DNA of 64,000 nucleotides from positions 145 through 64,144 of the forward strand of contig JALEWG010000139.1 of the NCBI GenBank assembly GCA_022788065.1, read 5' to 3'. Positions 1 to 64,000 of the stretch are shown in pieces; within the stretch, counting starts at the first letter, position 1; the number at the start of each line of letters is the position of its first letter. Under the pieces are notes generated by a model. The model had not been told where the DNA came from and did no database searches. It saw only the letters and a program-made list of their open reading frames with translations. The position numbers were made by a program, and so were the translations under genes. The stretch comes from Lachnospiraceae bacterium. GTDB lineage: Bacteria; Bacillota; Clostridia; Lachnospirales; Lachnospiraceae.

Positions 1-1
1 G

Positions 2-769
2 CTGGAGGATGAGCTTCACACCACGCTGTTTGAGCGAACCAAACAGGGCGTTTCTCCCACAAGAGCCGGCGACTTCCTTTATGAAAAATCAGGGGAAGTC
101 ATTCGGAATCTGGAGGAGATCGAGGATGGGATCCGCCAGCTGGAACACTGCAGTGAAAGACTCCGCATCGGCTGCGCCCACGGGGTGTTTAATCTGATCC
201 CGATTCAGACCATCCTGGATTTTATCCGGAACTCCCCGGAGCTTCATGTCGAGTGGTCCGATTACGCCAATGAAGAGGTGAAAGAGCTTCTTCTGGCTTC
301 CAGGCTGGATTACGGCATCATCGTGGGAGCCGATTCCACTGGCCGTTTTTCCAAACAGAGGCTGGCTTCCTGCGACATCGTTCTCTATGTATATGAAGGC
401 CACACGCTGTACGATTATAAATGTGTGACTCCGGATATGCTCCGGGAAGAAAATCTGGTCCTGATGAATGAACAGCACCATATGTTCCATGTTTTCGTCG
501 ACGCCTGTAAGCTCCACGGATTTTCTCCGAAGATCGTAGCCAGGACCGGAGACGCGGCTGTAATGCACAAGGTGTGCAGCCAGAAGATCGGACTCGGCGT
601 GGCTCCCGCGTTTCTGACTGCCTCCTTCAGCATGGAGCACATGCACGCGATCCCGTTTGAAGAAGCGATCCGGTGGGAGGTTTACGGCGTCTGCCAAAAT
701 AACACCTCGGACTACCCGGCGATCCGGAAATTTGATGAATTTCTGCGCAATCCGGCAGCAGGAGCCTGA
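2..769 (+). CDS. LysR-family transcriptional regulator, 5'-truncated by the window edge
   Basis: The frame is open from nt 2 into listed ORF 185..769. The translation LEDELHTTLFERTKQGVSPTRAGDFLYEKSGEV... is the end of a LysR HTH/linker, followed by a LysR substrate-binding-type domain. Confidence 0.8.
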   Translation: MEDELHTTLFERTKQGVSPTRAGDFLYEKSGEVIRNLEEIEDGIRQLEHCSERLRIGCAHGVFNLIPIQTILDFIRNSPELHVEWSDYANEEVKELLLASRLDYGIIVGADSTGRFSKQRLASCDIVLYVYEGHTLYDYKCVTPDMLREENLVLMNEQHHMFHVFVDACKLHGFSPKIVARTGDAAVMHKVCSQKIGLGVAPAFLTASFSMEHMHAIPFEEAIRWEVYGVCQNNTSDYPAIRKFDEFLRNPAAGA

Positions 770-917
770 TATTCGGCGATGCGTGACGATCCCGGCAGCC
801 TGTGACAACAAAGAGTTGTCTCATGGAAATCTCCGGTTGATAGACGGTTAACATGTTTTCTTATTATAATGATTGTTAAGAAACTATCGTACTTTTTACT
901 ATCAAAAGGAGAAACCT

Positions 918-2909
918 ATGAAGTACAGAAATCTCTTTACGCCTGTCAGGATCGGCTCTGTCACGCTGAAGAACCGGTTTGCACTGGCGCCCATGGGACC
1001 GCTCGGACTTTCCGACTCCGAGGGCGGTTTCAATCAGCGCGGTATCGACTACTATACCGAGCGCGCAAAGGGCGGCACGGGACTGATCATCACCGGTGTC
1101 ACCTTCTCTGACTGCAAGGTGGAGACTCAGAGCATGCCCAACTGTCCCAACTCCACTTACAACCCCGTTCATTTCATCCGCACCAGCAGAGAAATGACGG
1201 AGCGTGTTCACGCTTACGGAAGCAAGATCTTTTTAATGATGTCCGGCGGCTTCGGACGCGTGACGATCCCCACCAACCTCGGTGATTTTCCGCCGGTAGC
1301 TCCATCTGCCATCCCGCACAGATGGCTGGACAAGATCTGCCGTCCGCTGGAGAAGGAGGAGATTCGCAGCATCGTGAAATCCTTCGGCGACGGCGCATAT
1401 AACGCCAAGCGCGGCGGATTCGATGGTGTGGAGATCCATGCAGTCCACGAGGGCTATCTTCTGGACCAGTTCGCCATCTCCATGTTCAACCTCCGTACCG
1501 ACGAGTACGGCGGCTCCCTGGAAAACCGTCTCCGTTTTGCGAAGGAAGTGGTCGAGGAGATTAAATCCCGCTGCGGCGATGATTTCCCGGTTGCCCTGCG
1601 TTTCAGCGTCAAGAGCATGATCAAGGACTGGCGCGAGGGTGCTCTCCCGGGCGAGGAATTTGAAGAGAAGGGCCGTGATATTGAAGAGGGTCTGGAAGCT
1701 GCGAAGCTTCTGGTATCCTACGGCTATGACGCGCTTGATACCGACGTCGGAACCTACGACGCATGGTGGTGGAATCATCCGCCGATGTACCAGGAGAAAG
1801 GCCTGTTCCGCAAATACTGCCGCATGGTAAAGGAAGTTGTTGACGTGCCGGTTCTCTGTGCCGGACGTATGGATAACCCCGACATGGCGTCTGCCGCGGT
1901 GGAAAACGGTGACTGCGATATTGTAAGCCTCGGCCGGCCGCTTCTGGCGGATCCGGATTATGTGAACAAGCTCCGCAGCGGCAGATACGACGAGGTTCGT
2001 CCCTGCATCTCCTGCCATGAGGGCTGTATGGGCAGAATCCAGGAATACTCCATGATCAACTGCGCGGTGAATCCGCAGGCAGCCCGCGAGCGTGTGACCG
2101 CTTACGAGCCGATCACAAAGAGCAAGAAGGTCCTCATCGTGGGCGGCGGCGTGGCAGGCTGTGAGGCAGCCCGCGTTCTCGCGATCCGCGGCCACAAGCC
2201 GGAGCTGTTTGAGAAAGCAGGACGGCTCGGCGGAAACCTGATCCCGGGCGGAGCTCCGGAATTCAAGGAGGACGATATCGCGCTCGCCGACTGGTACACC
2301 AGAATGTTAGATAAGCTGAACGTACCGGTTCGTCTCAATACCGAGATCAAAAAGGATGACGTCCTGAATGGAGACTATGATACTGTGATCATTGCGACCG
2401 GTTCCACCCCGAAGGTATTCTCTCTCGGCGACGACGCCCATGTCTACACGGCAGCCCAGGTGCTGAACGGCGAAAAGGACTGCGGAGGCACCACCGTCGT
2501 TGTGGGCGGCGGTCTTGTCGGCTGTGAAACAGCCCTGTGGCTGGCACAGCACGGCAGACATGTCACACTGGTGGAGGTCCTCGACAAGCTGATGGCCGTC
2601 AACGGCCCGCTCTGTCACGCCAATAAGGATATGCTGGAGCGCCTGGTTCCGTTCCACGGCGTTCAGGTCATGACCGGCGCTAAAGTGAACGGATATCAGG
2701 ACGGAATCCTCTCCGTCACAACCACAGACGGAGCGCAGAAGCTCTCCTGCGACAGCGTGATCCTGTCCGTCGGATACAAGGAGGAAAACTCCCTGTACCA
2801 CGAGCTGGAATTTGACGTTCCGGAGATCTACCTGCTCGGCGACGCGAAGAAAGTGTCCAACATCATGTACGGAATCTGGGATGCGTTTGAGGTTGCAAAC
2901 CATATCTGA
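918..2909 (+). CDS. 2-enoate reductase / 2,4-dienoyl-CoA reductase family flavoenzyme (OYE-like FMN domain + Fe-S motif + FAD/NAD(P) domain)
   Basis: ORF 873..2909. ATG at 918 follows AAAGGAGA. N-terminus is OYE-like (FTPVRIGSVTLKNRFALAPM, HAVHEGYLLDQF). Cys motif CISCHEGCMGR. Dinucleotide fold VLIVGGGVAGCEAA plus a second VVVGGGLVGCE. Confidence 0.85.
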   Translation: MKYRNLFTPVRIGSVTLKNRFALAPMGPLGLSDSEGGFNQRGIDYYTERAKGGTGLIITGVTFSDCKVETQSMPNCPNSTYNPVHFIRTSREMTERVHAYGSKIFLMMSGGFGRVTIPTNLGDFPPVAPSAIPHRWLDKICRPLEKEEIRSIVKSFGDGAYNAKRGGFDGVEIHAVHEGYLLDQFAISMFNLRTDEYGGSLENRLRFAKEVVEEIKSRCGDDFPVALRFSVKSMIKDWREGALPGEEFEEKGRDIEEGLEAAKLLVSYGYDALDTDVGTYDAWWWNHPPMYQEKGLFRKYCRMVKEVVDVPVLCAGRMDNPDMASAAVENGDCDIVSLGRPLLADPDYVNKLRSGRYDEVRPCISCHEGCMGRIQEYSMINCAVNPQAARERVTAYEPITKSKKVLIVGGGVAGCEAARVLAIRGHKPELFEKAGRLGGNLIPGGAPEFKEDDIALADWYTRMLDKLNVPVRLNTEIKKDDVLNGDYDTVIIATGSTPKVFSLGDDAHVYTAAQVLNGEKDCGGTTVVVGGGLVGCETALWLAQHGRHVTLVEVLDKLMAVNGPLCHANKDMLERLVPFHGVQVMTGAKVNGYQDGILSVTTTDGAQKLSCDSVILSVGYKEENSLYHELEFDVPEIYLLGDAKKVSNIMYGIWDAFEVANHI

Positions 2910-2988
2910 TGTTCGTGACCGGGATTCGGCAGTATTGAAAAACGGAGCTTCCGCTCTTTTAAAAGCGGCAGCTCCGTTTCTCTGTTTT

Positions 2989-4035
2989 TTAGTATTCCAC
3001 CTGCGGAGCGGCGTCGATCGAGCACTCCGTCTCCGGCGTCTTTACACGCTTTTTAAATATCATACTTCCGGCAAGACCGGCCAGTGTTCCTCCGGCTACC
3101 GCAAATACCAGCGCTAACATCACATTGACTGCCGGATTGAAGGCGAACGGTGCCAGAAGTCCCGGAATCGGAGACGCAGTTCCCGGCGCGTTGTTTACAA
3201 TGCGGAAAAACGCCGCCGCAATTCCGGAGAGACCGCCGCCAAAGAAATTGGAGCAGTAGATCGGAATCGGGTTGGAGGTAATGATGTCCGCCTGTGTTAA
3301 CGGCTCCAGCATAACTGCGATCACATTACTGCGGTCACCTAACTTCAGACGCGCGAAAATGATTCCATTGGTGAATGATCCGCCCACACAAGCGATGGCA
3401 GCAATTCCCATGGGAAGCCCGGTCAGGCCCAGCATGGCAGTGAGTGCCATGGAACTCAGCGGGGAAGTACAGATCATCTTGATAATTCCGCCTAACAGAA
3501 ATCCCATAACAATCGGCGACTGCTCGGTCGCAGCGGAGATCGTTGCACCGATGCGAACCAGCGTCGCATTTACCGCGGGATCCACAACGAACGCGATGAA
3601 GCGCGCGAACGGCGCAATCATCAGTGCGCCGCCGATAATATTCAGCCCTTCCGGCAGTTTCTTCTCAATGAACGGGGCGATCAGTCCCACCACATATCCG
3701 GCGATAAATCCCGGAAGAATTCCGTAGCCGCCGACAGCAACTCCGGCTGTCACAGCGAAAACAGGATTTGCTCCCATGGAGATCGGAACCATGATTGCGG
3801 CAGCTACACCGCCAAGACTTCCCGAAGTATCTCCGACCAGCCGGAAAAACTCCAGTCCCATCAGATCGCCGGTGATATATTTGTGCACCGCTTCCACAAG
3901 AAACGTGGCGATCGCAGCATTTGCCATCCCAGACATGGCAAGCTGTCCCTTTGGCATTTTCAGACTGAACAGTGAAAATGCCGCCAATGTTATTAACAGT
4001 AACCCGACCCCGGATACAATTGTCATCATAGCCAT
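2989..4035 (-). CDS. Polytopic membrane protein, PfoR / PTS-EIIC_2-like permease
   Basis: 348-aa Gly/Ala-rich multi-TM protein. Recognised from memory as COG3641/PfoR-type EIIC-like. No EIIA/EIIB partner is adjacent. Confidence 0.55.
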   Translation of the reverse strand: MAMMTIVSGVGLLLITLAAFSLFSLKMPKGQLAMSGMANAAIATFLVEAVHKYITGDLMGLEFFRLVGDTSGSLGGVAAAIMVPISMGANPVFAVTAGVAVGGYGILPGFIAGYVVGLIAPFIEKKLPEGLNIIGGALMIAPFARFIAFVVDPAVNATLVRIGATISAATEQSPIVMGFLLGGIIKMICTSPLSSMALTAMLGLTGLPMGIAAIACVGGSFTNGIIFARLKLGDRSNVIAVMLEPLTQADIITSNPIPIYCSNFFGGGLSGIAAAFFRIVNNAPGTASPIPGLLAPFAFNPAVNVMLALVFAVAGGTLAGLAGSMIFKKRVKTPETECSIDAAPQVEY

Positions 4036-4258
4036 TCCCTCTCTTTCCTGCTTTTCCTTCGTTACCCATTACCTTCCGGATCTAAGGTTCCCATCCTGCC
4101 GCCTGTCCGTGACGCAGAATGTCGTCCGGGAACTTATTGATTTTCTAAATAATCATCCGGTTTTATTATTGATAACCTTAATATAAATCCTACACTTCAA
4201 AAAGTAACAAACGGTATCAAAACAGACAAAGAAAAATACAGCACCATGGACATTTTTG

Positions 4259-4274
4259 TCAAAATATGACAAAA
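4259..4274 (-). promoter_or_regulatory. Direct repeat TTTTGT-CATA-TTTTGA (minus strand), candidate response-regulator operator; second half overlaps a TTGACA -35-like hexamer
   Basis: Read from sequence 4253-4275. It lies between the response-regulator stop (4333) and the permease start (4035). Confidence 0.4.
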
Positions 4275-4332
4275 TCAGTCCAATGGCACTGTACAGAATG
4301 ACGAAACCATATGGATGTTCGCTGTCACCGGC

Positions 4333-5184
4333 TCAGTGCGTCATGCAGTAGACCACGAGCGCATTCAGAAAGCTCTTTATTTTTACGTTTCCATGCTTGT
4401 CGCTCTTCCCGCGAATATAATCCATCTCTTTCCGCACCTGCTCGAAATTGTAGAGCGTGTTGGAATATTCCATGAAGATCTCATTTCCATAATCCTCGAT
4501 TCCCAAATGGGCCAGATTAACAAGGCCGGCATTCACGGTCCGCCGGATCCTCTGCTCCATGGATTTCGGGGAATCACTGAACCGGCTGCAGAGCTCATTC
4601 AACGTCGCATCGCCCACGCCCTCATGATGGGCCATCAGATACTCCGCCACCATCGCGATATCCCGGCTCCCGATATCGCCGATAATGCCCAGCTGCTGCA
4701 GAACATTCCGAAGCACGGCAGAATGCTCTCCGGCGGGATAAGCTGCCGGTTCCTGCCGGGTTTCCGGCTGCATTCCTTCCATGAAAATGTTCTGCATTTT
4801 ACTCATGGTACGCTGCATGTTCAGTGAATTTCCGACCTTTTTGATCACATTCTCCACTTCCACGCTGTTGATCGGCTTCTGGATAAAAAATTCAACCCCT
4901 GCCTCGTACGCGGAGGCAATCATTTCCTTCGAAGACACCTGTGACAGCATGATATACGCAGCCCCCGGAAGCACCTCCTTCGCCCGACGCACAAAGGCGA
5001 TTCCGTCCATTTCCGGCATCAGAAGATCCACGATCACAATGTCCGGCTTCAGCGCCGCGACATCTTCCAGACCGTCGCGCCCGTTTCCGGACGCCCCACA
5101 GACGGTTCCCAAACCGCGGTCCGTAATAATTCTCTTCAATATGTTTCGGATATTCCGGTCATCATCAATTAAATAGAATTTCAT
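4333..5184 (-). CDS. Response regulator, receiver domain + YcbB/GlnL-type C-terminal domain
   Basis: MKFYLIDDD...DIVIVDLLMPEMDG receiver motifs. The C-terminal region (EQRIRRTVNAGLVNLAHLGIEDYGNEIFMEYS...) resembles the GlnL/YcbB output domain. 4-nt overlap with the kinase gene. Confidence 0.75.
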   Translation of the reverse strand: MKFYLIDDDRNIRNILKRIITDRGLGTVCGASGNGRDGLEDVAALKPDIVIVDLLMPEMDGIAFVRRAKEVLPGAAYIMLSQVSSKEMIASAYEAGVEFFIQKPINSVEVENVIKKVGNSLNMQRTMSKMQNIFMEGMQPETRQEPAAYPAGEHSAVLRNVLQQLGIIGDIGSRDIAMVAEYLMAHHEGVGDATLNELCSRFSDSPKSMEQRIRRTVNAGLVNLAHLGIEDYGNEIFMEYSNTLYNFEQVRKEMDYIRGKSDKHGNVKIKSFLNALVVYCMTH

Positions 5185-6470
5185 CCTAGCTCCGTTTCTG
5201 CTCTTTTCTCCAGATTCTTTCTGGGAATCCGGATGATAAATGTGGTTCTGCCCGGCACAGAAGTCAGCTCGATATTTCCGTGGAGCTGATCCTCCACCAG
5301 GTCTTTTACAAGATTCAGTCCCAGCCCACGGCTGACCTCCCCTGTCGTATAATTGATCTTTGTGGAAAATCCGGGTTCAAATACTTCCTCCAGATATTCC
5401 TCCTCAATTCCGGGTCCGCAGTCCGTCACTTCAAACTGACAGACCTCTCCCGATGAAGTCTGCTCCACAAGAATGGAGACCTGTTCCCCCTCTGCCGCCT
5501 CCACCGCATTGTTGAACAGATTCCGGAAGATCGACATCAGCGCATACTGCCGGTCCGTATAAAGGCGGTCGCTGCAGCGAACTGTCATAGAAAGCTTTTT
5601 TCCGTTTTCCGCCGCCATCCGCGTCATGGATTCCTTAAGCAGTGCGAACAGCTCGGAGATCTCCATGCCGTCGCTTCGCATTTCCTGATTCAACGCCTCG
5701 GACATGCCTTTTAAAATCAGCAGATACTCCTTCTTGATCTCATGGACGTCTCTGGCCACGGAAAGCGCGGAAGTCACATATTTCGGGTCTGTACCAGCTT
5801 TCCCCAGTTCTTCATAAAGCCGGTATGCAGTGCTCATCGTTTCTTCGATCAGCGCCGTATTTTTCCGCATCCAGACTATTTCCCCGTCAAGCTTTGAAAC
5901 CAGAACGAGAAGACGCCGGTACCGGTCCTCATGCTCCTGCTTTAAAAGAAGAAAGCGGTACCGGTCAAAGCCGGTCAGGACCGCGCCGATGACAAACGTT
6001 CTGAGACAGGCGATCAGGAAAATACCGCTCTGGGTCTTCCATGTGAAGGAAGCCGCCTGCATACGGAGAAGCAGCTCCGCAGCGTTCGCCGCATAGTCGA
6101 TCAGAACCATCGGCAGCGCGGCCAGCGGGCTGAAGGTATCTTTCTTTTTAAGAAACACCGTGTACAGCCGCAGCAACAGTCCGTAGCAGATATAGAAACC
6201 GGTTTCCGGAAACGCGGAGACAATGCTTGCCTGCCAGGTTCCGGTCTGCAGCCGGTACATACACGCCCTCAGCGCAAAAACGCCGAACGCCGAGCAGAAT
6301 GTGACCGGAATCAGCGGAAACGCGTCAGTCAGAAAATAAAAGAGCGGAATGAAAACGACAGCGATCGAGATCTTAAAGTCCGCAATAAAAAGGTTCATGC
6401 TGAGCTGAGCCGCCAGTATGACCACCGCGCTGTAGCATATGATCTTTTCCAGGTTCTTTCTGTCCTTCAT
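5181..6470 (-). CDS. Sensor histidine kinase, multi-TM N-terminus, GlnK/YcbA-like
   Basis: 429 aa. About 5-6 N-terminal TM helices, then HATPase_c motifs (NLFNNAVEA, DCGPGI, GLGLNLV). ATGA overlap with the downstream regulator. Confidence 0.75.
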   Translation of the reverse strand: MKDRKNLEKIICYSAVVILAAQLSMNLFIADFKISIAVVFIPLFYFLTDAFPLIPVTFCSAFGVFALRACMYRLQTGTWQASIVSAFPETGFYICYGLLLRLYTVFLKKKDTFSPLAALPMVLIDYAANAAELLLRMQAASFTWKTQSGIFLIACLRTFVIGAVLTGFDRYRFLLLKQEHEDRYRRLLVLVSKLDGEIVWMRKNTALIEETMSTAYRLYEELGKAGTDPKYVTSALSVARDVHEIKKEYLLILKGMSEALNQEMRSDGMEISELFALLKESMTRMAAENGKKLSMTVRCSDRLYTDRQYALMSIFRNLFNNAVEAAEGEQVSILVEQTSSGEVCQFEVTDCGPGIEEEYLEEVFEPGFSTKINYTTGEVSRGLGLNLVKDLVEDQLHGNIELTSVPGRTTFIIRIPRKNLEKRAETELG

Positions 6471-6512
6471 GGCAATATCCTCTCCTCAAAGGATCAAAGC
6501 GGAGACACGAAG

Positions 6513-7241
6513 CTACTCTCCGCTTTCCCTCCCATATGTTTCCACGCAGAAGCCTTTGTGTCCGCATTGCGTGCAGGTCAGTTTTCTCGCAGTGGACGTA
6601 TGTCTGGCCCAGAAGACATCCCTGATTTTCGGCCGGAATACCGTATGGCATTTAGGGCAGATATAGGCGGTGTTATCATAATAATACCGGAAGAGCCACA
6701 CGGTGAGCGCGATCACGACCGCCATCCCCACTGCAAACGGCCACCAGATTCCCTCTGTGATCCCGAGGATCAGAGTCCCGATTTCAACGAGATCCATGAC
6801 AACTCCGACGCCGAGCATAATGCCCCGCACTTTGTAAAGCTTCTTTTTATTCTCCATGTAATAGGCCATATCACCGATAGATTCAACGGAAAAATGCTCC
6901 ACACGTTTCAGCTGCCGTTTCAGTTCCTCCACGGAATCCAGCATCGTCTGGCGCTCCCCGATCTCATTTCGCAGGACCTGCTCCTGCTGATCCAGAAGAA
7001 GCAAAATCACCTCGCCGGGATTTTCTTCCGTGAAAAGCTCACCAATGCCGTTGATGGACAATCCGATGTTCCGGAGAAAGCAGATAATTTTTAATTTCTG
7101 CAGATCCTCCTCCGAGTAAAGCCGCCTTCCGCCCTCACTGAGCTCACTGGGAACCAGGATATTCCTGGAATCATAATACTGCACGGTCCGCACCGACACG
7201 CCGCACTGCTTCGCCATTTCTCCTGTCGTGTATTTTGACAT
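6513..7241 (-). CDS. MerR-family regulator fused to two TM helices and a C-terminal zinc-ribbon (CPKC...CTQC)
   Basis: N-terminus YTTGEMAKQCGVSVRTVQYYDSRNIL is a MerR HTH, followed by a coiled coil. Then hydrophobic segments GIMLGVGVVMDLVEIGTLILGI and WWPFAVGMAVVIALTVWLF, then CPKC-x-CTQC. Confidence 0.8.
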   Translation of the reverse strand: MSKYTTGEMAKQCGVSVRTVQYYDSRNILVPSELSEGGRRLYSEEDLQKLKIICFLRNIGLSINGIGELFTEENPGEVILLLLDQQEQVLRNEIGERQTMLDSVEELKRQLKRVEHFSVESIGDMAYYMENKKKLYKVRGIMLGVGVVMDLVEIGTLILGITEGIWWPFAVGMAVVIALTVWLFRYYYDNTAYICPKCHTVFRPKIRDVFWARHTSTARKLTCTQCGHKGFCVETYGRESGE

Positions 7242-7265
7242 AGCCTTTCACCTCCTTACGCCGCT

Positions 7266-7296
7266 ATCATACAACATGACGCAGCGTCATGAACAA
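7266..7296 (-). promoter_or_regulatory. MerR-type promoter: TTGTTC - 19 nt - TATGAT with perfect dyad CATGACGC-A-GCGTCATG in the spacer
   Basis: Minus strand: -35 at 7296-7291, -10 at 7271-7266, spacer 7272-7290 = 19 nt. Palindrome 7275-7291. It sits about 25 nt upstream of the merR-like ATG (7241). Confidence 0.55.
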
Positions 7297-7460
7297 GTGG
7301 TAACGCAGGGAGATATTTCACCGCGTTATCTTTTTGTATATCTTATCATGAATTGCAGTCGGAGACAATCTGATATATCGAACTTCTTTCTTGACAACTG
7401 CCCCCGGCTTCTATAAGATAGCAGAGGATAAAATCAATTCAAAACCGAAGGAGCCCGATC

Positions 7461-8687
7461 ATGAATTCCAAAAATGTATTGCAAAAGTCCCTGACTTTTT
7501 CCTACTCGCTTGTGCAGGCGTTCTACTGGATGAATTATGCCTGCATCATCGGCTATGCCAGCGTTTATCTTCTAAGCGCCGGATTCACCAACACCCAGAT
7601 CGGCGTCCTCATGGCAGTGTCGGGAGCCGTCTGTACGGTCCTCCAGCCTGTCATTGCAGGATACGCGGACCGTCCCGACAGTCTGTCCATCAAAAAACTG
7701 ACTTTTCTTGTCAGTGTTCTCATGGCAGCGATGACCGGTGTTCTTCTCGCCTTTTCCGGCCGGTCAAAAATCATTACTCTGGTTACATACGGCAGCGTCC
7801 TCATGCTCGTCCAGCTTCTCACCCCGTTCATTTATTCCATGGGAATTGAAAGCATGAACCAGGGAAAAAAACTCAATTACGGAATTTCAAAAGCCATGGG
7901 ATCTCTGTCCTATGCCGTGACCGTCTATGCGCTTGGTATTATCGTTGCCGGAATCGGAGAACACTCCGTCCCCGTCTGCGTCCTGCTTTTTATCCTCATA
8001 TTCAGCCTGTATCTGACACGGTTTCCGTTTAAAAAGACAGCCGTTTCCGGTGCAGCCGGAGAACAGGAACACTCCGGCGGACTTCTGTACTTCTATAAAA
8101 AATACAGAATCTTCTGCTTTACATTGATTGGCTGTATCTTTATTTTTATCAGTCATGTGCTGTTAAACACGTTTGCATTCCAGATCATAAGTATCAAGGG
8201 CGGCGGAAGTTCGGAAATGGGCTCTGCCATGTCCATCGCCGCTGTATGTGAGCTCCCGACCCTGCTCTGCTTCACATACCTGATCCGGAGGTTCCGCGCC
8301 TCCACGTTGTTCTGGATCTCCGGTGTTTTCTTCGCGCTGAAAGCGATCGGCTCTTTTCTGGCCCCGGACATTCCGTCCTATTTCACGGTTCAGGTCACAC
8401 AGATGGGTGCATGGGCATTAAATTCCGTATCCGCGGTGTACTATGTAAATTCCATCATGGATCCGCGGGATGCGATCAAAGGTCAGGCGTATGTGACCAC
8501 CGCCTACACGGCTGCCAGTGTGTTCGGTTCCCTATTCGGCGGAACGCTCATTGACATCGCAGGCGTAAACTCCATGCTGCTCTTCTCCGCCGGATCCGCC
8601 ATGATCGGCATGTTCATTATTTTCGTGTCCGTACAGGCAGGCGAACGTCAAAGAAAGGCTTACATCCCGGCGTCAGATGAAGTATAA
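7461..8687 (+). CDS. MFS transporter
   Basis: 408 aa, 12-TM-like profile. RBS AAGGAG lies upstream of the ATG. Divergent from the MerR-like gene. Confidence 0.8.
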   Translation: MNSKNVLQKSLTFSYSLVQAFYWMNYACIIGYASVYLLSAGFTNTQIGVLMAVSGAVCTVLQPVIAGYADRPDSLSIKKLTFLVSVLMAAMTGVLLAFSGRSKIITLVTYGSVLMLVQLLTPFIYSMGIESMNQGKKLNYGISKAMGSLSYAVTVYALGIIVAGIGEHSVPVCVLLFILIFSLYLTRFPFKKTAVSGAAGEQEHSGGLLYFYKKYRIFCFTLIGCIFIFISHVLLNTFAFQIISIKGGGSSEMGSAMSIAAVCELPTLLCFTYLIRRFRASTLFWISGVFFALKAIGSFLAPDIPSYFTVQVTQMGAWALNSVSAVYYVNSIMDPRDAIKGQAYVTTAYTAASVFGSLFGGTLIDIAGVNSMLLFSAGSAMIGMFIIFVSVQAGERQRKAYIPASDEV

Positions 8688-8734
8688 TAAAAAAGCATTG
8701 CAATTATATCATTACGAAACAGGAGGTCTTAATT

Positions 8735-9241
8735 ATGAATGCATTAGAAACCATCCGATCCAGACGAAGCATCCGAAAATATAAAAAAGGCGCAGTAATT
8801 CCGAAGGAAGATATCCGGCAGATTCTGGAAGCTGCCATGATGGCTCCCAGCGCATGCAATACCCGTCCGTGGGAATTTGTTGTTGTGGAAAATCAGGAAA
8901 CCCTAAAAGAGATCATGGCCGCCCACCCGTACACCTCCATGTTAAACACAGCCTCTCTCGCCATTGTGCTTTGTGCCCGTCCTGATCTTCAGACCGGCAA
9001 AGCCGAGGGCTTCTGGCCGGAGGACTGCGGCGCGGCAGCACAGAACATCCTGCTGGCAGCTGCCAGTCTCGGTTACGGTACCTGCTGGTGCGGTGTGTAT
9101 CCGTCAACGGAACGGGTAGAAGCTTTAAAGAAGATCCTCGACGTAACAAGCACCCCGTTCGCCGTTATCGCTCTCGGAGTGCCTGATGAAGCTCCCGCAG
9201 CCCGCGGATTCTACGATGAATCGCGTGTGAAATGGCTCTAA
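8735..9241 (+). CDS. Nitroreductase family protein
   Basis: RRSIRKY...PSACNTRPWEFVVV motif typical of NAD(P)H nitroreductases. RBS AGGAGG. Confidence 0.85.
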   Translation: MNALETIRSRRSIRKYKKGAVIPKEDIRQILEAAMMAPSACNTRPWEFVVVENQETLKEIMAAHPYTSMLNTASLAIVLCARPDLQTGKAEGFWPEDCGAAAQNILLAAASLGYGTCWCGVYPSTERVEALKKILDVTSTPFAVIALGVPDEAPAARGFYDESRVKWL

Positions 9242-9354
9242 GAAGCCACCGAGCTGATGCGTCAGAGAGAAAATCATTAAAAATCATTTTTTTCCATCAT
9301 AATTTCTTTTCGTGAAGCCATACTAACACCATCACAGATAAAGGTGGTGAAAAA

Positions 9355-9531
9355 ATGATGATGAATGAAAACAAGAATGACTCCATCCAGTGCTCCATCA
9401 AAAACTGCGTGCATCATGCAGGCAGCGTCGATTACTGCACACTGGACAGAATCCATGTGGGCACCCATGAAATGAACCCGACCAAAAAGGAATGCACGGA
9501 CTGTGATTCCTTCCAGTACAAAATGTCATGA
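9355..9531 (+). CDS. DUF1540-type small Cys/His-rich protein (58 aa), absent from the ORF track
   Basis: AAAGGTGGTGA RBS, then ATG at 9355. Translation MMMNENKNDSIQCSIKNCVHHAGSVDYCTLDRIHVGTHEMNPTKKECTDCDSFQYKMS, stop at 9529-9531. Hairpins and a T-run follow. Confidence 0.7.
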   Translation: MMMNENKNDSIQCSIKNCVHHAGSVDYCTLDRIHVGTHEMNPTKKECTDCDSFQYKMS

Positions 9532-9619
9532 CGCGGTAAATAAAAGCCGGCGGGCTTTTTATCATGACAGACCCCGTCAGGCAGACGCCGGATTTTTCCG
9601 ACGCCTGCCTGATTTTTAT

Positions 9620-10252
9620 TTATTTCCCGCCGCAGGTATCTGCCGGTACAGGCTGTTTTCTGTCAAAGCTGGGGTTGAACGCGTAGAAGTTTCTGCTGTC
9701 CAGGCGGTCCTGGAGACCTCGCAGCGCCTCACCGAACCGTTGGAAATGGATGATCTCCCGCTTTCTGAGGAATCGGATCGGTTCGCACACATCCGGATCC
9801 TTCACGACCCGGAGGATATTGTCATATGTGGTTCTGGCTTTCTGTTCTGCTGCCATATCTTCAAAAAGATCCGTGATCGGATCTCCCTTGGACTGGAATT
9901 CGCAGGCATTGAACGGCACACCGCCCGCTGCCTGCGGCCAGATTCCCGCCGTATGATCAATATAGTAGGCTCCGAAGCCCTGCTTCGACAGTTCCTCCGC
10001 CGAAAGATTTCTCGTAAGCTGGTGGACGATCGCCGCAATCATCTCCAGATGTGCCAGTTCTTCTGTGCCGATATCCGTGAGTACCGCTTTCTGCTCCCCG
10101 TACGGCATGGCGTAACGCTGGGAAAGGTACCGCATAGAGGCACCCATCTCACCGTCGGGCCCCCCATACTGACTGATGATATATCTTGCGATCTCCGCGT
10201 TCGGCTCTTTGATATTCACCGGAAACTGAAGCCTTTTTTCATACCTCCACAT
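9620..10252 (-). CDS. cotJC: Manganese-catalase-family spore coat protein CotJC
   Basis: MWRYEKRLQFPVNIKEPN...GEMGASMRYLSQRY...EELAHLEMI is the CotJC/Mn-catalase signature. Last gene of the cotJABC arrangement. Confidence 0.9.
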   Translation of the reverse strand: MWRYEKRLQFPVNIKEPNAEIARYIISQYGGPDGEMGASMRYLSQRYAMPYGEQKAVLTDIGTEELAHLEMIAAIVHQLTRNLSAEELSKQGFGAYYIDHTAGIWPQAAGGVPFNACEFQSKGDPITDLFEDMAAEQKARTTYDNILRVVKDPDVCEPIRFLRKREIIHFQRFGEALRGLQDRLDSRNFYAFNPSFDRKQPVPADTCGGK

Positions 10253-10253
10253 A

Positions 10254-10640
10254 CTAGATTCCTCCTTCCCACGGCCATGGATCTGCCACCCAGTTCCAGT
10301 CTCTTCCGGTCACCTCGTCAGCCATCAGCGGACCGAACTGGCGCTGGTACGCGTCCATGGCGTTTCGCCGCATGGCCGCGGCGTTCCGGAAATACTGCAT
10401 GGCTGCCGCATTATCCGGATGGGTATCCAGAAACAGCTGCGCGTCGTCCATGGCAAAGCTCGCCTCATTAATCTGGCGCATCAGACCGCATCTGGTCTGA
10501 TAGGCGGCCCGGCTGCCCATCATCGGCTGTCCCCTCCGCATATTGCCGGCATACATTCTCTCCGGCATGGGCTGCGTGTTCTGAACAGGCTGCATTCCAC
10601 AGGAAGGATTTTCCCCCATATTTCTGTTATTCATGTTCAT
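10254..10640 (-). CDS. cotJB: Spore coat protein CotJB (start uncertain; Met/Gln/Pro-rich N-terminal extension)
   Basis: The C-terminal part INEASFAMDDAQLFLDTHPDN...FGPL...WNWVADPWPWE matches the CotJB family. Its stop abuts the cotJC start. Confidence 0.8.
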   Translation of the reverse strand: MNMNNRNMGENPSCGMQPVQNTQPMPERMYAGNMRRGQPMMGSRAAYQTRCGLMRQINEASFAMDDAQLFLDTHPDNAAAMQYFRNAAAMRRNAMDAYQRQFGPLMADEVTGRDWNWVADPWPWEGGI

Positions 10641-10881
10641 ATCTGCATCCTCCCATCACAAACGGATAGTCCAGAGACGGAAAAATCGTCCCATGCCTGT
10701 ATCCCATCTCCATGGAATACGGAGTTTCCCAGTTCTGCATCGGCACATAGCCCATTCCGACCGGAAACCGTCCGCGGTCAGACCACATTTCCTGATTCAC
10801 GGGCTGCCCTGCGGGTCGGCTCATGGACAGGTTCATATTCCGGTCCGTCATCACCGGCCTGGAATCCTGATTACAATTCAT
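10627..10881 (-). CDS. cotJA: Spore coat-associated protein CotJA
   Basis: PVGMGYVPMQNWETPYSMEMGYRHGTIFPSLDYPF is the CotJA motif. The ATG at 10881 (MNCNQD) is preferred because AAAAGGAG lies just upstream. The longer ORF runs to 10965. Confidence 0.75.
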   Translation of the reverse strand: MNCNQDSRPVMTDRNMNLSMSRPAGQPVNQEMWSDRGRFPVGMGYVPMQNWETPYSMEMGYRHGTIFPSLDYPFVMGGCRYEHE

Positions 10882-11013
10882 AATTCTGTGCTCCTTTTTC
10901 TGTTGTAATAATACGTTATGCAGAAAAAGCAGTTCCGGGCACAAAAAGCGTTCTGTGCGCACCAAAAATGCCGCCTCCGGTATGGAATTACCGGGGACGG
11001 CAGGTTTTCTGAC

Positions 11014-11436
11014 TTATTCGGAGACCGCTTCCTTCTTTTTCATGTCTCCGGCAAAATATTTCATAATATCCTTTCTCGTGACGATTCCGATAAACGATTT
11101 ATTATCGTCCAGCACAGGAACGAAGTTCTGCTGCATGGCCTTGTCCAGAAGATCCTCCATTTTGCAGTCGGCATATACGGGATAATTGTCTGACCGTCTC
11201 GGAACTGCCATCACAGAGATTCTTTGAGCCTCCTGGAGGTTCAGATTCAGCTGGTTCTTTATGTACCACAAAAGATCACCCTCTGTGAGAGTTCCCACAT
11301 ATCTTCCCTGCCTTGTGAGGATCGGCACCGCCGAATATTTGTGATACTCCATTTTTTCAAGAGCCTGTCTCAGACTTTCCTCATCGTGAATGTACGCCAC
11401 TTCACTCTTTGGAGTCAGAAAGAACAGTATATTCAT
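11014..11436 (-). CDS. CBS-domain pair protein
   Basis: 140 aa, two CBS-like repeats (VPILTRQGRYVGTLTEGDLL; VPVLDDNKSFIGIVTRKDIM). Confidence 0.8.
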   Translation of the reverse strand: MNILFFLTPKSEVAYIHDEESLRQALEKMEYHKYSAVPILTRQGRYVGTLTEGDLLWYIKNQLNLNLQEAQRISVMAVPRRSDNYPVYADCKMEDLLDKAMQQNFVPVLDDNKSFIGIVTRKDIMKYFAGDMKKKEAVSE

Positions 11437-11449
11437 GATTCATCTCCTC

Positions 11450-12046
11450 TTAATAACCCAATTCTTCATTAATAAACAAAATCTCCACTTCCATACCGTT
11501 GCACGGTCGCTCCAGGATTACGGTCGCGTTGCAGATCCGCTCCGGGCTGTTGCAGTTGTAGCACTTATCCCCGCCGTTGGCCGCGCATGGGGTATTTTTC
11601 TTTAACCGCAGGGCGTTTTTCGCCGATGCCACATCCTTTGCCCGTTTCATGGCTGACGGAAGATCCGGTGCGATCTTATTCTTTCCGACCACATAGAAAA
11701 CACGCTTCGGTCCGAACAGGCTTGCGGAAAGGCGGTTTCCGGTCCCGTCGATATTGACGATCTCGCCTGTCTCCGAAACTCCGTTGGCACTCAGGATATA
11801 AGCTTCCGCAGACTGAGCGGCTTTTAAGGTCTCGCGTCCTTTTTCTTTCCAGTGCCAGTAAACCGTATTGTTTTCCTTCAATGCGTCATAAATCCCCATC
11901 TCGTCAGATGTCACGGAACCTCCGAAACCTACGGTCGTTCCCTGAATTTTTTCCTTTAAATATAAAACAGCCTCCTCTTTCGTTTCAAAATAAGAAGTAT
12001 GAAATCTGTGATTTTCAAAATTTTTCTTCAGTACCTGATAATCCAT
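11450..12046 (-). CDS. LUD-domain (lactate-utilisation LutB/C-like, DUF162) protein
   Basis: 198 aa. ANGVSETGEIVNIDGTGNR core typical of LUD_dom, with C-terminal Cys cluster CAANGGDKCYNCNSPERIC. Confidence 0.7.
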   Translation of the reverse strand: MDYQVLKKNFENHRFHTSYFETKEEAVLYLKEKIQGTTVGFGGSVTSDEMGIYDALKENNTVYWHWKEKGRETLKAAQSAEAYILSANGVSETGEIVNIDGTGNRLSASLFGPKRVFYVVGKNKIAPDLPSAMKRAKDVASAKNALRLKKNTPCAANGGDKCYNCNSPERICNATVILERPCNGMEVEILFINEELGY

Positions 12047-12218
12047 GATGAATTCCTCCTGTATTTTTGCAGAGTTGTCTTTCTATCTTTATACATTTTA
12101 CCATATAGCGCTGTATTTTTCACGAATTCTCTGTGAACTTTTTCTTAAAATTCCATTATCATCACGCCGTAAAAGGCAGCCGGATCCTTCGGCTGCCTTT
12201 CGATGAAACCCATACCCG

Positions 12219-13013
12219 TCACTCCAGATAATCCAGAGCGTCGACCGGCTTCCCATCTTTTTGTAGTTCAAAATACAGATTGATTCCCTCGATCGTATAA
12301 TATTTGGTCGGCTCCGCGATGTATCCCAGAACATCGCCCCGGTGAAGGTATTCATTTTCTACCACCGGAATCTCCTTTAACTGGCCGCAGACTGCCGTGT
12401 AGGAATTTCCCAGATCCAGCCGGACAAAATTGCCGGTCTCCTCATTATTCCCGATCTCCAGAACCTTCGCGTCCGCAGGCGCAAAGACGGGTGTACTCAC
12501 CTCGCTCTGAATCACATTGGCCGGGTTGCATTTGTACTGCTCCAGCGTCGGAAAATACGTGGTCTGGTCCATGCTGTAGCCGAGGATCACATTTCCGTGC
12601 ACCGGCCAGAGCATTTTCTCTGCCTCTGTAAAATCAAGAATGAGGGAACTGTCCGCAGCAGCTCCCGCTTCCCGGGCGCCTGCATCCGTTTCTGCACTCT
12701 CCGCGGTCACGCGTTCCGCATTCCCGGCCTCCTTTGCCGACTCCTCATAAAAGTCTTCTGCGGACTCTCCGGCAGCTGCCTCCCGGATCGACTCATTACC
12801 GTCCCGGGATTCCTCCGGAAGCAGTCCCGCCGTCTCATCCTGCGCAATAATACCGTCAGATTCCCGAATCTCCAGATACGGGCTTTCCTCCATCTCCCGG
12901 TTTCCTTTCCGGATTCTCACCGTGCCCGCCGCCGCAACAATGGCGATCAGGCTCAGTACAAGCATGACAAGAATAAATTTGTCTTTAAAAAGCTGATTGA
13001 CTCTGTCTTTCAC
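12219..13013 (-). CDS. Membrane-anchored degenerate LytM (M23-like) domain protein, SpoIIQ-like architecture
   Basis: N-terminal TM (FILVMLVLSLIAIVAAAG), an acidic low-complexity linker, then a C-terminal LytM fold. The HxxxD, YxHL and HxH zinc-ligand positions read NPANV, CGQL and NLY. Confidence 0.7.
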   Translation of the reverse strand: MKDRVNQLFKDKFILVMLVLSLIAIVAAAGTVRIRKGNREMEESPYLEIRESDGIIAQDETAGLLPEESRDGNESIREAAAGESAEDFYEESAKEAGNAERVTAESAETDAGAREAGAAADSSLILDFTEAEKMLWPVHGNVILGYSMDQTTYFPTLEQYKCNPANVIQSEVSTPVFAPADAKVLEIGNNEETGNFVRLDLGNSYTAVCGQLKEIPVVENEYLHRGDVLGYIAEPTKYYTIEGINLYFELQKDGKPVDALDYLE

Positions 13014-13108
13014 GTTTTATCACCTCGATACTATTCTTGCCAGAGTTTCACAGCTTATACAGAGAAAATGAAAGACAGAAACAAAATAACCGGGAAAAGC
13101 AGAAAAAT

Positions 13109-13137
13109 TTGACATTTCCATTCATGTAATCTAAAAT
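13109..13137 (+). promoter_or_regulatory. Sigma-A-type promoter TTGACA-17-TAAAAT for the ABC-F gene
   Basis: -35 at 13109-13114, -10 at 13132-13137, about 45 nt upstream of the ATG at 13182. Confidence 0.6.
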
Positions 13138-13181
13138 AGATAAATGACTGACAGAATCTCAGAACAGTTACGGAGGATCTC

Positions 13182-15206
13182 ATGTTATATCAGATCAGCA
13201 ACGGCGCCGTTGAACTGGGCGCCGAACTAATATTAAAAAAAATCAACTTTGAAATCCGCGATACGGAAAAGATCGCTGTTGTAGGCCGGAACGGCTGCGG
13301 CAAGACCACGCTTCTTAAACTGATCGCAGGTGAAATCGACCTGCTGAAGCGGGACAGTGACGAGGATGTGTTTATCGCAAAAGCCGGCAATCCGGAGATC
13401 GGCTATTTAAAGCAGATGGCGTTCGAGGACAATACCATCACCGTTGACGAGGAAATCCGGAAGGTGTTCCGTCCCATTCTTGCCATGCAGGAGCGCATGG
13501 AGACACTGTTAAATAAAATGAATGAGGAGACACTGGATCCCAACGCGGACGAGGAACTCCATGCCAGAGAGATAAGAGAATACACCGCGCTTCAGGAGGA
13601 ATTCGAAAGCATCGGCGGCTACTATTATGAAAAGGAATATGAAACCATGCTCCGCCAGTTCGGTTTTTCCGAGGAGGACAAGTACCGCCCGTTAAATGAA
13701 TTTTCCGGCGGACAGCAGACAAAGCTTGCCTTTATCCGCCTGCTTCTCAGCAAACCGGATATCCTGCTTCTGGACGAGCCCACCAACCATCTGGATATCT
13801 CCACGATCGAGTGGCTGGAGGGATACCTGAAAAACTACAAAAAGGCCGTCGTCATCGTATCTCATGACCGGATGTTTCTGGACCGGGTCGTGGATGTGGT
13901 CTATGAGATTGAATACAAGACTCTCAAACGCTATCCCGGTAACTACACCAAATTTATGGAGACCAAGCGGGCCAACTATGAAAAGCAGAAGAAGGACTAC
14001 GAGCTCCAGCAGAAGGAGATCGCACGCCTGGAAATGATTGTGGAAAAATACAAGAACACGCCGACCAAGGTAGCCATGACTCGCTCAAAATTAAAGCAGA
14101 TCGAGCACATGGAAAAGATCGAGGCCCCGGACCGCTTCGACACCCAGACCTTCCACGCAAATTTCACGCCCAACCGGGACACCGGCAAGGAAGTTCTTCG
14201 GGTGACCAATCTGGAGATCGGTTACGATAAAGTAATCTCCAAAGTCAACATGACCCAGTATAAAAAACAGCGGATCGGCATTATCGGTGGAAACGGTCTC
14301 GGAAAATCCACCTTTTTAAAGACGCTGGTGGGCATTATCCCGCCGCTGGGAGGAGAGTATTCCTTCGGCTATCAGGTTGATGTGGGATATTTTGACCAGC
14401 AGATGGCGCAGTATACAAGCACGAAGACCGTGCTCGACGAATTCTGGGACGAATATCCGAATCTGGACCGGACAGAAGTCCGCTCCTCGCTGGGTGCGTT
14501 CCAGTTCAGCCAGGATGAGGTCTTCAAGACCGTGGACATGCTCTCCGGCGGCGAGAAAGTCCGCCTGGCACTCTGCAAGATCTTCAAGACAAAACCGAAT
14601 TTCCTGATTCTAGACGAGCCGACCAACCATATGGACATCGTTGGGAAAGAAACGTTAGAAGCCATGCTGCGGGATTTCCCGGGAAGTGTCCTGTTCGTAT
14701 CCCATGACCGGTATTTCATCAAGCAGATCGCCGATTCCCTCCTCGTTTTTGAGGATGGCGTGGTGACCTACCTGCCTTACGGCTACGAGGAATACATGGA
14801 ACGAAAGAACGGCACCTACGGCGCCTCTGTGGACCGGGAGCGTCTTGCCGCATCGGAAGCAGCAAACCAGGCAAAAGCAAAAGCGGAGCAGGCGGCGAAA
14901 GCTTTACGGCAGGCTGCTGCCAATCCGGACCCCGTTTCTGTACAGAAAGGAAAAGAATCCTATGCCCTCGGCAAGGAGGTTTCCCGTCTGGAAAAGAAGC
15001 TGAAAAAATCCGAGGAGCAGATCGCCGCACTGGAGGAGGCCGTCGCGGCTAAGAAGGAAGAGCTTCTCCTGCCGGAAAACGCCAGCCGTTACTCCAGACT
15101 GGAAGCGATCTCCGCGGAAATAGAAACCATGGAAACCGAACTCCTCACGCTCATGGAAGAGTGGGAAACACTGGATCAGCAGCTCTCCTCCCTCTCCCGG
15201 GAATAG
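13182..15206 (+). CDS. ABC-F family ATPase (two ABC domains, no TM) with a long C-terminal coiled-coil tail
   Basis: Two Walker A motifs (GRNGCGKTT, GGNGLGKST), two signatures (FSGGQQTK, LSGGEKVR), an inter-domain linker, and a Lys/Glu/Ala-rich tail. Confidence 0.9.
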   Translation: MLYQISNGAVELGAELILKKINFEIRDTEKIAVVGRNGCGKTTLLKLIAGEIDLLKRDSDEDVFIAKAGNPEIGYLKQMAFEDNTITVDEEIRKVFRPILAMQERMETLLNKMNEETLDPNADEELHAREIREYTALQEEFESIGGYYYEKEYETMLRQFGFSEEDKYRPLNEFSGGQQTKLAFIRLLLSKPDILLLDEPTNHLDISTIEWLEGYLKNYKKAVVIVSHDRMFLDRVVDVVYEIEYKTLKRYPGNYTKFMETKRANYEKQKKDYELQQKEIARLEMIVEKYKNTPTKVAMTRSKLKQIEHMEKIEAPDRFDTQTFHANFTPNRDTGKEVLRVTNLEIGYDKVISKVNMTQYKKQRIGIIGGNGLGKSTFLKTLVGIIPPLGGEYSFGYQVDVGYFDQQMAQYTSTKTVLDEFWDEYPNLDRTEVRSSLGAFQFSQDEVFKTVDMLSGGEKVRLALCKIFKTKPNFLILDEPTNHMDIVGKETLEAMLRDFPGSVLFVSHDRYFIKQIADSLLVFEDGVVTYLPYGYEEYMERKNGTYGASVDRERLAASEAANQAKAKAEQAAKALRQAAANPDPVSVQKGKESYALGKEVSRLEKKLKKSEEQIAALEEAVAAKKEELLLPENASRYSRLEAISAEIETMETELLTLMEEWETLDQQLSSLSRE

Positions 15207-15210
15207 AGCG

Positions 15211-16158
15211 CTATCCTTTTATAATCTCGATATTCTGAAAATAGCAGGAAAGCAGCTCCTCGTAGTTCTTTCCTGCTTTTTCCATTTCCCTGGCCCCGGC
15301 CTGTGAAAACCCGTAGCCGTGGCCGATTCCTTTGCAGATCACCCGGATCTTCCCGTCAAATTCCTCAAATGAATAGCAGGGGGAGGAGAGTCCCAGGGCA
15401 TACTGCACCTCCTCGCCGGTATATGTCTTCTGTCCGATCTGGATCTGTTTCACGTAACCGGCGCTATCCCGCTCCGCGATCTGGATCTCCCCGGGAAGCT
15501 GTGCCGCTGTGACAGGGACCGCCCCCGGAATCCCGCCGATCCGTTCCGCCAGTGTCTCTGCTGAAAAGACCGAAATACTCAGATATCCGTCTGCCAGAAG
15601 ATCGCCCGGACTCTCCGTCTGTTTCAGATACGGATAGTCCTCGCCTCTCATCCTCGTGCGCCCCGCCGAAGCCCGGCAGAAAAGAGGTTCGATCAAAGCT
15701 CCCTGGCAGGTGATCACCTGCCCCTCCGTCTCCTGTACCGCAGTCCGGAGCGCATCATACCGCGAAGCGAAATTTCCGCTTCCCCACAGCTTCACCATCT
15801 GGTCACGGCTCAGCACGTCCATGTCCAACGCCTCCTCATAGATCGTTTCCGCACCGTCCATTTCCCTGTATATGTAGGTTCTGGCCAGAACCGCCTGTGC
15901 TTTCAATGTTTCCGGCCCGAAATCCGCGGGAATCTGGGCTGCCAGAACCGGCACCAGAAATTCCTCCACAGGGACCGCCGTTTCCCTCCCGTTGTTCACC
16001 GTGATCACGCATCGTTCCCCGGCCGTTCCCGGCCTTCCTCCCTCTGCCTGACTGCCGATTCCGGGAGCGATCTCCCCGTTAAGCCTGCCTGTCCATGCTA
16101 ACGTCGTCACATAGGGAATCAGTACCATAAGAGTCAGTACCACCATAAACCGTTTCAT
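15211..16158 (-). CDS. spoIID: SpoIID/LytB-domain protein (stage II sporulation protein D-like)
   Basis: LKAQAVLARTYIY and GHGYGFSQAGA motifs. The start at 16158 (MKRFMVVLTLMVL signal/TM) is preferred over 16179 because a CATAGACT -10-like box lies at 16189-16196. Confidence 0.8.
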   Translation of the reverse strand: MKRFMVVLTLMVLIPYVTTLAWTGRLNGEIAPGIGSQAEGGRPGTAGERCVITVNNGRETAVPVEEFLVPVLAAQIPADFGPETLKAQAVLARTYIYREMDGAETIYEEALDMDVLSRDQMVKLWGSGNFASRYDALRTAVQETEGQVITCQGALIEPLFCRASAGRTRMRGEDYPYLKQTESPGDLLADGYLSISVFSAETLAERIGGIPGAVPVTAAQLPGEIQIAERDSAGYVKQIQIGQKTYTGEEVQYALGLSSPCYSFEEFDGKIRVICKGIGHGYGFSQAGAREMEKAGKNYEELLSCYFQNIEIIKG

Positions 16159-16227
16159 AAAAAAGCCCGCCTCATACACTTTTTCTAAAGTCTATGAAAC
16201 GGGCTCCGTATTTAGAACCGCTTTTCT

Positions 16228-18681
16228 TTACAGTTCAACTTTCACTTTTTCCAGATGCCAGATATCCTTTACGTACTCTTCAATCGTACGGTCAGAGGAG
16301 AACTTGCCGCTGCATGCCGTGTTGAGAATCGCGGTCTTTGCCCACCATTTCTCATCGCGGTACGCCTTGTCGATCTTCGCCTCCGCTTCTGCGTAGGAAC
16401 GGAAATCCTTTAAAATAAAGTACGTATCCGCACGGTCGCTGGACTGTGTATTTAAGAGAGAATTGTAGATATCGCGGAACAGCTCCGGATCCTGCGGCGC
16501 ATAGTAGCCGTTGATCAGCTGCATCAGCACACGGCGGATATCCTGATCGCTGTTAAAGATCTCCATCGGATCATAGCCGCCATTCTTCTCCCAGTTGATG
16601 ATCTCATCGGAGGATGCGCCGAAGATGAACATATTCTCCTCTCCGACTTCCTCTGCCATCTCCACGTTGGCGCCGTCCATGGTTCCGATGGTCAGGGCGC
16701 CGTTTAGCATGAACTTCATGTTGCCGGTACCGGAGGCCTCCTTGGAAGCCGTGGAGATCTGTTCGCTGACGTCAGCAGCCGCAAAGATCATCTCTGCGTT
16801 GGATACGCGGTAATCCTCGATAAATACGACCTTGATCTTTCCGTTGATGGTCTTATCATTGTTGATCACGTCGGCAACGGCGTTGATCAGCTTGATGGTC
16901 AGCTTCGCGCGCTTATATCCGGCAGCCGCCTTTGCGCCGAAAATGAAGGTACGCGGGATCATATCCATGTTCGGATTGTCCTTTAACTGGTTGTAGAGGT
17001 ACATCACGTGCAGGATATTCATAAGCTGACGCTTGTATTCGTGAAGTCTCTTGACCTGAACATCAAAGATAGAGCGCGGATCCACATCGATGCCGTTGTG
17101 CTCCTTAATGTAAGCCGCAAGGCGCAGCTTGTTATGGTACTTGATGTTCATGAATTCCTGCTGACATTTCTCGTCATCGGCATATACAGCCAGCTTTTTG
17201 ATCTGTGACAGGTCGGTGATCCACTCATTTCCGATCTTATCCGTTACCCAGTCTGCCAGCTCCGGATTTCCGTGGAGCAGGAAACGTCTCTGGGTGATAC
17301 CGTTTGTCTTGTTGTTGAACTTCTGCGGCATCATCTCGTAGAAGTCCTTTAATTCCTGCTTCTTTAAGATCTCCGTGTGAAGTCTCGCAACGCCGTTTAC
17401 AGAAAAGCTGCCGACGATCGCCAGATGCGCCATGCGTACCTGTCCGTCATAGATGACAGCCATTTTACGAATCTTCTCATTGTCGCCCGGATATGCCTTC
17501 TTGATCTCCTCGATAAAGCGGCGGTTGATCTCCTCCACGATCTGATAGATACGCGGAAGCAGGCGGGAGAACAGCTCGATCGGCCATTTTTCCAGTGCCT
17601 CGGACATAATGGTATGGTTAGTGTAAGCGCAGGTCTTCGTGGTGATATCCCATGCCTCGCTCCACTCCAGGCCCTCCTCGTCGATGAGGATACGCATCAG
17701 CTCCGCAACCGCTACGGTCGGGTGGGTATCGTTCATCTGGAAAGCAACCTTCTCATAGAGCTTTCTGATATCGTCATGACCTTCCTTATATTTTTTCACT
17801 GCTCTCTGCACACTGGCAGAGATGAAGAAATACTGCTGTTTCAGACGCAGTTCCTTGCCTGCGTAATGGTTGTCATTGGGGTACAGAACCTCAACCAGTG
17901 TCTTTGCGAGGTTTTCCTGCTCAACGGCCTTCTGGTAATTTCCCTTGTCAAACTGACTTAAGTCAAAGGTATTCACCGGCTGTGCATCCCAGATTCTAAG
18001 AGAGTTTACCACGTTGTTGCCGTAGCCGACGATCGGAATATCATACGGAACCGCCATAACGGACTGGTAGCCCTTCTGGACAAAATGGTTTCTCTTTCCA
18101 TCCCATACGGTCTCCACGTAACCGCCGAATTTTACCTCAGTCGCATACTCCGCGCGGCGGATCTCAAACGGATAACCGTCCCGCAACCACTCGTCCGGAA
18201 CCTCGATCTGGTAACCGTCCTTGATCTGCTGCTTGAACATGCCGTAACGGTAGCGGATTCCGCAGCCGTAAGCCGGATACCCCAGTGTTGCAAGAGAATC
18301 CAGGAAGCACGCCGCCAGACGGCCAAGACCGCCATTTCCCAGCGCCGGATCTCTCTCCTGGTCCTCGATGGAGTTCAGATCAAAACCAAGCTCCTTTAAT
18401 GCCTCGGAGATCTCGGTCTGCTCGCAGAGGCTGATGATATTATTTCCGAGGAAGCGGCCGGTTAAGAATTCCATGGACATATAATATACGGTCTTGACAT
18501 CCTGCTTTTCATATTCCTTGTGAGTCGCGATCCAGCGATCGATGATCATGTCCTTGACCGCCAGGGAAACAGCCTGATATACCTGCTGCGGAGTCGCCTC
18601 ATCGATGGTTCTGCGGTACAGGTTCTTCACATTGTATACTACGCTCTTTTTAAACTCTTCTTTATCAATTATGTTGTTCAC
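16228..18681 (-). CDS. glgP: Glycogen/alpha-glucan phosphorylase
   Basis: 817 aa. Contains ...EASGTGNMKFMLNGALTIGTMDGANVE, the PLP-site signature of GT35 phosphorylases. GTG start after GGGAGGA. Confidence 0.95.
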   Translation of the reverse strand: MNNIIDKEEFKKSVVYNVKNLYRRTIDEATPQQVYQAVSLAVKDMIIDRWIATHKEYEKQDVKTVYYMSMEFLTGRFLGNNIISLCEQTEISEALKELGFDLNSIEDQERDPALGNGGLGRLAACFLDSLATLGYPAYGCGIRYRYGMFKQQIKDGYQIEVPDEWLRDGYPFEIRRAEYATEVKFGGYVETVWDGKRNHFVQKGYQSVMAVPYDIPIVGYGNNVVNSLRIWDAQPVNTFDLSQFDKGNYQKAVEQENLAKTLVEVLYPNDNHYAGKELRLKQQYFFISASVQRAVKKYKEGHDDIRKLYEKVAFQMNDTHPTVAVAELMRILIDEEGLEWSEAWDITTKTCAYTNHTIMSEALEKWPIELFSRLLPRIYQIVEEINRRFIEEIKKAYPGDNEKIRKMAVIYDGQVRMAHLAIVGSFSVNGVARLHTEILKKQELKDFYEMMPQKFNNKTNGITQRRFLLHGNPELADWVTDKIGNEWITDLSQIKKLAVYADDEKCQQEFMNIKYHNKLRLAAYIKEHNGIDVDPRSIFDVQVKRLHEYKRQLMNILHVMYLYNQLKDNPNMDMIPRTFIFGAKAAAGYKRAKLTIKLINAVADVINNDKTINGKIKVVFIEDYRVSNAEMIFAAADVSEQISTASKEASGTGNMKFMLNGALTIGTMDGANVEMAEEVGEENMFIFGASSDEIINWEKNGGYDPMEIFNSDQDIRRVLMQLINGYYAPQDPELFRDIYNSLLNTQSSDRADTYFILKDFRSYAEAEAKIDKAYRDEKWWAKTAILNTACSGKFSSDRTIEEYVKDIWHLEKVKVEL

Positions 18682-18746
18682 GTCAAAGTCCTCCCAATTT
18701 TAATCGCACAGCCCCGCCGGGCAGCGGGACCGCGCGGTTATATCTG

Positions 18747-21700
18747 CTATTTTGTCACTTTGGCTACACCGAGCATAACGTTCTCTCCGTTGATGTTCCA
18801 CTCCTTCGTATATCCCTGCATCTCGCCGAGTGTAATGCTGTCAGCCAGCACCTCCGCCTTAAGCTGATCCGCATATTTCTTGATGATCTCAGCGATCTTC
18901 TCATTTTTGTCGACATATACATAGATATGGTCCATAACCTCAAATCCTGCTTCTTTTCTCATGGTCTGGATCTTGCTGACCAGTTCTCTGTAGAAGCCCT
19001 CCTCCAGAAGCTCCGGAGTCAGATTGGTGTCGAGAACGACCGTAACGGTATTGTCACCCTCAGAAACAAATCCCTCTGTCTGCGCCATATCGATCAGAAG
19101 ATCATCTCTTGTGAGAACTACTTCGGTTCCGTCGAAGTTGAAGGTCAGAGCGCCTTTCTCATTCAGCGTATCCATTGCAGCGTTGCCATCCAGTTCAGTC
19201 AGGGCCTTTCTGATATTGCCGAGCTGCTTACCGTACTTCGGTCCCACAGTCTTTAACTGCGGCTTGAAAGTATAGGAAGTGAATGCGCGGACGTCATCGG
19301 TGAATTCCACTTTCTTGACGTTTAATTCATCCTCAATGATCTCCTGATAGAATTCCGGAAGAGTCTGCGGAGCCTTTACAAACATCTTTCCGATCGGCTG
19401 ACGGTTCTTGATGTTGGCTGTATTTCTCGCAGCACGGCCCATAACGACGATCTTTAATACCTCGTCCATCTTCTCTTCCAGTTCCTTGTCGATCTGATCC
19501 TCGTGTACCTCCGGATAATCGCACAGATGGATGCTCTCGGGAGCGTCCTTGTCGATGCTTCTCACCAGATTCTGATAGATCTCCTCTGTCATGAACGGGA
19601 TCATCGGAGCGGCTGCCTTCGCGATCGTGACGAGCGCAGTGTAAAGTGTCATGTACGCATTGATCTTATCCTGCTCCATGCCCTTTGCCCAGAAACGCTC
19701 GCGGCTTCTTCTTACATACCAGTTGGACATGTCATCCACGAAATCCTGAAGCGCTCTCGCAGCCTCCGGGATCCTGTAATTCTCCAGATCGTTATCCACT
19801 TCTTTTACGGTGGAATTTAACTTGGAGAGGAGCCATTTGTCCATAACGGTCAGCTTCTCATAGTCCAGCGTATATCTTGTAGCGTCGAAATTGTCAATGT
19901 TCGCGTACAGTACGAAGAACGCGTAGGTGTTCCAAAGGGTACCCATGAACTTTCTCTGACCTTCCATAACGGCCTTGCCATGGAAACGGTTCGGAAGCCA
20001 CGGAGCGCTGTTGATATAGAAATACCAGCGGATCGCGTCCGCGCCGTAGGTCTCGAGAGCCTCGAACGGATCAACGGCATTGCCCTTGGACTTGCTCATC
20101 TTCTGGCCGTTCTCATCCTGAACATGACCCAGAACGATAACATTCTCGTACGGCGGCTTGTTGAACAGAAGTGTGGATTCGGCAAGCAGAGAGTAGAACC
20201 AGCCTCTTGTCTGGTCCACGGCCTCGGAAATGAACTGTGCCGGGAACTGCTGTTCAAATAAGTCTTTATTCTCAAACGGATAATGGTGCTGTGCGAACGG
20301 CATGGCTCCGGAGTCGAACCAGCAGTCGATAACCTCCGGCACACGGTGCATCTGCTTTCCGCACTCCGGACAGGTGATCGTCACGTCGTCGATGAACGGA
20401 CGGTGGAGTTCAACCTCATTCTTGTCGCCATCCATCTCCTTGCTGTATTTCTTCACAACATCAGCGTAGTTGGGGCTCATGCTCTTTAATTCCTCGCGGC
20501 TTCCGATGCAGTGCATATGACCGCACTCACACTGCCATACGGGAAGCGGAGTTCCCCAGTAACGGTTTCTGGAAATTCCCCAATCCTGGATATTCTCCAG
20601 CCAGTCTCCGAAACGGCCCTTGCCGATGGACTCCGGAATCCAGTTGATCTGGTTGTTGTTGTTGATCAGATCCTGCTTAACAGCAGTCATCTTGATGAAC
20701 CAGGATTCACGCGCATAGTAGATGAGCGGAGTGTCGCATCTCCAGCAGTGCGGATAGCTGTGCTCAAATACAGGCGCCTCGAACAGAAGGCCTTTCTCGT
20801 TCAGATCCTTTAATACCATCGGATCCGCTTTCTTAACGAACACGCCTGCGTACGGTGTTTCAGCAGTCATGTTGCCCTTTGCATCAACCAGCTGTACGAA
20901 CGGCAGATCATATTTTCTTCCCACCTGGGCGTCGTCCTCACCGAATGCCGGAGCGATGTGTACCACGCCGGTACCGTCTGTCAGAGTAACGTAGTCCGCG
21001 CATGTCACATAGTATGCTTTCTTATTCTGTTTCTTACAGATCTCAACGGCACAGTCGAATAACGGCTCATATTCCTTGTACTCCAGATCCTTGCCTGTAT
21101 AAGTCTCCAGAATCTCATAAGCCGGAGCGCCGGTCTCCTTGTCGGCAAGCTTTCCGAGAACGGTATCCAGAAGAGCCTCTGCCATGTAATAAGTATAACC
21201 GTCAGCTGCCTTTACCTTTGCGTAGGTCTCTCTCGGGTTGACGCAGAGTGCGATGTTGCTGGGAAGTGTCCACGGGGTCGTGGTCCATGCCAGAATATAT
21301 GCATCCTCTCCCTTTGCCTTGAAGCGGACTACTGCGGAGCGCTCTTTCACGTCCTTATAGCCCTGTGCCACCTCATGGCTGGAGAGCGGGGTGCCGCAGC
21401 GCGGACAGTAGGGAACGATCTTGAAGCCCTTGTAGAGAAGTCCCTTATTCCAGATCTCCTTCAGTGCCCACCACTCGGACTCGATATAATCGTCATGGTA
21501 CGTAACATAGGGATTGTCCATATCAGCCCAGAAGCCGACGGTACTGGAGAAATCCTCCCACATTCCCTTATATTTCCATACACTCTCTTTGCAGTGCTCG
21601 ATGAACGGCTCCAGACCGTACTGCTCGATCTGCTCCTTGCCATCCAGTCCCAGCATCTTCTCAACTTCCAGCTCTACCGGAAGTCCGTGGGTATCCCAGC

Positions 21701-21950
21701 CGGCCTTACGCGGAACCATATAGCCCTTCATGGTGCGGTATCTCGGGATCATATCCTTGATTACGCGGGTCAGCACATGGCCGATATGGGGCTTTCCGTT
21801 GGCGGTTGGCGGACCGTCGTAGAACACGTACGGCGTTCCTTTTCTTCTGCTCTCAATGCTCTTTTCGAAGATCTTCTGGTCTTTCCAGAATTTCTCCACT
21901 TCTTTCTCTCTGCCTACAAAGTTCAGGTCAGTTGACACCTTCTGGTACAT
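18747..21950 (-). CDS. ileS: Isoleucine--tRNA ligase (type 2, long form)
   Basis: PPTANGKPHIGH (HIGH) and KMSKSKGN (KMSKS) motifs. ATG at 21950 (MYQKVSTDLNF) follows TTGGAGGA. The upstream extension of the listed ORF overlaps the leader. Confidence 0.95.
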   Translation of the reverse strand: MYQKVSTDLNFVGREKEVEKFWKDQKIFEKSIESRRKGTPYVFYDGPPTANGKPHIGHVLTRVIKDMIPRYRTMKGYMVPRKAGWDTHGLPVELEVEKMLGLDGKEQIEQYGLEPFIEHCKESVWKYKGMWEDFSSTVGFWADMDNPYVTYHDDYIESEWWALKEIWNKGLLYKGFKIVPYCPRCGTPLSSHEVAQGYKDVKERSAVVRFKAKGEDAYILAWTTTPWTLPSNIALCVNPRETYAKVKAADGYTYYMAEALLDTVLGKLADKETGAPAYEILETYTGKDLEYKEYEPLFDCAVEICKKQNKKAYYVTCADYVTLTDGTGVVHIAPAFGEDDAQVGRKYDLPFVQLVDAKGNMTAETPYAGVFVKKADPMVLKDLNEKGLLFEAPVFEHSYPHCWRCDTPLIYYARESWFIKMTAVKQDLINNNNQINWIPESIGKGRFGDWLENIQDWGISRNRYWGTPLPVWQCECGHMHCIGSREELKSMSPNYADVVKKYSKEMDGDKNEVELHRPFIDDVTITCPECGKQMHRVPEVIDCWFDSGAMPFAQHHYPFENKDLFEQQFPAQFISEAVDQTRGWFYSLLAESTLLFNKPPYENVIVLGHVQDENGQKMSKSKGNAVDPFEALETYGADAIRWYFYINSAPWLPNRFHGKAVMEGQRKFMGTLWNTYAFFVLYANIDNFDATRYTLDYEKLTVMDKWLLSKLNSTVKEVDNDLENYRIPEAARALQDFVDDMSNWYVRRSRERFWAKGMEQDKINAYMTLYTALVTIAKAAAPMIPFMTEEIYQNLVRSIDKDAPESIHLCDYPEVHEDQIDKELEEKMDEVLKIVVMGRAARNTANIKNRQPIGKMFVKAPQTLPEFYQEIIEDELNVKKVEFTDDVRAFTSYTFKPQLKTVGPKYGKQLGNIRKALTELDGNAAMDTLNEKGALTFNFDGTEVVLTRDDLLIDMAQTEGFVSEGDNTVTVVLDTNLTPELLEEGFYRELVSKIQTMRKEAGFEVMDHIYVYVDKNEKIAEIIKKYADQLKAEVLADSITLGEMQGYTKEWNINGENVMLGVAKVTK

Positions 21951-22111
21951 GACACATTTCCTCCAATCTTGTTTCGTGCGCTGCTTTCTCTTCACAGCTC
22001 CTGTCAATCTCCGCGGGAATTCCTCCCCGCCCTGCCTGTGTCGTATGCTGTATCGGGCCGGAGGGCCCTTCTTCTGCTCCATTTAAGAAATTGTAAATAT
22101 TCTCTAATAAA

Positions 22112-22366
22112 GCAAAAAAGTCCTGCTCTGTCGAACAGGACGAATTATAAACTCGTTTACCACCTATAACTGCATACCGACATATGAGTTCCCTCTAACG
22201 GCGGAAAACCGGAACCACCTACTCGGCAAAGAAGCTCTGCCTTTCAGTATTCGGCTCAGGAGTGATCTTCCTTTCGCATCCGGCGCCGGTCTCTCATCCA
22301 ATCCGGCTCGCTGTACCCATTCCTGCGAAGCTACTGTCTCCGTCACAGCTTTTTTCAATATTAGGC
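22112..22366 (-). promoter_or_regulatory. T-box riboswitch leader of ileS (candidate specifier AUC) with terminator
   Basis: Minus strand carries the T-box core AGGTGGTAAACGAG (22152-22164). The terminator GTCCTG...CAGGAC + TTTTTT is at 22141-22112. Stem I elements are GGAG..AGTA...GAAG-AUC-A-CTCC, with AUC at 22266-22264. Confidence 0.8.
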
Positions 22367-22372
22367 GATATT

Positions 22373-22401
22373 ATTATAATGACTGCATAATGAAAAGTCA
22401 A
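22373..22401 (-). promoter_or_regulatory. Promoter TTGACT-17-TATAAT driving the ileS T-box leader
   Basis: -35 at 22401-22396, -10 at 22378-22373, 17-nt spacer, read on the minus strand. Confidence 0.7.
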
Positions 22402-22532
22402 GGATTTTGCACATTGTTAAACAAATAACGCTTTATTTGCCTTTTTGAGGGGTTATGATATAATACTATCTAAAAAAAGGATTCCGGGTTTCCGCTCCAG
22501 TCCCGGAAACGATCACATAAGGAGAACGGATT

Positions 22533-23990
22533 ATGAGTACACGTAACCTGACACTGCTCACGGATCTCTATGAGCTGACCATGATGCAGGGCTACTTTTT
22601 TGCCAAAGACGCCAATGAAACGGTTATCTTTGACGCTTTCTACCGGTCGAACCCCGACGGCAACGGATATGCCGTCGCTGCCGGTCTGGAACAGGTCATA
22701 GAATACATCAAAGACCTGCACTTTGACAGCGAGGATATTGAATATCTCCGCTCCACCGGTATTTTCAGGGAAGAATTTCTGGACTATCTCGCCACCTTCA
22801 AATTCACCGGCGATATCTACGCGATCCCGGAGGGAACCGTGGTATTCCCGAGGGAGCCTCTTGTGAAGGTCATCGCCCCGATCATGCAGGCCCAGCTGAT
22901 TGAGACCGCGCTGTTAAACATTATTAACCACCAGAGCCTGATCGCCACCAAGGCTTCCCGGATCGTTCATGCGGCCCGAGGAGACGGCGTTATGGAATTC
23001 GGCCTGCGCCGCGCCCAGGGACCTGACGCCGGAATCTACGGAGCGAGAGCAGCCATGATCGCCGGCTGTATCGGAACCTCCAACGTGCTCTGCGGCCAGA
23101 TGTTCGATGTGCCCGTAAAGGGAACCCACGCGCACAGCTGGATCATGAGCTTCCCGGACGAGCTGACGGCATTCCGCACTTACGCGAAGCTGTACCCATC
23201 GGCCTGCATCCTTTTAGTGGACACATATGATACATTAAAATCCGGTATCCCGCATGCGATCCAGGTATTCCAGGAGATGCGCGACGCGGGAATTCCGTTA
23301 ACCTTTTACGGAATCCGCATGGACAGCGGCGATCTGGCATATCTCTCCAAGAAAGCGAAGAAAATGTTAGATGAGGCAGGCTTCTCCGACGCTGTGATCT
23401 CCGCCTCCAACGATCTGGACGAGAATCTGATCACCAGCCTGAAAAACCAGGGCGCAACCATCATCTCATGGGGCGTCGGCACCAACCTGATCACCTCCAA
23501 GGTCTGCCCGTCCTTCGGCGGCGTATACAAGCTGGCTGCGATTCTGGATAAGAATACCGGCAAATTCATTCCGAAGATCAAACTCTCCGAAAACGCGGAG
23601 AAGATCACAAACCCGGGCAACAAGACCATTTACCGGATCTACGGCAAGGACAGCCACAAGGTGATCGCAGATCTGATCTGCCTCGTGGGCGAAACCTACG
23701 ACGAAAACAAGTCCCTGCTGCTCTTTGACCCCATTTCCACATGGAAGAAGACGCTGTTAGCTCCCGGAACCTACACCATGCGCGAGCTGCTGGTGCCTGT
23801 CTTCAAGGATGGTGTCTGCGTCTACAAGTCTCCGAAGGTAATGGAGATCCGGGAATACTGCCGTCAGGAAAAGGATACACTCTGGGATGAGACGAAGCGT
23901 CTTATGAACCCGCACGAGGTACATGTAGATCTCTCTAACGAGCTGTGGCACATGAAAAATCAGCTTCTGGAGGCCTATCATTTTGAATAA
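22533..23990 (+). CDS. pncB: Nicotinate phosphoribosyltransferase
   Basis: LLTDLYELTMMQGYF N-terminus and GTHAHSW motif typical of NAPRTase. RBS AAGGAGA. Confidence 0.9.
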   Translation: MSTRNLTLLTDLYELTMMQGYFFAKDANETVIFDAFYRSNPDGNGYAVAAGLEQVIEYIKDLHFDSEDIEYLRSTGIFREEFLDYLATFKFTGDIYAIPEGTVVFPREPLVKVIAPIMQAQLIETALLNIINHQSLIATKASRIVHAARGDGVMEFGLRRAQGPDAGIYGARAAMIAGCIGTSNVLCGQMFDVPVKGTHAHSWIMSFPDELTAFRTYAKLYPSACILLVDTYDTLKSGIPHAIQVFQEMRDAGIPLTFYGIRMDSGDLAYLSKKAKKMLDEAGFSDAVISASNDLDENLITSLKNQGATIISWGVGTNLITSKVCPSFGGVYKLAAILDKNTGKFIPKIKLSENAEKITNPGNKTIYRIYGKDSHKVIADLICLVGETYDENKSLLLFDPISTWKKTLLAPGTYTMRELLVPVFKDGVCVYKSPKVMEIREYCRQEKDTLWDETKRLMNPHEVHVDLSNELWHMKNQLLEAYHFE

Positions 23991-24056
23991 ACCGCGGGAC
24001 TGCTCTGCTTAACTGCAAGACCTGCCCTGCACATAAAACAAGTGAGGTGACACAAC

Positions 24057-24635
24057 ATGAGCGCTACTGATATTGCAAAATCTGTCGACGTGAATCTGGA
24101 CGAAATTGCCGCCCAGGCCGCGGAGATCACGGAAGAACTGATTGAGACTGCAAAGATGAAGGAAGGACAGATCCTTGTCGTGGGCTGCTCCTCCAGTGAG
24201 ATTGCCGCCCACACCATCGGCTGCTATTCCAGTAAAGAGGTCGGACAGGCTGTATTTGACGCGATCTACAAGGTTGCAAGGAAGCATGGTCTGTTTCTGG
24301 CTGCCCAGTGCTGCGAGCATTTAAACCGCGCGCTGATCGTGGAAGAGGAAGCCGCGCTCCGTTACAATCTTGAAATGGTAAATGTAAAGCCGCAGTTAAA
24401 GGCCGGCGGTTCCTTCTCCACAGCCGCATGGAACGGCTTTACCGCTCCCTGCGCCGTGGAATCCATAAAGGCCCACGCCGGAATTGACATCGGCGACACG
24501 CTGATCGGCATGCATCTTCGCCCTGTGGCTGTCCCCGTGCGCACAAAGAGGAACGCCATCGGCTCCGCCCATGTGGTCTGCGCAAGGACAAGGCTGAAAT
24601 ACATCGGCGGCGAGCGTGCCGCTTATCAGAAATAG
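24057..24635 (+). CDS. TIGR01440 / UPF0340 (DUF436) family protein
   Basis: GQILVVGCSSSEI ... AAQCCEHLNRAL ... GDTLIGMHL pattern recalled for this family. Confidence 0.7.
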   Translation: MSATDIAKSVDVNLDEIAAQAAEITEELIETAKMKEGQILVVGCSSSEIAAHTIGCYSSKEVGQAVFDAIYKVARKHGLFLAAQCCEHLNRALIVEEEAALRYNLEMVNVKPQLKAGGSFSTAAWNGFTAPCAVESIKAHAGIDIGDTLIGMHLRPVAVPVRTKRNAIGSAHVVCARTRLKYIGGERAAYQK

Positions 24636-24655
24636 GACATAACTTGTCTTTTTAG

Positions 24656-24697
24656 AAAAAGGTCCGTAATTTGCTTTCCAGTATTACGGACCTTTTT
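24656..24697. terminator. Bidirectional intrinsic terminator between convergent genes
   Basis: AAAAA-GGTCCGTAAT (24661-70) ... ATTACGGACC (24683-92)-TTTTT. Confidence 0.7.
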
Positions 24698-24698
24698 C

Positions 24699-25766
24699 TT
24701 ATTCTGCCCATTTCGCAGCCTTCGTCTTTCCGCTCTCTCTGCTGTCCAGCATCTTCATGATGAAATCAACGGTTCCGTCGATTCCGTAGCTTGCTGTGTT
24801 CAGGCAGAGGTCATAATTGTTGGCGTTGCCCCACTGTCTTCCCGTATAGAAATTGTAATACCGGGCATGCTGGCGGTCCAGACGCCACAGGAGACGGCGG
24901 GCTTTCTTCTCGTCAAGCCCCTCATTTACTTCGATCGCATGGTGTACGCGCTGCTCAAAGGGGGCTGAAATATAAATACTGATGTGCGGGATCCCGTTGT
25001 TGGTCATGATGGCGTCCCCGCACCGTCCCATAATGATAAAGTCCTCTTTCTTCGCCATATCGCAGAGCAGGTCACTCTGGTTGAAGAACACGGCGTCCCT
25101 CTTAGAGAGGCCGTGATACCGGCTGAACGCGCGGATCTTCTCCCGCACAGTCAGCTTCTTCGCGGGAAGAAACGCGCTGGCCGGGCTCTGGTCCAGACGA
25201 TCCTGAACATGGGAATAGCCTGCCGCGTCATAGAGGGAATCCTTCTCCGCATCCAGACGCTTTAACACCGCCTCAAAGATTTTTTCATCATAATAGTTGA
25301 TTTTAAGCTTGTCGGCCAGCTTGAAGCCCACTTCCTTGCCGCCGCTGCAGTAGGTCCAGCTGATGCAGATGATCAGATGATCCTTTCCTGAAAAGCGGTT
25401 CTTCAGATTCAGGGCGTTGAGTCTTGCCATCTTCGGGTCAATGACGTCGCCGCTTGCAAAGCTCGTGGGGAGGCTCATGACCGCGTTCAGAATCCGGTTA
25501 TACTCTCTCATGCAGAGGGCCCGCTCTTCTTTATCCTCGATGGTCCTCGCCATATTTGCAATCAGAACCAGCTCACTGCGGACCAGATTTCCGTCCGACC
25601 TGGTCATGAGAAGCTCTGTCAGTTCATTGACACAGCGCTCCCGGTCCCGGTTGAACACCCGTCCCAGAGAAGAGCCCAGATGGCAGTACACTTCCGCATC
25701 CAGATCATAAATATGCTCCGCAAGTTCCTTGATATCCTCTTTTGTAACCGGTTTATTATTCAGCAT
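24699..25766 (-). CDS. Cytidylate-kinase-like (AAA/P-loop kinase-like) family protein with ~135-aa N-terminal extension
   Basis: The C-terminal two thirds resemble the Cytidylate_kin2 family (ICISWTYCSGGKEVGFKLADKLKINYYD). I could not assign the N-terminal domain. Confidence 0.6.
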   Translation of the reverse strand: MLNNKPVTKEDIKELAEHIYDLDAEVYCHLGSSLGRVFNRDRERCVNELTELLMTRSDGNLVRSELVLIANMARTIEDKEERALCMREYNRILNAVMSLPTSFASGDVIDPKMARLNALNLKNRFSGKDHLIICISWTYCSGGKEVGFKLADKLKINYYDEKIFEAVLKRLDAEKDSLYDAAGYSHVQDRLDQSPASAFLPAKKLTVREKIRAFSRYHGLSKRDAVFFNQSDLLCDMAKKEDFIIMGRCGDAIMTNNGIPHISIYISAPFEQRVHHAIEVNEGLDEKKARRLLWRLDRQHARYYNFYTGRQWGNANNYDLCLNTASYGIDGTVDFIMKMLDSRESGKTKAAKWAE

Positions 25767-25781
25767 AGTTTCCCCTCCTCT

Positions 25782-27143
25782 CTACCGAAAGAACACCAGC
25801 GTGTCCAGAAGGAACACCGGAATCAGGATCCCGAAAGACCACATAAGATATCCGAAAAAAGATGGCATCCGGATACCGTTCTCATCCGCAATGGATTTCA
25901 CCATAAAATTCGGAGCATTTCCGATATACGTATTGGCGCCCATGAACACGGCTCCGACGGAGATCGCCTCCAGCATCTTCACGGGAACCGTGCCGAGTGC
26001 CGTTGCGATTCCCTCTCCCAGTCCCAGTGCTCCCGCCGTGGTCAGGAATACCAGATAGGTCGGCGTGTTGTCGAGGAAACTGGAGAGCATGCCGGTAGTC
26101 CAGAACATCTGGAACGGCTTCGTGATCCCGAGTTCGCCTCCGTATGTCTTTAACAGCATGAGTGCCGGCTGCATCGTGATGAAAATGCCGACGAACAAAA
26201 TCGCAACCTCCCGGATCGCACCCCAGGTGAAGTGGTTCTCGCGACGGATCGATCCATCGGTCGTCTTAAAGGAAAGGAACGCAGAAATGAGAATCATCAC
26301 GATCTCAATGAGCGCCGGATATCCCAGTGTCACTTCTCCGAAAATATGAATTCCCTTCACATTTCCGGCCGCATCCTGAAATGCGGGCATTCCCGGAAGT
26401 GTTCCGCTTAAAATAACGGCAGCCACGATCACGGCAATAAAGAGCAGGTTATGCAGTCCGCGGATCTTTACCTCCGTACCGGGTTTGCTGATATCCGGTT
26501 TCATGCCGGTAGCGATATCCAGACGGTACGCGCGCATGTCGATCTTATAAAAGACAAACAACAGGACCGCCATATTGAGCGCCATCATCGGCAGCAGCTT
26601 CAGGCTCCAGAAAAACGGTACGCCCCGCATAAATCCCATGAGAAGAGGCGGATCTCCGATGGGAGTCAGGCATCCGCCCAGGTTGGATACCATAAAGATA
26701 AAGAAAATAATAATATGGCGGCGGCGTTTTCTCCACGCGTTCATTTTGATCACCGGACGGATCATCAGCATACTGGCTCCGGTGGTTCCGATCCAGCTGG
26801 AAAGCAGTGTTCCCAGAGCTAAAAGACCCACATTGATCCTCGGCGAACCTGCCAGGTCCCCGGACATCGTAATATTGCCGCAGACACAAAATAATCCGAA
26901 CAGCAGTACAATAAAGGTCAGGTAGTCATTGACCATGCATTCCAACACAGTCTCCGCTGCCGCTCCCGCACCGTACAGTACGGCAAAGGGAATCACAAAA
27001 AGAAGCGACCAGACAATTACAGCGTGGGGCTGGTGCTCCTCCCACCATGCCGCCCGGACAAGCGGCAGAATTGCAATACATAAAAGCAGCCCTGCAAACG
27101 GAATGCAGAGCCACCATGGAACAACGGTAATTAACTCTTCCAC
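25782..27143 (-). CDS. ArsB/NhaD-superfamily ion transporter (sodium:proton antiporter-like)
   Basis: 453 aa polytopic protein with GGCLTPIGDPPLL motif. Promoter TTGTAA-17-TATAAT at 27233-27205. Confidence 0.65.
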   Translation of the reverse strand: MEELITVVPWWLCIPFAGLLLCIAILPLVRAAWWEEHQPHAVIVWSLLFVIPFAVLYGAGAAAETVLECMVNDYLTFIVLLFGLFCVCGNITMSGDLAGSPRINVGLLALGTLLSSWIGTTGASMLMIRPVIKMNAWRKRRRHIIIFFIFMVSNLGGCLTPIGDPPLLMGFMRGVPFFWSLKLLPMMALNMAVLLFVFYKIDMRAYRLDIATGMKPDISKPGTEVKIRGLHNLLFIAVIVAAVILSGTLPGMPAFQDAAGNVKGIHIFGEVTLGYPALIEIVMILISAFLSFKTTDGSIRRENHFTWGAIREVAILFVGIFITMQPALMLLKTYGGELGITKPFQMFWTTGMLSSFLDNTPTYLVFLTTAGALGLGEGIATALGTVPVKMLEAISVGAVFMGANTYIGNAPNFMVKSIADENGIRMPSFFGYLMWSFGILIPVFLLDTLVFFR

Positions 27144-27312
27144 GATTTGCCTCCTGAAAATGTATCATTTTTAACAAAGTTTATTTTTCCAATTCCAGGC
27201 CCACATTATAGCAACTTTCGCATTGTTTTACAATGGCATAACCGCCGAAGAAATTAAGAAAAACAGGTTCTCTGTTGGCATTTCTGACCACACGGAGGAG
27301 ATTTTCGGAAGT

Positions 27313-28506
27313 TTATTCCGTTATTTTTTTCGATGCTTCAAATGCCTGATCCAGATCGGCAATAAGAGAATCCACATTTTCCAGACCGATATGGATCCGG
27401 ATCAGATTGGCCGGAACGTCAAACGGTGCGGCCTCCTCATCGGTCATCCCGACGGTCGGCATCACGATCAGACTCTCAAATCCGCCCCAGCTTACGCCGA
27501 ACTGGAACAGTTTGAGGGAATATACAAATTCCCGTGCCTGTGCCGCGGTTCCCTTGTAGACAAAACTGATCAGACCGTTGGTTCCGCTCAGATACCGGTC
27601 AGCCAGCTCCTTCTGCGGATAGCTGTCCAGTCCCGGGTAGAATACCCGATCCACACAGGGATGCGTTTCCAGCCATTTTGCCACCTTCAGGCCGCTTTCC
27701 CCGTGAGCGCGGAGGCGGACCGGAAGAGAGCGCAGTCCGCGGATCAGAAGCCATGCCTGATGCGGATCCATGCAGGCGCCGTAAAGCTCCCGCTCATTTT
27801 TGCAGATCTGTTCGATCATCTCTGCGGAACCGGCGACAACACCGGCGACAATGTCACTGTGGCCGCCCATGTATTTGGAAGCCGTGTGGCACACCAGATC
27901 AATGCCGTAGCTGATCGGATTCTGGTGCAGCGGAGTTGCATAGGAATTATCGATCACAGTTCCGATTCCGTGCTCCTTCGCAATGTCCGCGATCGCCTTC
28001 AGATCCTGCATGTACAGCACAAGGCTGGACGGGCTTTCCAGATAGATCAGCGTAGTTTCCGGACGGATCGCTTTTCTGAAATCCTCCGGATCACTTCCGT
28101 GGACGAACGTGCAGGTCACTCCGAACTTGTCCGCCAGATACTCTGACAGAAATGTGCGGGTCGGTCCGTAGATCGTGTGCGGTGCGATCACGTGGCAGTC
28201 CTTTTTAATGAAATGCATGATGGCCGCCGAGATGGCTCCCATGCCGGATGAAAAGCAGGCGGCTGCCTCCGCGCCCTCCAGTGCGGCGATCTTTCGCTCC
28301 GCGATATCAATGGTAGGATTGGATACGCGCGTATAAACAAACCCGGTATCCGGAATCCCGTTTTTCGGAGTCGGCTTCACGAACAGAGAATTCTGAAAGA
28401 TCGGAGGAACGATCGCACCCATAAATTTTGCGTACTCATCGCCGAGATGGGTGCAGATATCCTCTTTGGTGCGGAATTTTTCATCCTGCGGTTTTAATTC
28501 TGACAT
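27313..28506 (-). CDS. Cys/Met-metabolism PLP-dependent enzyme (methionine gamma-lyase / cystathionine gamma-synthase family)
   Basis: NPT...SGMGAI...HTASKYMGGHSD (PLP lysine motif). ATG at 28506 (MSELK) follows AAAGAGAGGA. Confidence 0.85.
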   Translation of the reverse strand: MSELKPQDEKFRTKEDICTHLGDEYAKFMGAIVPPIFQNSLFVKPTPKNGIPDTGFVYTRVSNPTIDIAERKIAALEGAEAAACFSSGMGAISAAIMHFIKKDCHVIAPHTIYGPTRTFLSEYLADKFGVTCTFVHGSDPEDFRKAIRPETTLIYLESPSSLVLYMQDLKAIADIAKEHGIGTVIDNSYATPLHQNPISYGIDLVCHTASKYMGGHSDIVAGVVAGSAEMIEQICKNERELYGACMDPHQAWLLIRGLRSLPVRLRAHGESGLKVAKWLETHPCVDRVFYPGLDSYPQKELADRYLSGTNGLISFVYKGTAAQAREFVYSLKLFQFGVSWGGFESLIVMPTVGMTDEEAAPFDVPANLIRIHIGLENVDSLIADLDQAFEASKKITE

Positions 28507-28611
28507 TTTTAATATCCTCTCTTTCTGCATTTATATCATACGTTTTTTATGCATTTCCCAGGACATTCCGGGACGTTTTTCTTCGATTTCGTTCGCATTG
28601 TTCCGATTCTC

Positions 28612-28640
28612 ATTGTACAAAAAACTGCGCTCTCTGTCAA
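28612..28640 (-). promoter_or_regulatory. Promoter TTGACA-17-TACAAT for the PLP-enzyme gene
   Basis: -35 at 28640-28635, -10 at 28617-28612 on the minus strand. Confidence 0.6.
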
Positions 28641-28832
28641 TTTTCTTTCATCGTTTCCCGACGCTGCCGCTCCGCAAATCCCTGAAGGACCGTATTTCTT
28701 CCAAATATAACTGTTTTGTTTTACATCATAAGTTTTACTTATTTTATCATGCAGATATCGCGGTTGTAAATCCCGGTATTTTGTTTTATCATAAGTTGAT
28801 ATCACGTATCATTTTTCGAGGGGGATTTTTAT

Positions 28833-30191
28833 ATGAAACGCGAAAGCTTCGGATCGCGGCTCGGCTTTCTGCTCGTCAGCGCCGGCTGCGCCATCGGAAT
28901 CGGAAATGTCTGGCGTTTCCCGTATGTGGCAGGGGAAAACGGGGGAAGCATTTTCGTTCTGTTTTATCTTCTTTTTCTTCTCTGCATGGGCGTTCCCGTC
29001 CTCACCATGGAACTGGCTGTTGGACGCGCCGGCAGAAAAAGCGCCGTACAGAGCTACCGGGCGCTGGAAAAACCGGGAAGCAAATGGCACATACACGGCT
29101 GGTTCTGCATGATCGGCTGCTATCTTCTTATGATGTACTACACCACTGTATCCGGCTGGATGGTCTCTTACTTTTTCAAATTCGCTTCCGGAACCTTCAC
29201 GGGTCTGGGTTCGGAGGAAGTGGGATCCGTATTCTCCGCTCTTCTGACCGATCCCGCCGAAATGGGCCTCTGGATGGCCGTTACTGTTATCGCCGGCTTC
29301 CTCGTCTGCAGCCTCGGACTTCAGAACGGCCTGGAGCGGGTGACCAAAGTGATGATGGCCGCTCTCCTGGTGCTGATCGTCGTTCTCGCGGCTCACAGCC
29401 TGCTGCTTCCCGGCGCCGCCGGAGGACTGTCCTTCTACCTTCTTCCGGATCTTAACCGTGCCGCCGAAGTGGGGTTCGGAAAAGTGATAACAGCTGCAAT
29501 GAACCAGGCCTTCTTTACTCTGAGTCTCGGAATCGGAGCCATGGAAATCTTCGGAAGCTATATGTCCGATGGCCAGACTCTGGCAGGGGAATCCATCCGG
29601 ATCTGCGCGCTGGACACCTTCGTGGCGCTCTGCTCCGGTCTCATTATCTTCCCCGCCTGTTCCTCCTACGGCGTGCAGCCGGACGCGGGACCGAGCCTGA
29701 TCTTTATCACGCTCCCCAACGTATTTCTCCACATGGAGGGCGGACGGATCTGGGGAACGCTGTTTTTCCTGTTTATGACGTTCGCAAGCTTTTCTACGGT
29801 GATCGCCGTGTTTGAAAACCTTCTGGCAAGCTGCATCGACAACTTCGGCTGGGACAGAAAGAAAGCCGTTCTCATCAACTGTATCGGGATTCTGATCGCA
29901 AGTCTGCCCTGTGTTCTGGGATATAATGTCTGGAGCAGCCTCCGCATCATCGGCGGCCGCGATGTTCTCGACAGCGAGGATTTCCTCGTAAGCAACCTGC
30001 TTCTCCCGCTTGGATCCCTGATCTATCTGCTGTTTTGCGTCACCCGATGGGGCTGGGGCTTTGACAGCTACCTGGCGGAAACGAACCGCGGAAACGGTCT
30101 TCGGCTGTCCGGCAAAAAAGCCATGAAATTCTATTTGCAGTTTATTCTGCCGGTCCTGATCCTGGTGATTCTGATCCAGGGACTGATCTGA
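28833..30191 (+). CDS. Sodium-dependent transporter, NSS/SNF family
   Basis: SRLGFLLVSAGCAIGIGNVWRFPY is the NSS signature. RBS GAGGGGGA. Confidence 0.9.
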   Translation: MKRESFGSRLGFLLVSAGCAIGIGNVWRFPYVAGENGGSIFVLFYLLFLLCMGVPVLTMELAVGRAGRKSAVQSYRALEKPGSKWHIHGWFCMIGCYLLMMYYTTVSGWMVSYFFKFASGTFTGLGSEEVGSVFSALLTDPAEMGLWMAVTVIAGFLVCSLGLQNGLERVTKVMMAALLVLIVVLAAHSLLLPGAAGGLSFYLLPDLNRAAEVGFGKVITAAMNQAFFTLSLGIGAMEIFGSYMSDGQTLAGESIRICALDTFVALCSGLIIFPACSSYGVQPDAGPSLIFITLPNVFLHMEGGRIWGTLFFLFMTFASFSTVIAVFENLLASCIDNFGWDRKKAVLINCIGILIASLPCVLGYNVWSSLRIIGGRDVLDSEDFLVSNLLLPLGSLIYLLFCVTRWGWGFDSYLAETNRGNGLRLSGKKAMKFYLQFILPVLILVILIQGLI

Positions 30192-30198
30192 TCATAAA

Positions 30199-30234
30199 AG
30201 AAGCCTCCGGCACATCATCTGTCCGGAGGCTTCT
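30199..30234. terminator. Hairpin between convergent genes (12-bp stem AGAAGCCTCCGG/CCGGAGGCTTCT)
   Basis: Read at 30199-30210 and 30223-30234. The flanking A/T runs are weak. Confidence 0.55.
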
Positions 30235-30275
30235 GGTATTCTGTTCAATTTTTGCGGCTGTGTCAGAGCTGCCGG

Positions 30276-31553
30276 CTAGCAGCCGATCATAATATTGATG
30301 ATCTCTTCGTTTGTCTCTCTCATACCTTCTTTTGCAAGACGTCCCACATTTTTAATGGTAGCCTCGATTCCGGAAGTTACGATTCCGTCGCCGTCGTGGA
30401 ACTGCTGACCGCGGATATACATATTGTACCCAAGAATTCCCGCGTCCACTGCCTCCGCGATCTTTGCCGCACAGGAGGCCTTCGCGCCGTCGCAGACCAT
30501 ACCGGAAATAATTGCGACCGCATTCACAACCGTGTGAATCACTTCCTCATAGCCGCCGCCACACAGGTACGCGATTCCGGCTCCGGCGCCCGCACCCGCA
30601 TTTACTGCCCCGCAGTAGGCAGAAAGACGGCCGATCGGTGTCTTCTGATGGATCGCAGTCAGGTTGGAGAGCGCAAGCGCACGGTAAAGCTTGTCCTCCT
30701 CCACGCCCAGCTCCTTCGCATATACCACCACCGGCACAGAAGCCGTGATCCCCTGGTTTCCGCTTCCGGAGTTGATAATAACAGGAAGCTCGCAGCCATT
30801 CATTCTCGCGTCAGAACCCGCTGCCGCCATGGCGCGCGCTCTTGTGCGCACATCATTTCCGTTCATATCGATCAGGACTTTTCCGATATTGGCGCCATAG
30901 TTTCCGCGCAGGCCTTCCTCCGCGATAGCCACATTACACCGGATCTGGGTGTCCAGAACTTCCCTGATATCTTCCACATCCACGGTGTTGATGAAATCCC
31001 AGATATCCTTCATATTTAAAAGTGTACGGTCTGTCAGGCCTTCCTCGCTCTCGCCCTGAACAGGAACCTCGAGCAGCACCTCTCCGTTCTTCTCGATCAG
31101 AACAATGTTTGTGTGGTAGTTTGCGATCCGCACCTTCGCATAGGACTCGCCCCTGAAAACAGTCACGATGATATCAAATGTCAGGCCGTTATCCACGTGC
31201 TCCACGCTGATATCCGCTTCCTTCAGGAACCGCTTCATCTCTTCGATCTGCTCCGGTGAAACACTGGCGATTACCTCCAGCTCCCGGTCCGGATCTCCCG
31301 CGATGATTCCCGCCGCCGCAGCTGCCGGAATTCCCTTTAAATGGTCTGTATTCGGTACGATCACAGATTTCACGTTCTTGATAATACTTCCACTGGCTCC
31401 GATCACTACCTTTTCCGGAATCTCACCCAGCACCTTTCTCGCCATTGCAGCCGCATAGGCAAGAGCGATCGGCTCTGTGCACCCCATCGCCGGTTTTAAT
31501 TCTTCCTTCAGAATCTGCACATACGCGCTGTATCTCTCATTTGTTTTTTCCAT
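30276..31553 (-). CDS. UPF0597 / L-cysteine desulfidase (serine dehydratase alpha-like) family protein
   Basis: ILKEELKPAMGCTEPIALAYAAA N-terminus typical of the family. ATG at 31553 follows GGAGGT. Confidence 0.7.
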   Translation of the reverse strand: MEKTNERYSAYVQILKEELKPAMGCTEPIALAYAAAMARKVLGEIPEKVVIGASGSIIKNVKSVIVPNTDHLKGIPAAAAAGIIAGDPDRELEVIASVSPEQIEEMKRFLKEADISVEHVDNGLTFDIIVTVFRGESYAKVRIANYHTNIVLIEKNGEVLLEVPVQGESEEGLTDRTLLNMKDIWDFINTVDVEDIREVLDTQIRCNVAIAEEGLRGNYGANIGKVLIDMNGNDVRTRARAMAAAGSDARMNGCELPVIINSGSGNQGITASVPVVVYAKELGVEEDKLYRALALSNLTAIHQKTPIGRLSAYCGAVNAGAGAGAGIAYLCGGGYEEVIHTVVNAVAIISGMVCDGAKASCAAKIAEAVDAGILGYNMYIRGQQFHDGDGIVTSGIEATIKNVGRLAKEGMRETNEEIINIMIGC

Positions 31554-31720
31554 AGCTGACCTCCGTCCTTTCTGCCTCCGCGCTTCCCCGCTTCGCACAC
31601 TCCTATAAGTAACATTTTCTATATCAAATGTACCACAGAATAGTCAGAAAGTAAAATTTAACATTTTAAATATATAGTTAAAATTTTTTAAAGTCGCACA
31701 GGATTAATTTCAGTCTCCGA

Positions 31721-32971
31721 TCAGGCACGGCTGGAAGCCTTCTCCATGTTCTTGTTGATCCGTGCGCCCACCAGAACCAGAATCATGACGCTGAGCAGCA
31801 TTGCCGACGCGGTCTCCAGAGTCAGGTTATAACTGCCCGTCCTGTCATAGAACGCGCCGAAGATCGTCGTAAACGGGGAGGAGATCAGCATCCCGAACAT
31901 GGACACATAGGAATATCCCGCAGCGTAAGTGTCTCCTTTCCAGAACATCTTACAGAATAACGGCATCATTACAGTGCTCAGGGGCATTGTGATCCCGTAA
32001 AAGAATGCGGCCGGCAGCATGATCTGCGGCTTTCCCGTAAGTAAAAGGAGCAAACCGGCCAGAGAAAGCGCAGTTGCCGCAAGGAACACCCGGATCGTGC
32101 CGAAGCTGTCGCTGGCCTTTCCCAGCACAAATTTGGAAAGCATATTTCCGAAAAGAGCCACCGTCGTCAGCATGGCGGCTGTCGTAATGCTCATACCAAC
32201 CGAAATTCCGCAGGAGGTCAGATATGTATTGACGTAAGCACCCGCACAGGAGCACGAATACATGAATACTGAAATATAAAACAGCGGCTCACGTAAGAAT
32301 GTGCCCAGTGCTTCTTTTGTTTCACTCTTTTTACTGTCCTTTACGGCAGTACCCGCTTCCGCGCCGTAAGCCAGCATATTTTTATCTTCCGGTTTATATC
32401 GGATCACGAACATCGACATGGGGAGGATAAGAACCATGACCAGCACACCGATCATGATATAGCTCGCTCTCCAGCCGATGGCCGGAATCGAAAATCCCAG
32501 TCCGCTGCTTCCGAGCATGCCGACCAGCCCGGAAAAAGCCGCTGATATTCCGATTGCAAATCCCGTCTTTTTATGGAACCAGTTTGCAAGGAGGATCGGC
32601 GCAGGAATCATACTGATAAACGACGAGGCCAGTCCCTGAATGATTCCCGCAGCGTACCACTGCCAGAGTTCCGTGAAGGTTCCCATGGCAATGCTACAGC
32701 CGCCCATCACCACCGTAGCTGCGCTGATCACAACGCGGATATCCATCTTCCGGAAGCTCTTTGCCACAAACGGCATGGCAAATGCCGAGCTGATGGAAAA
32801 CAGCATCCGGTAGATCGAAAATTTTCCCATCTCGAAACCCAGGTCCTGACAGACCGGGGAATAGAACACTCCTGCGCAGTTGCTCACCAGTCCCAGACCG
32901 GCTCCCTGCATCATACAGCAGGCCGCCAGGATCAGCCATGCATAATGTATCTTTTGTTTCTTCTGATTCAT
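31721..32971 (-). CDS. MFS transporter
   Basis: Start at MNQKKQKIHYAWLILAACC (32971), 6 nt downstream of the OYE gene stop. Polytopic profile. Confidence 0.8.
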   Translation of the reverse strand: MNQKKQKIHYAWLILAACCMMQGAGLGLVSNCAGVFYSPVCQDLGFEMGKFSIYRMLFSISSAFAMPFVAKSFRKMDIRVVISAATVVMGGCSIAMGTFTELWQWYAAGIIQGLASSFISMIPAPILLANWFHKKTGFAIGISAAFSGLVGMLGSSGLGFSIPAIGWRASYIMIGVLVMVLILPMSMFVIRYKPEDKNMLAYGAEAGTAVKDSKKSETKEALGTFLREPLFYISVFMYSCSCAGAYVNTYLTSCGISVGMSITTAAMLTTVALFGNMLSKFVLGKASDSFGTIRVFLAATALSLAGLLLLLTGKPQIMLPAAFFYGITMPLSTVMMPLFCKMFWKGDTYAAGYSYVSMFGMLISSPFTTIFGAFYDRTGSYNLTLETASAMLLSVMILVLVGARINKNMEKASSRA

Positions 32972-32976
32972 CCGTT

Positions 32977-34056
32977 TTACTCCATCCTCTCCCGCTGCAT
33001 TCTGTTTTTCATAAGGAGCTTCTGCCCGGCACATACATCTGTCTGGTTTCTCCAGATACACCGCTTACAGTACAGACATTTTCCCGGGTCTTTCCCCTCC
33101 TTCACATCGTTCGCCCAGTTATAGTTGACGAGAATACCGCGGCCGACATTGATCATATCCGCTCCCGTGTCCGCCAGCGCGCGCTCCGCCATGTCCCCGT
33201 TCTGGATCCCGTATACGGCAAATACGGGGACTGACACCGCCTCCCGGATACGCTTTGCTCCGTAAACGGCGGCGGCAAACGGATAGCCCTCTGGGCGGAT
33301 CTGATCTGCCTCCTGGGAAAATCCGTATGACACATTGATAAAATCGATTCCTAGCTGCTCCAGCCGGATCGCATGGACAATTCCGTCTTCAATCGCCGGT
33401 TCGAAGGCCCCGAGACGGATGCCAACCACAAAGGAGGACGGCGTCACCTTCCGGATCCCTGCAAGGATCCGCTCCACGATCAGCATATCTTCCGCATTGT
33501 ATTCATCTGTCCGTTTGTTGACTCTGCGGTTCATGAACTGGCTCAGCAGATAGCTGTGGCAGCCGTGAAGCTCCACGCCGTCATAGCCCGCTTCATACGC
33601 GCGTCTGGCAGCCTGGATAAACTCATCTTCGATCATATGGATCTCTTCCACGGACAGCTTTCTCGCATGCTTTTCAACTCCTTTATGGAGACACGTATAT
33701 TCGCTGGGACATACACGATCCTCCCCCGACGCGATCACTCCTGCGTGATGGATCTGGATAAAAACGGGTACGCCTTCCTCATGAACTGCATCGGCGATCC
33801 GACTCAATCCCGGTATCTGGGCGTCATCCCAGATTCCAAGCTGATCCGGGCTCAGCCTCCCCCGGCGGTCAATGCAGGTCGCCTCCTGGATTATCAGTCC
33901 TGCGCCTCCCTTCGCGATCGCCCGGTAATGATTCACATTCTTTTCTGTAACCTGACCGGAGTCGTCGCTCCATCCGAAGCATACCATCGGCGGGACACAG
34001 ATCCTGTTTCTGATTTTGACATCCTTCAGCTGCCATGATGTAAATAAACGGTCCAT
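32977..34056 (-). CDS. NADH:flavin oxidoreductase (Old Yellow Enzyme family) with Cys-rich C-terminal tail
   Basis: IRNRICVPPM, GAGLIIQEATCI and HGCHSYLLSQF motifs. ATG at 34056 follows AAAGGAGAAAA. Confidence 0.85.
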   Translation of the reverse strand: MDRLFTSWQLKDVKIRNRICVPPMVCFGWSDDSGQVTEKNVNHYRAIAKGGAGLIIQEATCIDRRGRLSPDQLGIWDDAQIPGLSRIADAVHEEGVPVFIQIHHAGVIASGEDRVCPSEYTCLHKGVEKHARKLSVEEIHMIEDEFIQAARRAYEAGYDGVELHGCHSYLLSQFMNRRVNKRTDEYNAEDMLIVERILAGIRKVTPSSFVVGIRLGAFEPAIEDGIVHAIRLEQLGIDFINVSYGFSQEADQIRPEGYPFAAAVYGAKRIREAVSVPVFAVYGIQNGDMAERALADTGADMINVGRGILVNYNWANDVKEGKDPGKCLYCKRCIWRNQTDVCAGQKLLMKNRMQRERME

Positions 34057-34164
34057 TTTTCTCCTTTCTTTCCGTTCAGGAATATCGCACATAACTCAGC
34101 TTTATATTATAGCATTTTAAGGTCCCTATTCATAGTTTTTTTTCATCTTTTTTTGTCAAAAACC

Positions 34165-34193
34165 TTGCATGATAAAAGAGAACTCATTATAAT
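34165..34193 (+). promoter_or_regulatory. Promoter TTGCAT-17-TATAAT for ilvE
   Basis: -35 at 34165-70, -10 at 34188-93. The ~65-nt leader has two short hairpins and no T-box core. Confidence 0.6.
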
Positions 34194-34258
34194 GAAACAA
34201 AGATTACGCAGTGAGAAAAATGCGTGCCGGTATTACCGGCAGAATGGAGGAAATAGAA

Positions 34259-35284
34259 ATGGCAAAGCAGAATATCGACTGGTCAAATATCGGTTTCGGC
34301 TACATAAAGACAGATTACCGATATGTATCCAACTATAAGAACGGCGCATGGGATGAGGGCGTCCTGACCGGTGATGACACAGTTACTTTAAGCGAATGCG
34401 CATGCGTATTCCAGTATGCTCAGACCTGCTTCGAAGGTTTAAAGGCCTACACAACAGAAGACGGACACATCGTGACCTTCCGCCCGGATTTAAATGCAGA
34501 GCGTCTTATGAATTCCGCAGCGAGACTGGAAATGCCGCAGTTCCCGAAGGAGCGCTTCCTGGACGCGATTACAAAACTGGTAGAAGCCAACGCGGACTTC
34601 GTACCGCCGTACGGCTCCGGTGCAACACTCTATATCCGTCCGTTCCTGTTCGGAACCAATCCGGTAATCGGTGTAAAACCTGCGACGGAATATCAGTTCC
34701 GCGCATTCTGTACCCCGGTTGGTCCGTACTTCAAAGGCGGTGCAAAGCCGATTACGATCCGTGTCTGTGACTTCGACCGCGCGGCACCTCGCGGAACCGG
34801 CCATGTAAAGGCAGGCTTAAACTACGCAATGAGCCTTCACGCAATCGTGGATGCACACAATCAGGGCTATGATGAGAATATGTACCTTGATGCCGCTACA
34901 AGAACCAATGTAGAGGAGACAGGCGGCGCAAACTTCATCTTCGTCACAAAGGACGGCACCGTTGTAACACCGAAGTCCGACAGTATCCTTCCGTCCATCA
35001 CCCGCCGTTCCATTCTTTACGTTGCAGAACACTATCTCGGCTTAAAGACGGAAGAGCGTGTTGTTCCGTTTGAGGAAGTGAAAGACTTCGCGGAATGCGG
35101 CCTTTGCGGTACTGCCGCTGTTATCTCTCCGGTAGGCAAGATCGTTGACCACGGCAAGGAGATTTTAATGCCGAGCGGTATGGAGAAAATGGGACCGATC
35201 ACTCAGAAGCTTTACGACACTCTGACCGGCATCCAGATGGGCCGCATCGAGGCTCCGGAAGGCTGGATCCACGTAATCAAATAA
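34259..35284 (+). CDS. ilvE: Branched-chain amino acid aminotransferase
   Basis: FGYIKTDYRY...CFEGLKAY...GTGHVKAGLNYA motifs of class IV aminotransferases. ATG follows GGAGGA. Confidence 0.9.
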   Translation: MAKQNIDWSNIGFGYIKTDYRYVSNYKNGAWDEGVLTGDDTVTLSECACVFQYAQTCFEGLKAYTTEDGHIVTFRPDLNAERLMNSAARLEMPQFPKERFLDAITKLVEANADFVPPYGSGATLYIRPFLFGTNPVIGVKPATEYQFRAFCTPVGPYFKGGAKPITIRVCDFDRAAPRGTGHVKAGLNYAMSLHAIVDAHNQGYDENMYLDAATRTNVEETGGANFIFVTKDGTVVTPKSDSILPSITRRSILYVAEHYLGLKTEERVVPFEEVKDFAECGLCGTAAVISPVGKIVDHGKEILMPSGMEKMGPITQKLYDTLTGIQMGRIEAPEGWIHVIK

Positions 35285-35306
35285 AAACACAGTCCTATAA
35301 AACAGA

Positions 35307-35349
35307 ACTGCCGCCCCGGCTTTCCAGTCTCAGGGCGGCAGTTTTTTTC
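35307..35349 (+). terminator. Intrinsic terminator of ilvE
   Basis: ACTGCCGCCC (35307-16) ... GGGCGGCAGT (35333-42) followed by T7. Confidence 0.8.
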
Positions 35350-35376
35350 ATATATTTTTCTCAGGTCATCTCTTTT

Positions 35377-36630
35377 TCAGGCTGCTTTTTTCTGCATTCC
35401 GTCCACTTTTGAGAAAAGGATAAAGCCGATCACGAACAGAACGGCGATCGCCGCCACGCCCGCATTGGCATGCCCTGTGATCTGTGCCACCAGACCTGTC
35501 AGCATAGTCCCCATGAAAGAGGCTCCTTTTCCGCAGATGTCATAGATTCCAAAATATTCACCCGATTTTTCCGCTGGGATGATCTTCGCAAAATAGGAAC
35601 GGGCCAGAGCCTGAATACCGCCCTGGAACATTCCCACCAGAACGGCCAGAAGCCAGTATTCCCACTGTTTGTCCAGCTGGATCGCAAACAGAATAATACC
35701 GATATAGGCAGCGATGCAGACCTTTAACAGACTTCCCGTCTCATACTTTGCGGAGAGGCCGGAAAACACAAGCGCACACGGAAACGCGACGATCTGCGTC
35801 ACAAGAAGCGCCAGCAGAAGTCCGGAGGAATCCAGTCCCAGAGCGCTTCCGTATGCCGTTGCCATTTCAATGATCGTATAAACACCGTCAATAAAAAAGA
35901 AGAACGACAACAGATACAGGAATATCTGCTTCTGACTCCGCATCTCCGCAAGCGTTTTCCAGAGCCGCGTTAAGCTCTCCCTGAGCATGTTTCCCTTCTG
36001 CTCCACATACCATTTCTGCTCATACGTTTTAAGAAGAGGCAGCGTCATAAAAAGCCACCAGAGCGCATTCAGAATAAACGCGGCGCACATGGCTGTTCCG
36101 ATGCTGATCCCTAACTGCTTATAGCACAGCACAAGAACCAGCGACGCGATGAACGGAACGCAGCTCCCTATGTATCCCCATGCATATCCGTTGGAGGACA
36201 CCACATCCAGCCGTTCCGGTTCCGTCACATCCACCAGCATGGCGTCATAAAAAATCAGGCTGGTGTTGTATCCCACTTTCGCAATCACAAACAGACATAG
36301 AAACAGGAACCAGGAGGACGGCAGCCACAGGGATCCGCAGGCCAGGACACCCACCGCCACACAGGTCAGAAACAGCGGCTTTTTAAGTCCTTTCCGGTCT
36401 GCCATCGCACCGAGAACAGGTCCTGTCAGAGCTACGAGGATCGTGGAGACCGACACGGCATACCCCCAGTACGCCATCGCGTTGACCTCCGAGATCCCGG
36501 CATTTCCGGCCATTGAATTAAAGTAGATCGGCAGAATCGTTGCCACCAGCATCACAAACGCTGAATTTCCCACATCATACAGGATCCAGCTTATCTCTTT
36601 TCGTGTAAATTTTAACTTTCCCATACCCAT
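35377..36630 (-). CDS. MFS transporter (UMF1/Atg22-like)
   Basis: KKEISWILYDVGNSAF N-terminus and 12-TM-like profile. The 5' end overlaps the 3' end of the protease gene. Confidence 0.75.
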   Translation of the reverse strand: MGMGKLKFTRKEISWILYDVGNSAFVMLVATILPIYFNSMAGNAGISEVNAMAYWGYAVSVSTILVALTGPVLGAMADRKGLKKPLFLTCVAVGVLACGSLWLPSSWFLFLCLFVIAKVGYNTSLIFYDAMLVDVTEPERLDVVSSNGYAWGYIGSCVPFIASLVLVLCYKQLGISIGTAMCAAFILNALWWLFMTLPLLKTYEQKWYVEQKGNMLRESLTRLWKTLAEMRSQKQIFLYLLSFFFFIDGVYTIIEMATAYGSALGLDSSGLLLALLVTQIVAFPCALVFSGLSAKYETGSLLKVCIAAYIGIILFAIQLDKQWEYWLLAVLVGMFQGGIQALARSYFAKIIPAEKSGEYFGIYDICGKGASFMGTMLTGLVAQITGHANAGVAAIAVLFVIGFILFSKVDGMQKKAA

Positions 36631-38155
36631 CCTCTTGTTTTTCTAAATTATACATTCCGGGTCCCGCCTCTTCCGGTCCGGAAAAGACCAGCTTTACGGT
36701 TTCGTTTCCGGCGCCGTCTCTCGCATAGAACGTGTAAACGCCTTGTTTGCTGATCCGGAACGTCGCCTGATCCTGCGCGTTGACCGAAAACGGTCTCGCC
36801 TGCGCGCTCTCCCGCATCTGATCGGCACTAAACGCCCCCTCGGCAAACAGCATCGTATCCAGATCCCCGTCCACATCCACAACCCGGAGGACCAGATACG
36901 GATCTGCGCCTCTGACTGTGATCCTGGATTCTATGATCGGCGGAGAGCCGGCCTCATTCCTGTTTCCTCCGTTCCGGAATCCGGTTCTTGTAAGCTTCCG
37001 GATATCATACGAAAGCGCCGCTCCCGCATCCAGCATGCCGCCTGTCGCTGTCACCTCCGAGAGGCTTTCCAGTGGCTTTACCGTGGCAAGAAGGATCTCC
37101 TTCACATCCGCCATACCGATTCCGTCGTGAGCCGAATAGACCATGGCGGCCGTTCCGGTTACCATGGGCGCGGCCATGGAGGTCCCTGTCATATATCCGT
37201 ACCGGTTTCCCGCGGCAGTGCTCAGAATGTTGGTGCCCGGTGCGGCCAGATCCACCGATATTCTGCCGTAATTGGACGTGCTGTTGAGCGTTCCGTCGCA
37301 GGTCAGATTTGCCACCACGATCATATTATCCAGATCATAGGCTGCGGGATACACCGGACTTTCGTCGATATTGACGCCGGATTCCCCCAGCGACTGCGCA
37401 TTTCCGGCCGCCACGATAAACAGCATGCAGGAATTTTTCATAACCTCATAAAGCACCGGATCATCCACATTCGTAGCAAGACTCAGGTTACAGATCATCG
37501 CGCCGTTTTCCTCTGCATACCGGATCGCGCGGATCAGCGTGGCGGTGCTTCCGCTTCCCATACTGCCGCCCAGGATCTTAAGCGGCATGATCTTCACCTG
37601 ATTTCCCGGTACCATCCCGCAGACTCCCTTCTCATTCCCGGTATTGGCCAGGATGGTTCCCGCGCCATGGGTTCCGTGGCTGTCCTCCTCCCCTGAAAAA
37701 ATACAGTTATTATTTCCGTAGAAGTTCCAGCCGTTGACATCGTCCACATATCCGTTTCCGTCATCATCGATTCCGTTGTCCGGGATCTCGTCCGCATTGA
37801 CCCAGAGAGCACCCTTAAGATCTTCGTGGTCCGGATCCACACCAGTGTCGATCATGGCAACGATTGTTCCGTGAGTTCCCGTTCCATACTGTTCCCATGC
37901 CTCTGCCAGATTAATATCGATCCCGGAAACGGCATTTTTCTGTTCGGTCGTTTTCCGGATTCCCATCCATCCGTTCCAGGCTCCCGGTCCCGCAGGCTCT
38001 CCGAAGGGATCATCATATACATAATACTGGTTCTTTTCCTCCTCCAGATAAAACGATCCATCATTATAAAACGCCCACTGTTCCGATGCGGAGACGTCAT
38101 TTACCTGAAGCGAGACTGCTGCGGCGGCCGCCACGGCGGCAAAAACACTGACCAT
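36575..38155 (-). CDS. Secreted S8 (subtilisin-like) serine peptidase with C-terminal beta-rich domain
   Basis: Signal-like N-terminus. Catalytic triad contexts AMIDTGVD, HGTHGAG, GTSMAAPMVTG. RBS AAAGGAGAGGA. Confidence 0.9.
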   Translation of the reverse strand: MVSVFAAVAAAAAVSLQVNDVSASEQWAFYNDGSFYLEEEKNQYYVYDDPFGEPAGPGAWNGWMGIRKTTEQKNAVSGIDINLAEAWEQYGTGTHGTIVAMIDTGVDPDHEDLKGALWVNADEIPDNGIDDDGNGYVDDVNGWNFYGNNNCIFSGEEDSHGTHGAGTILANTGNEKGVCGMVPGNQVKIMPLKILGGSMGSGSTATLIRAIRYAEENGAMICNLSLATNVDDPVLYEVMKNSCMLFIVAAGNAQSLGESGVNIDESPVYPAAYDLDNMIVVANLTCDGTLNSTSNYGRISVDLAAPGTNILSTAAGNRYGYMTGTSMAAPMVTGTAAMVYSAHDGIGMADVKEILLATVKPLESLSEVTATGGMLDAGAALSYDIRKLTRTGFRNGGNRNEAGSPPIIESRITVRGADPYLVLRVVDVDGDLDTMLFAEGAFSADQMRESAQARPFSVNAQDQATFRISKQGVYTFYARDGAGNETVKLVFSGPEEAGPGMYNLEKQEDGYGKVKIYTKRDKLDPV

Positions 38156-38224
38156 GCCGGTCCTCTCCTTTCCCGTCTGTCAAAAACAGGATGCATTTCC
38201 GTTCCGAAACACATCCTGTCATAA

Positions 38225-40162
38225 TTACTGCTGCATATGCTCCTGTTCCGGAGTCGGACTCTGCTCCGGTACCTGCTCCTGCACCGGCGCCGCGCTCTGC
38301 TCCGGTGCCTGTTCCGGAATTCCTTTCACACGCCGGAAAATTTCCATAAATTCCTTTCCGGTGATGGTTTCTCTCTCGATCAGGAACTCCGCGATCTGGT
38401 CCATAGCCTCCCGGTTTTCGCTCAAAAGTCTCTTGGCCTCCGCGTACGCCGATTTTAACATCTTCATGACTTCCTCATCGATCTCGGAAGCAGTCGCCTC
38501 ACCGCAGTTTAACACGGTGCGGCCGGTCAGATACTGGTTCTCCTGTGTCGCAAGCCCCATCAGTCCGAATTTTTCAGACATGCCATACTGCGTCACCATG
38601 GCGCGGGCGATCCGTGTAGCCTGCTCAATATCGTTGGCTGCACCCGTCGTCACCGTATCAAATACAATCTCCTCCGCCGCGCGGCCGGCCAGAGATACCA
38701 CCAACATGGCCTCCAGCTCTTTTTTCGTATTTAAAAATTTCTCCTCCTCAGGCACCTGCATCACATAGCCGAGCGCTCCCATGGTGCGCGGTACGATCGT
38801 GATCTTCTGTACCGGCTCCGCATCCTTCTGGAGCGCGGTTAAGAGCGCGTGGCCCACCTCATGATAGGAAACAATCCGGCGTTCCTCCTGAGACAGGATC
38901 CGGTCTTTCTTCTCTTTACCCACCAGAACCAGTTCCACCGACTCGAACAGGTCCTTCTGTGACACCGCCTGGCGGCCGTGTTTTACAGCATTGATAGCTG
39001 CCTCGTTCATCATATTTGCCAGATCGGCGCCAACCGCGCCGGAAGTGGCCAGAGCGATCTCCTCAAAATCCACCGTCTCATCCAGGCGGACATCCTTGGA
39101 ATGTACCTTTAAAATGTTGATGCGGCCTTTCAGGTCCGGCTTATCCACGATCACGCGCCGGTCAAAACGGCCCGGACGGAGCAGTGCCGGATCCAGGATT
39201 TCAGGGCGGTTGGTAGCCGCCAGAACAAGAAGTCCTTTGGATGAATCAAAGCCGTCCATCTCGGAAAGCAGTTGGTTTAAAGTCTGCTCTCTCTCATCGT
39301 TGCCGCCCATTCTGGAGTCACGGCTCCGGCCGATGGCGTCGATCTCATCGATAAAAATAATACAGGGAGCCGACTGCTGCGCCTGCTTGAACAGATCGCG
39401 GACACGGGAGGCGCCCACGCCCACAAACATTTCCACGAAATCGGAACCGGACAGGGAGTAAAACGGCACATGCGCTTCGCCCGCCACTGCCTTTGCGAGC
39501 AGCGTCTTACCGGTACCCGGAGGGCCCACAAGCAGAGCGCCTTTCGGAAGCTTGGCGCCGATCTTGGTATACTTCTGAGGATTATGGAGAAAATCCACGA
39601 TCTCCACAAGAGATTCCTTTGCTTCGTCTTCACCGGCCACATCGGCAAACGTAACGCCCGTTTCCTTCTGCACATAGACCTTTGCATTGCTCTTCCCAAC
39701 GCCCATGATCCCGTTTCCGCCGCCCATGCGGTTAAACATCATATACAGAAGAAGGATCATTAACGCCGACGGAAGAACCCAGCCCACAATAAAGTTCAGG
39801 ATCACAGATCCCGTATTGGTATCCTCCCCGATAATATGCACATCCCCCTGTTCCAGGAGACGGTCTGTCACTTTGGAATCCTGCACACGGACCGTATAGT
39901 ACTGGATCAGACGGTTGTACTTCGTAGAAGAAGTCTTCGGCGTGATCAGGATCCTGTTTCCGGAAAAACGGACCTCCTCGATCTCTCCGTCCTTGATCAT
40001 CTGGACGAATTCCTCATAGCCCACCTGCTCAGTCTGCCTTTTCTTCAGTTCAGAGTTCATAAGGCTCACAACGACGACCGTAATCAGAAGGATCACGGTC
40101 AGGACTCCGATATTCTGTCCCGATGGCTTTTTCCCGTTGTTTCTGTTCTGGTTGTTATCCAT
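38225..40162 (-). CDS. ftsH: ATP-dependent zinc metalloprotease FtsH
   Basis: [13 protein letters not shown] Walker A, DEIDA Walker B, the second-region-of-homology motif and HEVGHAL zinc site. Confidence 0.95.
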
Positions 40163-40236
40163 ACATTATTTTCTCCACTTTCTTACACTATATCGAAAAA
40201 AGGTTTTAATACCCGCAATTTTAACGATACCACATC

Positions 40237-40265
40237 ATTATAGTTTGAGTTTCCCCATATGGCAA
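40237..40265 (-). promoter_or_regulatory. Promoter TTGCCA-17-TATAAT for ftsH
   Basis: -35 at 40265-60, -10 at 40242-37 on the minus strand. Confidence 0.55.
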
Positions 40266-40293
40266 TAAAAAAAATATTAATTTTAGCTTTTCT

Positions 40294-40322
40294 TTGACAA
40301 ATTAAATTTTTTCTGCGATACT
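40294..40322 (+). promoter_or_regulatory. Promoter TTGACA-17-GATACT for the small ORF / radical SAM pair
   Basis: -35 at 40294-99, -10 at 40317-22. Confidence 0.5.
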
Positions 40323-40389
40323 CTACTTGCAGTTCTTTCCCTGTATGATTTCCCTGTACCTGCAGATACTTGTTATCGGGGTGATTTTT

Positions 40390-40593
40390 ATGGAACCGAT
40401 TTCAGAAGCGGGAAAAGAGATCAGAAAGGACTGCGGCTATCACATCGATGACCTGGATATCCAGTCCTGCTCGGCCATGGACTGCACCGGGCTCATACCG
40501 TCTCTGCCGGTTTCGGATGCCGAGATCGAGCACTATAACCAGCTGTACCGGTTCATTCCGGATCAGATCACAGGCCCGGAAACCCGGGACTGA
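40390..40593 (+). CDS. Small acidic Cys-containing hypothetical protein (67 aa)
   Basis: ATG at 40390 follows GGGGTGA. Third-position G+C resembles neighbouring genes. Translation MEPISEAGKEIRKDCGYHIDDLDIQSCSAMDCTGLIPSLPVSDAEIEHYNQLYRFIPDQITGPETRD. No family recognised. Confidence 0.5.
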   Translation: MEPISEAGKEIRKDCGYHIDDLDIQSCSAMDCTGLIPSLPVSDAEIEHYNQLYRFIPDQITGPETRD

Positions 40594-40637
40594 ATGCCGC
40601 GGGCCGCTTAGGCGGCCTGCTTTTCGGAGGTTTCACC

Positions 40638-41540
40638 TTGAATTATACATATGACTGCTGTACCTTATGTCCGAGAATGTGCGGCGCGGACCGTCACAGA
40701 TCCTCCGGTTTCTGCGGCGCCGGCGACAAAATAAAAGTTGCCCGCGCGGCTCTTCACCACTGGGAGGAACCGTGTATCAGCGGTACCCGCGGCAGCGGAA
40801 CCGTCTTTTTTTCCGGCTGCACCTTGAAATGTGTTTTCTGTCAGAACCATACGCTGAGCCATGATAACTTCGGGAAGGAGATCTCTGTAAAACGTCTGTC
40901 AGAAATCTTTCTGGAGCTTCAGGCGCAGGGTGCACACAATATTAATCTGGTCACGGCCACCCATTATCTTCCTTCTGTGCGGGAAGCTCTGAACCTTGCG
41001 GGGCCGGCCTTAAAAATCCCCGTCGTCCTGAACTGCGGGGGCTACGAGCGTGTCGAAACACTTAAAGAGTATTCCGACTGCATCGACATCTATCTGCCTG
41101 ATCTGAAATATTATGACGGCAGTCTGTCCCGGAAATATTCCGCGGCAGAAAATTACTTTTCCGTCGCCTCAGCCGCAATTCAGGAAATGATCCGGCTCAC
41201 CGGCGGCCTCACGTGGGATCCCGAAAATCCTTCTCTCTTAAAAAAGGGCGTGATCATCCGCCATATGGTTCTTCCGGGCGCAAAAGCGGACTCCATCCGG
41301 CTTTTACACTGGATGCGGGACACGCTCCCGCAGGGAAGCTATCTCCTGAGCCTGATGAGTCAGTATACGCCTTTTTACAAGAGCTATATCTATCCGGAGA
41401 TCAGCCGCAGGATCACGACCTACGAATATGAAAAGGTTCTGGATGAAGCGATCCGCCTGGGGCTCATAAACGGTTATATGCAGGAAAAAAGCAGTGCGAA
41501 AGAAGAATACACTCCGCCCTTTGATCTGAGCGGTGTTTAG
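40638..41540 (+). CDS. Radical SAM protein, PflX-like (COG1313-type), TTG start
   Basis: GCTLKCVFCQN (CxxxCxxC) plus N-terminal Cys cluster CCTLCPRMC. About 300 aa, no SPASM-like C-terminal Cys cluster. GGAGG lies 8 nt upstream of the TTG. Confidence 0.8.
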   Translation: MNYTYDCCTLCPRMCGADRHRSSGFCGAGDKIKVARAALHHWEEPCISGTRGSGTVFFSGCTLKCVFCQNHTLSHDNFGKEISVKRLSEIFLELQAQGAHNINLVTATHYLPSVREALNLAGPALKIPVVLNCGGYERVETLKEYSDCIDIYLPDLKYYDGSLSRKYSAAENYFSVASAAIQEMIRLTGGLTWDPENPSLLKKGVIIRHMVLPGAKADSIRLLHWMRDTLPQGSYLLSLMSQYTPFYKSYIYPEISRRITTYEYEKVLDEAIRLGLINGYMQEKSSAKEEYTPPFDLSGV

Positions 41541-41582
41541 ATCCGGACATGGCCGGTGAAGACGGGATTCAGACAAAATTAT

Positions 41583-41624
41583 AGTGGGTATCGAAAATAT
41601 CTTTTTATTTTTCCGATACCCACT
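41583..41624. terminator. Perfect 11-bp hairpin AGTGGGTATCG...CGATACCCACT; possible terminator for the radical SAM gene (+) and for the island transcript (-)
   Basis: Arms at 41583-93 and 41614-24. With a one-nt bulge the stem extends by AAAA/TTTT. T-rich sequence lies 3' on the plus strand. Confidence 0.55.
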
Positions 41625-41986
41625 TTACATTTCGATGTCCAATGGATTTACCTCTCTTTATTTAGTTTTTAATCTATATGTAATTTTCTGTCTCACTCGA
41701 CCGGTTTTCCTGAATTTTATTTTTTCTTTTCTTTTTCATATCGATTATTGTATTTTCTTATCTATACTTTCTCGTCATATCTATAAGGAATATCAGATAA
41801 TCTTTTTATTCTTTATTATTCCGGTGTCTGTGTTTTTCCTTTGTTTAGACTTTTAATTCTTTATTTTTAAAAGCTAAACGAAACTTACGTGTTCGGTGGT
41901 TTGTACCTCCTTTACTTAGATTTTTTTGTTTTTCGTCATTCTCATTTGACTTTTCCTTTTTTTCTCTCTTTGTTTTTGTTGTCTTT

Positions 41987-42015
41987 ATTATATTCGAATA
42001 CTTCCGTTTTGTCAA
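41987..42015 (-). promoter_or_regulatory. Perfect consensus promoter TTGACA-17-TATAAT firing into an ORF-less AT-rich island
   Basis: Minus strand: -35 at 42015-42010, -10 at 41992-41987, spacer exactly 17 nt. Confidence 0.6.
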
Positions 42016-42092
42016 TACCTTTTTTGCATAAATTTTAATTTTATTTTTTATTATCTATAAATTTTCAAATTGTATGTAATTATTCAAACTTT

Positions 42093-42752
42093 TTATTCGT
42101 TTTCTCTTTTCCGGATCAGGAGGAACAGCAGGACAGCCGTTCCGACCGCCATGAGAAACAGGTCGGAATAGATGCCGCAGACCTTCTCCACCTTCTCCCA
42201 GGAATCGCCTGCAGCCCGACCGAGGAGCACCAGAACCGTATTCCAGATCAGACTTCCCGAAACTGTGAGGAGCAGAAATGGTCCCATCGACATCCCGGCC
42301 ATACCTGCCGGTATGGAGATCAGGCTGCGCACAATAGGAACCAGCCTGCATAAGAACACAGCCACCCGACCTTTTTTCGCAAACCAGCCGGATGCGGTAC
42401 GGATATCCTCCGGATCAAACCGGAGCACTCTTCCAAGCGGACCGGAAACAAGCCGCTCCAGCTTCTCAGCAGACAGAAGACAGCCCGCCAGATATAAAAT
42501 TACCGCGCCCAGAACGGATCCGGCAGTGGCCGCTGCCACGACTCCGCAAACCGTAAGGCCCGTGGCAGCCGTCATGGCGCCTCCCACAGTCAGGATCACC
42601 TCCGACGGGACAGGCGGAAACAGATTTTCAATCAAAATAAGGAGGAATACAGCGATATTCCCGTATTCCTCCAGAAATAGAAGGATCGCATCCCGCATAC
42701 GGCACTCCGTTTCGTTTTCTGGATACCATTCTATGCGGCGATCTCTCCCCAT
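42093..42752 (-). CDS. DedA family membrane protein (start 42752 or 42698)
   Basis: IENLFPPVPSEVIL motif typical of DedA/SNARE-associated proteins. Confidence 0.85.
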   Translation of the reverse strand: MGRDRRIEWYPENETECRMRDAILLFLEEYGNIAVFLLILIENLFPPVPSEVILTVGGAMTAATGLTVCGVVAAATAGSVLGAVILYLAGCLLSAEKLERLVSGPLGRVLRFDPEDIRTASGWFAKKGRVAVFLCRLVPIVRSLISIPAGMAGMSMGPFLLLTVSGSLIWNTVLVLLGRAAGDSWEKVEKVCGIYSDLFLMAVGTAVLLFLLIRKRENE

Positions 42753-42757
42753 ATTCT

Positions 42758-43927
42758 TTATCTTCCGCCGATCAGCCGGACTTTGTACATTCCCCCGATC
42801 GATTCCAGACGTTTTACGGCCTCCGCATCCAGACTTCCCTCCATGTCCAGAAGTGTGTACGCGTACGCGCCGCGGCTCTTGTTCATCATATTCGCGATAT
42901 TCACATTATCTGCCGCCAATACCGCCGTGATCTGGCCGATCATATTCGGAATATTGGCATGGAGAAGCGCCACGCGCTCCGCCGCTGAGCAGACGCCCAT
43001 ATCGCAGGCCGGATAATTGACGGAATTCCTGATGTTTCCGTTCTCCAGATAATCCCTAAGCTCATCGACTGCCATAACCGCGCAGTTGTCCTCCGATTCC
43101 TCCGTGGATGCGCCCAGATGGGGGATCGCAATCACGCCCTCCATGCCGGCCGTCTTCGCGTTGGGGAAATCGGTCACATATGTACGGACTTTTCCGGACT
43201 TTAATGCGGCTTCCATATCTTCATCGTTCACAAGAAGGTCTCTCGCAAAGTTCAGGATCACGACACCGGCCTTCATTTTGTCAAACGCGTCTTTCCCGAT
43301 CATGTGCTTTGTGGAATCCATGAGCGGCACATGCACCGTAATGTAATCACACTCCCTGAAGATCGTGTCCATGTCCATGATGTGACGGACAGACCGGGAC
43401 AGCAGCCACGCGGCATTGACAGAGATAAACGGATCATATCCGTACACTTCCATGCCGAGTCCGCATGCGGCGTTGGCCACTTCGCAGCCGATGGCGCCCA
43501 GCCCGATGACACCTAACTTCTTTCCCATGATCTCACGGCCCGCAAAGGCTTTCTTCCCTTTTTCCACCTTTTTCGCGATATCCGGGTCCCCCGCCTGGCT
43601 TTTGCACCATGCAATGCCGCCCGCAATATCTCTGGACGCCAGAAGAAGGCCGGCGAGCACCAGCTCTTTCACGCCGTTTTTATTGGCGCCCGGTGTATTG
43701 AAGACAACGATGCCCTTTTCGGCACAGGCGTCGCAGGGAATGTTATTGACTCCCGCACCTGCCCTTGCAACAGCCATCAGGCTGTCCGGAAGCTCCATTT
43801 CATGCATGGAGGCGCTGCGGACGAGGATCCCTTCCGCCTCATCCGGCTGGTCGGTCAGCACATACTCCTCCGTCAGGCGCTCCAGACCACAGCCGGATAT
43901 GGGATTCAGACAGCAGATCTTTCTCAT
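42758..43927 (-). CDS. serA: D-3-phosphoglycerate dehydrogenase with C-terminal ACT domain
   Basis: 2-hydroxyacid dehydrogenase NAD fold (GVIGLGAIGCEVA), catalytic-region motifs, and an ACT-like tail. 4-nt overlap with serC. Confidence 0.9.
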   Translation of the reverse strand: MRKICCLNPISGCGLERLTEEYVLTDQPDEAEGILVRSASMHEMELPDSLMAVARAGAGVNNIPCDACAEKGIVVFNTPGANKNGVKELVLAGLLLASRDIAGGIAWCKSQAGDPDIAKKVEKGKKAFAGREIMGKKLGVIGLGAIGCEVANAACGLGMEVYGYDPFISVNAAWLLSRSVRHIMDMDTIFRECDYITVHVPLMDSTKHMIGKDAFDKMKAGVVILNFARDLLVNDEDMEAALKSGKVRTYVTDFPNAKTAGMEGVIAIPHLGASTEESEDNCAVMAVDELRDYLENGNIRNSVNYPACDMGVCSAAERVALLHANIPNMIGQITAVLAADNVNIANMMNKSRGAYAYTLLDMEGSLDAEAVKRLESIGGMYKVRLIGGR

Positions 43928-45021
43928 GCCTGCACCTCCTGACTTCCATGTTTTTCTTCGAACTGTTTCATAAATTCCACCAGCTTCGCAACACCTTCCT
44001 CCGGCATTGCGTTGTAAATGCTGGCTCTCATGCCGCCCACGGTGCGGTGGCCTTTCAGGTTCACAAAACCGGCTGCCTCCGCCTCCTTTACAAACAGCGC
44101 ATCCAACTCTTTTGAGCCTGTGACAAAGGGAACATTCATAATGGAGCGGTCTTTTTTGTCGACCGTGCCATGGAACAGGCGGCTCTCATCGAGATAGTCA
44201 TAGAGGAGCTTCGCCTTGCGTTCATTCCGCTCTTTCATGGCTTCCAGGCCTCCCTGTTTCTTTAACCATTTGAACACCTTGCCGCAGATGTAAATACTGT
44301 AGCACGGCGGTGTATTGTAAAGGGAACCGGCATCCGCCTGAACTTTGTACTGCATGATAGTCGGAGTCTCCGGAAGCACATCCTCCCGAATCAGATCCTC
44401 CCGGATAATGACGATCACCACGCCGGCCGGTCCGATATTTTTCTGAACACCGCCGTAGATCAGGCCATATTTTGTCACATCCACCGGCTCGGAGAGAAAG
44501 CAGGAGGAAACATCGGAGACAAGCGTCTTCCCCTTGGTATCGGGAAGTGTGTGAAATTTCGTACCGTAGATCGTATTGTTCTCGCATATGTATACATAGT
44601 CCGCATCCGGATCCACCGGAAGATCGGAGCAGTCCGGAATATAGCAGAACATTCTGTCCTCACTGGAGGCAATGGCGTTGGCTTTCCCGTATTTCGCCGC
44701 CTCCTTCCAGGCCTTCTTTGCCCACTGTCCCGTAATAATGTAATCGCCGACGCGGTTTTTCATCAGATTCATAGGCACAGCCGCAAACTGCTGGTGGGCG
44801 CCGCCCTGCAAAAACAGGACTTTGTAATTGTCCGGAATCTTCATCAGATCCCGCAGATCCTGTTCGGCTGTCTCAATGATCTCCTCAAACGCCTTCGAAC
44901 GATGGCTCATCTCCATCACGGACATGCCGGTCCCGTTGTAATCCAGCATTTCTGCAGCTGCTTCTCTTAACACTTCTTCCGGAAGCACCGCCGGACCGGC
45001 TGAAAAATTGTAAACTCTCAT
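43924..45021 (-). CDS. serC: 3-phosphoserine aminotransferase
   Basis: MRVYNFSAGPAVLPEEVL...MEMSHRSK signature. Confidence 0.95.
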   Translation of the reverse strand: MRVYNFSAGPAVLPEEVLREAAAEMLDYNGTGMSVMEMSHRSKAFEEIIETAEQDLRDLMKIPDNYKVLFLQGGAHQQFAAVPMNLMKNRVGDYIITGQWAKKAWKEAAKYGKANAIASSEDRMFCYIPDCSDLPVDPDADYVYICENNTIYGTKFHTLPDTKGKTLVSDVSSCFLSEPVDVTKYGLIYGGVQKNIGPAGVVIVIIREDLIREDVLPETPTIMQYKVQADAGSLYNTPPCYSIYICGKVFKWLKKQGGLEAMKERNERKAKLLYDYLDESRLFHGTVDKKDRSIMNVPFVTGSKELDALFVKEAEAAGFVNLKGHRTVGGMRASIYNAMPEEGVAKLVEFMKQFEEKHGSQEVQA

Positions 45022-45086
45022 ACTCGTTTACCTCCCGTTGAGATATAATTTCGTCTATCCTATCACAGATATTACAGTCTTTCAAG

Positions 45087-45119
45087 AAAAAAAATGCGGA
45101 AATCTCGCATGATTTCCAC
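45087..45119 (-). terminator. Intrinsic terminator of leuB
   Basis: Minus strand GTGGAAATC-ATGCGA-GATTTCCGC followed by U8 (plus-strand A8 at 45087-94). Confidence 0.8.
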
Positions 45120-45141
45120 ATTTTCAGCAGTAATTCTTCCA

Positions 45142-46224
45142 TCAGATCCTCTCGCAGATCAGATTTCCCATCTCGGCAGTCCCGACTTTTGTCATACCTT
45201 CCGCCATAATATCCACTGTGCGGTAACCGTCCGCAAGGACTTTGCGCACCGCATTTTCGATGGCGTCTGCCTCTTTGTCCAGATCGAAGGAGAACCGGAG
45301 CATCATAGCTGCGGACAGGATGGTCGCAATGGGGTTTGCAATTCCTTTTCCCGCAATGTCCGGAGCGGAGCCGTGGCTCGGTTCATAGAGACCGAATTTC
45401 CCTTCATTGAGGCTGGCAGAGGAAAGCATTCCGATAGAGCCTGTGATCATGCTGGCCTCATCGGACAGGATGTCGCCGAACATATTCTCTGTCAGGATCA
45501 CATCAAACTGTCCCGGGTTCATAACCAGCTGCATAGCACAGTTGTCAACCAGCATGTTTTCAACAGTCACCTCAGGATAGTCCTTTGCCACCTCTGCAAC
45601 GACTTTTCTCCAGAGTCTGGAGGAATCCAGAACATTGGCCTTATCGACGCTTGTGACTTTTTTCTTTCTCTTCATTGCGATATCGAACGCCTTGACCGCA
45701 ACACGGCGGATCTCATTCTCACTGTAAACAAGCGTATCGGTCGCCTGCATCACGCCGTTTACTTCCTCGGTACGGCGTTCACCGAAATAAAGGCCGCCGG
45801 TCAGCTCCCGTACGATCACCATGTCAAAGCCGTCGCCGATGATCTCCTTCTTTAAGGGGCAGGCATCAGCCAGACCGTCATAAAGATAAGCCGGACGGAT
45901 ATTGGCAAACAGGTTCAGGCCTTTTCTGATGGCTAAAAGTCCCGCCTCCGGTCTCAGGTTGGGAGCCACATCATACCAGCGGGAATTTCCGACATTTCCG
46001 CCGACCGCTCCTAGAAGAACGGAATCGCTGTTTCTGGCAGTCTCCAGCGCTTCTTCCGTTAACGGTACTCCGTAGGTATCAATGGAGATTCCTCCCATGA
46101 GAACCTCTTCATAGTGAAAAGTGTGGCCGTAAACCGTTCCCACTCGGTCCAGCACTTTTTTTGCTTCTGTCACGATTTCCGGTCCGATTCCGTCGCCTGA
46201 GATCGTCGCGATTCTATATTCCAT
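45142..46224 (-). CDS. leuB: 3-isopropylmalate dehydrogenase family enzyme
   Basis: [25 protein letters not shown] and MLSSASL motifs. ATG at 46224 follows GGAGGA. Confidence 0.9.
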
Positions 46225-46396
46225 TTTCGATTCCTCCAATCCGTAGGTTCTGATCTGTAGTCTGTCTATAATCTTACCCTATCCCCGCATCATTTTCAAT
46301 CATAACCTGTTCCATATGCCATACATGTTTTCTATTTTATTCATAACCCGATGTTATAGGAACAAAGCGGACAAGTCCGTTTCGAACTTCCTGAAT

Positions 46397-46413
46397 CCCT
46401 CAAGCCTTGAGGG
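46397..46413. repeat. Perfect palindrome CCCTCAAG-C-CTTGAGGG
   Basis: Read directly. 8-bp arms. Confidence 0.9.
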
Positions 46414-46428
46414 ACTTGCTTCGCTTTG

Positions 46429-46483
46429 CGCGCCAGATGCAGACTGCCGTAGGCAGTCAAACTTCATATTGCATCTGTGCGCA
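46429..46483. repeat. Nested inverted repeats: CAGATGCA/TGCATCTG enclosing GACTGCC-GTA-GGCAGTC, with GCGC extension
   Basis: Outer arms at 46434-41 and 46470-77. Inner hairpin at 46442-58. A further 4 bp pair with a one-nt bulge. Confidence 0.85.
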
Positions 46484-46497
46484 TCCGATGCGGAGCA

Positions 46498-46537
46498 TTT
46501 TTATGCAATAGGAAAGCACTTTCCTATTGCATAAAAA
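46498..46537. repeat. 40-nt perfect palindrome TTTTTATGCAATAGGAAAG-CA-CTTTCCTATTGCATAAAAA
   Basis: 19-bp arms, 2-nt centre, read directly. An imperfect outer helix (46487-95 with 46550-59) encloses it. Confidence 0.9.
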
Positions 46538-46585
46538 CGCCCCATAGCACTTCCGAATCTGCAGCGCCGGGACGTTTCAAAAGGT

Positions 46586-46655
46586 GTAACAGGGGAACGC
46601 TCTTCTGTAAGGATTTTCGGAGGTATCCTGTAAGCCAAAAGAGCATTCCTGTTAC
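46586..46655. repeat. 70-nt imperfect inverted repeat GTAACAGGGGAACGCTCTT...AAGAGCATTCCTGTTAC with inner AGGAT/ATCCT helix
   Basis: Arms at 46586-604 and 46639-55, with one bulged G and one C/A mismatch. Confidence 0.85.
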
Positions 46656-46688
46656 GCAACGATAATAACACAAACGCTCTTTTTTTGC

Positions 46689-46712
46689 CCCACCTTTTCG
46701 GGTGGGTTTTAA
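46689..46712 (+). terminator. CCCACC-TTTTCG-GGTGGG hairpin followed by T-rich tract on the PLUS strand (abuts the luxR-type stop codon)
   Basis: Stem at 46689-94 and 46701-06, then TTTTAATATTTTT. On the minus strand the hairpin is followed by GCAAAAAAA, so the orientation favours a plus-strand transcript. Confidence 0.45.
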
Positions 46713-48103
46713 TATTTTTCCTTTTCGGATGTCTGAACCCAGACGGCAAGTCCGCCTTCCTGATGATTTTCCATGGCATTCTTCAGTTCAATACGGTTTT
46801 TGATCCCCAGCTTTTTATAGACGTTTGCCAGATGATATTTCACGGTATTGGGACTGACAGACAGATACTCCCCGACCTCATCATTCTTCAGTCCGATCGC
46901 CGCAAGTCTGGCAACCGCCTGTTCCTTTTCAGTGAGAGACTCCCGGAAGACAGCTTCAGATGTAATTTTTCGTATTTCAGAAAGTTTCCCGGTATAACAC
47001 CGGTGTGTATTTCTGAAGTGCTCGGCATTTTCCTTTCCGAACCGTTCCATAGCTTTGTTCAGATCTTCTCCCAGCATCGGAAGGAATTCACAGGGGAACA
47101 GCCATAATCCATCCGGAACCAGGATATCCATGGCCTGTTCCAGGCATTCCTGTTCCTTCCTCGCGTCACCCAGAGCCTTCCACGCACTGGCCCGGTACAG
47201 CCACAGATATGCGTCGTAAAGCGGCATCCAGTCCAGGCCATAAAGACTGGAAGCCATATCAGCCGCATTGATGGCCAGAGAGTACTGACCGCTGTGCAGA
47301 AGGTATTCCATATGTGCGCTCCATGCCAGCGGAAACACCACATGTGATATGGAATCATCCACGATCCGGAATCTTCCTCCGTCGGAAACCGCACCGAATT
47401 TTCCCTCCTGGATCCACCTCGGAACATCCGAGATCAGGCCGACCGCCATGCGGACTCTGGTCTTCAGGCAGGCAGCCGTCTCCCTCACGACACGGTTCTC
47501 GCTGTTCTGAAGCCTGCAGATCATATCATACGACCTGCTCCATTCGCCCAGGCTCTGTCTGTGGATCGCAATGCGGACCCTGTATTCGGCCGAGCAGACA
47601 AGACTCAGCCCGTTCCCGGATTTTTTTGCGTTTCCGTCATTTTTCAGCAGAAAGCTTTCTGCCTTTTCAAACTCGCCCCGATAGAAAGCGAGCTGAGCCT
47701 GGTACAGCTGATCATGCCGGTTCCCGCCGCAAAGGGAATCATAGAGCTCCATCATATGCTCTAACTTTCGTCCCGTTTCGTCAGCCGTTCCCGGTGTCTG
47801 AAGATACCAGTAGATCGGGCTGTACATATCCCGCTTCATACTGGTGCACGGAGGCACCACCTCCGACTTCCCATGAATCAGCAGCCTGGCTTTCTCCAAC
47901 AGCGGAATCGCCCGGTCCGGTTCCAGATAGTGGCACATCGCCATTAAAAGGTTCCACTCTCCTTCACCCTCCGGCCATTCCCTGTTGTTTTCTAACTCAT
48001 CCTTCACCTCCATCAGCAGGCCTTTCGCTTCCGTCAGATCCTGCTCTTTCATACTTGCAAGGGCTCTTTTAAATTGCGAAAAGAGATCCTTCTTCATCCA
48101 CAC
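46709..48103 (-). CDS. LuxR-family transcriptional regulator (helical/TPR-like N-terminal region + C-terminal LuxR HTH)
   Basis: C-terminus LTEKEQAVARLAAIGLKNDEVGEYLSVSPNTVKYHLANVYKKLGI is a GerE/LuxR HTH. Own promoter TTGACA-17-TACCAT lies upstream. Confidence 0.8.
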   Translation of the reverse strand: MWMKKDLFSQFKRALASMKEQDLTEAKGLLMEVKDELENNREWPEGEGEWNLLMAMCHYLEPDRAIPLLEKARLLIHGKSEVVPPCTSMKRDMYSPIYWYLQTPGTADETGRKLEHMMELYDSLCGGNRHDQLYQAQLAFYRGEFEKAESFLLKNDGNAKKSGNGLSLVCSAEYRVRIAIHRQSLGEWSRSYDMICRLQNSENRVVRETAACLKTRVRMAVGLISDVPRWIQEGKFGAVSDGGRFRIVDDSISHVVFPLAWSAHMEYLLHSGQYSLAINAADMASSLYGLDWMPLYDAYLWLYRASAWKALGDARKEQECLEQAMDILVPDGLWLFPCEFLPMLGEDLNKAMERFGKENAEHFRNTHRCYTGKLSEIRKITSEAVFRESLTEKEQAVARLAAIGLKNDEVGEYLSVSPNTVKYHLANVYKKLGIKNRIELKNAMENHQEGGLAVWVQTSEKEKY

Positions 48104-48176
48104 AAATATACTCCTCTCTGTGCGTTATTACAGTTTCTGTTATCCCTATGGTATTAGGTGTTAAGAAAAATGTCAA

Positions 48177-48226
48177 GAAAAAAAGAAACTGTCATACGGT
48201 TAAAAATTTAATCCGTATGACAGTTT
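48177..48226 (-). terminator. Intrinsic terminator of glsA
   Basis: 14-bp perfect stem AAACTGTCATACGG/CCGTATGACAGTTT (48186-99 and 48213-26), followed on the minus strand by a U-run. Confidence 0.8.
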
Positions 48227-48235
48227 TCAGAACTA

Positions 48236-49153
48236 TCAGGTCTCTGCCGCAAACATATGCAGATTCAGAGTCTTTGAAAGGTATTCCAGCATCCGGCAGC
48301 CGGCAATACTGTTTCCCTTTGCATCCAGGGCCGGTCCGTAAATTCCGATCCCCATCCGTTTTTCGGCAACGGCCAGTATGCCGCCGCCGACACCGCTCTT
48401 TGACGGGATTCCCACGCGGACCGCAAATTCTCCCGATCCGTCGTACATACCACAGGTCAGCATAATGGTCTTGACGATCCGCACTGCCTCTGCGTCCACC
48501 AGTCGGACTCCGGTCTCCGGATGTCTTCCGCCGGTAGCCAGGACAATTCCGAGTCCGGCGAGGCTTTCCGCCGTCACACTGAGGGAACACATCCGGATAT
48601 AGAGATCCAGACTCTTCTCCACGTCACTCTCCAGAATTCCCTTACTCTGGAGCAGATAGGCGATGGCACGGTTTCTCGCGCAGTTGGCCATCTCGGACTC
48701 GTAGACCTTCTGGTCCATGACGATCCCGTCGTCCATGCACACCTTTCGCGCGTACTTTAACATGTCATCAAAGCTCACTTCCGACACCAGATATCCTGCC
48801 GTCGTGATAGCCCCCGCGTTGATCATCGGGTTAAACGGCTTGTCGCTGGCCATGTCCAACTTGAGAAGAGAATTGAAGGCATCCCCGGACGGCTCCATAT
48901 TCATCTTCTCGAAAACCCGGTCAAATCCACAGTGCTGTAAAGCGATCACCAGTGAAATGACCTTGGAAATACTCTGGATCGTGAACCGCGTCTTCGTGTC
49001 CCCGGCCGCATAGCGGTCCATGGACCTGGTGATCACACACACGCCCAGACTGTTTTTGTCAGCCCTCGCAAGCTCCGGAATATAAGACGCACACTCCCCC
49101 TGTGCGATATAGCGTCTTCCGATTGCAAGAGCCTCTTCCAATACGTTTTGCAT
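48236..49153 (-). CDS. glsA: Glutaminase A
   Basis: YIPELA..., FTIQSISKV (Ser-x-x-Lys), NPMINAGAI and PSKSGVGGGI motifs. ATG at 49153 is preferred for RBS spacing (GAAGGA-6 nt). Confidence 0.9.
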   Translation of the reverse strand: MQNVLEEALAIGRRYIAQGECASYIPELARADKNSLGVCVITRSMDRYAAGDTKTRFTIQSISKVISLVIALQHCGFDRVFEKMNMEPSGDAFNSLLKLDMASDKPFNPMINAGAITTAGYLVSEVSFDDMLKYARKVCMDDGIVMDQKVYESEMANCARNRAIAYLLQSKGILESDVEKSLDLYIRMCSLSVTAESLAGLGIVLATGGRHPETGVRLVDAEAVRIVKTIMLTCGMYDGSGEFAVRVGIPSKSGVGGGILAVAEKRMGIGIYGPALDAKGNSIAGCRMLEYLSKTLNLHMFAAET

Positions 49154-49171
49154 CCCCATTCCTTCTTTCAG

Positions 49172-50761
49172 TTACTGCAGGAAGATAACTCCTCCCGGTC
49201 CCAGCGGAAGATTCAGGAAATACCAGATAGCCAGCTGTATGATCCAGATAACCGCAAAGGATACGGAGAACGGGATCATATTGGCAATGAGGGTACCGAT
49301 ACCCACATTTTTATCATACTTGCGCGCAAAGCTTAAAGCGATCGGCAGATATGCGTTTAACGGAGTCAGCGGATTCGTCAGAGAATCGCCGATCCGGTAT
49401 ACAACCTGAATGAACGCCGGATTGTATCCGAGAAGCATTAACATCGGCACGAAAATCGGAGCAAGGATCGCCCATTTTGCAGATGTGGAACCGATCAGCA
49501 GGTTGATCAGGCATGTCAGCACAATAATTCCCAGAACCAGCAGCATGCCGGTAAGTCCCACGTTGCTTAAGAACTCCGCTCCTTTAATCGCGATGATGGT
49601 TCCTATTTTAGACACTGAGAAGAAATTTGTAAAGATGGAAATAAAGAAGCACATGAACACATAGCTTCCCATCTCCGCAAAGCCCTGGCTGATGTCAGCC
49701 CATACATCTTTATCTTTTTTATATTTTCCGGTTCCGATACCATAAAAGAGACCCGGAACGAAAAGGAACAGTGTCACAGTAAATACGATACCTTTGGAGA
49801 ACGGGGAAGCACTGGCTGTAATGGAGCCGTTCTCATCTGCCAGGATCGCCGTCGGCCCGAAGATCGGAAGGGAGAGAAGGAGGACTGCGATCAAAAGAAG
49901 CAGTGTCGCAATACCTGCCATTTTAAGACCCTTGTTTTCCTCCGGAGACAGTTTTTTTCTTTCCTCGCCAAAGTTGAATTTGGCAAGTTCCTCCTTGGAA
50001 ATCGGGAAACGCGGAACCAGTATTTTTCCACCAGAATCGTGCCTGTGATCGTGAGCACGACACAGGATACCATCAGGAAATACCAGTTGATCGCGATGGA
50101 TTCCGAATAAGTCGGGTCGATCATCTGCGCTGCAGGCTCAGTGAAGCCGTATGCCAGCGCATCGGAAAGTCCAAGGATCAATGTTGGCACAGAAGCCGGC
50201 GGAAACCGACGCAAAAGCCGTGTAGAGGCCGAGCAGCGGGTGACGACCGACGGACATGAACAGTACGGCGGCCAGCGGCGGCAGAACAATGTTTCCGGCG
50301 TCTCCGGCCACATTCAGGTTAATTCCAAGGAATACAACCACGCAGGTAACGATCCAGCCCTTGGCTCCGCCGAGGAATTTTTCCATGACGGCTACCAGGA
50401 ATCCGCTCTTTTCCGCAAGGGAGGAGCCGACAACCGCTACCAGAACCATGCCGAGAGGCGCAAAGCCTGAGAAATTGGTGATGACATTGGTCCACAGGTA
50501 TTTGATACCTGCAACGGAGAGAAGGTTAAATACCTGAACGGTGGAACCGTCCGACGGATTGACAGCCGTTACGCCCAGCATGCTGAACACAGCTGAAAGA
50601 ACGATAACGATAACTGCCAGTCCCAGGAACATAGTGATCGGATCCGGGAGTTTATTTCCCATACGCTCGATGGCGTCGAGGAACCGGTCCAGTCCGCTTT
50701 TCTTTACTTTTACAGCTTCATTTTCTTTTTGCTCATACGATCGCCCTTTCTTTTCTGTCAC
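49172..50761 (-). pseudogene. abgT: AbgT-family (p-aminobenzoyl-glutamate-type) transporter split over three ORFs by two frameshifts
   Basis: ORFs 50138..50761 and 49172..49921 share a frame. The homologous sequence detours through the frame of ORF 49891..50313 between about 50182 and about 50025. Confidence 0.75.
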
Positions 50762-52197
50762 TATTCATCGAGACGCGGTTTGATTTCCTTCGGGATCGGA
50801 CACTCGTAGACGCCTCCGGTCTCCTCCAGCCACTCTTCCCGTGCCTTTTTAAGCACATCGGGCTCCTCCAGCAGGCGAATGCCGGACAGTGCCATGATCT
50901 CACCGGCTGCCAGCATGGCCTTATGTGCAATTTCTGTATTACCGTGGGCCGTCATCTGCCATGTGTGAGACGCTGTGCCGAGTGTGGCTGTTGCCATCGT
51001 AAGCTGCGCCGTCGGCATCACATAGCTGGCATCACCCACATCTGTGGACCCGGCCATGGGCGCTCCGTTCCAGTCAAGCGGCTCAATCTCCGTGTGGAGC
51101 GGATGCTCCAGAATATCCTCCAGCCGTTCCGCACCGAACATCTTCCGGAATTTCGCCTTCTTGGCCTCCAGTTCTTCCGCTGTGGAAGTCTCTGTCAGGA
51201 ATTTTCTTGCCAGAGCAAAGTCCTCCTCGCTGTAATCGGCCGGCCCGATCTCCACCATGCATTCGTGCACCAGTTTTGTGAGCGCGCGGTTCGGTATGTA
51301 ATCGGACAGTCCCGCGTACAGCTCGTACGTCATCTCCGTTCCGGTCATCTTCGCGGCGCCCTCCGCCACATCGATCACGCGCTTATAGATTTCCTGAACC
51401 TGCCAGGATTTCGGCGCCCGCACAAAATAGTGGACACAGCTGTGACCCTGGACCACGTTGGGAGCGATTCCTCCCACGTCCCGGTACGCGTAATGAATTC
51501 TCGCCTCCGGAATGATATGTTCCCGCAGATAATTGACGCCGACACTCATAAGCTCCGCCGCGTCGAGGGCAGATCTTCCCTGCTCCGGGGATGCCGCCGC
51601 GTGGGCAGTCACTCCTTTGAACCGGAAAAACACGCTGACATTGGCCAGTGAGGATACGGTCCATGCTTTGTTGACGTCCATCGGATGCCAGGTGAGCGCC
51701 GCATCCACTCCGTCAAACACGCCGTCGCGCGCCATGATCGTTTTACCGTTTCCCTTTTCCTCGCTAGGGCAGCCGAACAGAATGACGGTTCCCTTTTCAG
51801 GATCTTCCTCCAGATATTTTTTCATGGCCAGAGCAGCGGCAAAGGCACCGGCGCCTAAAAGGTTATGACCGCATCCATGGCCGTCGGGATTTGCCCCGTC
51901 GGCCGGAGTCCGTTCGGCGCAGCCGCCCTTCTGGGAAAGCTCCGGCAGTGCGTCATACTCGGCAAGAAGACCGATCACCGGTTTTCCCGCTCCGAAGGAC
52001 GCCTTAAACGCGGTCGGCATTCCGCCGACGCCCATTTCTACCCGGAAGCCCTCATTTTTCAGCGTCTCTTCGTAAAGCTTCGCTGTCCGGAACTCATGGA
52101 AGCCGATTTCCGCGTAATCAAAGATCTGGTCACTGACCTTCACGATCAGGTCCCTTTTCTCCTCAACCGCCTGAATCACAAATTGTTTCCTGTCCAT
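50761..52197 (-). CDS. M20-family amidohydrolase, AbgB-like
   Basis: DYAEIGFHEFRT...LLAEYDALP...GHGCGHNLLG motifs. ATG at 52197 follows AAAGGAAGGTG. The stop overlaps the abgT GTG start by 1 nt. Confidence 0.8.
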   Translation of the reverse strand: MDRKQFVIQAVEEKRDLIVKVSDQIFDYAEIGFHEFRTAKLYEETLKNEGFRVEMGVGGMPTAFKASFGAGKPVIGLLAEYDALPELSQKGGCAERTPADGANPDGHGCGHNLLGAGAFAAALAMKKYLEEDPEKGTVILFGCPSEEKGNGKTIMARDGVFDGVDAALTWHPMDVNKAWTVSSLANVSVFFRFKGVTAHAAASPEQGRSALDAAELMSVGVNYLREHIIPEARIHYAYRDVGGIAPNVVQGHSCVHYFVRAPKSWQVQEIYKRVIDVAEGAAKMTGTEMTYELYAGLSDYIPNRALTKLVHECMVEIGPADYSEEDFALARKFLTETSTAEELEAKKAKFRKMFGAERLEDILEHPLHTEIEPLDWNGAPMAGSTDVGDASYVMPTAQLTMATATLGTASHTWQMTAHGNTEIAHKAMLAAGEIMALSGIRLLEEPDVLKKAREEWLEETGGVYECPIPKEIKPRLDE

Positions 52198-52323
52198 TGG
52201 ACACCTTCCTTTCTGTCCGAATATCAATCCATAACACTTCTGTTTGACAGATATCCCGACGTGTTTTATGATTATTATAACATCAGGCCTGTCAGACGGC
52301 TAATAGTCCCTGTTTATCGTATT

Positions 52324-52339
52324 ATAACTTTAAAGTTAT
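52324..52339. promoter_or_regulatory. Perfect 16-bp palindrome ATAACTTT|AAAGTTAT in the LysR/abgB divergent region, candidate LysR box
   Basis: Read directly. It lies 43-58 nt upstream of the LysR ATG (52382). Confidence 0.45.
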
Positions 52340-52381
52340 GCGTTAACATTTTTTTTAGAATTACAGACAAGGAGAGTTTCC

Positions 52382-53374
52382 ATGAATCTGCAGCATCTGC
52401 AATATATCATCGAAATAGACAACTGCGGTTCCATCTCAAAAGCAGCCCAGAATCTCTACGTTTCCCAGCCCTATCTCAGCAAGATCCTCCGTGAAACCGA
52501 GGAGGAATACCACCTCTCCATCTTCACAAGAGGAAAAAACGGCATTGCTCTTACAGAATCCGGACGCCTGTTTATCTCCATGGCGAAGGATCTCCTGAAC
52601 AATGCCGCAAATTTCGAAAAAGCCTTTGAGGACCGCCGGGACAGTTTCCGTCTCCGGGTCGTTTCCAGCGCCTCCTCCCACTCTATGGACGCCTTTATCC
52701 GCATGGTCAATGCCCTGCCGGACACGGTCCTGCGTTTTTCCTACCGGGAAACCGTCAGTTCCGAGGTCATCAACGCAGTCTACACGCGGGAGGCCGACAT
52801 CGGAGTGATCATGCTCGGAAGCACGGCGGCCTCGGAAACCATCGAACTCATGGAGGCCCGCCGGATCTCGTATCACAAACTGTTTGAACATGGGACCTGG
52901 CTTCTGATGGGCGAAGGTCATCCGTTAACAGAAAAGCGGGAGCCGATCACCATGGAGGATCTCTACCGATATAATCTGGTGCTGTACCCTCTGCGCACCG
53001 ACCCGGAAACCCGCGTCTCCGAATCGGTCTACAACAAAGAACCTCTGAGTCTGTTTGATCTGAACCGGTTTCATCAGATCATCTATGTCCACAACCGGGC
53101 CGCCCTCCACAATCTCCTCACAAGGACCAACTATATCGGGATCGGGACCGCGCCGGTGCTGGACCAGGAGACCGGTTTCCATCTGGTATCCCTCCCGCTC
53201 CCCGCAGAACTTAGCTCCCGCGACTTTCAGACCAGCGGATATGCCTTGTACTATATCCACCTGAAGGACCGCGAGCTTCCGAGAGCCGCGCAGGTCTACG
53301 CATCGTTTCTGGAAAAATATTACGGGGCCTCCTCCGACTATCCCGGCTCCGCCCCGCCGGTTACTCATAAATAA
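52382..53374 (+). CDS. LysR-family transcriptional regulator
   Basis: MNLQHLQYIIEIDNCGSISKAAQNLYVSQPYLSK HTH. Divergent from the abgB-like operon. Confidence 0.9.
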   Translation: MNLQHLQYIIEIDNCGSISKAAQNLYVSQPYLSKILRETEEEYHLSIFTRGKNGIALTESGRLFISMAKDLLNNAANFEKAFEDRRDSFRLRVVSSASSHSMDAFIRMVNALPDTVLRFSYRETVSSEVINAVYTREADIGVIMLGSTAASETIELMEARRISYHKLFEHGTWLLMGEGHPLTEKREPITMEDLYRYNLVLYPLRTDPETRVSESVYNKEPLSLFDLNRFHQIIYVHNRAALHNLLTRTNYIGIGTAPVLDQETGFHLVSLPLPAELSSRDFQTSGYALYYIHLKDRELPRAAQVYASFLEKYYGASSDYPGSAPPVTHK

Positions 53375-54362
53375 AGTCTTTGATCCGCCCGATAAACTGC
53401 ATCCGGCACTCCTCCTGCCGCTTTAATGCCGCGATTTTTTCCGTGTTTCTTGCCGGAACCCATGCCTTATTCCCGTTGTAGTAAAAATTGATCTGCTTCC
53501 AGTATTTTTCCGGATAGAGGAACAGGCAGTACAGGCACTCCCACTCCGGACGGGTCATGGGAAGGACACGCGCGTACGCCTCCAGCATGGCTTCCCCAAG
53601 TCCCGGGTTCCAGTCATGCTTCTCCATGGCCTTGCGCATGAAGGAGTAGAGATCCTCCGTCTGAAGTCCCAGGTGCATTTTATTGAATTCCGTCACCGCC
53701 ACATACTCTTTTCCCATGAGGATATGATGCTGGTTCAGATCCCCGTGGCACACGGAATATACTCGTTCCAGGGAATCCCTGTACGTCCGGTATACTTCCT
53801 CCATCCGGTCCTCCGCCTCCTGCGCCTGATCGTAAAAGCGGTCAAAGCTTTCGATGACACAGAGTTCGAATTCATTTTTTCTTCGCTTCTCCCGGATAAA
53901 ATTCCTTGCTTTTTTCAGTTCCCGGTTATGCTTTTCCATGGCTTTATAAAGCGGCGGCGAAATCATGGACTTTAAATTCCATTCCTCCCTCGCCTCCACG
54001 TTCCGAAGCGCCCTGTGAAGAACCGCGATCTGCCGCACGGCAGAAAGGATCTCCCCCGTATCCTTGAGGTCGCATTCCCGGTCTGCAAACCAGTCCTTCA
54101 CCAGATACCTGGTTCCGTCCTCCGCCTGGGAGACAAGCTCCCCCTCCCGGTTTCGCACATACTGGTCCACCTTAAGCATACCGGCCTCTTTCACGGCGTC
54201 AAGCACCATCTCCTCAAATTCCAGACGCTTTACGCTCCCCTTATATTCCTTCATAAGCTTCAAGCCGCGGTCCGTCTCAAAAATCCACGCACCGCGGCCT
54301 TTCCTTATATTTGCCACTTCCAGATCATACTGCTCGATTACTCCGGTATTCCAGTCGTTCAC
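53361..54362 (-). CDS. CotS-family spore coat protein / aminoglycoside-phosphotransferase-fold kinase
   Basis: VCHGDLNQHHIL (kinase catalytic-loop-like) and overall CotS-like layout. GTG start after GGGAGGGG. Confidence 0.65.
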   Translation of the reverse strand: MNDWNTGVIEQYDLEVANIRKGRGAWIFETDRGLKLMKEYKGSVKRLEFEEMVLDAVKEAGMLKVDQYVRNREGELVSQAEDGTRYLVKDWFADRECDLKDTGEILSAVRQIAVLHRALRNVEAREEWNLKSMISPPLYKAMEKHNRELKKARNFIREKRRKNEFELCVIESFDRFYDQAQEAEDRMEEVYRTYRDSLERVYSVCHGDLNQHHILMGKEYVAVTEFNKMHLGLQTEDLYSFMRKAMEKHDWNPGLGEAMLEAYARVLPMTRPEWECLYCLFLYPEKYWKQINFYYNGNKAWVPARNTEKIAALKRQEECRMQFIGRIKDFIYE

Positions 54363-54396
54363 GCGCGTCCCCTCCCTTCAAACTACTTCCAGAATA

Positions 54397-54430
54397 TGAA
54401 AAGGCCGGCAGAATTATGTCAATTCTGCCG
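54397..54430 (-). terminator. Intrinsic terminator of cca (hairpin includes the stop codon)
   Basis: CGGCAGAATT (54406-15) / AATTCTGCCG (54421-30), followed on the minus strand by GCCTTTTC. Confidence 0.6.
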
Positions 54431-55657
54431 GTCCCTTCTTTCTCTCAGTTTTTCCAGGAGGATCTCTTTCCGGTTCAGGGCAGGATCTTCCAGAACGAGG
54501 GAGAGCATCCAGGAAAGAATCTCACCGAATTCTTTTCCCTGCGGAATTCCCGCCGCCAGAAGATCCGCGCCGCCCACCGCCAGCCCCTTTAAGGACACGC
54601 AGTCGCCGTCATCCGTGATCTCCTTTTTCAGTCTGCGGATCTCCTCTGTTTTTTCGCCGTTTAACTCTTTTAAGAGGAGGCAGCCGTCAAACTGGTAATC
54701 CGTCATCCGGCTTAACTGCTTTCGGATCTCTGCTTTCTCCGGAGCAAACGGCACAGCAGCCGCAGCCGTCATGACCGTCGCGTTGTCAATCGTCTCATTA
54801 TCCAGCTTAAGCGCTTTCAGGATCTGCTTTATCCGCCCGGAAGGCAGGTGGCGCAGAAATCCGGCCCAGCGCACAGATTTCTCTGCCGGAAGCGATTTTA
54901 ATTCTTCAAAACCATAAGCACCGCACGCTCCCGTACGGGTCAACCACTCCCGCTCCGCGTCAAAAACCTCCCCGAAGCCATCCGCCACATACGGGCTGAT
55001 TCCGGTCTCATCGGCCATGACCGCCTTCTCCGGATAGTCCGAGAGCAGAAGCTTTGTAAATTCCGTCTGGATCCGCTCTTTACTTACCTTTTTTAAATTG
55101 GGGGCGATCTCACCGATCGCCCGGTAAGTCTCCTTCTCTATGGAGAAGCCCAGCTGGGCGGCAAAGCGGATCGCGCGCAGAATTCTCAGTGCATCCTCCG
55201 TGAACCGGTCATGGGCAAGCCCCACGCAGCGGATCACCCCGTTCTTCAGATCTTCCATACCGCCGAATTCGTCGACGATCCCCGTCTCATGGCTGTACGC
55301 CATGGCATTGATCGTGAAATCCCGGCGTTTTAAATCCTCTTTCAGGTTCGAGGTAAACTCCACCGAGTCCGGGTGACGCCCGTCATGGTATTCTCCGTCG
55401 ATCCTGTAGGTGGTTACCTCATAGCCCTTTCTGTTTTTTATGATCGTCACGGTGCCATGCTGCAGGCCCGTGTCCACCGTCTTCCCGAAGATCTGCTTCA
55501 CTTCCTCCGGCTTCGCCGAGGTGGTGATATCCCAGTCCCCCGGCTTCCGCCCGAGAAGCGTATCTCTGACACAGCCGCCGACAGCAAACGCCTCGAAGCC
55601 ATGGCTCCGTATTTTTTCAATGATCCACTCTGCCTCATACGGCATCTCTATCCGCAT
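54419..55657 (-). CDS. cca: CCA-adding tRNA nucleotidyltransferase
   Basis: AVGGCVRDTLLGRKPGDWDITT and RDFTINA motifs. Confidence 0.9.
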   Translation of the reverse strand: MRIEMPYEAEWIIEKIRSHGFEAFAVGGCVRDTLLGRKPGDWDITTSAKPEEVKQIFGKTVDTGLQHGTVTIIKNRKGYEVTTYRIDGEYHDGRHPDSVEFTSNLKEDLKRRDFTINAMAYSHETGIVDEFGGMEDLKNGVIRCVGLAHDRFTEDALRILRAIRFAAQLGFSIEKETYRAIGEIAPNLKKVSKERIQTEFTKLLLSDYPEKAVMADETGISPYVADGFGEVFDAEREWLTRTGACGAYGFEELKSLPAEKSVRWAGFLRHLPSGRIKQILKALKLDNETIDNATVMTAAAAVPFAPEKAEIRKQLSRMTDYQFDGCLLLKELNGEKTEEIRRLKKEITDDGDCVSLKGLAVGGADLLAAGIPQGKEFGEILSWMLSLVLEDPALNRKEILLEKLRERRDRQN

Positions 55658-55670
55658 ACTGTCACTCCCA

Positions 55671-56264
55671 TCACCTGCTCTTTGCTCCCCTCATGGAATC
55701 GACCGCAGGGAGCAGTCTTCTGGCGAGGAATGCAGCCAGCACACAGAGGACGAAATCCTCTCCCACCGTCAGAAGAAAGCAGTTAATAAACACCAGTTTC
55801 CAGCCCACAGACACGCCAAGAATGTAGTTGCTGCAGACATAGAAATAAATCATTCCGCAGGCGTAATCGGCAAGAAGACCAACGGTACACGCAAGAAGCA
55901 GTGCCGGAAAGTTCCTCTTTCCGATCTTTTCATAGACGAGCCCCGTGAGGAATCCGGCAGCCGCAAACCCGATCAGAAAGCCGAAGGTCGGTTTTAACAG
56001 ATAAGCGGGACCGCCGCCCGTCGCAAAGACGGGAACGCCGCAGAGCCCGATGACCAGATACGTACAGACGCTGGCCAGGGAACCTTTCGCACCAAGGATC
56101 AGCGCCGACAGCAGCACAAAAAAGAACTGCAGCGTAAAATGCATGGGCACAGGCTGCACGGGGATCGTGATCTTAACGAACGCACCGACAGCGATCAGTG
56201 CCGAAAACAGCCCGGAAAAGGCCAGTTCCTGGATACTCCACGGTTTGCGATGTTCTCTTTTCAT
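55671..56264 (-). CDS. bioY: Biotin transporter BioY (ECF S component)
   Basis: ITIPVQPVPMHFTLQFFFVLLSALILG...GGPAYLLKPTFGFLIGF pattern. The start overlaps the proS stop by 1 nt. Confidence 0.9.
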   Translation of the reverse strand: MKREHRKPWSIQELAFSGLFSALIAVGAFVKITIPVQPVPMHFTLQFFFVLLSALILGAKGSLASVCTYLVIGLCGVPVFATGGGPAYLLKPTFGFLIGFAAAGFLTGLVYEKIGKRNFPALLLACTVGLLADYACGMIYFYVCSNYILGVSVGWKLVFINCFLLTVGEDFVLCVLAAFLARRLLPAVDSMRGAKSR

Positions 56265-57697
56265 TAATATGCCTTACCCCAATATACCATCTTTGCCGCA
56301 GGCTTTCCGCAGCATACGCATGTATCCGCAATCTTCTCCTGCTTAAACGGCATGCATCTGGAAGTTACGCCGACTGTTTCCTTTAACTTGTCCTCGCACT
56401 CCTGGCAGCCGCACCACATGGCGCGGATGAAGCCCGGCTTATTGTCGGCGATATCCTTCATCTCTTCCATATTGTGAGCATCGTAGGTGTGCGCATCGCG
56501 GTGTGCCTTTGCGCGCTCAAACATGTCCTTCTGGATCGTGTCGAGGAGTTCACCTACCTTCTCTGCAATCTCGGAGAGGGCAACTGTGATCTTCTCGTGG
56601 GTATCACGGCGAACCAGTACGGCCTGGCCTGCCTCGATGTCCTTCGGTCCCAGTTCAATACGAACCGGGATTCCGCGCATCTCGGACTCGCTGAACTTCC
56701 AGCCCGGGCTCTTGTCAGAATCGTCCACCTTCACACGGAAATTGGACAGAACCTCTTCCACCTCACGTGCCTTTTCCAGCACGCCTGCCTGCTGCTGGCG
56801 GATCGGAACGATCACAACCTGTGTCGGAGCTACCTTCGGCGGGAGCACAAGACCCTCGTTGTCGCCGTGAACCATGATGATCGCGCCGATCAGACGGGTA
56901 GTCATTCCCCAGGAAGTCTGATGAACATATTTTAACTGGTTATCTCTGTCGGAATACTGGATGCCAAATGCCTTCGCGAAACCGTCGCCGAAGTTGTGGC
57001 TGGTGCCGGACTGCAGTGCCTTTCCGTCATGCATCAGAGCCTCGATCGTGTAGGTTGCCTCCGCGCCCGCAAATTTTTCCTTGTCTGTCTTCTGTCCGCG
57101 TACGACCGGCATTGCCAGAAAATCCTCACAGAAATCCGCGTACAGGTTTAACATCTGGATCGTACGCTCCTGGGCCTGCTCCGCAGTGGCATGAGCGGTA
57201 TGGCCCTCCTGCCACAGGAACTCTCTGGAACGCAGGAACGGCCTTGTGGTTTTCTCCCATCTGACAACGGAGCACCACTGGTTATATACCTTCGGGAGGT
57301 CACGGTAGGACTGGATATCTCTCGCATAGAAATCACAGAACAGTGTCTCAGAAGTCGGTCTTACGCAGAGACGCTCCTGAAGCGGCTCCAGACCGCCATG
57401 GGTCACCCATGCAACCTCCGGCGCAAATCCCTCCACATGGTCCTTCTCTTTTTCCAGAAGGCTCTCCGGGATAAATAACGGCATGTAAACGTTTTTTACA
57501 CCTGTTTCCTTGAATCTTCTGTCCAGTTCATTCTGGATATTCTCCCAAATCGCATATCCATCCGGTTTGATCACCATGCAGCCCTTTACGCTGGCATAAT
57601 CCACCAGCTCGGCTTTCTTTACAACGTCCGTGTACCACTGGGCGAAATCTTCCTCCATGGAAGTGATCGCCTCAACCATTTTTTTGTCTTTCGCCAT
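56264..57697 (-). CDS. proS: Proline--tRNA ligase (archaeal/eukaryote-like short form)
   Basis: [17 protein letters not shown]..., class II motifs, and C-terminal zinc-type Cys (CGCQEC...CVCCG). Confidence 0.95.
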
Positions 57698-57730
57698 GAC
57701 TGAATCTCTCCTTTATCTATTTGATAGAAT

Positions 57731-58001
57731 AAAAAAGGCTGATGATCCCGAAAGGGACCGTCAGCCGGCGTTACCACCCAATTTAGCATTCCCGCCATCA
57801 CGGGAAGCTCTCCTCTTTTTCCTTTAACGCAGGAATACGCTGTGCTTATCAGGATCCGCTTCACACAAGACTCCGGGGCCGGTTCAACCGTGCGCACATG
57901 GAGAGTTGCACCTCCCTCTCCTCTCTGGAATGCCGCCTTCGCTTACTTTTCCCTTTCAGTGTCTTTCTCATTATTGCCTGTTTGATGATTGCTCATACAT
58001 A
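57731..58001 (-). promoter_or_regulatory. T-box riboswitch leader of proS (candidate specifier CCG) with terminator
   Basis: Minus-strand T-box core TGGGTGGTAACGCCGG (57779-57765). The terminator GGCTGA..TCCC-TTTC-GGGA..TCAGCC + T6 is at 57766-57731. Stem I elements are AAGTA ... CAGAGAG ... GAA-CCG-G, with CCG at 57882-57880. Confidence 0.8.
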
Positions 58002-58007
58002 TTCTGG

Positions 58008-58036
58008 ATTCTAAAGGATTTTTCCGGTTTTGTCAA
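58008..58036 (-). promoter_or_regulatory. Promoter TTGACA-17-TAGAAT driving the proS T-box leader
   Basis: -35 at 58036-31, -10 at 58013-08. Confidence 0.7.
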
Positions 58037-58059
58037 GTGCGGAATTCCGCCCTTCGACG

Positions 58060-58944
58060 TCATTTCTGTCGGGCATACAGGTACACGCCCAAAAGAACAA
58101 CGAGTGCTCCAAAGACCTGCATCACCCCGGGAATTTCGTGGAACAGAAACACTGCGGTCACAGACGCAAAAACAGGGCCTGCAAGTTTTACCGTGCTCAC
58201 ATAGGTCGGCGTCAGATACTTTAAGCTCCAACTGAACACACTGTGTCCCAGAAGCGTACAGAACACGGCCATACAGAGGGCCATGATCCAGTCGATGGGT
58301 TCGTACCCCAGAAGCGGCGTTCCGGTTACAAGGTCCACAGCCAGAAGTGTCAGAAAACTCCCGCTGTAGAGAATATATGTATAGACCGTCGTGCTGATAT
58401 GATCCCGCTCTCTCGTTCCGATCAGCGTGTAGATTGCGGTAAAGGCCGCCGCTGCCGCTGCCAGGATATCTCCTTTTAAGGCTCCGCCTTCCCCGCCGCC
58501 GTCCGCCGTTGCGATGATCACACTGCCGAGAAGCGCCACGCCGATAGCGATCCATTCACCTTTTTTCAGCCGTTTTCCGAAAAACAGAATGTAGCCTAAC
58601 GCGGCGAAAATCACTTCCGTGTTGACGAGAACCGTCGAGCTGGACACCGATGTATACTTCAGAGACTCGAACCACACATACAAATGGAACGCAAAAAAGA
58701 AGCCGGACATAGCACAGAACATCACATCCCTCGGTTTCAGCGCGCACAGTTCCTTCCTGTGATCCGGTTTCATAAGTACGACCGGCGTCATGAGGAGCAC
58801 CGTAAGGCCCAGCCGGTACGTGGCTGCCACAGAGCTGGGAGCCGTCATGCTCTTTACAAACGCCGATGACAGAGATGCGCTGAAAACTCCGAGAAACAGA
58901 ATCAGTTTGGGAATCCGATAATCATTTTCTTCCATATTTATCAT
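58060..58944 (-). CDS. EamA/DMT-family transporter
   Basis: 10-TM-like profile with duplicated EamA halves. The ATG at 58944 (MINMEEN) follows GGAGGA. The longer listed ORF would overlap the upstream gene. Confidence 0.8.
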   Translation of the reverse strand: MINMEENDYRIPKLILFLGVFSASLSSAFVKSMTAPSSVAATYRLGLTVLLMTPVVLMKPDHRKELCALKPRDVMFCAMSGFFFAFHLYVWFESLKYTSVSSSTVLVNTEVIFAALGYILFFGKRLKKGEWIAIGVALLGSVIIATADGGGEGGALKGDILAAAAAAFTAIYTLIGTRERDHISTTVYTYILYSGSFLTLLAVDLVTGTPLLGYEPIDWIMALCMAVFCTLLGHSVFSWSLKYLTPTYVSTVKLAGPVFASVTAVFLFHEIPGVMQVFGALVVLLGVYLYARQK

Positions 58945-59044
58945 AAGTTTCCTCCGTAATTCAGACGCATGCGCATCTGATATTGCATACATGCCGCCTG
59001 ATTCCGGCACGCCTTTCTTATCATAATCCTCCCGATATCCAAAG

Positions 59045-60121
59045 TCAATGGATTTCACCGGCTTCCCAGTAAAGCTCCACCAGATCCTCCACGATCAGAA
59101 GCCCGACGGGCCCCAGAAGGAATCCCCAGAGTCCGAACAGACGGAATCCCACATACATGGACACAAAGGTCTCAAGCGGAGAGAGCCCCATATGATTTCC
59201 CATGATCCTGGGTTCCAGAATCTCCCGGATCGTGCAGCATGCCGCGTAGAGCCCTACGATGACGGCTCCCCGGCTCCACTGTTTTTTTATAAGCAGGATA
59301 AGCCCCCACGGAATCAGTACTGTTCCGGTTCCGAAAAACGGAAGCGCATCCAGAAGCCCGATGCCGATCCCCAGAAGAAAGGAATACGGATTTCCGGTCA
59401 GAAAAAGAACTGCCGTGCAGAGCGTGGCCGTGATTACCATGAGAATGGCCTGCGCTCTGAGCCAGGCTGTCCCCACAGTCGTCATGCGGCGGCCCGCCAG
59501 AGAAAATTCTCTGTGAAACAGAGACCGGCTTTTTCGCTCCCTCAGATCGTCCATCTCCTGCAGGATCAGCAGGACCGCGACGAAGTATATGATGAAAAAG
59601 GCGGCCGCCTCCGCCGCGCGCTTCAGTGCCGATACGGAATTATTCATGATCCCCGACATGGCTGACCGGCCTGCCGTCTCTTTCAGATTCTTTGCCGCAT
59701 TCTGAAAAAAGAGGATGAGCACACCGCTCTTAAATCCGAAGGCCTCCTCCAGGTTCCCCAGAATCCCGGTAATCTTTGTGTCCAGCCAGAAGAGGAATCG
59801 CGGGAAATCGGCCGCAAGCTGCTTCATTTGTTCAAACACACGCGCGCTCCCCGCCAGAAGCAGCACGCCGATCACGGTCCCAAGAAGGATCAGCTCCGTC
59901 CCGCCGATAATGGCCGCGGGAACATGGCAGGTCTTCCCGCGGAACGAAAAGACAAACCGCCGCTCCAGATACCGGACCGACGGTCTGAGCCAAAGCGCCG
60001 TGCCGTAGGCAAATAAAAAAGGAACTACGAGGGGCAGGAGATACCGAAATCCCCCGTAGACCGCCCCCGTAATTCCGGCAATCAAAATTATTTTCTTCAG
60101 TTTTCTGCCCGGCTTTACCAT
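59045..60121 (-). CDS. AI-2E (PerM/YtvI-like) family membrane protein
   Basis: About 358 aa polytopic protein with C-terminal G-rich PF01594-like region (LDALPFFGTGTVLIPW). A CATACTAA -10-like box lies 43 nt upstream. Confidence 0.75.
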   Translation of the reverse strand: MVKPGRKLKKIILIAGITGAVYGGFRYLLPLVVPFLFAYGTALWLRPSVRYLERRFVFSFRGKTCHVPAAIIGGTELILLGTVIGVLLLAGSARVFEQMKQLAADFPRFLFWLDTKITGILGNLEEAFGFKSGVLILFFQNAAKNLKETAGRSAMSGIMNNSVSALKRAAEAAAFFIIYFVAVLLILQEMDDLRERKSRSLFHREFSLAGRRMTTVGTAWLRAQAILMVITATLCTAVLFLTGNPYSFLLGIGIGLLDALPFFGTGTVLIPWGLILLIKKQWSRGAVIVGLYAACCTIREILEPRIMGNHMGLSPLETFVSMYVGFRLFGLWGFLLGPVGLLIVEDLVELYWEAGEIH

Positions 60122-60239
60122 GGAATCACCCGCTTTTTGATTTGTACTTCCTTTGTACAAACCTTAGTATGGCCAGATTTTTTGTTTTTATAGGCAAATG
60201 TATATGATTTTCCGTATTGCAGCCTCTCAGGTTGTTCGT

Positions 60240-60268
60240 TTGCATTGCAAACGAAAAAGTGTTACAAT
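60240..60268 (+). promoter_or_regulatory. Promoter TTGCAT-17-TACAAT for the Uma2 gene, -35 embedded in palindrome CGTTTGCA-T-TGCAAACG
   Basis: -35 at 60240-45, -10 at 60263-68. Palindrome at 60237-60253. Confidence 0.5.
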
Positions 60269-60300
60269 ATAAGCATACTGAAATGAAGGAGCGTGACCCT

Positions 60301-60858
60301 ATGCCATTACCCAAAGAGCACACTTACACCATTGATGATATTTACAACCTGCCGGAAGGACGCCGGGCAGAGTTGATTGACGGCCAGATCTATGACATGG
60401 CACCGCCAAGCACTGCGCACCAGAGAATCCTGTCTTTCCTGCATGCTACAATTTACGCTCATATCAGCACAAAGGGCGGACCATGTGAAGTAATACCAGC
60501 GCCATTCGCAGTATTTCTCCACAATGAGGATGAATCCGATTTATCAAATTATCTGGAACCGGATATCAGCGTTATCTGTGATCCTGACAAGATCGATGAC
60601 AAAGGCTGCCACGGTGCACCTGACTGGATTGTTGAGATCGTATCACCCGGCAGCAAACGTCTGGACTATTACACAAAGCTTGCATTATACCGGGCAAACG
60701 GAGTCAGAGAATATTGGATTGTTGACCCATTAAAGAAAACCATTGTAATCTATGACATGGAGCATGATGACGGACCGGTTCTCCATTCCCTCAATGATAC
60801 TATCAAGGTGAATATCTACAACGATCTGGAGATTGATTTTTCCAGGTTACGTATCTGA
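60301..60858 (+). CDS. Uma2-family (DUF820) putative endonuclease
   Basis: ELIDGQIY.MAPPS..H, EPDISV and PDWIVEIVSPGS motifs. ATG follows AAGGAG. Confidence 0.85.
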   Translation: MPLPKEHTYTIDDIYNLPEGRRAELIDGQIYDMAPPSTAHQRILSFLHATIYAHISTKGGPCEVIPAPFAVFLHNEDESDLSNYLEPDISVICDPDKIDDKGCHGAPDWIVEIVSPGSKRLDYYTKLALYRANGVREYWIVDPLKKTIVIYDMEHDDGPVLHSLNDTIKVNIYNDLEIDFSRLRI

Positions 60859-60897
60859 TTTATTTCCAGCAGCAGGCCTTCCCGGTTCTGCTGCTTT

Positions 60898-61587
60898 TTA
60901 CTTCTTCCCGGCGTCAAACCATTCAAATACTCCGCCCTGCGGATCCATGGAGAATGTCATGGATTTACCTGTGGTCGGATGAGAAAATGACAGGGATACC
61001 GCGCAGAGCGCCAACGGTCCGGCTCCCGGCGCCGGATTGTATCTGGTATCTCCGTAAAGCGGCAGACCGTGATGGGCAAACTGCACCCGGATCTGATGGT
61101 GCCGTCCCGTCTTCAGACGGATCCTCACGAGACTGAACGGTCCCTCCTCCGTCTCTTTCGTTTCCACCGTTTCAAAGGAGAGCTCCGCTCTTTTGGCACC
61201 GGTTATCCCCTTATCCACAACCTGTGAATAATTTCCGTCCACAGATTTCAATAAATAATCCACATAGTTATCCACGTTATTCACAGGTTTTCCACACACT
61301 ACTGCATCGTATATCTTTTCCATACGCCGGTTCTGAACCTGCTCGCTTAACACAGCTGCGGCCTTTTTTGTTCTTCCGTACACCATAACGCCGGAAACCG
61401 GTTTATCCAGTCTGTGGATAACTCCCACATACGGCTCCTTTCCCGGTGTGCACATTTTGTTGATAACCAGGTACTTCCGGATCTCACTGATCATATCCGG
61501 TGCAAACTTCCTTGCCGCCTGGGATTCGACACCCGCAGGCTTCACGGCAACAATGATATCCTGATCTGTGTATAATACGCGCAGCAT
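60898..61587 (-). CDS. RluA-family pseudouridine synthase (no S4 domain)
   Basis: VGVIHRLDKPVSGVMVY catalytic Asp motif and GRHHQIRVQ motif. Confidence 0.9.
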   Translation of the reverse strand: MLRVLYTDQDIIVAVKPAGVESQAARKFAPDMISEIRKYLVINKMCTPGKEPYVGVIHRLDKPVSGVMVYGRTKKAAAVLSEQVQNRRMEKIYDAVVCGKPVNNVDNYVDYLLKSVDGNYSQVVDKGITGAKRAELSFETVETKETEEGPFSLVRIRLKTGRHHQIRVQFAHHGLPLYGDTRYNPAPGAGPLALCAVSLSFSHPTTGKSMTFSMDPQGGVFEWFDAGKK

Positions 61588-61747
61588 GTCTGTTCCTTTC
61601 TGACTTTCCGCCCCTGTTTTTATTTTTTCACAAAAGGCTTGAATATTTTCGAGTCCGGTGATATAGTATTTATAAATATTATATGTAGTTTTAAATACTA
61701 CTTGTCAAAGTATATGCATTATATTCTTTGGGAACGGAGGTATTTTC

Positions 61748-62404
61748 ATGAAACTGAATGTCAAAGATCCGGGCAGTGCCCTCACCCATTTTATCGCTAT
61801 GATCCTGGCCGCTCTGGCCGCGGCTCCCCTCATTATCCGTGCCTTCCACGCCTCAGGCTGGTTCCACGCGGCAGCTCTCGCTGTTTTTATTGTCAGCATG
61901 ATCCTGCTGTATGCGGCAAGCACTATTTACCACACATTCAATATTTCCGAACACGTCAATAAGATTTTGCGGAAAATCGACCATATGATGATTTTTATCC
62001 TGATCGCCGGCACCTATACGCCGGTCTGCCTGATCGTTCTGGGAAATCCCTCCGGCTACCGGCTTCTGGCTCTCGTGTGGGCCATCGCTGTCGTCGGAAT
62101 CGTTATCAATGCCCTGTGGATCGGATGTCCCAAGTGGGTCTCCTCCTGCATCTATATTGCCATGGGCTGGGTCTGCCTGACCGCCATCCGCCAGATCGTG
62201 GCCTCTCTGACTCCCGGAGCGTTTTTCTGGCTTCTGGCCGGCGGCGTGATCTACACGGTCGGAGGCATTATTTACGCAATGAAGCTCCCGCTGTTCAACT
62301 CCAGGCACAAAAATTTCGGTTCGCACGAAATCTTTCACCTGTTCGTTATGGGCGGAAGCTTCTGTCATTATATTATGATGTTCCGGTATGTGGCGGTCTG
62401 CTAA
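61748..62404 (+). CDS. Hemolysin III / PAQR family membrane protein
   Basis: Seven TM segments with the SALTH, DH..IF.LIAGTYTP and HE.FH motifs. Confidence 0.9.
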   Translation: MKLNVKDPGSALTHFIAMILAALAAAPLIIRAFHASGWFHAAALAVFIVSMILLYAASTIYHTFNISEHVNKILRKIDHMMIFILIAGTYTPVCLIVLGNPSGYRLLALVWAIAVVGIVINALWIGCPKWVSSCIYIAMGWVCLTAIRQIVASLTPGAFFWLLAGGVIYTVGGIIYAMKLPLFNSRHKNFGSHEIFHLFVMGGSFCHYIMMFRYVAVC

Positions 62405-63888
62405 AGATCGCCTCTTCTTTTTTTCTTTTCTTCCAGAAGCCGGTTAAATTCCGCCTCCACATCGGCGCCTTCCTCCTGAAGGCGCTGTCTGCGCTTTTCA
62501 CGGCGAATCGCCGCCTGTTCAGCCTCCTGTCTCCTGCTCTCCCTGATCCGGTAACCGATGAAAGCGCAGAAAGCTGCGGCCAGAAGCACAAGCAGTACGA
62601 CAATCACCGGGATGACCGGAAAGCTTCCCTGCACTTTGCTGTCGCTTTTCGCGTCAGCCGGGACAGAGGCAGCGGCCTCCTTTGTTCCGTCTTCCGATTC
62701 CGGATGATTCTCTTTTGTTCCGGACACAGTTTCTGTCTCAGTCCCCGGGACTGCTTCCCGGTTTTTTAAGAGCAGATATGCCTGTCCGATCTTTCTCTCA
62801 TTATACACATACTGCAGCAGACCAACTGCATATTCCGGGTGATCTTCCGGAAGCTCGGCGAGAGTGACCTCCGCATCAGAAAAGACGGCGTTTTTCGGCA
62901 GAGTGACCTGACTGCCTGTTTCGATCATCAGATCTGAGGGTGCATAAGTCTGCGCGCCGATCTCCACCGGATCCTCTCCGGTCACATACTGCGTCTCATT
63001 CTCCGCGATATCCACGTTATAAAAGCTCTCAAAGCCAAATCGGAGAAGCTCTTTTCCATCGACAAAATACTGGCCGGGGCTTCCCTTTAAGATTACGGAT
63101 ACGAGACGTCTCCCGTCCTTTTCCGCATATGTAACCAGCGTATTTCCGGCTTTCAGAAGATATCCGGTCTTTCCTGCCACAGCCTCCGGGAAATAATACG
63201 GGCTGTCCGGATCCTCCGTAATGACGAGACGGTGTTCCTGCTTCACCGTAATTCCATCCGGGTGGTTGGCGAGCGCACCAATCTTATGGCTCACGGAAGA
63301 ACTGATTTCCAGGAGCTTTTCATTCTGGTACGCCGCGCACGCGATCTTTGCCATATCATAGGCCGACACGTTCTGGGTATCGCCGTTCAGTCCCGACGGA
63401 TTATCAAAATGGCTGTCTGTGCAGCCCAGTTCTTCCAGCTTCGCGTTCATCATATCCACAAAGCCGGATATGCTTCCGGCCACATGCTCCGCAAGGGCAT
63501 TGGCCGACTGGTTCACCGACACGAGGAGAAGCGCGTAGAGGGCATCTTCCACGGTCATGGTATCGCCGATCACCAGACTTAATTTATTTCCGCTGTCGGC
63601 CTCCACATTCATCATCGCACTCTCCGAAAATGTCACGGTCTCCGCCAGATCGTCCACATGCTCCAGCACAATGAGCGCTGTCAGGATCTTCGTAATGCTG
63701 GCCGGAGGATAGGCCACATGGCTGTTCTGCCCGAATATGAGCGCCCCGGAATCCACATCCATCAGGGCACCGGCCTCTGCCTGGATCCCTGTGTCATTGG
63801 GCCAGTCCGGTCTGGCATAAGCCGTCATCGAAAACACCTGGCACATGATCAGAATGCCGCAGAGCAGCTTTTTTATCTTATGGTTCAC
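62401..63888 (-). CDS. D-alanyl-D-alanine carboxypeptidase (S11, PBP5-like) with C-terminal TM and charged tail
   Basis: PPASITKILTA (SxxK), SVNQSA (SxN) and KTGY (KTG) motifs. GTG start after GGGAGGAAG. Confidence 0.9.
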   Translation of the reverse strand: MNHKIKKLLCGILIMCQVFSMTAYARPDWPNDTGIQAEAGALMDVDSGALIFGQNSHVAYPPASITKILTALIVLEHVDDLAETVTFSESAMMNVEADSGNKLSLVIGDTMTVEDALYALLLVSVNQSANALAEHVAGSISGFVDMMNAKLEELGCTDSHFDNPSGLNGDTQNVSAYDMAKIACAAYQNEKLLEISSSVSHKIGALANHPDGITVKQEHRLVITEDPDSPYYFPEAVAGKTGYLLKAGNTLVTYAEKDGRRLVSVILKGSPGQYFVDGKELLRFGFESFYNVDIAENETQYVTGEDPVEIGAQTYAPSDLMIETGSQVTLPKNAVFSDAEVTLAELPEDHPEYAVGLLQYVYNERKIGQAYLLLKNREAVPGTETETVSGTKENHPESEDGTKEAAASVPADAKSDSKVQGSFPVIPVIVVLLVLLAAAFCAFIGYRIRESRRQEAEQAAIRREKRRQRLQEEGADVEAEFNRLLEEKKKRRGDL

Positions 63889-63890
63889 AA

Positions 63891-64000
63891 TTACTTCCTC
63901 CCGCTTTCCTCTTCTTTTTTATATCCTATGATGATTCCCGGACATGCTTCGGAAACCTGATCCAGAAGAGCAACCGCGCTGGCCCTGTCAGGCATTTCAA
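63891..64000 (-). CDS. 3' end of an unidentified CDS (36 codons visible)
   Basis: An open minus-strand frame reads ...EMPDRASAVALLDQVSEACPGIIIGYKKEEESGRK, with TAA at 63893-63891 just upstream of the next gene's RBS. Confidence 0.3.
   Translation of the reverse strand, partial: EMPDRASAVALLDQVSEACPGIIIGYKKEEESGRK

Follow-up and report, generated by a model that had tools for sequence, protein, structure and literature searches.

The best-described relatives of the locus analyzed here are the GlnK-GlnL (YcbA/YcbB) two-component systems of Bacillus, in which a polytopic kinase is paired with a regulator composed of a receiver and a YcbB output domain. The pair of Bacillus subtilis reportedly controls the glsA-glnT operon (glutaminase plus glutamine transporter), acting as an activator. 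In six Bacillus genomes, the sequence upstream of glsA by GlnK/GlnL-type pairs carries TTTTGN three times in 10-bp units and, after a spacer of 7 nt, a -10 box, which agrees with the TTTTGT-N4-TTTTGT architecture given in the original prediction for this DNA. YcbB-type systems elsewhere have SDF as their neighbor in 17/20 Bacillales loci, and further neighbors are a polar amino-acid ABC transporter, GltS, and a glutaminase together with an APC permease. Since these are families of amino-acid carriers, the transporter next to such a system is suggested to carry the amino acid that is sensed. The genome studied here holds a second YcbB system, which adjoins gltS and shows the same layout of repeats, 7-nt spacer and -10 box upstream of that gene; members of the YcbB family thus differ in specificity.

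The window (the whole stretch of 64,000 nucleotides of Lachnospiraceae DNA that was analyzed) contains a kinase-regulator pair of this type in tandem with a gene for a permease of the EIIC fold. We propose, with moderate confidence, that the three genes provide glycine-responsive activation of an EIIC-fold glycine permease by a GlnK/GlnL-type system acting via three direct repeats. The GlnK-type polytopic kinase would respond to an amino acid, glycine being the most likely signal, by autophosphorylation on His243, from which the phosphate would move to Asp53 of the GlnL/YcbB-type regulator. The phosphorylated regulator would then bind head to tail to three 10-bp repeats, which lie where a -35 element would be expected in a promoter with no other element than a -10 box, and its binding would activate transcription of the single downstream PF13303 permease gene. 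The permease, in turn, would most likely import glycine to feed the pathway of the selenoprotein glycine reductase, and some genes of that pathway (grdC-grdD-selA-selB) are found on another contig of the same genome.

The kinase-regulator pair and its neighbor

The window coordinates of the kinase, the regulator, the permease and the first-noticed repeat motif were all confirmed on re-checking, as were the gene order and the 297-bp gap between regulator and permease (Table 1). The kinase has a single Pfam match, HATPase_c (E = 6.8e-21, residues 310-418), and a polytopic N-terminus with a sensor region at about residues 10-180; no Pfam or NCBIfam model matched this N-terminal region. Its H-box reads ARDVH243EIKKEY, and H243 in DVHEIKKEY aligns to EMHEVKKD of the Bacillus kinase. 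Alignment with the kinase of the Bacillus glsA-linked pair runs from residue 17 to 424, that is, end to end, at 26% identity (E = 9e-31).

The kinase gene lies directly upstream of the regulator gene, the stop of the former overlapping the start of the latter by 4 nt. The regulator matches Response_reg (E = 9.7e-21) and YcbB (PF08664, E = 3.5e-33, 115 bits with a cut-off of 27.4), its output domain is all-helical (about residues 154-282), and the receiver residues D8, D9, D53 and K103 are invariant in an alignment of 29 regulators. It is 33% identical to the Bacillus glsA-linked GlnL-type regulator, aligned through the YcbB domain (E = 6e-46). The AlphaFold model of the regulator has a pLDDT of 88.7; in a fold search, matches to the receiver domain prevailed, and a sequence search with the YcbB output domain gave no solved structure.

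With a receiver-YcbB regulator, a homologous polytopic kinase upstream and intact phosphorelay residues, the pair belongs by sequence to the GlnK/GlnL (YcbA/YcbB) type, as originally proposed, although identity to the Bacillus pair is only 26-33%. The neighbor is likewise linked to amino-acid uptake; however, it is not glsA-glnT, the target being a glutaminase with an AGCS or APC carrier in B. subtilis and probably an EIIC-fold permease here (PTS_EIIC_2, PF13303, E = 1.6e-62, 212 bits with a cut-off of 28.9). In addition, the genes here follow one another in tandem, and a probable terminator separates the pair from the permease gene, whereas the Bacillus system is divergent from its target. 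The window does encode a glutaminase (PF04960, E = 6.9e-112, 48236-49159), which stands 44 kb away in a different operon, as had been noted, behind genes for an M20 peptidase and an AbgT transporter, and adjoins no two-component system.

Table 1. Positions of the genes and of the predicted regulatory features in the window
Feature	Position	Strand	Basis
Sensor histidine kinase, GlnK (YcbA) type	5181..6470	-	429 aa ORF; HATPase_c
Response regulator, receiver plus YcbB/GlnL-type output domain	4333..5184	-	283 aa; Pfam
Long hairpin with the tail AUUUUUCUUU (4235-4226), probable Rho-independent terminator behind the kinase and regulator genes	4236..4294	-	RNAfold; recurrence in orthologues
Apex palindrome TTTTGTCA-TATTT-TGACAAAA, including TTTTGT-CATA-TTTTGA (4274-4259)	4254..4274	-	unique in window; orthologue alignment
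Probable regulator operator, three tandem 10-bp units	4193..4222	-	PWM scan; orthologue comparison
Candidate operator unit 1, TTTTGATACC	4222-4213	-	
Candidate operator unit 2, GTTTGTTACT	4212-4203	-	
Candidate operator unit 3, TTTTGAAGTG	4202-4193	-	
Predicted -10 box TATATT	4180..4185	-	7 nt (TAGGATT, 4192-4186) past last repeat unit
Predicted permease 5' leader, about 140 nt, ribosome-binding site AGAGGGA (4042-4036)	4036..4179	-	
Orphan EIIC-fold permease (PF13303), monocistronic candidate target	2989..4035	-	348 aa; Pfam, AlphaFold2

Conservation of the module across Clostridia

Permease orthologues from across Clostridia share 65-86% identity, and the kinase-regulator pair is present at 56 of the 80 orthologous permease loci, spread over Lachnospiraceae, Clostridiaceae and Oscillospiraceae. 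Kinase, regulator and permease are a conserved three-gene module in many gut Clostridia, and because so many loci in three families carry it, the idea that the circuit was rewired specifically at this locus does not hold. No glutaminase was linked to the module in any locus examined. In a clade of six loci that have neither the kinase nor the regulator, the gene immediately upstream of the permease encodes a protein of about 250 aa that is homologous to the sensor domain (E = 1e-16 to 7e-19) but lacks the kinase part.

Association with glycine metabolism

Glycine riboswitches recognize glycine specifically and are often found ahead of genes for glycine carriers, and their regulon (RF00504) includes the gcvT operon and glycine/alanine carriers. 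In seven loci without the two-component system, the permease orthologue is immediately preceded by RF00504 aptamers, which score 38-63 bits against a gathering score of 32, making it a direct member of that regulon, whereas here and in most relatives a protein two-component system replaces the RNA sensor. In the protein tree the riboswitch loci are nested among those with the two-component system, and regulation has switched four times or more. By eye, a terminator overlaps the closing helix of the aptamer, as in the ON-type gcvT switch. No glycine riboswitch was detected in the region of the window or in the genome studied here.

A second association is with glycine reductase. The permease orthologue at locus L225 is the last gene of the cluster AGCS-grdE-grdB-trxB-trxA-grdA-grdC-grdD-EIIC_2, and in Hespellia (L110) grdE-B-A is found 1.1 kb from the module. 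Among 200 genomes of the same family, one per genus, GrdA occurs in 7/7 genomes with the permease versus 12/193 without it. GrdA is also present in 5/5 sampled genomes that carry the module. These co-occurrence counts are raw and ignore kinship. In the present genome, grdD, selA and selB are on contig C180 together with a grdC gene truncated by the end of the contig; searches of the assembly, which is 89% complete, detected no GrdA, GrdB, GrdE or GcvT.

Because relatives of the permease are tied both to glycine riboswitches and to glycine reductase genes, we consider the permease to be probably a glycine uptake carrier, which narrows the substrate class first suggested (an amino acid or amide) to glycine by comparison and leaves glutamine unfavored. 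Glycine-dependent expression is, of course, no proof of glycine transport: riboswitches and membership of a grd operon show co-regulation, not substrate. The control may thus operate as proposed with a different cargo that the cell needs while glycine reductase is active, such as sarcosine/betaine, a glycine-containing peptide, an exported product or a selenium supply. Another cargo linked to glycine reductase is conceivable since the L225 cluster already encodes a Na+/alanine-glycine symporter; the genome studied here has two such symporters, and a choloylglycine hydrolase gene lies 1.4 kb upstream in L144. We nevertheless judge a different cargo to be unlikely, considering that the GlnK-GlnL paradigm and the other YcbB systems neighbor amino-acid carrier families, and considering the specificity and usual placement of glycine riboswitches.

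Candidate operator and promoter of the permease gene

The three repeat units form the sole match to such an array in the 64-kb window (0 expected) and the only site in the 2.39-Mb genome on both strands (44.4 bits; nothing else reaches 12), which we count in favor of the permease as the single target. Across the orthologous loci, repeats accompany the two-component system: arrays of at least two units were found in 35/56 loci with it and in 0/24 without it; the PWM score has a median of 39.5 bits at linked loci and does not exceed -4.5 at unlinked ones. In Sellimonas (L115 and L116), the repeats still stand upstream of the permease although the kinase and regulator genes are found downstream of it, on the opposite strand. 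Together with the synteny, this operator-like array that tracks the permease gene bears out the original choice of the adjoining EIIC_2 permease as the likely target, and the repeats at 4222-4193 are probably the operator of the regulator.

The array spans approximately -49 to -20 of the predicted permease promoter, and the TATATT box keeps its fixed 7-nt distance from the repeats in most Lachnospiraceae orthologues. The glsA promoters of Bacillus have the same arrangement, in which TTTTGN recurs every 10 bp in direct orientation and 7 nt separate the last unit from the -10 box, but the unit consensus is TTTTGAAACY here and TTTTGTAGNT for the Bacillus GlnK-GlnL-type operator. The pho boxes of PhoB/PhoP are likewise direct repeats of one helical turn over the -35 region of a promoter with a -10 box only; the output domain here is YcbB, not a winged helix. 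No -35 consensus was recognized in the predicted permease promoter, where GTTACT occupies the 17-bp position, or in relatives. Transcription of the permease gene is predicted to start near 4173. The leader holds about 85 nt (roughly 4125-4045) that are unique in the genome and missing from relatives, whose leaders are about 55 nt long, and the site stands 142 nt from the start codon, versus 30-58 nt in most relatives; no Rfam family matched the leader at E ≤ 1.

Repeats overlapping the -35 region would also suit a repressor, and a regulator bound there could block RNA polymerase until the signal arrives. We think this rather improbable, as the lack of a recognizable -35 hexamer is typical of activator-dependent promoters and the B. 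subtilis homologue is reportedly an activator of glsA-glnT, and we infer that the regulator probably switches the permease on through the three repeats.

The probable terminator hairpin and the first-noticed motif

The 59-nt hairpin begins 38 nt past the stop codon of the regulator (RNAfold -30.5 kcal/mol, z = -6.45; 0/200 shuffles fold as well) and is followed by the tail AUUUUUCUUU. About 20 orthologous loci have an equivalent hairpin and T-run with different stem sequences, and compensatory changes occur at 8/13 consensus pairs in the aligned orthologues. The hairpin is probably the intrinsic terminator that closes the kinase-regulator operon.

The motif on which the original prediction centered, TTTTGTCATATTTTGA on the minus strand, 224 nt upstream of the permease ATG, lies within the tip of this hairpin. 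It is present and rare, being the single match to TTTTGW-N4-TTTTGW in 64 kb (0.02 expected; at least one match in 2/100 shuffles), and its second half does overlap TTGACA. It belongs, however, to 21 nt, TTTTGTCA-TATTT-TGACAAAA, that form a perfect 8-bp inverted repeat, a property that had been missed. When orthologous loci were compared for conservation of the repeat, the direct form was not kept among the 16 aligned orthologues, nor was the overlap with TTGACA, whereas TTTGT-N-ACAA is identical in 16/16 with a varying flanking stem. TTTTGT-CATA-TTTTGA was rejected as a conserved operator on these grounds. More speculatively, the invariant TTTGT-N-ACAA palindrome might offer the regulator another place to bind, in inverted form.

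A glutamine-responsive GlnK-GlnL system rewired here to a glutamine or amide permease, with the regulator bound at 4274-4259, would be in keeping with the family of the system, the rarity of the motif and the half-site TTTTGT, which matches the units upstream of Bacillus glsA. We regard it as very improbable. The motif forms the tip of a probable terminator hairpin that recurs in orthologues, relatives preserve a better array 37 bp farther downstream, beside a -10 box, and the distribution of the module argues against local rewiring. Moreover, in the loci examined the links of the module are to glycine riboswitches and glycine reductase instead of glutaminase, so that the comparative signal points to glycine and not to the glutamine of the Bacillus pair, and the second YcbB system of the same genome pairs with GltS.

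An EIIC-fold permease without adjacent phosphotransferase partners

The AlphaFold2 model of the permease (pLDDT 88.7, pTM 0.83) has significant PDB fold matches only to EIIC proteins of the glucose family, namely E. coli PtsG IICB (8qsr, TM = 0.55) and V. cholerae IIC (9lgt, TM = 0.53), both with a Foldseek probability of 1.00. In family membership and predicted fold the permease is thus a PTS Enzyme IIC, but it is only 13-15% identical to the glucose-superfamily EIIC proteins, is shorter (348 aa) and has no fused or adjacent EIIB or EIIA, and its context is amino-acid (glycine) metabolism and not sugar catabolism. The absence of a nearby partner had been pointed out before, and indeed Pfam searches revealed no adjacent EIIA or EIIB gene in the window or among the neighbors in L119, L144, L150 and L225. 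HPr (three copies) and Enzyme I (N-domain, two copies) are encoded in the genome; PTS coupling in trans is therefore possible.

PfoR of Clostridium perfringens, which we take to be the founding member of PF13303 and which is named as a regulator of perfringolysin O, is from the same Pfam family and is, like the permease, polytopic and without PTS partners. Compared with PfoR by its description, the permease has the fold and context of a transporter and no toxin gene nearby. It represents a divergent PF13303 subfamily, scoring 212 bits against 314 for the other PF13303 gene of the genome (contig C48).

That the permease is an ordinary sugar EIIC whose EIIA and EIIB are encoded elsewhere, with a two-component system that senses a carbohydrate, would fit its family, its fold and the general PTS proteins just mentioned, but is extremely improbable given the lack of adjacent partners in the window and the loci inspected, the orthologues that follow a glycine riboswitch or belong to a glycine reductase operon, the way permease presence tracks GrdA, and the amino-acid carriers to which YcbB-type systems are otherwise linked.

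We know of no EIIC-fold protein that transports an amino acid. For the favored module of glycine-responsive permease activation, the six-locus clade with a kinase-less sensor homologue directly upstream of the permease, together with the hairpin palindrome as a possible further site for the regulator, suggests a bolder and tentative extension, doubtful as it stands: the sensor domain of the kinase and the permease may be physical partners in transport-coupled sensing of glycine. If so, amino-acid carriers would have in this permease their first member with an EIIC fold, and the protein would at the same time serve a GlnK-type kinase as co-sensor.

Genes of the locus

The kinase, regulator and permease are encoded by three minus-strand ORFs with exactly the coordinates of the original prediction, the gap between regulator and permease included, and the family assignments proposed for the last two were borne out by Pfam (see the table). 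No model in Pfam or NCBIfam matched the polytopic N-terminus of the kinase. The glutaminase gene that had been placed elsewhere in the window is indeed found there, behind genes for an M20 peptidase and an AbgT-family transporter, and is tied to no two-component system. The AbgT gene itself is split into two ORFs, with approximately 87 profile positions absent between them; this may reflect a frameshift, a pseudogene or a misassembly. Upstream of the kinase lies a gene for a membrane-anchored MerR-type protein, which was rejected as a member of the module, since it is not kept upstream of the kinase in relatives; a partial look-alike occurs only in two relatives' loci (L150 and L152), upstream of a sensor-like ORF, and is absent from two-component loci.

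Coordinates of the features discussed (window positions, unless a contig of the organism's own genome, C, or a relative's locus, L, is named)
Feature	Position	Strand	Remarks
Permease	2989-4035	-	PTS_EIIC_2 PF13303, E 1.6e-62; 297-bp gap to regulator
Leader insert	~4045-4125	-	upstream of permease
-10 box TATATT	4185-4180	-	7-nt spacer after array
Three tandem 10-bp units TTTTGATACC, GTTTGTTACT, TTTTGAAGTG	4222-4193	-	37 bp downstream of direct repeat TTTTGTCATATTTTGA
Hairpin	4294-4236		59 nt
Direct repeat TTTTGTCATATTTTGA	4274-4259	-	originally proposed operator
Response regulator	4333-5184	-	4-nt overlap with kinase; Response_reg and YcbB PF08664, E 3.5e-33
Sensor kinase	5181-6470	-	HATPase_c is the sole Pfam match
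MerR-type gene	6513-7241	-	ends 42 nt upstream of kinase
MerR partial look-alike	~2646-2960 in L150, L152
Glutaminase	48236-49159
AbgT-family transporter	49172-50761	-	two ORFs, 49172-49921 and 50138-50761; between M20 peptidase and glsA
Second PF13303 gene	C48:15586-16530 (L004)
Glycine reductase and selenium genes	C180:2-5743
Sensor-like ORF, ~250 aa	L124:3259-3999; L144:3229-3996; L150:3227-3973; L152:3226-3972; L159:3227-3973		directly upstream of permease
Choloylglycine (bile-salt) hydrolase	L144:1566-2564		1.4 kb upstream of sensor-like ORF and permease

Operator-like array and permease promoter

The permease promoter has no -35 hexamer in the sequence upstream of its TATATT box, and carries in that region three tandem units, a pattern that occurs only once in the window (0 expected). 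The orthologue set, collected with the permease as query, comprises 80 loci of 65-86% identity, and a kinase and a YcbB regulator accompany the permease in 56 of them (linked loci). Arrays of at least two units, defined by no more than two mismatches to TTTGAAAC and a 10-bp period, are present in 35 of the 56 linked loci and in none of the 24 unlinked ones. Scored with a 45-nt matrix covering the array, the spacer and the -10 box, the linked loci have a median of 39.5 bits, whereas every unlinked locus scores -4.5 bits or lower, and approximately 20 linked loci left out of matrix building still outscore every unlinked locus. The Sellimonas loci (L115, L116) have their two-component genes downstream and on the opposite strand, and yet keep the array upstream of the permease, so the array is part of the permease promoter. 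Further regulon members were sought with the matrix on both strands of the whole 2.39-Mb genome and rejected, as this one site was the only match, so the regulon is probably the permease gene alone.

The window permease leader has approximately 85 extra nt compared with the leaders of its relatives (~55 nt). This insert is G+C-richer and contains a GTTCCC...GGGAAC stem; the idea of a mobile repeat was dismissed, since the genome holds no second copy. Rfam gave no match at E<=1, to a riboswitch or any other known RNA, for this leader, for the locus of the second PF13303 gene or for the leader of gltS, the symporter gene behind a second YcbB system of this genome.

Hairpin downstream of the regulator gene

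The direct repeat originally proposed as a GlnL-type operator, TTTTGTCATATTTTGA, is the sole TTTTGW-N4-TTTTGW match in the window (0.02 expected). It falls within a hairpin (-30.5 kcal/mol, z -6.45) that starts 38 nt past the regulator stop codon, has at its tip the 21-nt perfect inverted repeat TTTTGTCA-TATTT-TGACAAAA, and is followed by AUUUUUCUUU. A T-run hairpin stands at the same place in approximately 20 orthologous loci with quite different lower-stem sequences, and compensatory changes occur at 8 of the 13 consensus pairs in an alignment of 16 orthologous loci. The direct repeat itself is not conserved, its second half-site (TTTTGA at +10) being lost in that alignment. Loci whose regulator gene stops ~30 nt short of the promoter (L006, L089, L092, L107-L109) have no such hairpin. 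We read the element as a putative intrinsic terminator that ends the kinase-regulator operon. The TTGACA hexamer said to overlap the direct repeat does so, but it is not conserved in relatives, and the TTGACA-18-TATTTT promoter that could be drawn within the hairpin was therefore taken as a chance occurrence. All 16 aligned loci share an invariant hairpin core, TTTGT...ACAA, which suggests a constraint beyond RNA pairing; since its two halves resemble the operator unit, this apex may offer the regulator another site in inverted form.

Relation to GlnK-GlnL and other YcbB systems

To our knowledge, work on YcbB-type regulators has been confined essentially to a single system, GlnK-GlnL of B. 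subtilis. The likeness to this pair that had been claimed for the window proteins holds over their whole lengths in alignments with the glsA-linked pair of Bacillus (kinase, 26% identity, E 9e-31; regulator, 33% identity, E 6e-46), and the phosphorelay residues are intact in both; B. subtilis GlnL is not among the 120 closest relatives listed, all of which are Clostridial. In six genomes of one Bacillus family the glutaminase gene is divergent from the kinase/YcbB-regulator pair and has a gene for an APC amino-acid permease behind it. Upstream of this glutaminase stand TTTTGTAGGT TTT[TC]GTA[AT]GA TTATGTAGTT, 7 nt and TAAAAT, the same geometry of units, 7-nt spacer and -10 box as in the window permease promoter. 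The TTTTGT-N4-TTTTGT repeat named in the original prediction agrees with these promoters, and its exact form occurs in two of the six genomes. By sequence and operator architecture, the window system is a member of the GlnK-GlnL family, with a probable target other than glsA-glnT.

The organism's own genome encodes a second system of YcbB type, divided by a contig break (end of C118 and start of C189; L001, L003) and followed 97 bp on by the GltS sodium/glutamate symporter. The layout upstream of gltS (CTCTGTCTTT TTTTGAATTT TTTTGAAGGG, 7 nt, TACAGT, with tandem TTTTTGA repeats) is again that of the window promoter. In a Bacillales sample, an SDF-family (GltP/GltT-like) symporter follows the YcbB system in 17 of 20 loci (L200-L217), and in one Bacillales locus the system and a polar amino-acid ABC transporter are transcribed divergently. 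On these cases, the partners of the YcbB family as a whole are amino-acid carriers, which belong to several unrelated folds. We also noticed that TGTCGGATTT occurs twice in the gap of a Lederbergia locus (L167:7440-7560). Fold matching yielded nothing for the YcbB output domain, its results being dominated by the receiver, and no solved relative was found by sequence.

Fold of the permease

We know of no established substrate for the PF13303 ('PTS_EIIC_2', PfoR-like) proteins, which are orphan EIIC-fold membrane proteins. A sequence search found no solved structure for the permease. Its AlphaFold2 model, built from 45 orthologues (pLDDT 88.7, pTM 0.83), has as its only PDB matches EIIC proteins of the glucose PTS family (8qsr, TM 0.55; 9lgt, TM 0.53; probability 1.00), at 13-15% sequence identity. 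No EIIA or EIIB gene lies beside the permease in the window or in the scanned neighbours of relatives; HPr and Enzyme I are encoded elsewhere in the genome. The second PF13303 gene of this genome scores 314 bits on the family model, above the window permease, and has no adjacent two-component system within its short locus and no Rfam match.

In a single six-locus clade of the permease tree, made up of the five loci in the table and L153 and drawn from Mogibacterium, uncultured Clostridia and a Synergistaceae bin, the permease is directly preceded by a sensor-like ORF. Its product is a membrane protein homologous to the GlnK-type sensor region (E 1e-16 and 7e-19) but with no kinase part and no H-box histidine, and no Pfam or NCBIfam model matched it. 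The adjacency is a hint of joint action by sensor domain and permease. One of these loci also has a gene for choloylglycine hydrolase, an enzyme by which glycine is released from conjugated bile acids.

Links to glycine

In seven of the 24 unlinked loci the permease gene is immediately preceded, in the same orientation, by one or two aptamers of the glycine riboswitch (RF00504; scores of 38-63 bits, gathering score 32). On visual inspection, the 5' arm of the terminator that follows the aptamer appears to be part of the aptamer closing helix as well, as in ON-type switches. In a maximum-likelihood tree of 81 permease orthologues, riboswitch loci are nested among two-component loci, and to fit the well-supported branches the regulator type must have changed four times or more; on this tree, the permease has repeatedly exchanged an RNA glycine sensor for a protein sensor, or the reverse.

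Glycine reductase genes are also found next to orthologues. In L225 (the L117 contig) the operon AGCS-grdE-grdB(Sec)-trxB-trxA-grdA(Sec)-grdC-grdD-EIIC_2 ends with the orthologue, and in Hespellia (L110, two-component type) grdE-B-A lies 1.1 kb downstream in convergent orientation. Among 200 genomes of the same family, sampled one per genus, the permease orthologue is present in 7 and GrdA in 19; GrdA occurs in all 7 genomes with the permease versus 12 of the 193 without it (hypergeometric ~2e-8, a simple estimate ignoring phylogeny). GrdA is likewise present in 5/5 sampled two-component-type genomes from three families, and GrdA or GcvT in four of five riboswitch-type genomes. A profile search for GrdA in the organism's own genome (assembly 89% complete) was negative. 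Its contig C180, however, opens within grdC, followed by grdD, selA and selB, and on that gene order the glycine reductase system is present and cut by an assembly gap, which would explain the negative search.

Proposed mechanism and significance

In the model that we propose, the kinase would detect an amino-acid signal, probably glycine, and phosphorylate the regulator, which would bind the three units (about -49 to -20) and activate a promoter without a -35 box. A monocistronic permease mRNA with a predicted leader of ~140 nt would be made, and the permease would bring in glycine for glycine reductase. Computation shows the gene families, the fold, the synteny, the tie of the array to the two-component system and the associations with glycine, whereas binding, activation, the start of transcription and the compound sensed and carried are inferred. 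We hold the regulatory part of this model with considerable confidence, while the glycine part is only modestly favoured.

In the literature searched, the coverage of which was partial, we found no paper in which PF13303 proteins are connected with glycine riboswitches or with glycine reductase, and an earlier description may exist elsewhere. The promoter architecture defines the likely operator of a widespread Clostridial two-component system. Three independent comparative signals, namely riboswitch, glycine reductase operon and phyletic co-occurrence, provide a concrete, testable substrate for one PF13303 clade and suggest an input signal for that system. Glycine reductase (Stickland) metabolism shapes amino-acid fermentation by gut Clostridia; if the model is true, a dedicated and separately sensed glycine carrier of unexpected fold would be added to this pathway, and the EIIC fold would be used beyond sugar transport.

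Follow-up and report, generated by a model that had tools for sequence, protein, structure and literature searches.

The locus lies in a window of 64 kb, by which we mean the whole stretch of DNA that was analyzed. Two convergent genes leave a gap of 552 bp between their stop codons (41541-42092), the longest and most AT-rich gap between large open reading frames (ORFs) in the window. The G+C fraction of the gap is 0.28 and its plus-strand T fraction 0.50, as against a G+C fraction of 0.52 for the window. A sequence-only reading of this DNA had described the gap, its composition, a promoter, a hairpin, an orphan Shine-Dalgarno (SD) sequence, and two mini-ORFs, all of which we found at the same positions; its counts of 107 G+C in the 420 nt of 41641-42060, and of 37 T and 9 A on the plus strand of 41701-41760, are exact. 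The bounding genes and the main signals are the following:

40638-41540, plus strand: radical SAM gene (PF04055), whose stop bounds the gap
42093-42752, minus strand: DedA/VTT gene (PF09335), whose stop bounds the gap
42060-42088, minus strand: conserved upstream box TTTGAATAATTACATACAATTTGAAAATT, about -80 to -108 from the predicted start
41987-42015, minus strand: sigma-A-type promoter, with TTGACA at 42015-42010, a 17-nt spacer, and TATAAT at 41992-41987
41573-41980, minus strand: predicted transcript of ~408 nt (A 52%, G 17%, U 20%, C 11%)

The predicted promoter matches the consensus at 12 of 12 positions, just as the earlier reading had it. The exact string TTGACA-N17-TATAAT occurs nowhere else in the 64 kb and was not matched in any of 100 shuffles, and A/T-rich, UP-like DNA lies directly upstream. 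The transcript start at A 41980 was placed from the position of the -10 element, and the 3′ end is likewise a prediction.

Gene callers reported no gene in the gap in 10 contigs of the same species, and a scan for tRNA and tmRNA returned none. The Rfam search bore out the suggestion of an undescribed RNA, as no Rfam 15 family matches the island. With E values up to 10 only chance matches to the terminator hairpin were obtained (9-18 bits against cut-offs of 40-130), and in 15 relatives no match overlaps the element. A literature search of incomplete coverage turned up no earlier account of an RNA like this one from Lachnospiraceae, which is weak evidence of novelty. The element is thus apparently an RNA family of Lachnospiraceae-type gut Clostridia that has not been described before.

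Conservation and genomic context of the element

We recovered the element from 146 retrieved loci, 115 of which have it in full length. At 95% identity the 146 loci fall into 58 clusters, and each locus has a single copy. It is carried by Lachnospiraceae-type gut Clostridia, examples being Hungatella hathewayi WAL-18680 (L049), Pilosibacter fragilis CSJ-4 (L023), Clostridium fessum SNUG30386 (L045), and Lachnospiraceae bacterium 45-P1. At the nucleotide level the element is 74-81% identical to that of the window, as against 68-75% identity in the radical SAM gene and 60-66% in dedA. The homology comparison shows that the island is present and syntenic in relatives and conserved like the flanking protein genes, from which we conclude that it is under selection and not decaying.

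Two explanations had been put forward from the sequence, an A-rich noncoding RNA or micro-peptide locus, and a decayed low-G+C insertion. In its broader form the latter would make the island an insertion, pseudogene, mobile-element scar, or type I toxin locus with no RNA function. It would accommodate the aberrant composition as well as two hydrophobic plus-strand ORFs of 90 and 49 aa, whose possible role as type I toxin or membrane protein we rejected because their frames are not kept among relatives. Conserved DNA blocks fall in different or fused plus-strand frames depending on the species, and the gap of one relative (L084) lacks any ORF of at least 40 aa. What is more, the island is single-copy and at least as well conserved as its neighbors, its hairpins carry compensatory changes, and blastn against phage and plasmid collections gave no match; a single pattern match in a viral contig is without the element. 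We regard decay as refuted, and any version of it as hardly credible. The first explanation, on the other hand, is supported by the conserved promoter, boundaries, and SD sequence and by the covarying hairpins.

TTGACA is present in 56 of 56 clusters, TATAAT in 40 of 56, and the 17-nt spacing in 54 of 56, while the spacer sequence itself varies freely, most of its columns being only 35-56% conserved. The upstream box TTTGAATAATTACATACAATTTGAAAATT is an imperfect inverted repeat, TTGAATA-N4-TATACAA, and is kept regardless of which gene lies upstream; it is probably the site of a regulator.

The identity of the upstream gene differs by locus (dedA, a 2-hydroxyacid dehydrogenase gene, a glyA-like gene, a thioredoxin gene, or a MATE gene). 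This bears on whether the RNA might be the 3′ untranslated region (UTR) of the upstream gene, dedA in the window, and not a gene of its own. The upstream gene is co-oriented with the element in most loci and no terminator lies between the dedA stop and the element, as such an origin would have it. However, element and promoter remain unchanged as the upstream gene varies and even where it is divergent (L038, L114, and L181), which makes a 3′ UTR very improbable.

Downstream, most loci have the same radical SAM gene in convergent orientation, and this holds also for loci whose retrieval did not depend on that gene; the element occurs without the radical SAM gene as well, beside unrelated genes. 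In four loci a MATE transporter gene follows in the same orientation. The co-oriented downstream genes are unrelated between loci (MATE, AzlC-like, and others) and have TTGACA-type promoters of their own after the terminator. Since the downstream genes are either convergent or equipped with their own promoters, the element is a gene in its own right rather than a leader; it appears to be autonomous, with its own predicted promoter and terminator, as is expected of a dual-function small RNA. No conserved regulated gene was found downstream of the element across the loci, nor is any export or processing gene linked to it in their neighborhoods.

Hairpins, linkers and the RNA strand

From 5′ to 3′ the predicted RNA contains the following features:

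41962-41980, minus strand: conserved A/G-rich 5′ end AACAAAAACAAAGAGAGAA, from alignments
41924-41961, minus strand: variable stretch rich in indels, with gaps and insertions in the alignments, holding the mini-ORF MRMTKNKKI
41895-41923, minus strand: module 1, near-invariant AAAUCUAAGUAAAGGAGGUAC, with the SD-like core AAAGGAGGU at 41913-41905
41843-41879, minus strand: hairpin H1, GUUUAGCUUUUAA ... UUAAAAGUCUAAAC, -9.3 kcal/mol, z = -4.6
41832-41844, minus strand: conserved single-stranded linker ACAAAGGAAAAAC, with the core AGGA[A/C]AA
41694-41832, minus strand: central domain, closed by a long-range helix of CACAGACACCGG (41832-41821) with CCGGUCGAGUG (41704-41694)
41743-41802, minus strand: hairpin H2, with the invariant 11-nt loop UGACGAGAAAG at 41777-41767
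41673-41681, minus strand: conserved motif ACAUAUAGA, from alignments
41648-41657, minus strand: SD sequence of module 2, AGAGAGGUAA, 8 nt from GAGG to the start codon
41625-41642, minus strand: five-codon ORF, UUG GAC AUC GAA AUG UAA (fM-D-I-E-M), after a GAGAGGU site
41573-41624, minus strand: intrinsic terminator, stem 41624-41614 with 41593-41583, then AUAAUUUUGU

Three hairpins (H1, H2, and the terminator) show compensatory changes. At the position of H1 every relative has a hairpin of 12-15 bp, with a different sequence each time, and compensatory changes occur in its 5 basal pairs; in this segment, from the module 1 SD sequence to H1, RNAalifold recovered only the base of H1 and misaligned the inner stems. 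For H2, 37 distinct sequences have 89% of cells paired, compared with 36-52% in slid controls, and 11 of 13 pairs have a compensatory change, a result reached in 0 of 500 shuffles. H2 is weak in the species of the window (-7.5 kcal/mol), and its loop is absent from several lineages. The terminator, which the earlier reading had seen as a hairpin at 41624-41583, folds at -21.8 kcal/mol (z = -6.7); across 31 sequences 99.7% of cells are paired, with compensatory changes in 6 of 11 pairs and U·G pairs in 17 sequences. It was missed by a simple terminator scan because an inner mismatch lengthens the loop beyond what the scan allows, and it serves both the minus-strand RNA and the convergent radical SAM gene. 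Many pairs of H2 are U·G or G·U, which would be mismatches on the plus strand, and the G·U pairs of the three hairpins identify the minus strand as that of the RNA. The long-range helix that closes the central domain is predicted in the minimum-energy fold with weak support, in that its CCGG/CCGG core is invariant and its outer pairs are altered only in L019 and L026. The anticipated transcript is A-rich as proposed (52% A), but it is also a partly structured RNA.

The H2 loop UGACGAGAAAG is a candidate surface for base-pairing or protein binding. A search of the window for its complement gave nothing meaningful; an excess of near-matches, considered as a sign of a partner, comes merely from Asp-Glu-Lys stretches of ordinary coding sequence on the strand that is rich in genes.

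The purine-rich motifs might instead make the RNA a decoy or sponge that titrates a factor binding SD sites, such as CsrA, Hfq, or an SD-targeting small RNA. Three A-rich GGA contexts are conserved (UAAAGGAGG, ACAAAGGAAAA, and CCAAUGGAY), an (AG)n tract is conserved near the 5′ end, and the upstream box resembles the activator sites of Rsm-type small RNA genes. Like CsrB and RsmZ, the element has hairpins set apart by unpaired, A-rich GGA motifs; it also shares with them a rho-independent terminator and a strong promoter that a conserved box precedes. Only about three GGA motifs are conserved here, however, and GGA is not over-represented, since 51 RNAs hold 497 copies where first-order Markov simulations predict 502. 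A sponge would also leave the coding signature of the five-codon ORF (see below) unexplained, and we know of no sponge of the CsrB/RsmZ type in Firmicutes. We therefore hold a sponge to be improbable. A tblastn search with approximate CsrA and Hfq queries gave no match in the DNA searched and is uninformative.

A start-less Shine-Dalgarno sequence and a five-codon ORF

The orphan SD sequence noted earlier is AAAGGAGGT at 41913-41905, and we likewise found no ATG, GTG, or TTG at initiation distance from it. It occurs once in the 64-kb window and is invariant across the family. We take AAAGGAGGU to be a perfect complement of the anti-SD sequence, going by the established Firmicutes anti-SD, as the window contains no rRNA gene. 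The genuine genes of the window have SD sequences of the GGAGG type at a spacing of ~7 nt. In module 1 the SD is followed by an 8-nt spacer and then by CCG AAC ACG UAA, with no start codon. This arrangement, CCR-N3-N3-UAA, is found in 40 of 58 clusters and its CCR in 52 of 58; in three clusters (L018, L019, and L026) AUG or CUG occupies the CCR position. The SD can fold back on ACCACC (41900-41895; ACCRCC in the family) in a weak hairpin of -4.2 kcal/mol (z = -1.35), every pair of which is invariant, so that covariation lends it no support.

Module 1 recalls the STAB-SD sequence (GAAAGGAGG) in the 5′ UTR of cry3Aa of Bacillus thuringiensis, where binding of the 30S subunit has been proposed to block 5′ decay (Agaisse & Lereclus 1996, as summarized in PMC12970973). 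Both are strong SD-like sequences (GAAAGGAGG in cry3Aa, AAAGGAGGU here) that lie in untranslated RNA and lack a start codon at initiation distance. The differences are that the only conserved ORF here has five codons and lies ~260 nt further on, that the SD can fold back on ACCRCC, and that a conserved CCR-N3-N3-UAA follows.

The 3′ module was locatable in 52 clusters, all of which have the SD sequence of module 2, and its spacing to the start codon resembles that of the genuine genes of the window. Among 103 ORFs of relatives, 61 have five codons, 18 have six, and 21 have ten. The start is ATG or TTG, codon 2 is GAC or GAT, and all three stop codons occur at one position. Met-Asp is almost invariant, and residues 3-5 are diverse among lineages (NEM, EIV, EIA, KEF, SIV, and NAEH). 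Between close versions of the ORF synonymous changes make up 48-49% of the differences, where 15% is expected and the shifted frames give 6% and 15%, the pairs compared not being phylogenetically independent; 53 of 84 differences fall at codon position 3. The pentapeptide ORF thus appears, from these substitution patterns, to be under protein-coding selection, as in a dual-function small RNA.

The idea of a micro-peptide locus therefore holds for this TTG-initiated ORF (41642-41625), which the earlier reading had overlooked, and for neither of the ORFs that had been named, which are present in the window sequence yet not conserved in relatives. We rejected both as coding: MRMTKNKKI sits in the indel-rich variable stretch, and MKKKRKNKIQ... 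lacks an SD and keeps neither its length nor its frame among close relatives. A third candidate, MTRKY.., which starts in the H2 loop, was also rejected, being of variable length and without an SD. A window-wide regular-expression search for further modules of SD, mini-ORF, and hairpin yielded only noise inside coding regions.

With such a coding signature the RNA could be essentially an mRNA, whose long, stabilized, A-rich 5′ UTR serves only to yield much of a (formyl-)pentapeptide M-D-x-x-x. This peptide would then be what acts, for instance as a signal, on the ribosome, or as a formyl peptide sensed by the host. The conserved SD, start, and stop, the almost invariant Met-Asp, and the strong promoter would all fit. 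However, residues 3-5 vary widely between lineages, no export or processing gene is linked, and ~350 nt of conserved, covarying upstream RNA, including an invariant loop, would be superfluous in a plain mRNA. We consider it unlikely that the RNA acts in this way.

The stop codon of the ORF (41627-41625) abuts the terminator stem, which begins at the next base, 41624. This geometry is not absolute, as in two lineages the position-6 stop is lost and the ORF extends into the stem. It resembles that of msrDL (MYLIFM) upstream of msrD, where a ribosome held at the stop codon blocks an intrinsic terminator (PMC10314930). Both are ORFs of five or six codons with their own SD just 5′ of an intrinsic terminator, in both the peptide is under selection, and a ribosome on the short ORF would overlap the terminator, as in attenuators of the msrDL, ermK, and bmrB type. 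The ORF and terminator might accordingly form a cis-acting device of this kind, whose read-through would run antisense to the radical SAM gene or, at other loci, in sense through the genes that follow, and would regulate them; the convergence on the same radical SAM gene in most loci and the four co-oriented MATE genes could be taken in its favor. But the element differs from msrDL in that no regulated gene follows it, in that its peptides are acidic or mixed while that of msrDL is hydrophobic, and in that a long, conserved, structured RNA precedes the ORF, 350 nt that an attenuator does not need. The contexts also vary, with unrelated genes taking the place of the radical SAM gene and with consensus-like promoters after the terminator for the co-oriented genes. 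An attenuator is, in our view, of low probability. Separately, co-transcriptional antitermination is kinetically doubtful without a pause site, as a ribosome would have to load and translate five codons within ~65 nt of transcription; no pause site for antitermination was found.

Proposed function and comparison with known RNAs

On balance, we think it probable that the island holds an independent RNA gene, whose product of ~410 nt has a dual function and engages ribosomes. Its architecture would consist of two modules resembling ribosome-binding sites (RBS), with covarying hairpins between them. The RNA is probably abundant, given the consensus promoter and the UP-like DNA upstream of it. At module 1, whose SD may be partly masked by ACCRCC, 30S subunits would dock without initiating, and this docking could protect the RNA from 5′-to-3′ decay, by analogy with the STAB-SD of cry3Aa. 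At module 2 the pentapeptide ORF would be translated, and a ribosome at its stop codon would have melted the entire 5′ arm of the terminator, so that the 3′ end of the RNA (its stability, or the choice between termination and read-through) would be coupled to translation. The invariant H2 loop and the AGGA linker may be surfaces that act in trans on a partner, although our searches gave no trans target or protein partner of the RNA.

Dual-function small RNAs with a small ORF include SR1/SR1P of Bacillus subtilis, RNAIII/hld of Staphylococcus aureus, and SgrS/SgrT of enterobacteria. As with SR1, RNAIII, and SgrS, a promoter and a terminator belong to the element itself, its structured body has single-stranded motifs that are conserved, and it includes a small ORF. 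It differs from them in that the ORF has only five codons and overlaps the terminator footprint, in its content of 52% A, and in its second, start-less RBS, and it shows no sequence or Rfam similarity to them. With OLE, ROOL, GOLLD, raiA, and 6S RNA, which are large structured RNAs of Firmicutes listed in Rfam, it shares a length class (400-700 nt in the family) and a phylogenetically restricted distribution, and with all of these but 6S an obscure biochemical function. It is, however, far less G+C-rich and less densely paired than these RNAs, none of which matches it. Identity with 6S RNA was considered and rejected, as 6S is a separate gene in relatives, adjoining the element in L038, L044, and L139, and is absent from the ftsH-radical SAM gap of the window.

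A bolder view, which we put forward as possible but doubtful, is that the family represents a new class of translation-sensing riboregulator, a free-standing, abundant RBS mimic that combines a start-less SD with a pentapeptide-ORF sensor. The start-less perfect SD would park 30S subunits or another RBS-binding factor, while the pentapeptide ORF would sense a nascent peptide or the occupancy of ribosomes. A translating or stalled ribosome would then unzip the terminator and thereby set the lifetime of the RNA or the level of read-through, which would extend to antisense transcripts of the radical SAM gene. If this were true, the RNA would let the cell read out its translational capacity or the presence of a ribosome-targeting compound.

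Lachnospiraceae are among the most abundant human gut bacteria, and to our knowledge almost nothing is known of their regulatory RNAs. The locus is a widely conserved RNA gene, probably highly expressed to judge from its promoter, that is absent from the catalogs searched. It unites an unusual trio: a perfect RBS lacking a start codon, a five-codon ORF under apparent selection at the protein level, and a terminator that a ribosome must melt. If the RNA does engage ribosomes, as the dual-function reading has it, the locus would offer a tractable system for RNA stabilization by decoy SD sequences in Firmicutes, for the natural functions of pentapeptide ORFs, and for feedback from translation status to the fate of an RNA. 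As the locus also shows, RNA genes can be hidden where convergent genes leave a long, ORF-less gap of extreme AT content in a genome of intermediate G+C content, and G+C-based searches for structured RNAs would miss them. In the whole window, the sole Rfam match at the gathering threshold is a T-box at 57750-57968.

The gap between the radical SAM and dedA genes and its conservation

The 552-bp gap at 41541-42092, bounded by the stop codons of the radical SAM and dedA genes, is the longest and most AT-rich of all gaps between large ORFs in the window (GC 0.28 and T 0.50 on the plus strand, versus GC 0.52 for the window). The sequence-only reading had proposed that this island is either an A-rich noncoding RNA or micro-peptide locus or a decayed low-G+C insertion. 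Its counts of 107 G+C in 41641-42060 and of 37 T and 9 A in 41701-41760 were exact. The features discussed here are as follows.

40638-41540, plus strand: radical SAM gene (PF04055), whose stop borders the gap
42093-42752, minus strand: DedA/VTT gene (dedA; PF09335), with a below-cut-off NCBIfam resemblance to UptA (undecaprenyl-phosphate transporter family)
42088-42060, minus strand: upstream box, conserved upstream of the promoter whichever gene adjoins
From A 41980, about 408 nt, minus strand: predicted RNA (A 52%, G 17%, U 20%, C 11%)
41923-41895, minus strand: module 1, AAAUCUAAGUAAAGGAGGUAC, the most conserved block of the family
41879-41843, minus strand: hairpin H1, present in every member with differing sequence; five basal pairs covary
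41832-41821 with 41704-41694, minus strand: predicted long-range helix, weakly supported
41802-41743, minus strand: hairpin H2, with invariant loop UGACGAGAAAG
41657-41625, minus strand: module 2, GAGAGGU, 6-9 nt, AUG or UUG, GAY, three codons, stop
41624-41583, minus strand: terminator hairpin, 99.7% of cells paired (31 sequences), 6 of 11 pairs compensatory

Ten contigs encoding an identical radical SAM protein belong to the same species (>99.6% DNA identity), and none of the ten has a gene call within the island. The closest radical SAM relatives in species-representative genomes are just 79% identical in protein sequence. They retain the order ftsH / radical SAM / gap / dedA, and their gap is, without exception, 513-723 bp long with GC 0.28-0.37 and T 0.42-0.48. 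Alignment of the minus strand revealed long near-identical blocks common to the gaps of relatives, and a profile of this alignment detected the element in about 30 of 80 genome loci. Metagenome contigs were scanned independently with a 21-nt pattern taken from the most conserved block; it occurred in 120 metagenome-contig loci and one viral-contig locus, and the profile confirmed the element in 105 of these 121. Altogether 146 loci carry the element, one copy per locus, and the 115 full-length ones form 58 clusters at 95% identity. Extra profile matches on the opposite strand represent the palindromic terminator alone.

Among the named carriers are Hungatella hathewayi, Clostridium fessum, Lachnoclostridium sp. 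An14 and Pilosibacter fragilis, besides many records labelled Lachnospiraceae. A further 50 loci have the radical SAM gene but lack the element downstream of it; many of them are labelled Oscillospiraceae or related. One contig, CAVIYT010000167.1 (locus L024), is titled Paludibacteraceae bacterium; the locus is syntenic with Pilosibacter and Lachnospiraceae loci, its FtsH is 87% identical to that of the window, and mis-binning or mislabelling of this contig is probable.

Compared with the window, the element has a nucleotide identity of 74-81%, the radical SAM gene one of 68-75% and dedA one of 60-66%. Since the element is noncoding yet conserved like its protein-coding neighbours, these comparisons indicate that it is conserved rather than decayed and is under purifying selection. 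The phage and plasmid sequences searched contained no match to it. A decayed insertion, or a toxin locus, is thus contradicted by a single-copy element that is conserved and covarying, whose plus-strand frames are not conserved and which matches no phage or plasmid. The comparison with relatives, which the sequence-only reading had proposed as a check, supports its first suggestion and refutes its second: the element is a conserved, largely syntenic, single-copy transcription unit with covarying hairpins and no Rfam match.

Promoter and structure of the predicted RNA

The minus-strand promoter read earlier, TTGACA (42015-42010), a 17-nt spacer and TATAAT (41992-41987), matches the consensus at 12 of 12 positions. 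It is the single perfect TTGACA-N17-TATAAT site in 64 kb, and none arose in 100 shuffles. In the 56 clusters in which the region is complete, TTGACA is present in all, TATAAT in 40 (the remainder are off by one or two positions) and the 17-nt spacing in 54, while most spacer columns are merely 35-56% conserved. Because the hexamers and the spacer length are kept while the spacer sequence varies, the region bears the signature of a working sigma-A type promoter. A second exact TATAAT (41578-41583, minus strand) lies in the 3' flank of the terminator (CCCACUAUAAUUUUG); no -35 partner accompanies it, and it most likely belongs to the U/A tract instead of marking a promoter.

The upstream box (42060-42088) resembles an imperfect inverted repeat, TTGAATA-N4-TATACAA, and is probably a regulator site. 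In the distant members L028, L048 and L053 the box consists of two direct repeats, TAT(A/G)CACAAA, about 16-17 bp apart, which covary within species. Repeats that change together suggest a dedicated transcription factor.

Three hairpins, H1, H2 and the terminator, show compensatory change. For H2, 89% of cells in 37 distinct sequences are paired, as against 36-52% when the partner is slid, and 11 of 13 pairs have changed on both sides; the observed values were reached by none of 500 shuffles. The terminator hairpin, noticed before any comparison, folds with -21.8 kcal/mol (z = -6.7). Both H2 and the terminator are rich in U·G and G·U pairs, which become A·C mismatches on the plus strand, and for this reason the functional RNA, as judged from the alignments, is the minus-strand transcript. 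H2 is missing from some lineages. Common to all members are the promoter, module 1, H1 with its AGGA linker, module 2 and the terminator. That the element is a real RNA gene we regard as very probable; the observation holds and amounts to more than a stray promoter.

Two modules resembling ribosome-binding sites

The orphan SD AAAGGAGGT (41913-41905) within module 1 indeed has no start codon after it and occurs once in the window. The position where a start codon would be expected, exactly 8 nt after GGAGGU, is occupied by CCR in 52 of 58 clusters, and the pattern CCR-N3-N3-UAA follows GGAGGU in 40 of 58. Elsewhere this place reads AUG UAC UAG (L018) or CUG UAC AAU UAA (L019 and L026), and locus L102 has an additional upstream copy, AGAGAGGUACGGACCA-AUG-GGC-UGA. 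GGAGGU can pair with the following ACCRCC; the hairpin is weak and every pair is invariant. AGGUAC-N2-UCCA is common to modules 1 and 2, which may both descend from a single SD-mini-ORF-hairpin unit by an ancient duplication.

In module 2 the terminator stem begins 0-3 nt after the stop codon; in the window, where the ORF is UUG GAC AUC GAA AUG UAA, no base separates the two. The 103 ORFs comprise 61 of five sense codons, 18 of six and 21 of ten; those of ten codons come from one lineage in which the stop is lost and reading continues to the loop. All three stop codons are found at one position. Between ORF versions 1-2 bases apart, codon position 3 takes 53 of 84 differences, and 48-49% of differences are synonymous, compared with an expectation of 15% under random change and with 6% and 15% in the shifted frames; the pairs are phylogenetically non-independent, and the effect is large and frame-specific. 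On account of this synonymous excess we consider it likely that the five-codon ORF is translated, and conclude that it is constrained at the amino-acid level, with the pattern M-D-[E/N/K/S]-[I/E/V]-[V/A/I/M/F]. If the transcript were purely a micropeptide mRNA, however, 350 nt of conserved, covarying RNA would be left unexplained, as would the divergence of residues 3-5.

Autonomy, possible roles and nearby features

The upstream gene varies by locus (dedA, 2-hydroxyacid dehydrogenase, glyA-like, thioredoxin, MATE and others) and is divergent in some. Downstream lies the convergent radical SAM gene in most loci; where this gene is absent, convergent or co-oriented genes follow that have no relation to one another across loci (MATE, AzlC-like, unidentified). 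In all three co-oriented cases read, a separate TTGACA-type promoter for the downstream gene follows the terminator of the element. Given these variable neighbours and independent promoters, the element is a free-standing gene; it is not the leader of a downstream gene, and it is more than the 3' UTR of an upstream one, which would also not account for an invariant promoter. Attenuation in cis or antisense regulation of the radical SAM gene would fit the geometry and the frequent synteny, but not the loci without that gene or the independent downstream promoters. No terminator-like site was found between the dedA stop and the element's promoter (42016-42093, minus strand), and transcription of dedA probably continues into the element as far as the terminator they share. 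The element adjoins a serine-recombinase-like ORF (MCVYGYCRISTKQQSIDRQ...) in one lineage that lacks the radical SAM gene (L114, 217-921, and L128), a hint that mobile DNA can be a neighbour of this locus.

With its consensus match and UP-like DNA upstream, the promoter would yield an abundant RNA. In cry3Aa mRNA a STAB-SD, which is an SD within untranslated sequence, is proposed to bind 30S subunits and block ribonucleases (PMC12970973). Module 1 is likewise an SD in an untranslated region without a start codon, and 30S subunits docking there without initiating might shield the RNA from 5'-to-3' decay, a role that we offer tentatively by analogy. Ribosomes initiating at module 2 would fit just upstream of the terminator stem, and one with the stop codon in its A site would have melted the entire 5' arm of the terminator. 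In msrDL, an intrinsic terminator is kept from forming when a ribosome occupies the stop codon of a six-codon ORF (PMC10314930). The ORF/terminator geometry of the element is the same; the regulated downstream gene that defines msrDL-type attenuators is, however, missing. Because no conserved downstream gene depends on read-through and co-transcriptional ribosome loading within ~65 nt seems too slow without a pause, we favor post-transcriptional coupling, in which ORF translation would transiently expose the RNA's 3' end and make either the RNA's lifetime or antisense read-through into the radical SAM gene depend on translational activity. Such coupling is a somewhat doubtful proposal.

The invariant H2 loop and the AGGA linker are likely trans-acting surfaces; a search of the window for a complement of the H2 loop identified no partner. 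Conserved GGA contexts and an (AG)n tract could point to a CsrA, Hfq or sRNA sponge, but GGA is unenriched (497 observed versus 502 expected). We classify the element as a dual-function, ribosome-engaging small RNA of a new family. It shares an autonomous RNA and a small ORF with SR1, RNAIII and SgrS, and differs from them in ORF size, composition and its second ribosome-binding site.

Searched against Rfam 15 with E-values as high as 10 allowed, the island matches no family, and none overlaps the element in 15 relatives, in keeping with the suggestion of an undescribed RNA. We found no description in the literature, which is weak evidence as coverage was incomplete. 6S RNA was considered and rejected as an identity for the element: it is a separate gene, merely nearby (within 1-2 kb) in L038 (4674-4853, minus), L044 (4603-4781, minus) and L139 (2038-2214, plus), and directly upstream of the radical SAM gene in two of these. 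The window's ftsH-radical SAM gap (40163-40637, 475 bp) gave no 6S match, even at E up to 1. It contains a small ORF (40327-40593, plus strand; 88 aa from TTG), called as 82 aa in 10 of 10 same-species contigs, with no NCBIfam match and no Pfam family on record, and divergent promoter-like sites at 40265-40237 (minus) and 40294-40322 (plus). The sole Rfam family in the window is a T-box leader (RF00230; 57750-57968, minus strand; 95.1 bits against a gathering score of 93), which sits upstream of a 477-aa ORF (56264-57697).

Follow-up and report, generated by a model that had tools for sequence, protein, structure and literature searches.

SPRITE, BOX and RUP are small interspersed repeats of the pneumococcus (Croucher et al. 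2011, PMC3049150). SPRITE is an 18-bp duplex between AAAA and TTTT that resembles a Rho-independent terminator and lies near gene 3' ends, and BOX is modular, its modules being present, absent or multiple (PMC3049150). The repeat described here, which we call element A, was found in a 64,000-nucleotide stretch of Lachnospiraceae DNA (the window), and it is like the pneumococcal repeats, which have tens of copies per genome, in being non-coding, shorter than 200 bp, multi-copy and confined to a narrow clade, with predicted stable stem-loops whose pairing is conserved. It is also modular in the manner of BOX, occurring in solo-head, mini, full and expanded forms. In contrast to SPRITE, BOX and RUP, with which it has no sequence similarity, its clade is the Lachnospiraceae, its layout is an asymmetric head, body and tail with no MITE-type TIRs, and it lies immediately behind pre-existing terminators and co-oriented with them, whereas the pneumococcal repeats are merely enriched between convergent genes.

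Element A also resembles the REP, BIME and REPIN sequences, being extragenic, palindromic and present in many copies, with a structure kept by compensatory change; these repeats, too, often lie downstream of genes. Like the IS200/IS605 PATEs it is non-coding and oriented, with hairpins at both ends, and sits beside a short motif, but no associated TnpA or TnpB was found, its head is a perfect palindrome and one site has an 8-bp direct repeat. Robart, Seo and Zimmerly reportedly found in 2007 that class C (IIC) group II introns insert just downstream of intrinsic terminator stem-loops, in the orientation of the terminator. Element A shares with these introns the target preference only; at about 140 nt, with no ribozyme domains, GUGYG 5' end, domain V or RT ORF, it is not an intron. 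REPs are described (PMC3733652) as 20-40-nt imperfect palindromes with a GTAG or CGTC tag, whereas the alignment of element A contains neither tag, and the element is about 140 nt long with five helices; no RAYT was found near its copies.

A second structured piece, element B, invites comparison with the T-box, PyrR and ANTAR attenuators, in that one segment has two possible partners, one on either side, and a U-run comes after the hairpin made with the downstream one; in element B the three segments covary together. It differs from those leaders in lying at the 3' end of a regulator gene and not in a recognised 5' leader, and it has no T-box core and no Rfam match, while the genes downstream have their own promoter.

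Composition of the gene-free stretch

A sequence-only reading of the window had taken 46320-46712 for one locus-specific non-coding RNA on the plus strand, antisense to the 3' end of a LuxR-type gene. All of the dyads that it listed exist where it put them: palindrome 1 (AAGTCCG/CGAACTT, 46373-46389, with one mismatch), palindrome 2 (CCCTCAAG-C-CTTGAGGG, 46397-46413), palindrome 3, in which CAGATGCA (46434-41) pairs with TGCATCTG (46470-77) around GACTGCC-GTA-GGCAGTC (46442-58), palindrome 4 (GCATC-C-GATGC, 46481-91), palindrome 5, a perfect 19+2+19 (46498-46537) whose arms lengthen to 25 nt at 46492-46543, the long hairpin 6 (46586-46655) and the hairpin CCCACC/GGTGGG (46689-46706). The 40-nt palindrome is the longest inverted repeat of the 64 kb, its 19-mer arm occurs once in the window against a chance expectation of 0, and the minus strand of 46350-46545 folds at -95.1 kcal/mol (z = -10.1 against shuffles). 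The dyads are far beyond chance. The stretch is also gene-free, as had been claimed, since none of its three short ORFs has a Pfam match and ARAGORN found no tRNA or tmRNA in it. Rfam 15 gave no family for either element over the whole window at gathering thresholds, and returned miRNA-hairpin noise only for the region at E up to 10 and, at E up to 1, for seven canonical copies of element A and for seven orthologous loci. T-box, tmRNA, SRP, RNase P and 6S were among the models giving no match, and the earlier failure to place the sequence in a known RNA family is borne out.

Homology to other contexts, and the empty orthologous site, break at about 46537/46543 and at 46359. Therefore, the stretch is most probably not one RNA gene, and we read it as three adjoining minus-strand features. 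The features of the stretch and the parts of element A are as follows.

46359..46537, minus strand: element A, a copy of the dispersed Lachnospiraceae repeat, about 175-180 nt, read from 46537 to 46359 and containing palindromes 1-5
46498..46537, no strand assigned: module P1, the perfect 19-2-19 palindrome TTTTTATGCAATAGGAAAG/CTTTCCTATTGCATAAAAA that forms the 5' head of element A
46477..46496, minus strand: the conserved linker GCTCCGC-ATCG-GATGCGCAC, placed by alignment to model R1, with palindrome 4 as its small hairpin
46434..46477, minus strand: helices P3 (AGATGCA/TGCATCT) and P4 (GACTGCC-TAC-GGCAGTC), equal to the nested palindrome 3
46363..46428, minus strand: helix P5 (CAAAGCG/CGCTTTG), with a 52-nt loop expansion that holds palindromes 1 and 2, then TTCC
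46538..46575, minus strand: terminator-like host hairpin ACGTCCC...GGGGCG with its T-run (46533-46537), behind which element A sits
46577..46713, minus strand: element B, a conserved RNA structure present in single copy, directly after the stop codon of the LuxR-type gene, at its 3' end
46271..46358, minus strand: the leuB control region outside element A, conserved in all leuB-type orthologous loci

Some observations do speak for a single plus-strand RNA. A terminator-like site is scored on the plus strand at 46689-46706, all relatives have an A-run ahead of this hairpin (H1) on the sense strand, which reads as a T-run behind it on the plus strand, and the plus strand of 46574-46725 folds below its shuffles (z = -2.47). 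However, the minus strand folds better (46574-46712, z = -3.95), and in the conserved part, 46577-46713, each of the 14 wobble cells is G-U when read on the minus strand (0 A-C) and would be A-C on the plus strand. The best match of element A to its covariance model is likewise on the minus strand. As for the proposed plus-strand terminator, the H1 stem gains a C-A mismatch on that strand in L121, L122 and L123/L124, and the T-tract after it in the window consists of the last LuxR codons (EKEKY*). We agree with the earlier reading that there is no plus-strand promoter to be found, which counts against its own transcript. Its enclosing helix (46487-95/46550-59) spans the junction of repeat and host and is not conserved in other copies, and what it saw as a single folded RNA is two unrelated pieces with separate evolutionary histories. 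Nor is most of the region specific to this locus. A dispersed, multi-copy, REP-like repeat covers 46359-46537: palindromes 3-5 are conserved modules of the dispersed family and palindromes 1-2 are a lineage-specific expansion of its last hairpin. A REP-like family of this sort is the outcome that the sequence-only reading had itself named as one that would refute it. We consider a single plus-strand RNA to be very improbable.

A dispersed repeat family behind terminators

Comparison of copies across genomes shows that element A is a member of a multi-copy, structured, non-coding repeat family of Lachnospiraceae, about 140 nt long, and shows the dispersal, covariation, strand, presence/absence polymorphism and position behind terminators of that family. 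R1, a covariance model built from 43 copies of element A that all lie in other genomes, with the window excluded, matches 46346-46539 on the minus strand at 80.1 bits (E 1.8e-14) over the full model positions 1-150; on the plus strand the palindrome alone is matched, at 52.8 bits. The head TATGYAATAGGAA-loop-TTCCTATTRCATA, with its flanking T-run and A-run, is present at 46498-46537, the linker GCGC (46479-46482) pairs with GCGC at 46430-46433, and the linker block CGCTCCG..GGATGCGCAC is kept across copies. This is the only copy within the 64-kb window, and its tail T-run is degenerate. In canonical copies P5 is an 8-bp stem with a tetraloop, followed by TTTGTTCT. In the window R1 aligns the P5 stem with a 52-nt insert, which among all loci compared is restricted to contigs of this species, and palindromes 1 and 2 are, on this alignment, a lineage-specific expansion of the last hairpin of element A. 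We rejected a nested second repeat as the source of the expansion, there being no second copy among the loci compared.

The pattern of the 40-nt palindrome, with Y/R variants, was found at 86 sites on genome contigs, almost all of them from Lachnospiraceae, including at least nine in SUG1225, eight in Roseburia CAKRDK and seven in F. contorta. The same module lies on exactly one side of the palindrome at 51 of the 86 sites and never on both. Paired cells make up 91.8% of the total over 57 full copies and 37-53% in slid controls, double changes occur in 30 of the 40 pairs of element A, and none of 500 shuffles reached any of these measures. Variants of P1 are compensated, with T-A changed to C-G in 12 of the 57 copies and the whole arm compensated in L015:73-229. 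P3 and P4 read TGCGGCG/CGCCGCA and GTCG/CGAC in other copies, with compensatory changes in all 7 + 4 pairs. Covariation in elements A and B upholds the earlier view that the helices are real and non-random, and shows them to be under selection for pairing. In element A, G-U cells (42) barely exceed A-C cells (31), a difference that is uninformative for strand; the element may therefore function on either strand and as RNA or as ssDNA, and the family could also be made up of decaying relics. Truncated and decayed copies are common and tandem copies exist. The tail resembles an intrinsic terminator, no promoter and no coding capacity were found within the element, and, of 33 copies, 26 share the orientation of the gene downstream and 22 that of the gene upstream.

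When 1,819 ORFs from the 86 loci were clustered all against all, the outcome was limited to generic families of paralogues (one of ABC-F ATPases and one other), with no gene family linked to the repeat; no transposase, Y1 transposase or RAYT was found near the 86 sites. A scan of IMG/VR for the palindrome and one of JGI metagenomes with a 25-mer of the window variant each gave 0 matches, and 36 virome records in GenBank named 'Bacteriophage sp.' carry element A. A full-text literature search and Rfam 15 yielded no description of a small structured repeat family that trails terminators. A DNA-uptake sequence of the DUS/USS type was considered and rejected, because stray arms numbered only 25 in 668 kb, against 89 palindromes; at least about ten of these arms are degenerate palindromes or belong to partial tandem copies, the others being isolated 9-mers.

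The target of the family is distinctive. A stable, host-specific hairpin ending at a T-run precedes 46 of 58 copies (mean MFE -14.3, against -6.0 in shuffles), and one copy abuts a tRNA 3' end. The host hairpin of the window, 46538-46575, has an MFE of -16.6 kcal/mol, with 0 nt between stem and T-run, and is co-oriented with element A. It is kept in L109/L110 (93.8%) and partly in L113, where element A is absent or a remnant: the sister species L109/L110, at 88% identity, has GGGGCGTTTT-AAAAT-TATAAC in place of the 175-nt block of the window, and L113/L117 carry a decayed copy at the same spot. Within one species, L098 and L099, whose flanks are 99.8% identical, form a filled/empty pair in the T-box leader of tyrS. 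What distinguishes them is a 47-nt mini-element together with an 8-bp direct repeat, TTTGTGCA, placed between the T-box terminator and the RBS, and at this site 9 nt of the head, TGCACAAAA, match TTTTGTGCA. The direct repeat could equally mark a slippage deletion. For target duplication in full copies, own-flank matches (5.02 nt) were no better than cross-copy matches (4.98 nt). Contig L004, whose homology with the window begins at 46543, joins a tyrS leader to the window's copy. We rejected it as a natural T-box-leuB arrangement, since its T-box has a Tyr specifier and natively lies before tyrS; the contig is either a recombinant or an assembly chimera formed through a 21-nt identity.

Origin and consequences of element A

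A member of the family begins with a perfect, AT-flanked hairpin head of 17-19 bp; a conserved linker leads to a body of three helices, and the tail is a terminator-like hairpin with its T-run. We suggest that element A is mobile but non-autonomous: an enzyme acting in trans would recognise the hairpin head and place the element within the T-run of an intrinsic terminator or just behind it, in the terminator's orientation. With a terminator-like tail of its own, the element would be nearly neutral there and would recreate its own target, which would account for the tandem arrays. We infer active transposition and the enzyme, as we would any benefit to the host. A MITE bounded by TIRs was rejected as a description, because both arms are at the 5' end in all copies and few have a 3' arm; arm-like sequence follows the 3' end in only about 10 of 57 copies and is best read as partial tandem copies.

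The structure of element A, kept by compensatory changes, its terminator-like tail and its co-orientation with neighbouring genes (downstream more often than upstream) would also be expected of an RNA module that serves the host, as a portable terminator or insulator, a 3'-end stabiliser or an sRNA, and that was multiplied by duplication or recombination; the REP and SPRITE analogues have been proposed (PMC3049150; bioRxiv 10.64898/2026.03.23.713779) to act in termination or mRNA stability. We regard this as unlikely. Terminators already precede the copies, so a terminator function would be redundant, and presence or absence of the element is polymorphic both within a species and between sister species. 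That so many copies are truncated, decayed or in tandem, and that the element contains no promoter, also weighs against it, and the similar numbers of G-U and A-C cells speak against strand-specific selection on RNA in each copy.

If element A were instead an IS200/IS605 derivative, PATE- or REPIN-like and mobilised as ssDNA by a Y1 HUH transposase or a RAYT, the enzyme would recognise terminal hairpins and insert the element 3' of a short T-rich target with no duplication. A hairpin at each end, the fixed orientation to the target, the insertion right after a short T-rich motif, the absence of a locus-specific TSD from full copies and the helices kept Watson-Crick on both strands all agree with such a mechanism, and the L109 lineage may have lost the element cleanly. 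Yet no gene for a Y1 transposase or RAYT lies near any of the 86 sites, the 8-bp direct repeat at the tyrS site is not made by that mechanism, and the head is a long perfect palindrome, unlike the imperfect subterminal hairpins at IS200/IS605 ends; such a derivation appears improbable to us. It is harder still to see in the palindromes binding sites for a protein, that is, operators for the LuxR-type regulator or another dimeric factor at leuB. The perfect 40-bp dyad does lie upstream of a promoter and adjoins a gene for a GerE-type regulator, but many genera carry the same palindrome at unrelated loci, always with the same non-coding module, and it is absent upstream of leuB in L109 and L118-L123 despite a conserved regulator and promoter. 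The dyad that is conserved there like an operator is another one, ATAAC-N5-GTTAT at 46343-46357.

A mobile element of the kind we propose would matter for several reasons. The Lachnospiraceae (Roseburia, Faecalicatena, Kineothrix, Butyrivibrio and others) are dominant bacteria of the gut and rumen, and their non-coding DNA has hardly been charted. Element A explains why contigs of these species break off in metagenome assemblies, L006-L011 and L104-L108 having their ends within or beside it, and may explain mis-joins; it also yields spurious 'hypothetical protein' calls such as WP_075681193. It can enter riboswitch leaders, such as the T-box leader of tyrS, and its copies provide dispersed homology for rearrangements. 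Its strict choice of target would make it a tractable case for the recognition of terminator structures by mobile DNA.

Element B and the leuB control region

Element B is present in every orthologous LuxR-leuB/serC locus, down to 53-59% identity of the LuxR protein. With model R2, each LuxR locus gave a single copy and about 700 kb of other Lachnospiraceae DNA gave none, and a scan of JGI metagenomes with the invariant loop gave 0 matches. Its parts are these.

46689-46706, minus strand: H1, a small invariant hairpin
46666-46683, minus strand: segment A, conserved
46637-46654, minus strand: segment B, which pairs with segment A or segment C
46586-46607, minus strand: segment C, which forms the long hairpin 6 with segment B
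about 46611-46628, minus strand: the apical GGAUACCUCCGAAAAUCC, an invariant 18-nt loop

The pairings A:B (antiterminator) and B:C (terminator hairpin) are mutually exclusive. Over the orthologous loci B:C is 95.5% paired, with 5 compensated pairs; both helices of A:B are paired at 100%, and the 2 compensated pairs there follow the same positions of B. Because its wobble cells are 14 G-U and 0 A-C on the minus strand, element B is read on the LuxR-sense strand. On that strand most relatives have a U-run after the long hairpin (6-8 in L118-L124); in the window it is reduced to CUUUUG. The arrangement is that of a terminator/antiterminator switch. We suggest that element B may act as one, stopping transcripts of the regulator gene, and perhaps metering their passage, ahead of leuB-serC-serA, which have a promoter of their own; real switching is something we infer.

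It is possible, though we lean the other way, that element B is no more than the usual intrinsic terminator with which the LuxR-type gene ends, its A:B pairing being incidental. A long hairpin with a U-run on the sense strand after the stop codon is what such a terminator would look like, and leuB has its own conserved promoter downstream. However, nucleotides here are better conserved than the protein, with the 18-nt apical loop and H1 invariant and segment A conserved, and the positions of B that covary with C covary with segment A as well, which is unusual for a plain terminator. Read as a switch, element B is a compact and well-conserved candidate attenuator beside amino-acid biosynthesis genes.

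A bolder and rather doubtful proposal would combine the two elements, with element A representing an undescribed class of structure-guided, terminator-homing, non-autonomous mobile element and element B an attenuator or riboswitch-like sensor that couples transcription of the LuxR-type regulator gene to leuB-serC-serA. If this were true, the right arm of the head and the A-run, complementary to the T-run target, would guide integration at intrinsic terminators, into single-stranded or cruciform DNA, and element A would have converged in function with group IIC introns, in a 140-nt package that delivers a portable terminator.

The leuB control region contains, besides the dyad noted above, the repeat GGTTATGA and the promoter-like TTGAAA-17-TAAGAT on the minus strand at 46271-46299; this promoter had been picked out by the sequence-only reading, and it is kept in relatives.

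The intergenic stretch and its two elements

The palindromes lie in the intergenic interval 46240-46708, bounded by two minus-strand genes, and the stretch resolves into two elements:

46709-48103, minus strand: GerE/LuxR-type regulator gene
46577-46713, minus strand: element B, a single-copy RNA structure at the 3' end of the LuxR-type gene
46359-46537, minus strand: element A, one copy of a dispersed structured repeat
45142-46224, minus strand: leuB, followed by serC and serA

The dyads listed in the sequence-only reading were all found where it had placed them, and its description of the stretch as gene-free was borne out; the ORFs there have no Pfam match and no tRNA was found. The big palindrome is the longest inverted repeat of the 64 kb, and its 19-nt arm has a single site within the window (chance expectation 0). 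On folding, the minus strand of 46350-46545 reaches -95.1 kcal/mol, compared with -54.1 ± 4.1 for shuffles (z = -10).

Metagenome contigs encoding an identical LeuB or LuxR protein have the same arrangement as the window, and many of them (L006-L011, L104-L108) break off inside the palindromes. In contig L004 the upstream context is entirely unlike that of the window (an OpuA-type ABC transporter and a T-box) and homology sets in at precisely 46543, where the palindrome has its outer edge; a Roseburia plasmid matches the window in the palindrome region only, with the compensated variant ATGTAAT...ATTACAT. These two observations pointed to a repeat. L004:3343-3745 is a hybrid of a tyrS T-box leader flank and the leuB copy, with the crossover within a 21-nt identity in the palindrome; the junction may have arisen in vivo, by recombination of two copies, or during assembly, as a chimera.

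Element A, a dispersed structured repeat

Searching the species-representative genome collection with a degenerate palindrome pattern gave 86 sites, against a chance expectation that we estimate at about 2. Almost all are in Lachnospiraceae (Roseburia, Faecalicatena, Kineothrix, Butyrivibrio, Muricomes and many MAGs), and the per-genome counts, which are lower bounds, are at least 9 in SUG1225, at least 8 in Roseburia CAKRDK and at least 7 each in F. contorta and RUI455. The same non-coding module stands beside the palindrome, on one side only, at 51 of the 86 sites, and aligned copies (alignment A2) give a canonical unit of about 140 nt.

Canonical element A, in order
1. T-run
2. P1 (head), TATGTAATAGGAA-loop-TTCCTATTACATA
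3. A-run
4. CGCTCCG..GGATGCGCAC
5. P2/P3, a long-range helix
6. P4, a small hairpin
7. GAGA
8. P5, an 8-bp stem with a CAAG-type loop
9. TTTGTTCT

Palindrome 5 of the sequence-only reading is P1, palindrome 4 a linker hairpin, and palindrome 3 comprises P3 and P4; palindromes 1 and 2 are a lineage-specific expansion within P5, which was not found elsewhere among the loci compared.

R1, a covariance model of the family that rests on 43 copies other than that of the window, matches 46346-46539 on the minus strand over its full length (80.1 bits, E-value 1.8e-14), with 52 nt inserted in the loop of P5; its plus-strand match, at 52.8 bits, is to the palindrome alone. Across 57 full copies, standard pairs occupy 91.8% of pair cells, compared with 37-53% in slid controls, and both-side changes are seen in 30 of 40 pairs; none of 500 shuffles reached any of these measures. 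The head of L015:73-229 is wholly different yet fully compensated (AATGGGCTGGGAAA/TTTCCCAGCCCATT). Element A belongs to a family that is multi-copy, clade-restricted and non-coding and whose secondary structure is conserved, and the alternative raised earlier, a REP-like dispersed family, holds for most of the region. The family exists side by side as solo heads of about 40 nt, as mini forms made of head and linker, and as full forms. No Rfam family matches the window region, in line with the sequence-only reading, or the canonical copies.

The 'hypothetical protein' annotated at 13-360 of NZ_CP135163.1 (WP_075681193.1) runs into a full copy of the repeat (289-438); the gene call is probably spurious. 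The repeat is also carried, at 76-95% identity, by 36 GenBank 'Bacteriophage sp.' virome records, including MT835472 and MT835478; the palindrome was found in 0 of 2.9 million IMG/VR contigs, and bacterial DNA in virome assemblies is the likeliest source of these records.

Insertion sites and proposed mobility of element A

Copies of the family follow terminators and keep one orientation towards them. The 40 nt preceding the element form a stable, host-specific hairpin in 46 of 58 full copies, with the 3' arm of the hairpin ending at the T-run (mean MFE -14.3 kcal/mol, versus -6.0 for shuffles), and these hairpins with their T-runs are predicted to be intrinsic terminators. One full copy (L020:5108-5330) begins immediately at the 3' terminus of a tRNA gene; a landing site can therefore consist of a tRNA acceptor stem and a T-run. 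The tail of the element is itself a hairpin followed by a T-run, and in three loci with tandem copies (L061, L070, L075) the next head directly follows the previous tail T-run. By crude ORF calls, 22 of 33 upstream and 26 of 33 downstream genes share the element's orientation; no recurrent gene family was found adjoining the copies.

Copies are polymorphic, and that of the window is an insertion relative to the sister species. LuxR-to-leuB synteny is kept in relatives, and the orthologous site of the sister species (L109/L110, LuxR 88% identical) reads ...GGGGCGTTTT-AAAAT-TATAACGACAGGTTATGG..., where the window has ...GGGGCGTTTTT[ATGCAATAGG...CCGCTTTGTTCC]TATAACATCGGGTTATGA...; from this comparison the inserted block extends from 46359 to about 46533/46537. 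The 85% species (L113/L117) retains a short and decayed copy in that position, and R1 has no match in L109 or in the 50-59% relatives. Two contigs from the species of L004, reached via its upstream gene, also differ from each other. L099 has a Tyr-specific T-box terminator, then ...CTTTTTTGTGCA|CGTTCC... and tyrS; at that point, past the terminator and before the ribosome-binding site of tyrS, L098 (232-312) carries a 47-nt mini-element (head and linker hairpin) and a second TTTGTGCA. The mini-element is polymorphic for presence, lies inside a riboswitch leader and comes with an 8-bp direct repeat; either insertion or slippage deletion would account for the difference. Full copies show no detectable locus-specific duplication (own-flank matches average 5.02 nt, cross-copy matches 4.98 nt).

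We lean towards element A being a non-autonomous mobile element that is moved in trans. Its hairpin head would be the recognition structure and the terminator T-run the target, and the terminator-like tail would keep insertions nearly neutral while recreating the target. Mismatch-type cells in element A are G-U and A-C in similar numbers (42 versus 31), unlike element B (14 versus 0), which suggests that selection acts on the master copies that propagate, possibly through their DNA hairpins, and not on each copy's transcript.

Among described systems, the closest likenesses are the pneumococcal SPRITE, BOX and RUP repeats (PMC3049150), REP/REPIN elements and IS200/IS605-derived PATEs; group IIC introns have only target preference in common with element A. 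We tested the element as a MITE and as a REP, and found, in the copies and the genes next to them, neither the TIRs and autonomous partner that define the one nor the tag and RAYT that define the other. Against PATEs the observations are split: the hairpins, the T-run target and the lack of a detectable target duplication in full copies agree, whereas the 8-bp repeat at the tyrS site and the failure to find a TnpA gene near the copies do not. It belongs among the small interspersed structured repeats, as an addition with unusually clean terminator-homing.

Element B and the neighbouring genes

Every orthologous locus, down to those with LuxR proteins 53-59% identical (alignments A6, A7), retains the sequence between the LuxR stop and about 46577, including L122, where serC, not leuB, comes next. 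Its parts are:

H1, CCCACC/GGTGGG
Segment A, AAAAGAGCG..GUUA
Segment B, UAAC..CGCUCUUUU
Invariant apical GGAUACCUCCGAAAAUCC
Segment C, ..AAGAGCG..GUUAC

Most species then have a run of 6-8 U on the LuxR-sense strand. Pairing reaches 95.5% in B:C, with five compensated pairs, and 100% in the two helices of A:B, with two compensated pairs. Because the A:B compensated pairs involve the same B positions, the three segments covary, the signature of mutually exclusive terminator/antiterminator helices. On the minus strand G-U accounts for all 14 non-Watson-Crick standard cells, with no A-C, so this is the strand of the RNA. Read on the plus strand, the H1 stem has a C-A mismatch in L121, L122 and L123/L124, and the supposed plus-strand 'T-tract' of the window is the reverse of the last LuxR codons. 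The single plus-strand RNA proposed earlier for 46320-46712 is therefore not supported, the stretch being two elements. A model of element B matches once per LuxR locus; it has no match in the rest of the window, nor in about 700 kb of other Lachnospiraceae sequence, and Rfam has no match to the element. Element B has the shape of an attenuator and is a locus-specific candidate for one.

Downstream of element B, and outside both elements, the leuB promoter (TTGAAA-17-TAAGAT) and the dyad ATAAC-N5-GTTAT are conserved. The dyad and a direct repeat, GGTTATGA, both within 46294-46358, lie upstream of and overlap the -35 of this promoter and are kept in all leuB-type orthologous loci. As candidate operators, they might serve the adjacent LuxR/GerE-type regulator. 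The order glutaminase / LuxR-type / leuB-serC-serA is also conserved. A second long palindrome (20-nt arms, 48186-48226) directly follows the glutaminase stop and, because CTTTTTTTC comes next on the minus strand, is an ordinary intrinsic terminator; past it (48110-48180) is a promoter-like site, TTGACA-17-TACCAT, for the LuxR-type gene.

Elsewhere in the window, an AbgT-family transporter gene (49172-50761, minus strand) is split into three ORFs (249, 140 and 207 aa) where relatives have one gene of 519-521 aa, reflecting either a frameshifted pseudogene or an indel polymorphism; contig L002 lacks 179 bp of this gene (49901-50079). Unrelated to the palindromes, a T-box leader (57750-57968, minus strand, 95.1 bits) lies upstream of a 477-aa gene, which its N-terminal sequence suggests may encode a prolyl-tRNA synthetase.
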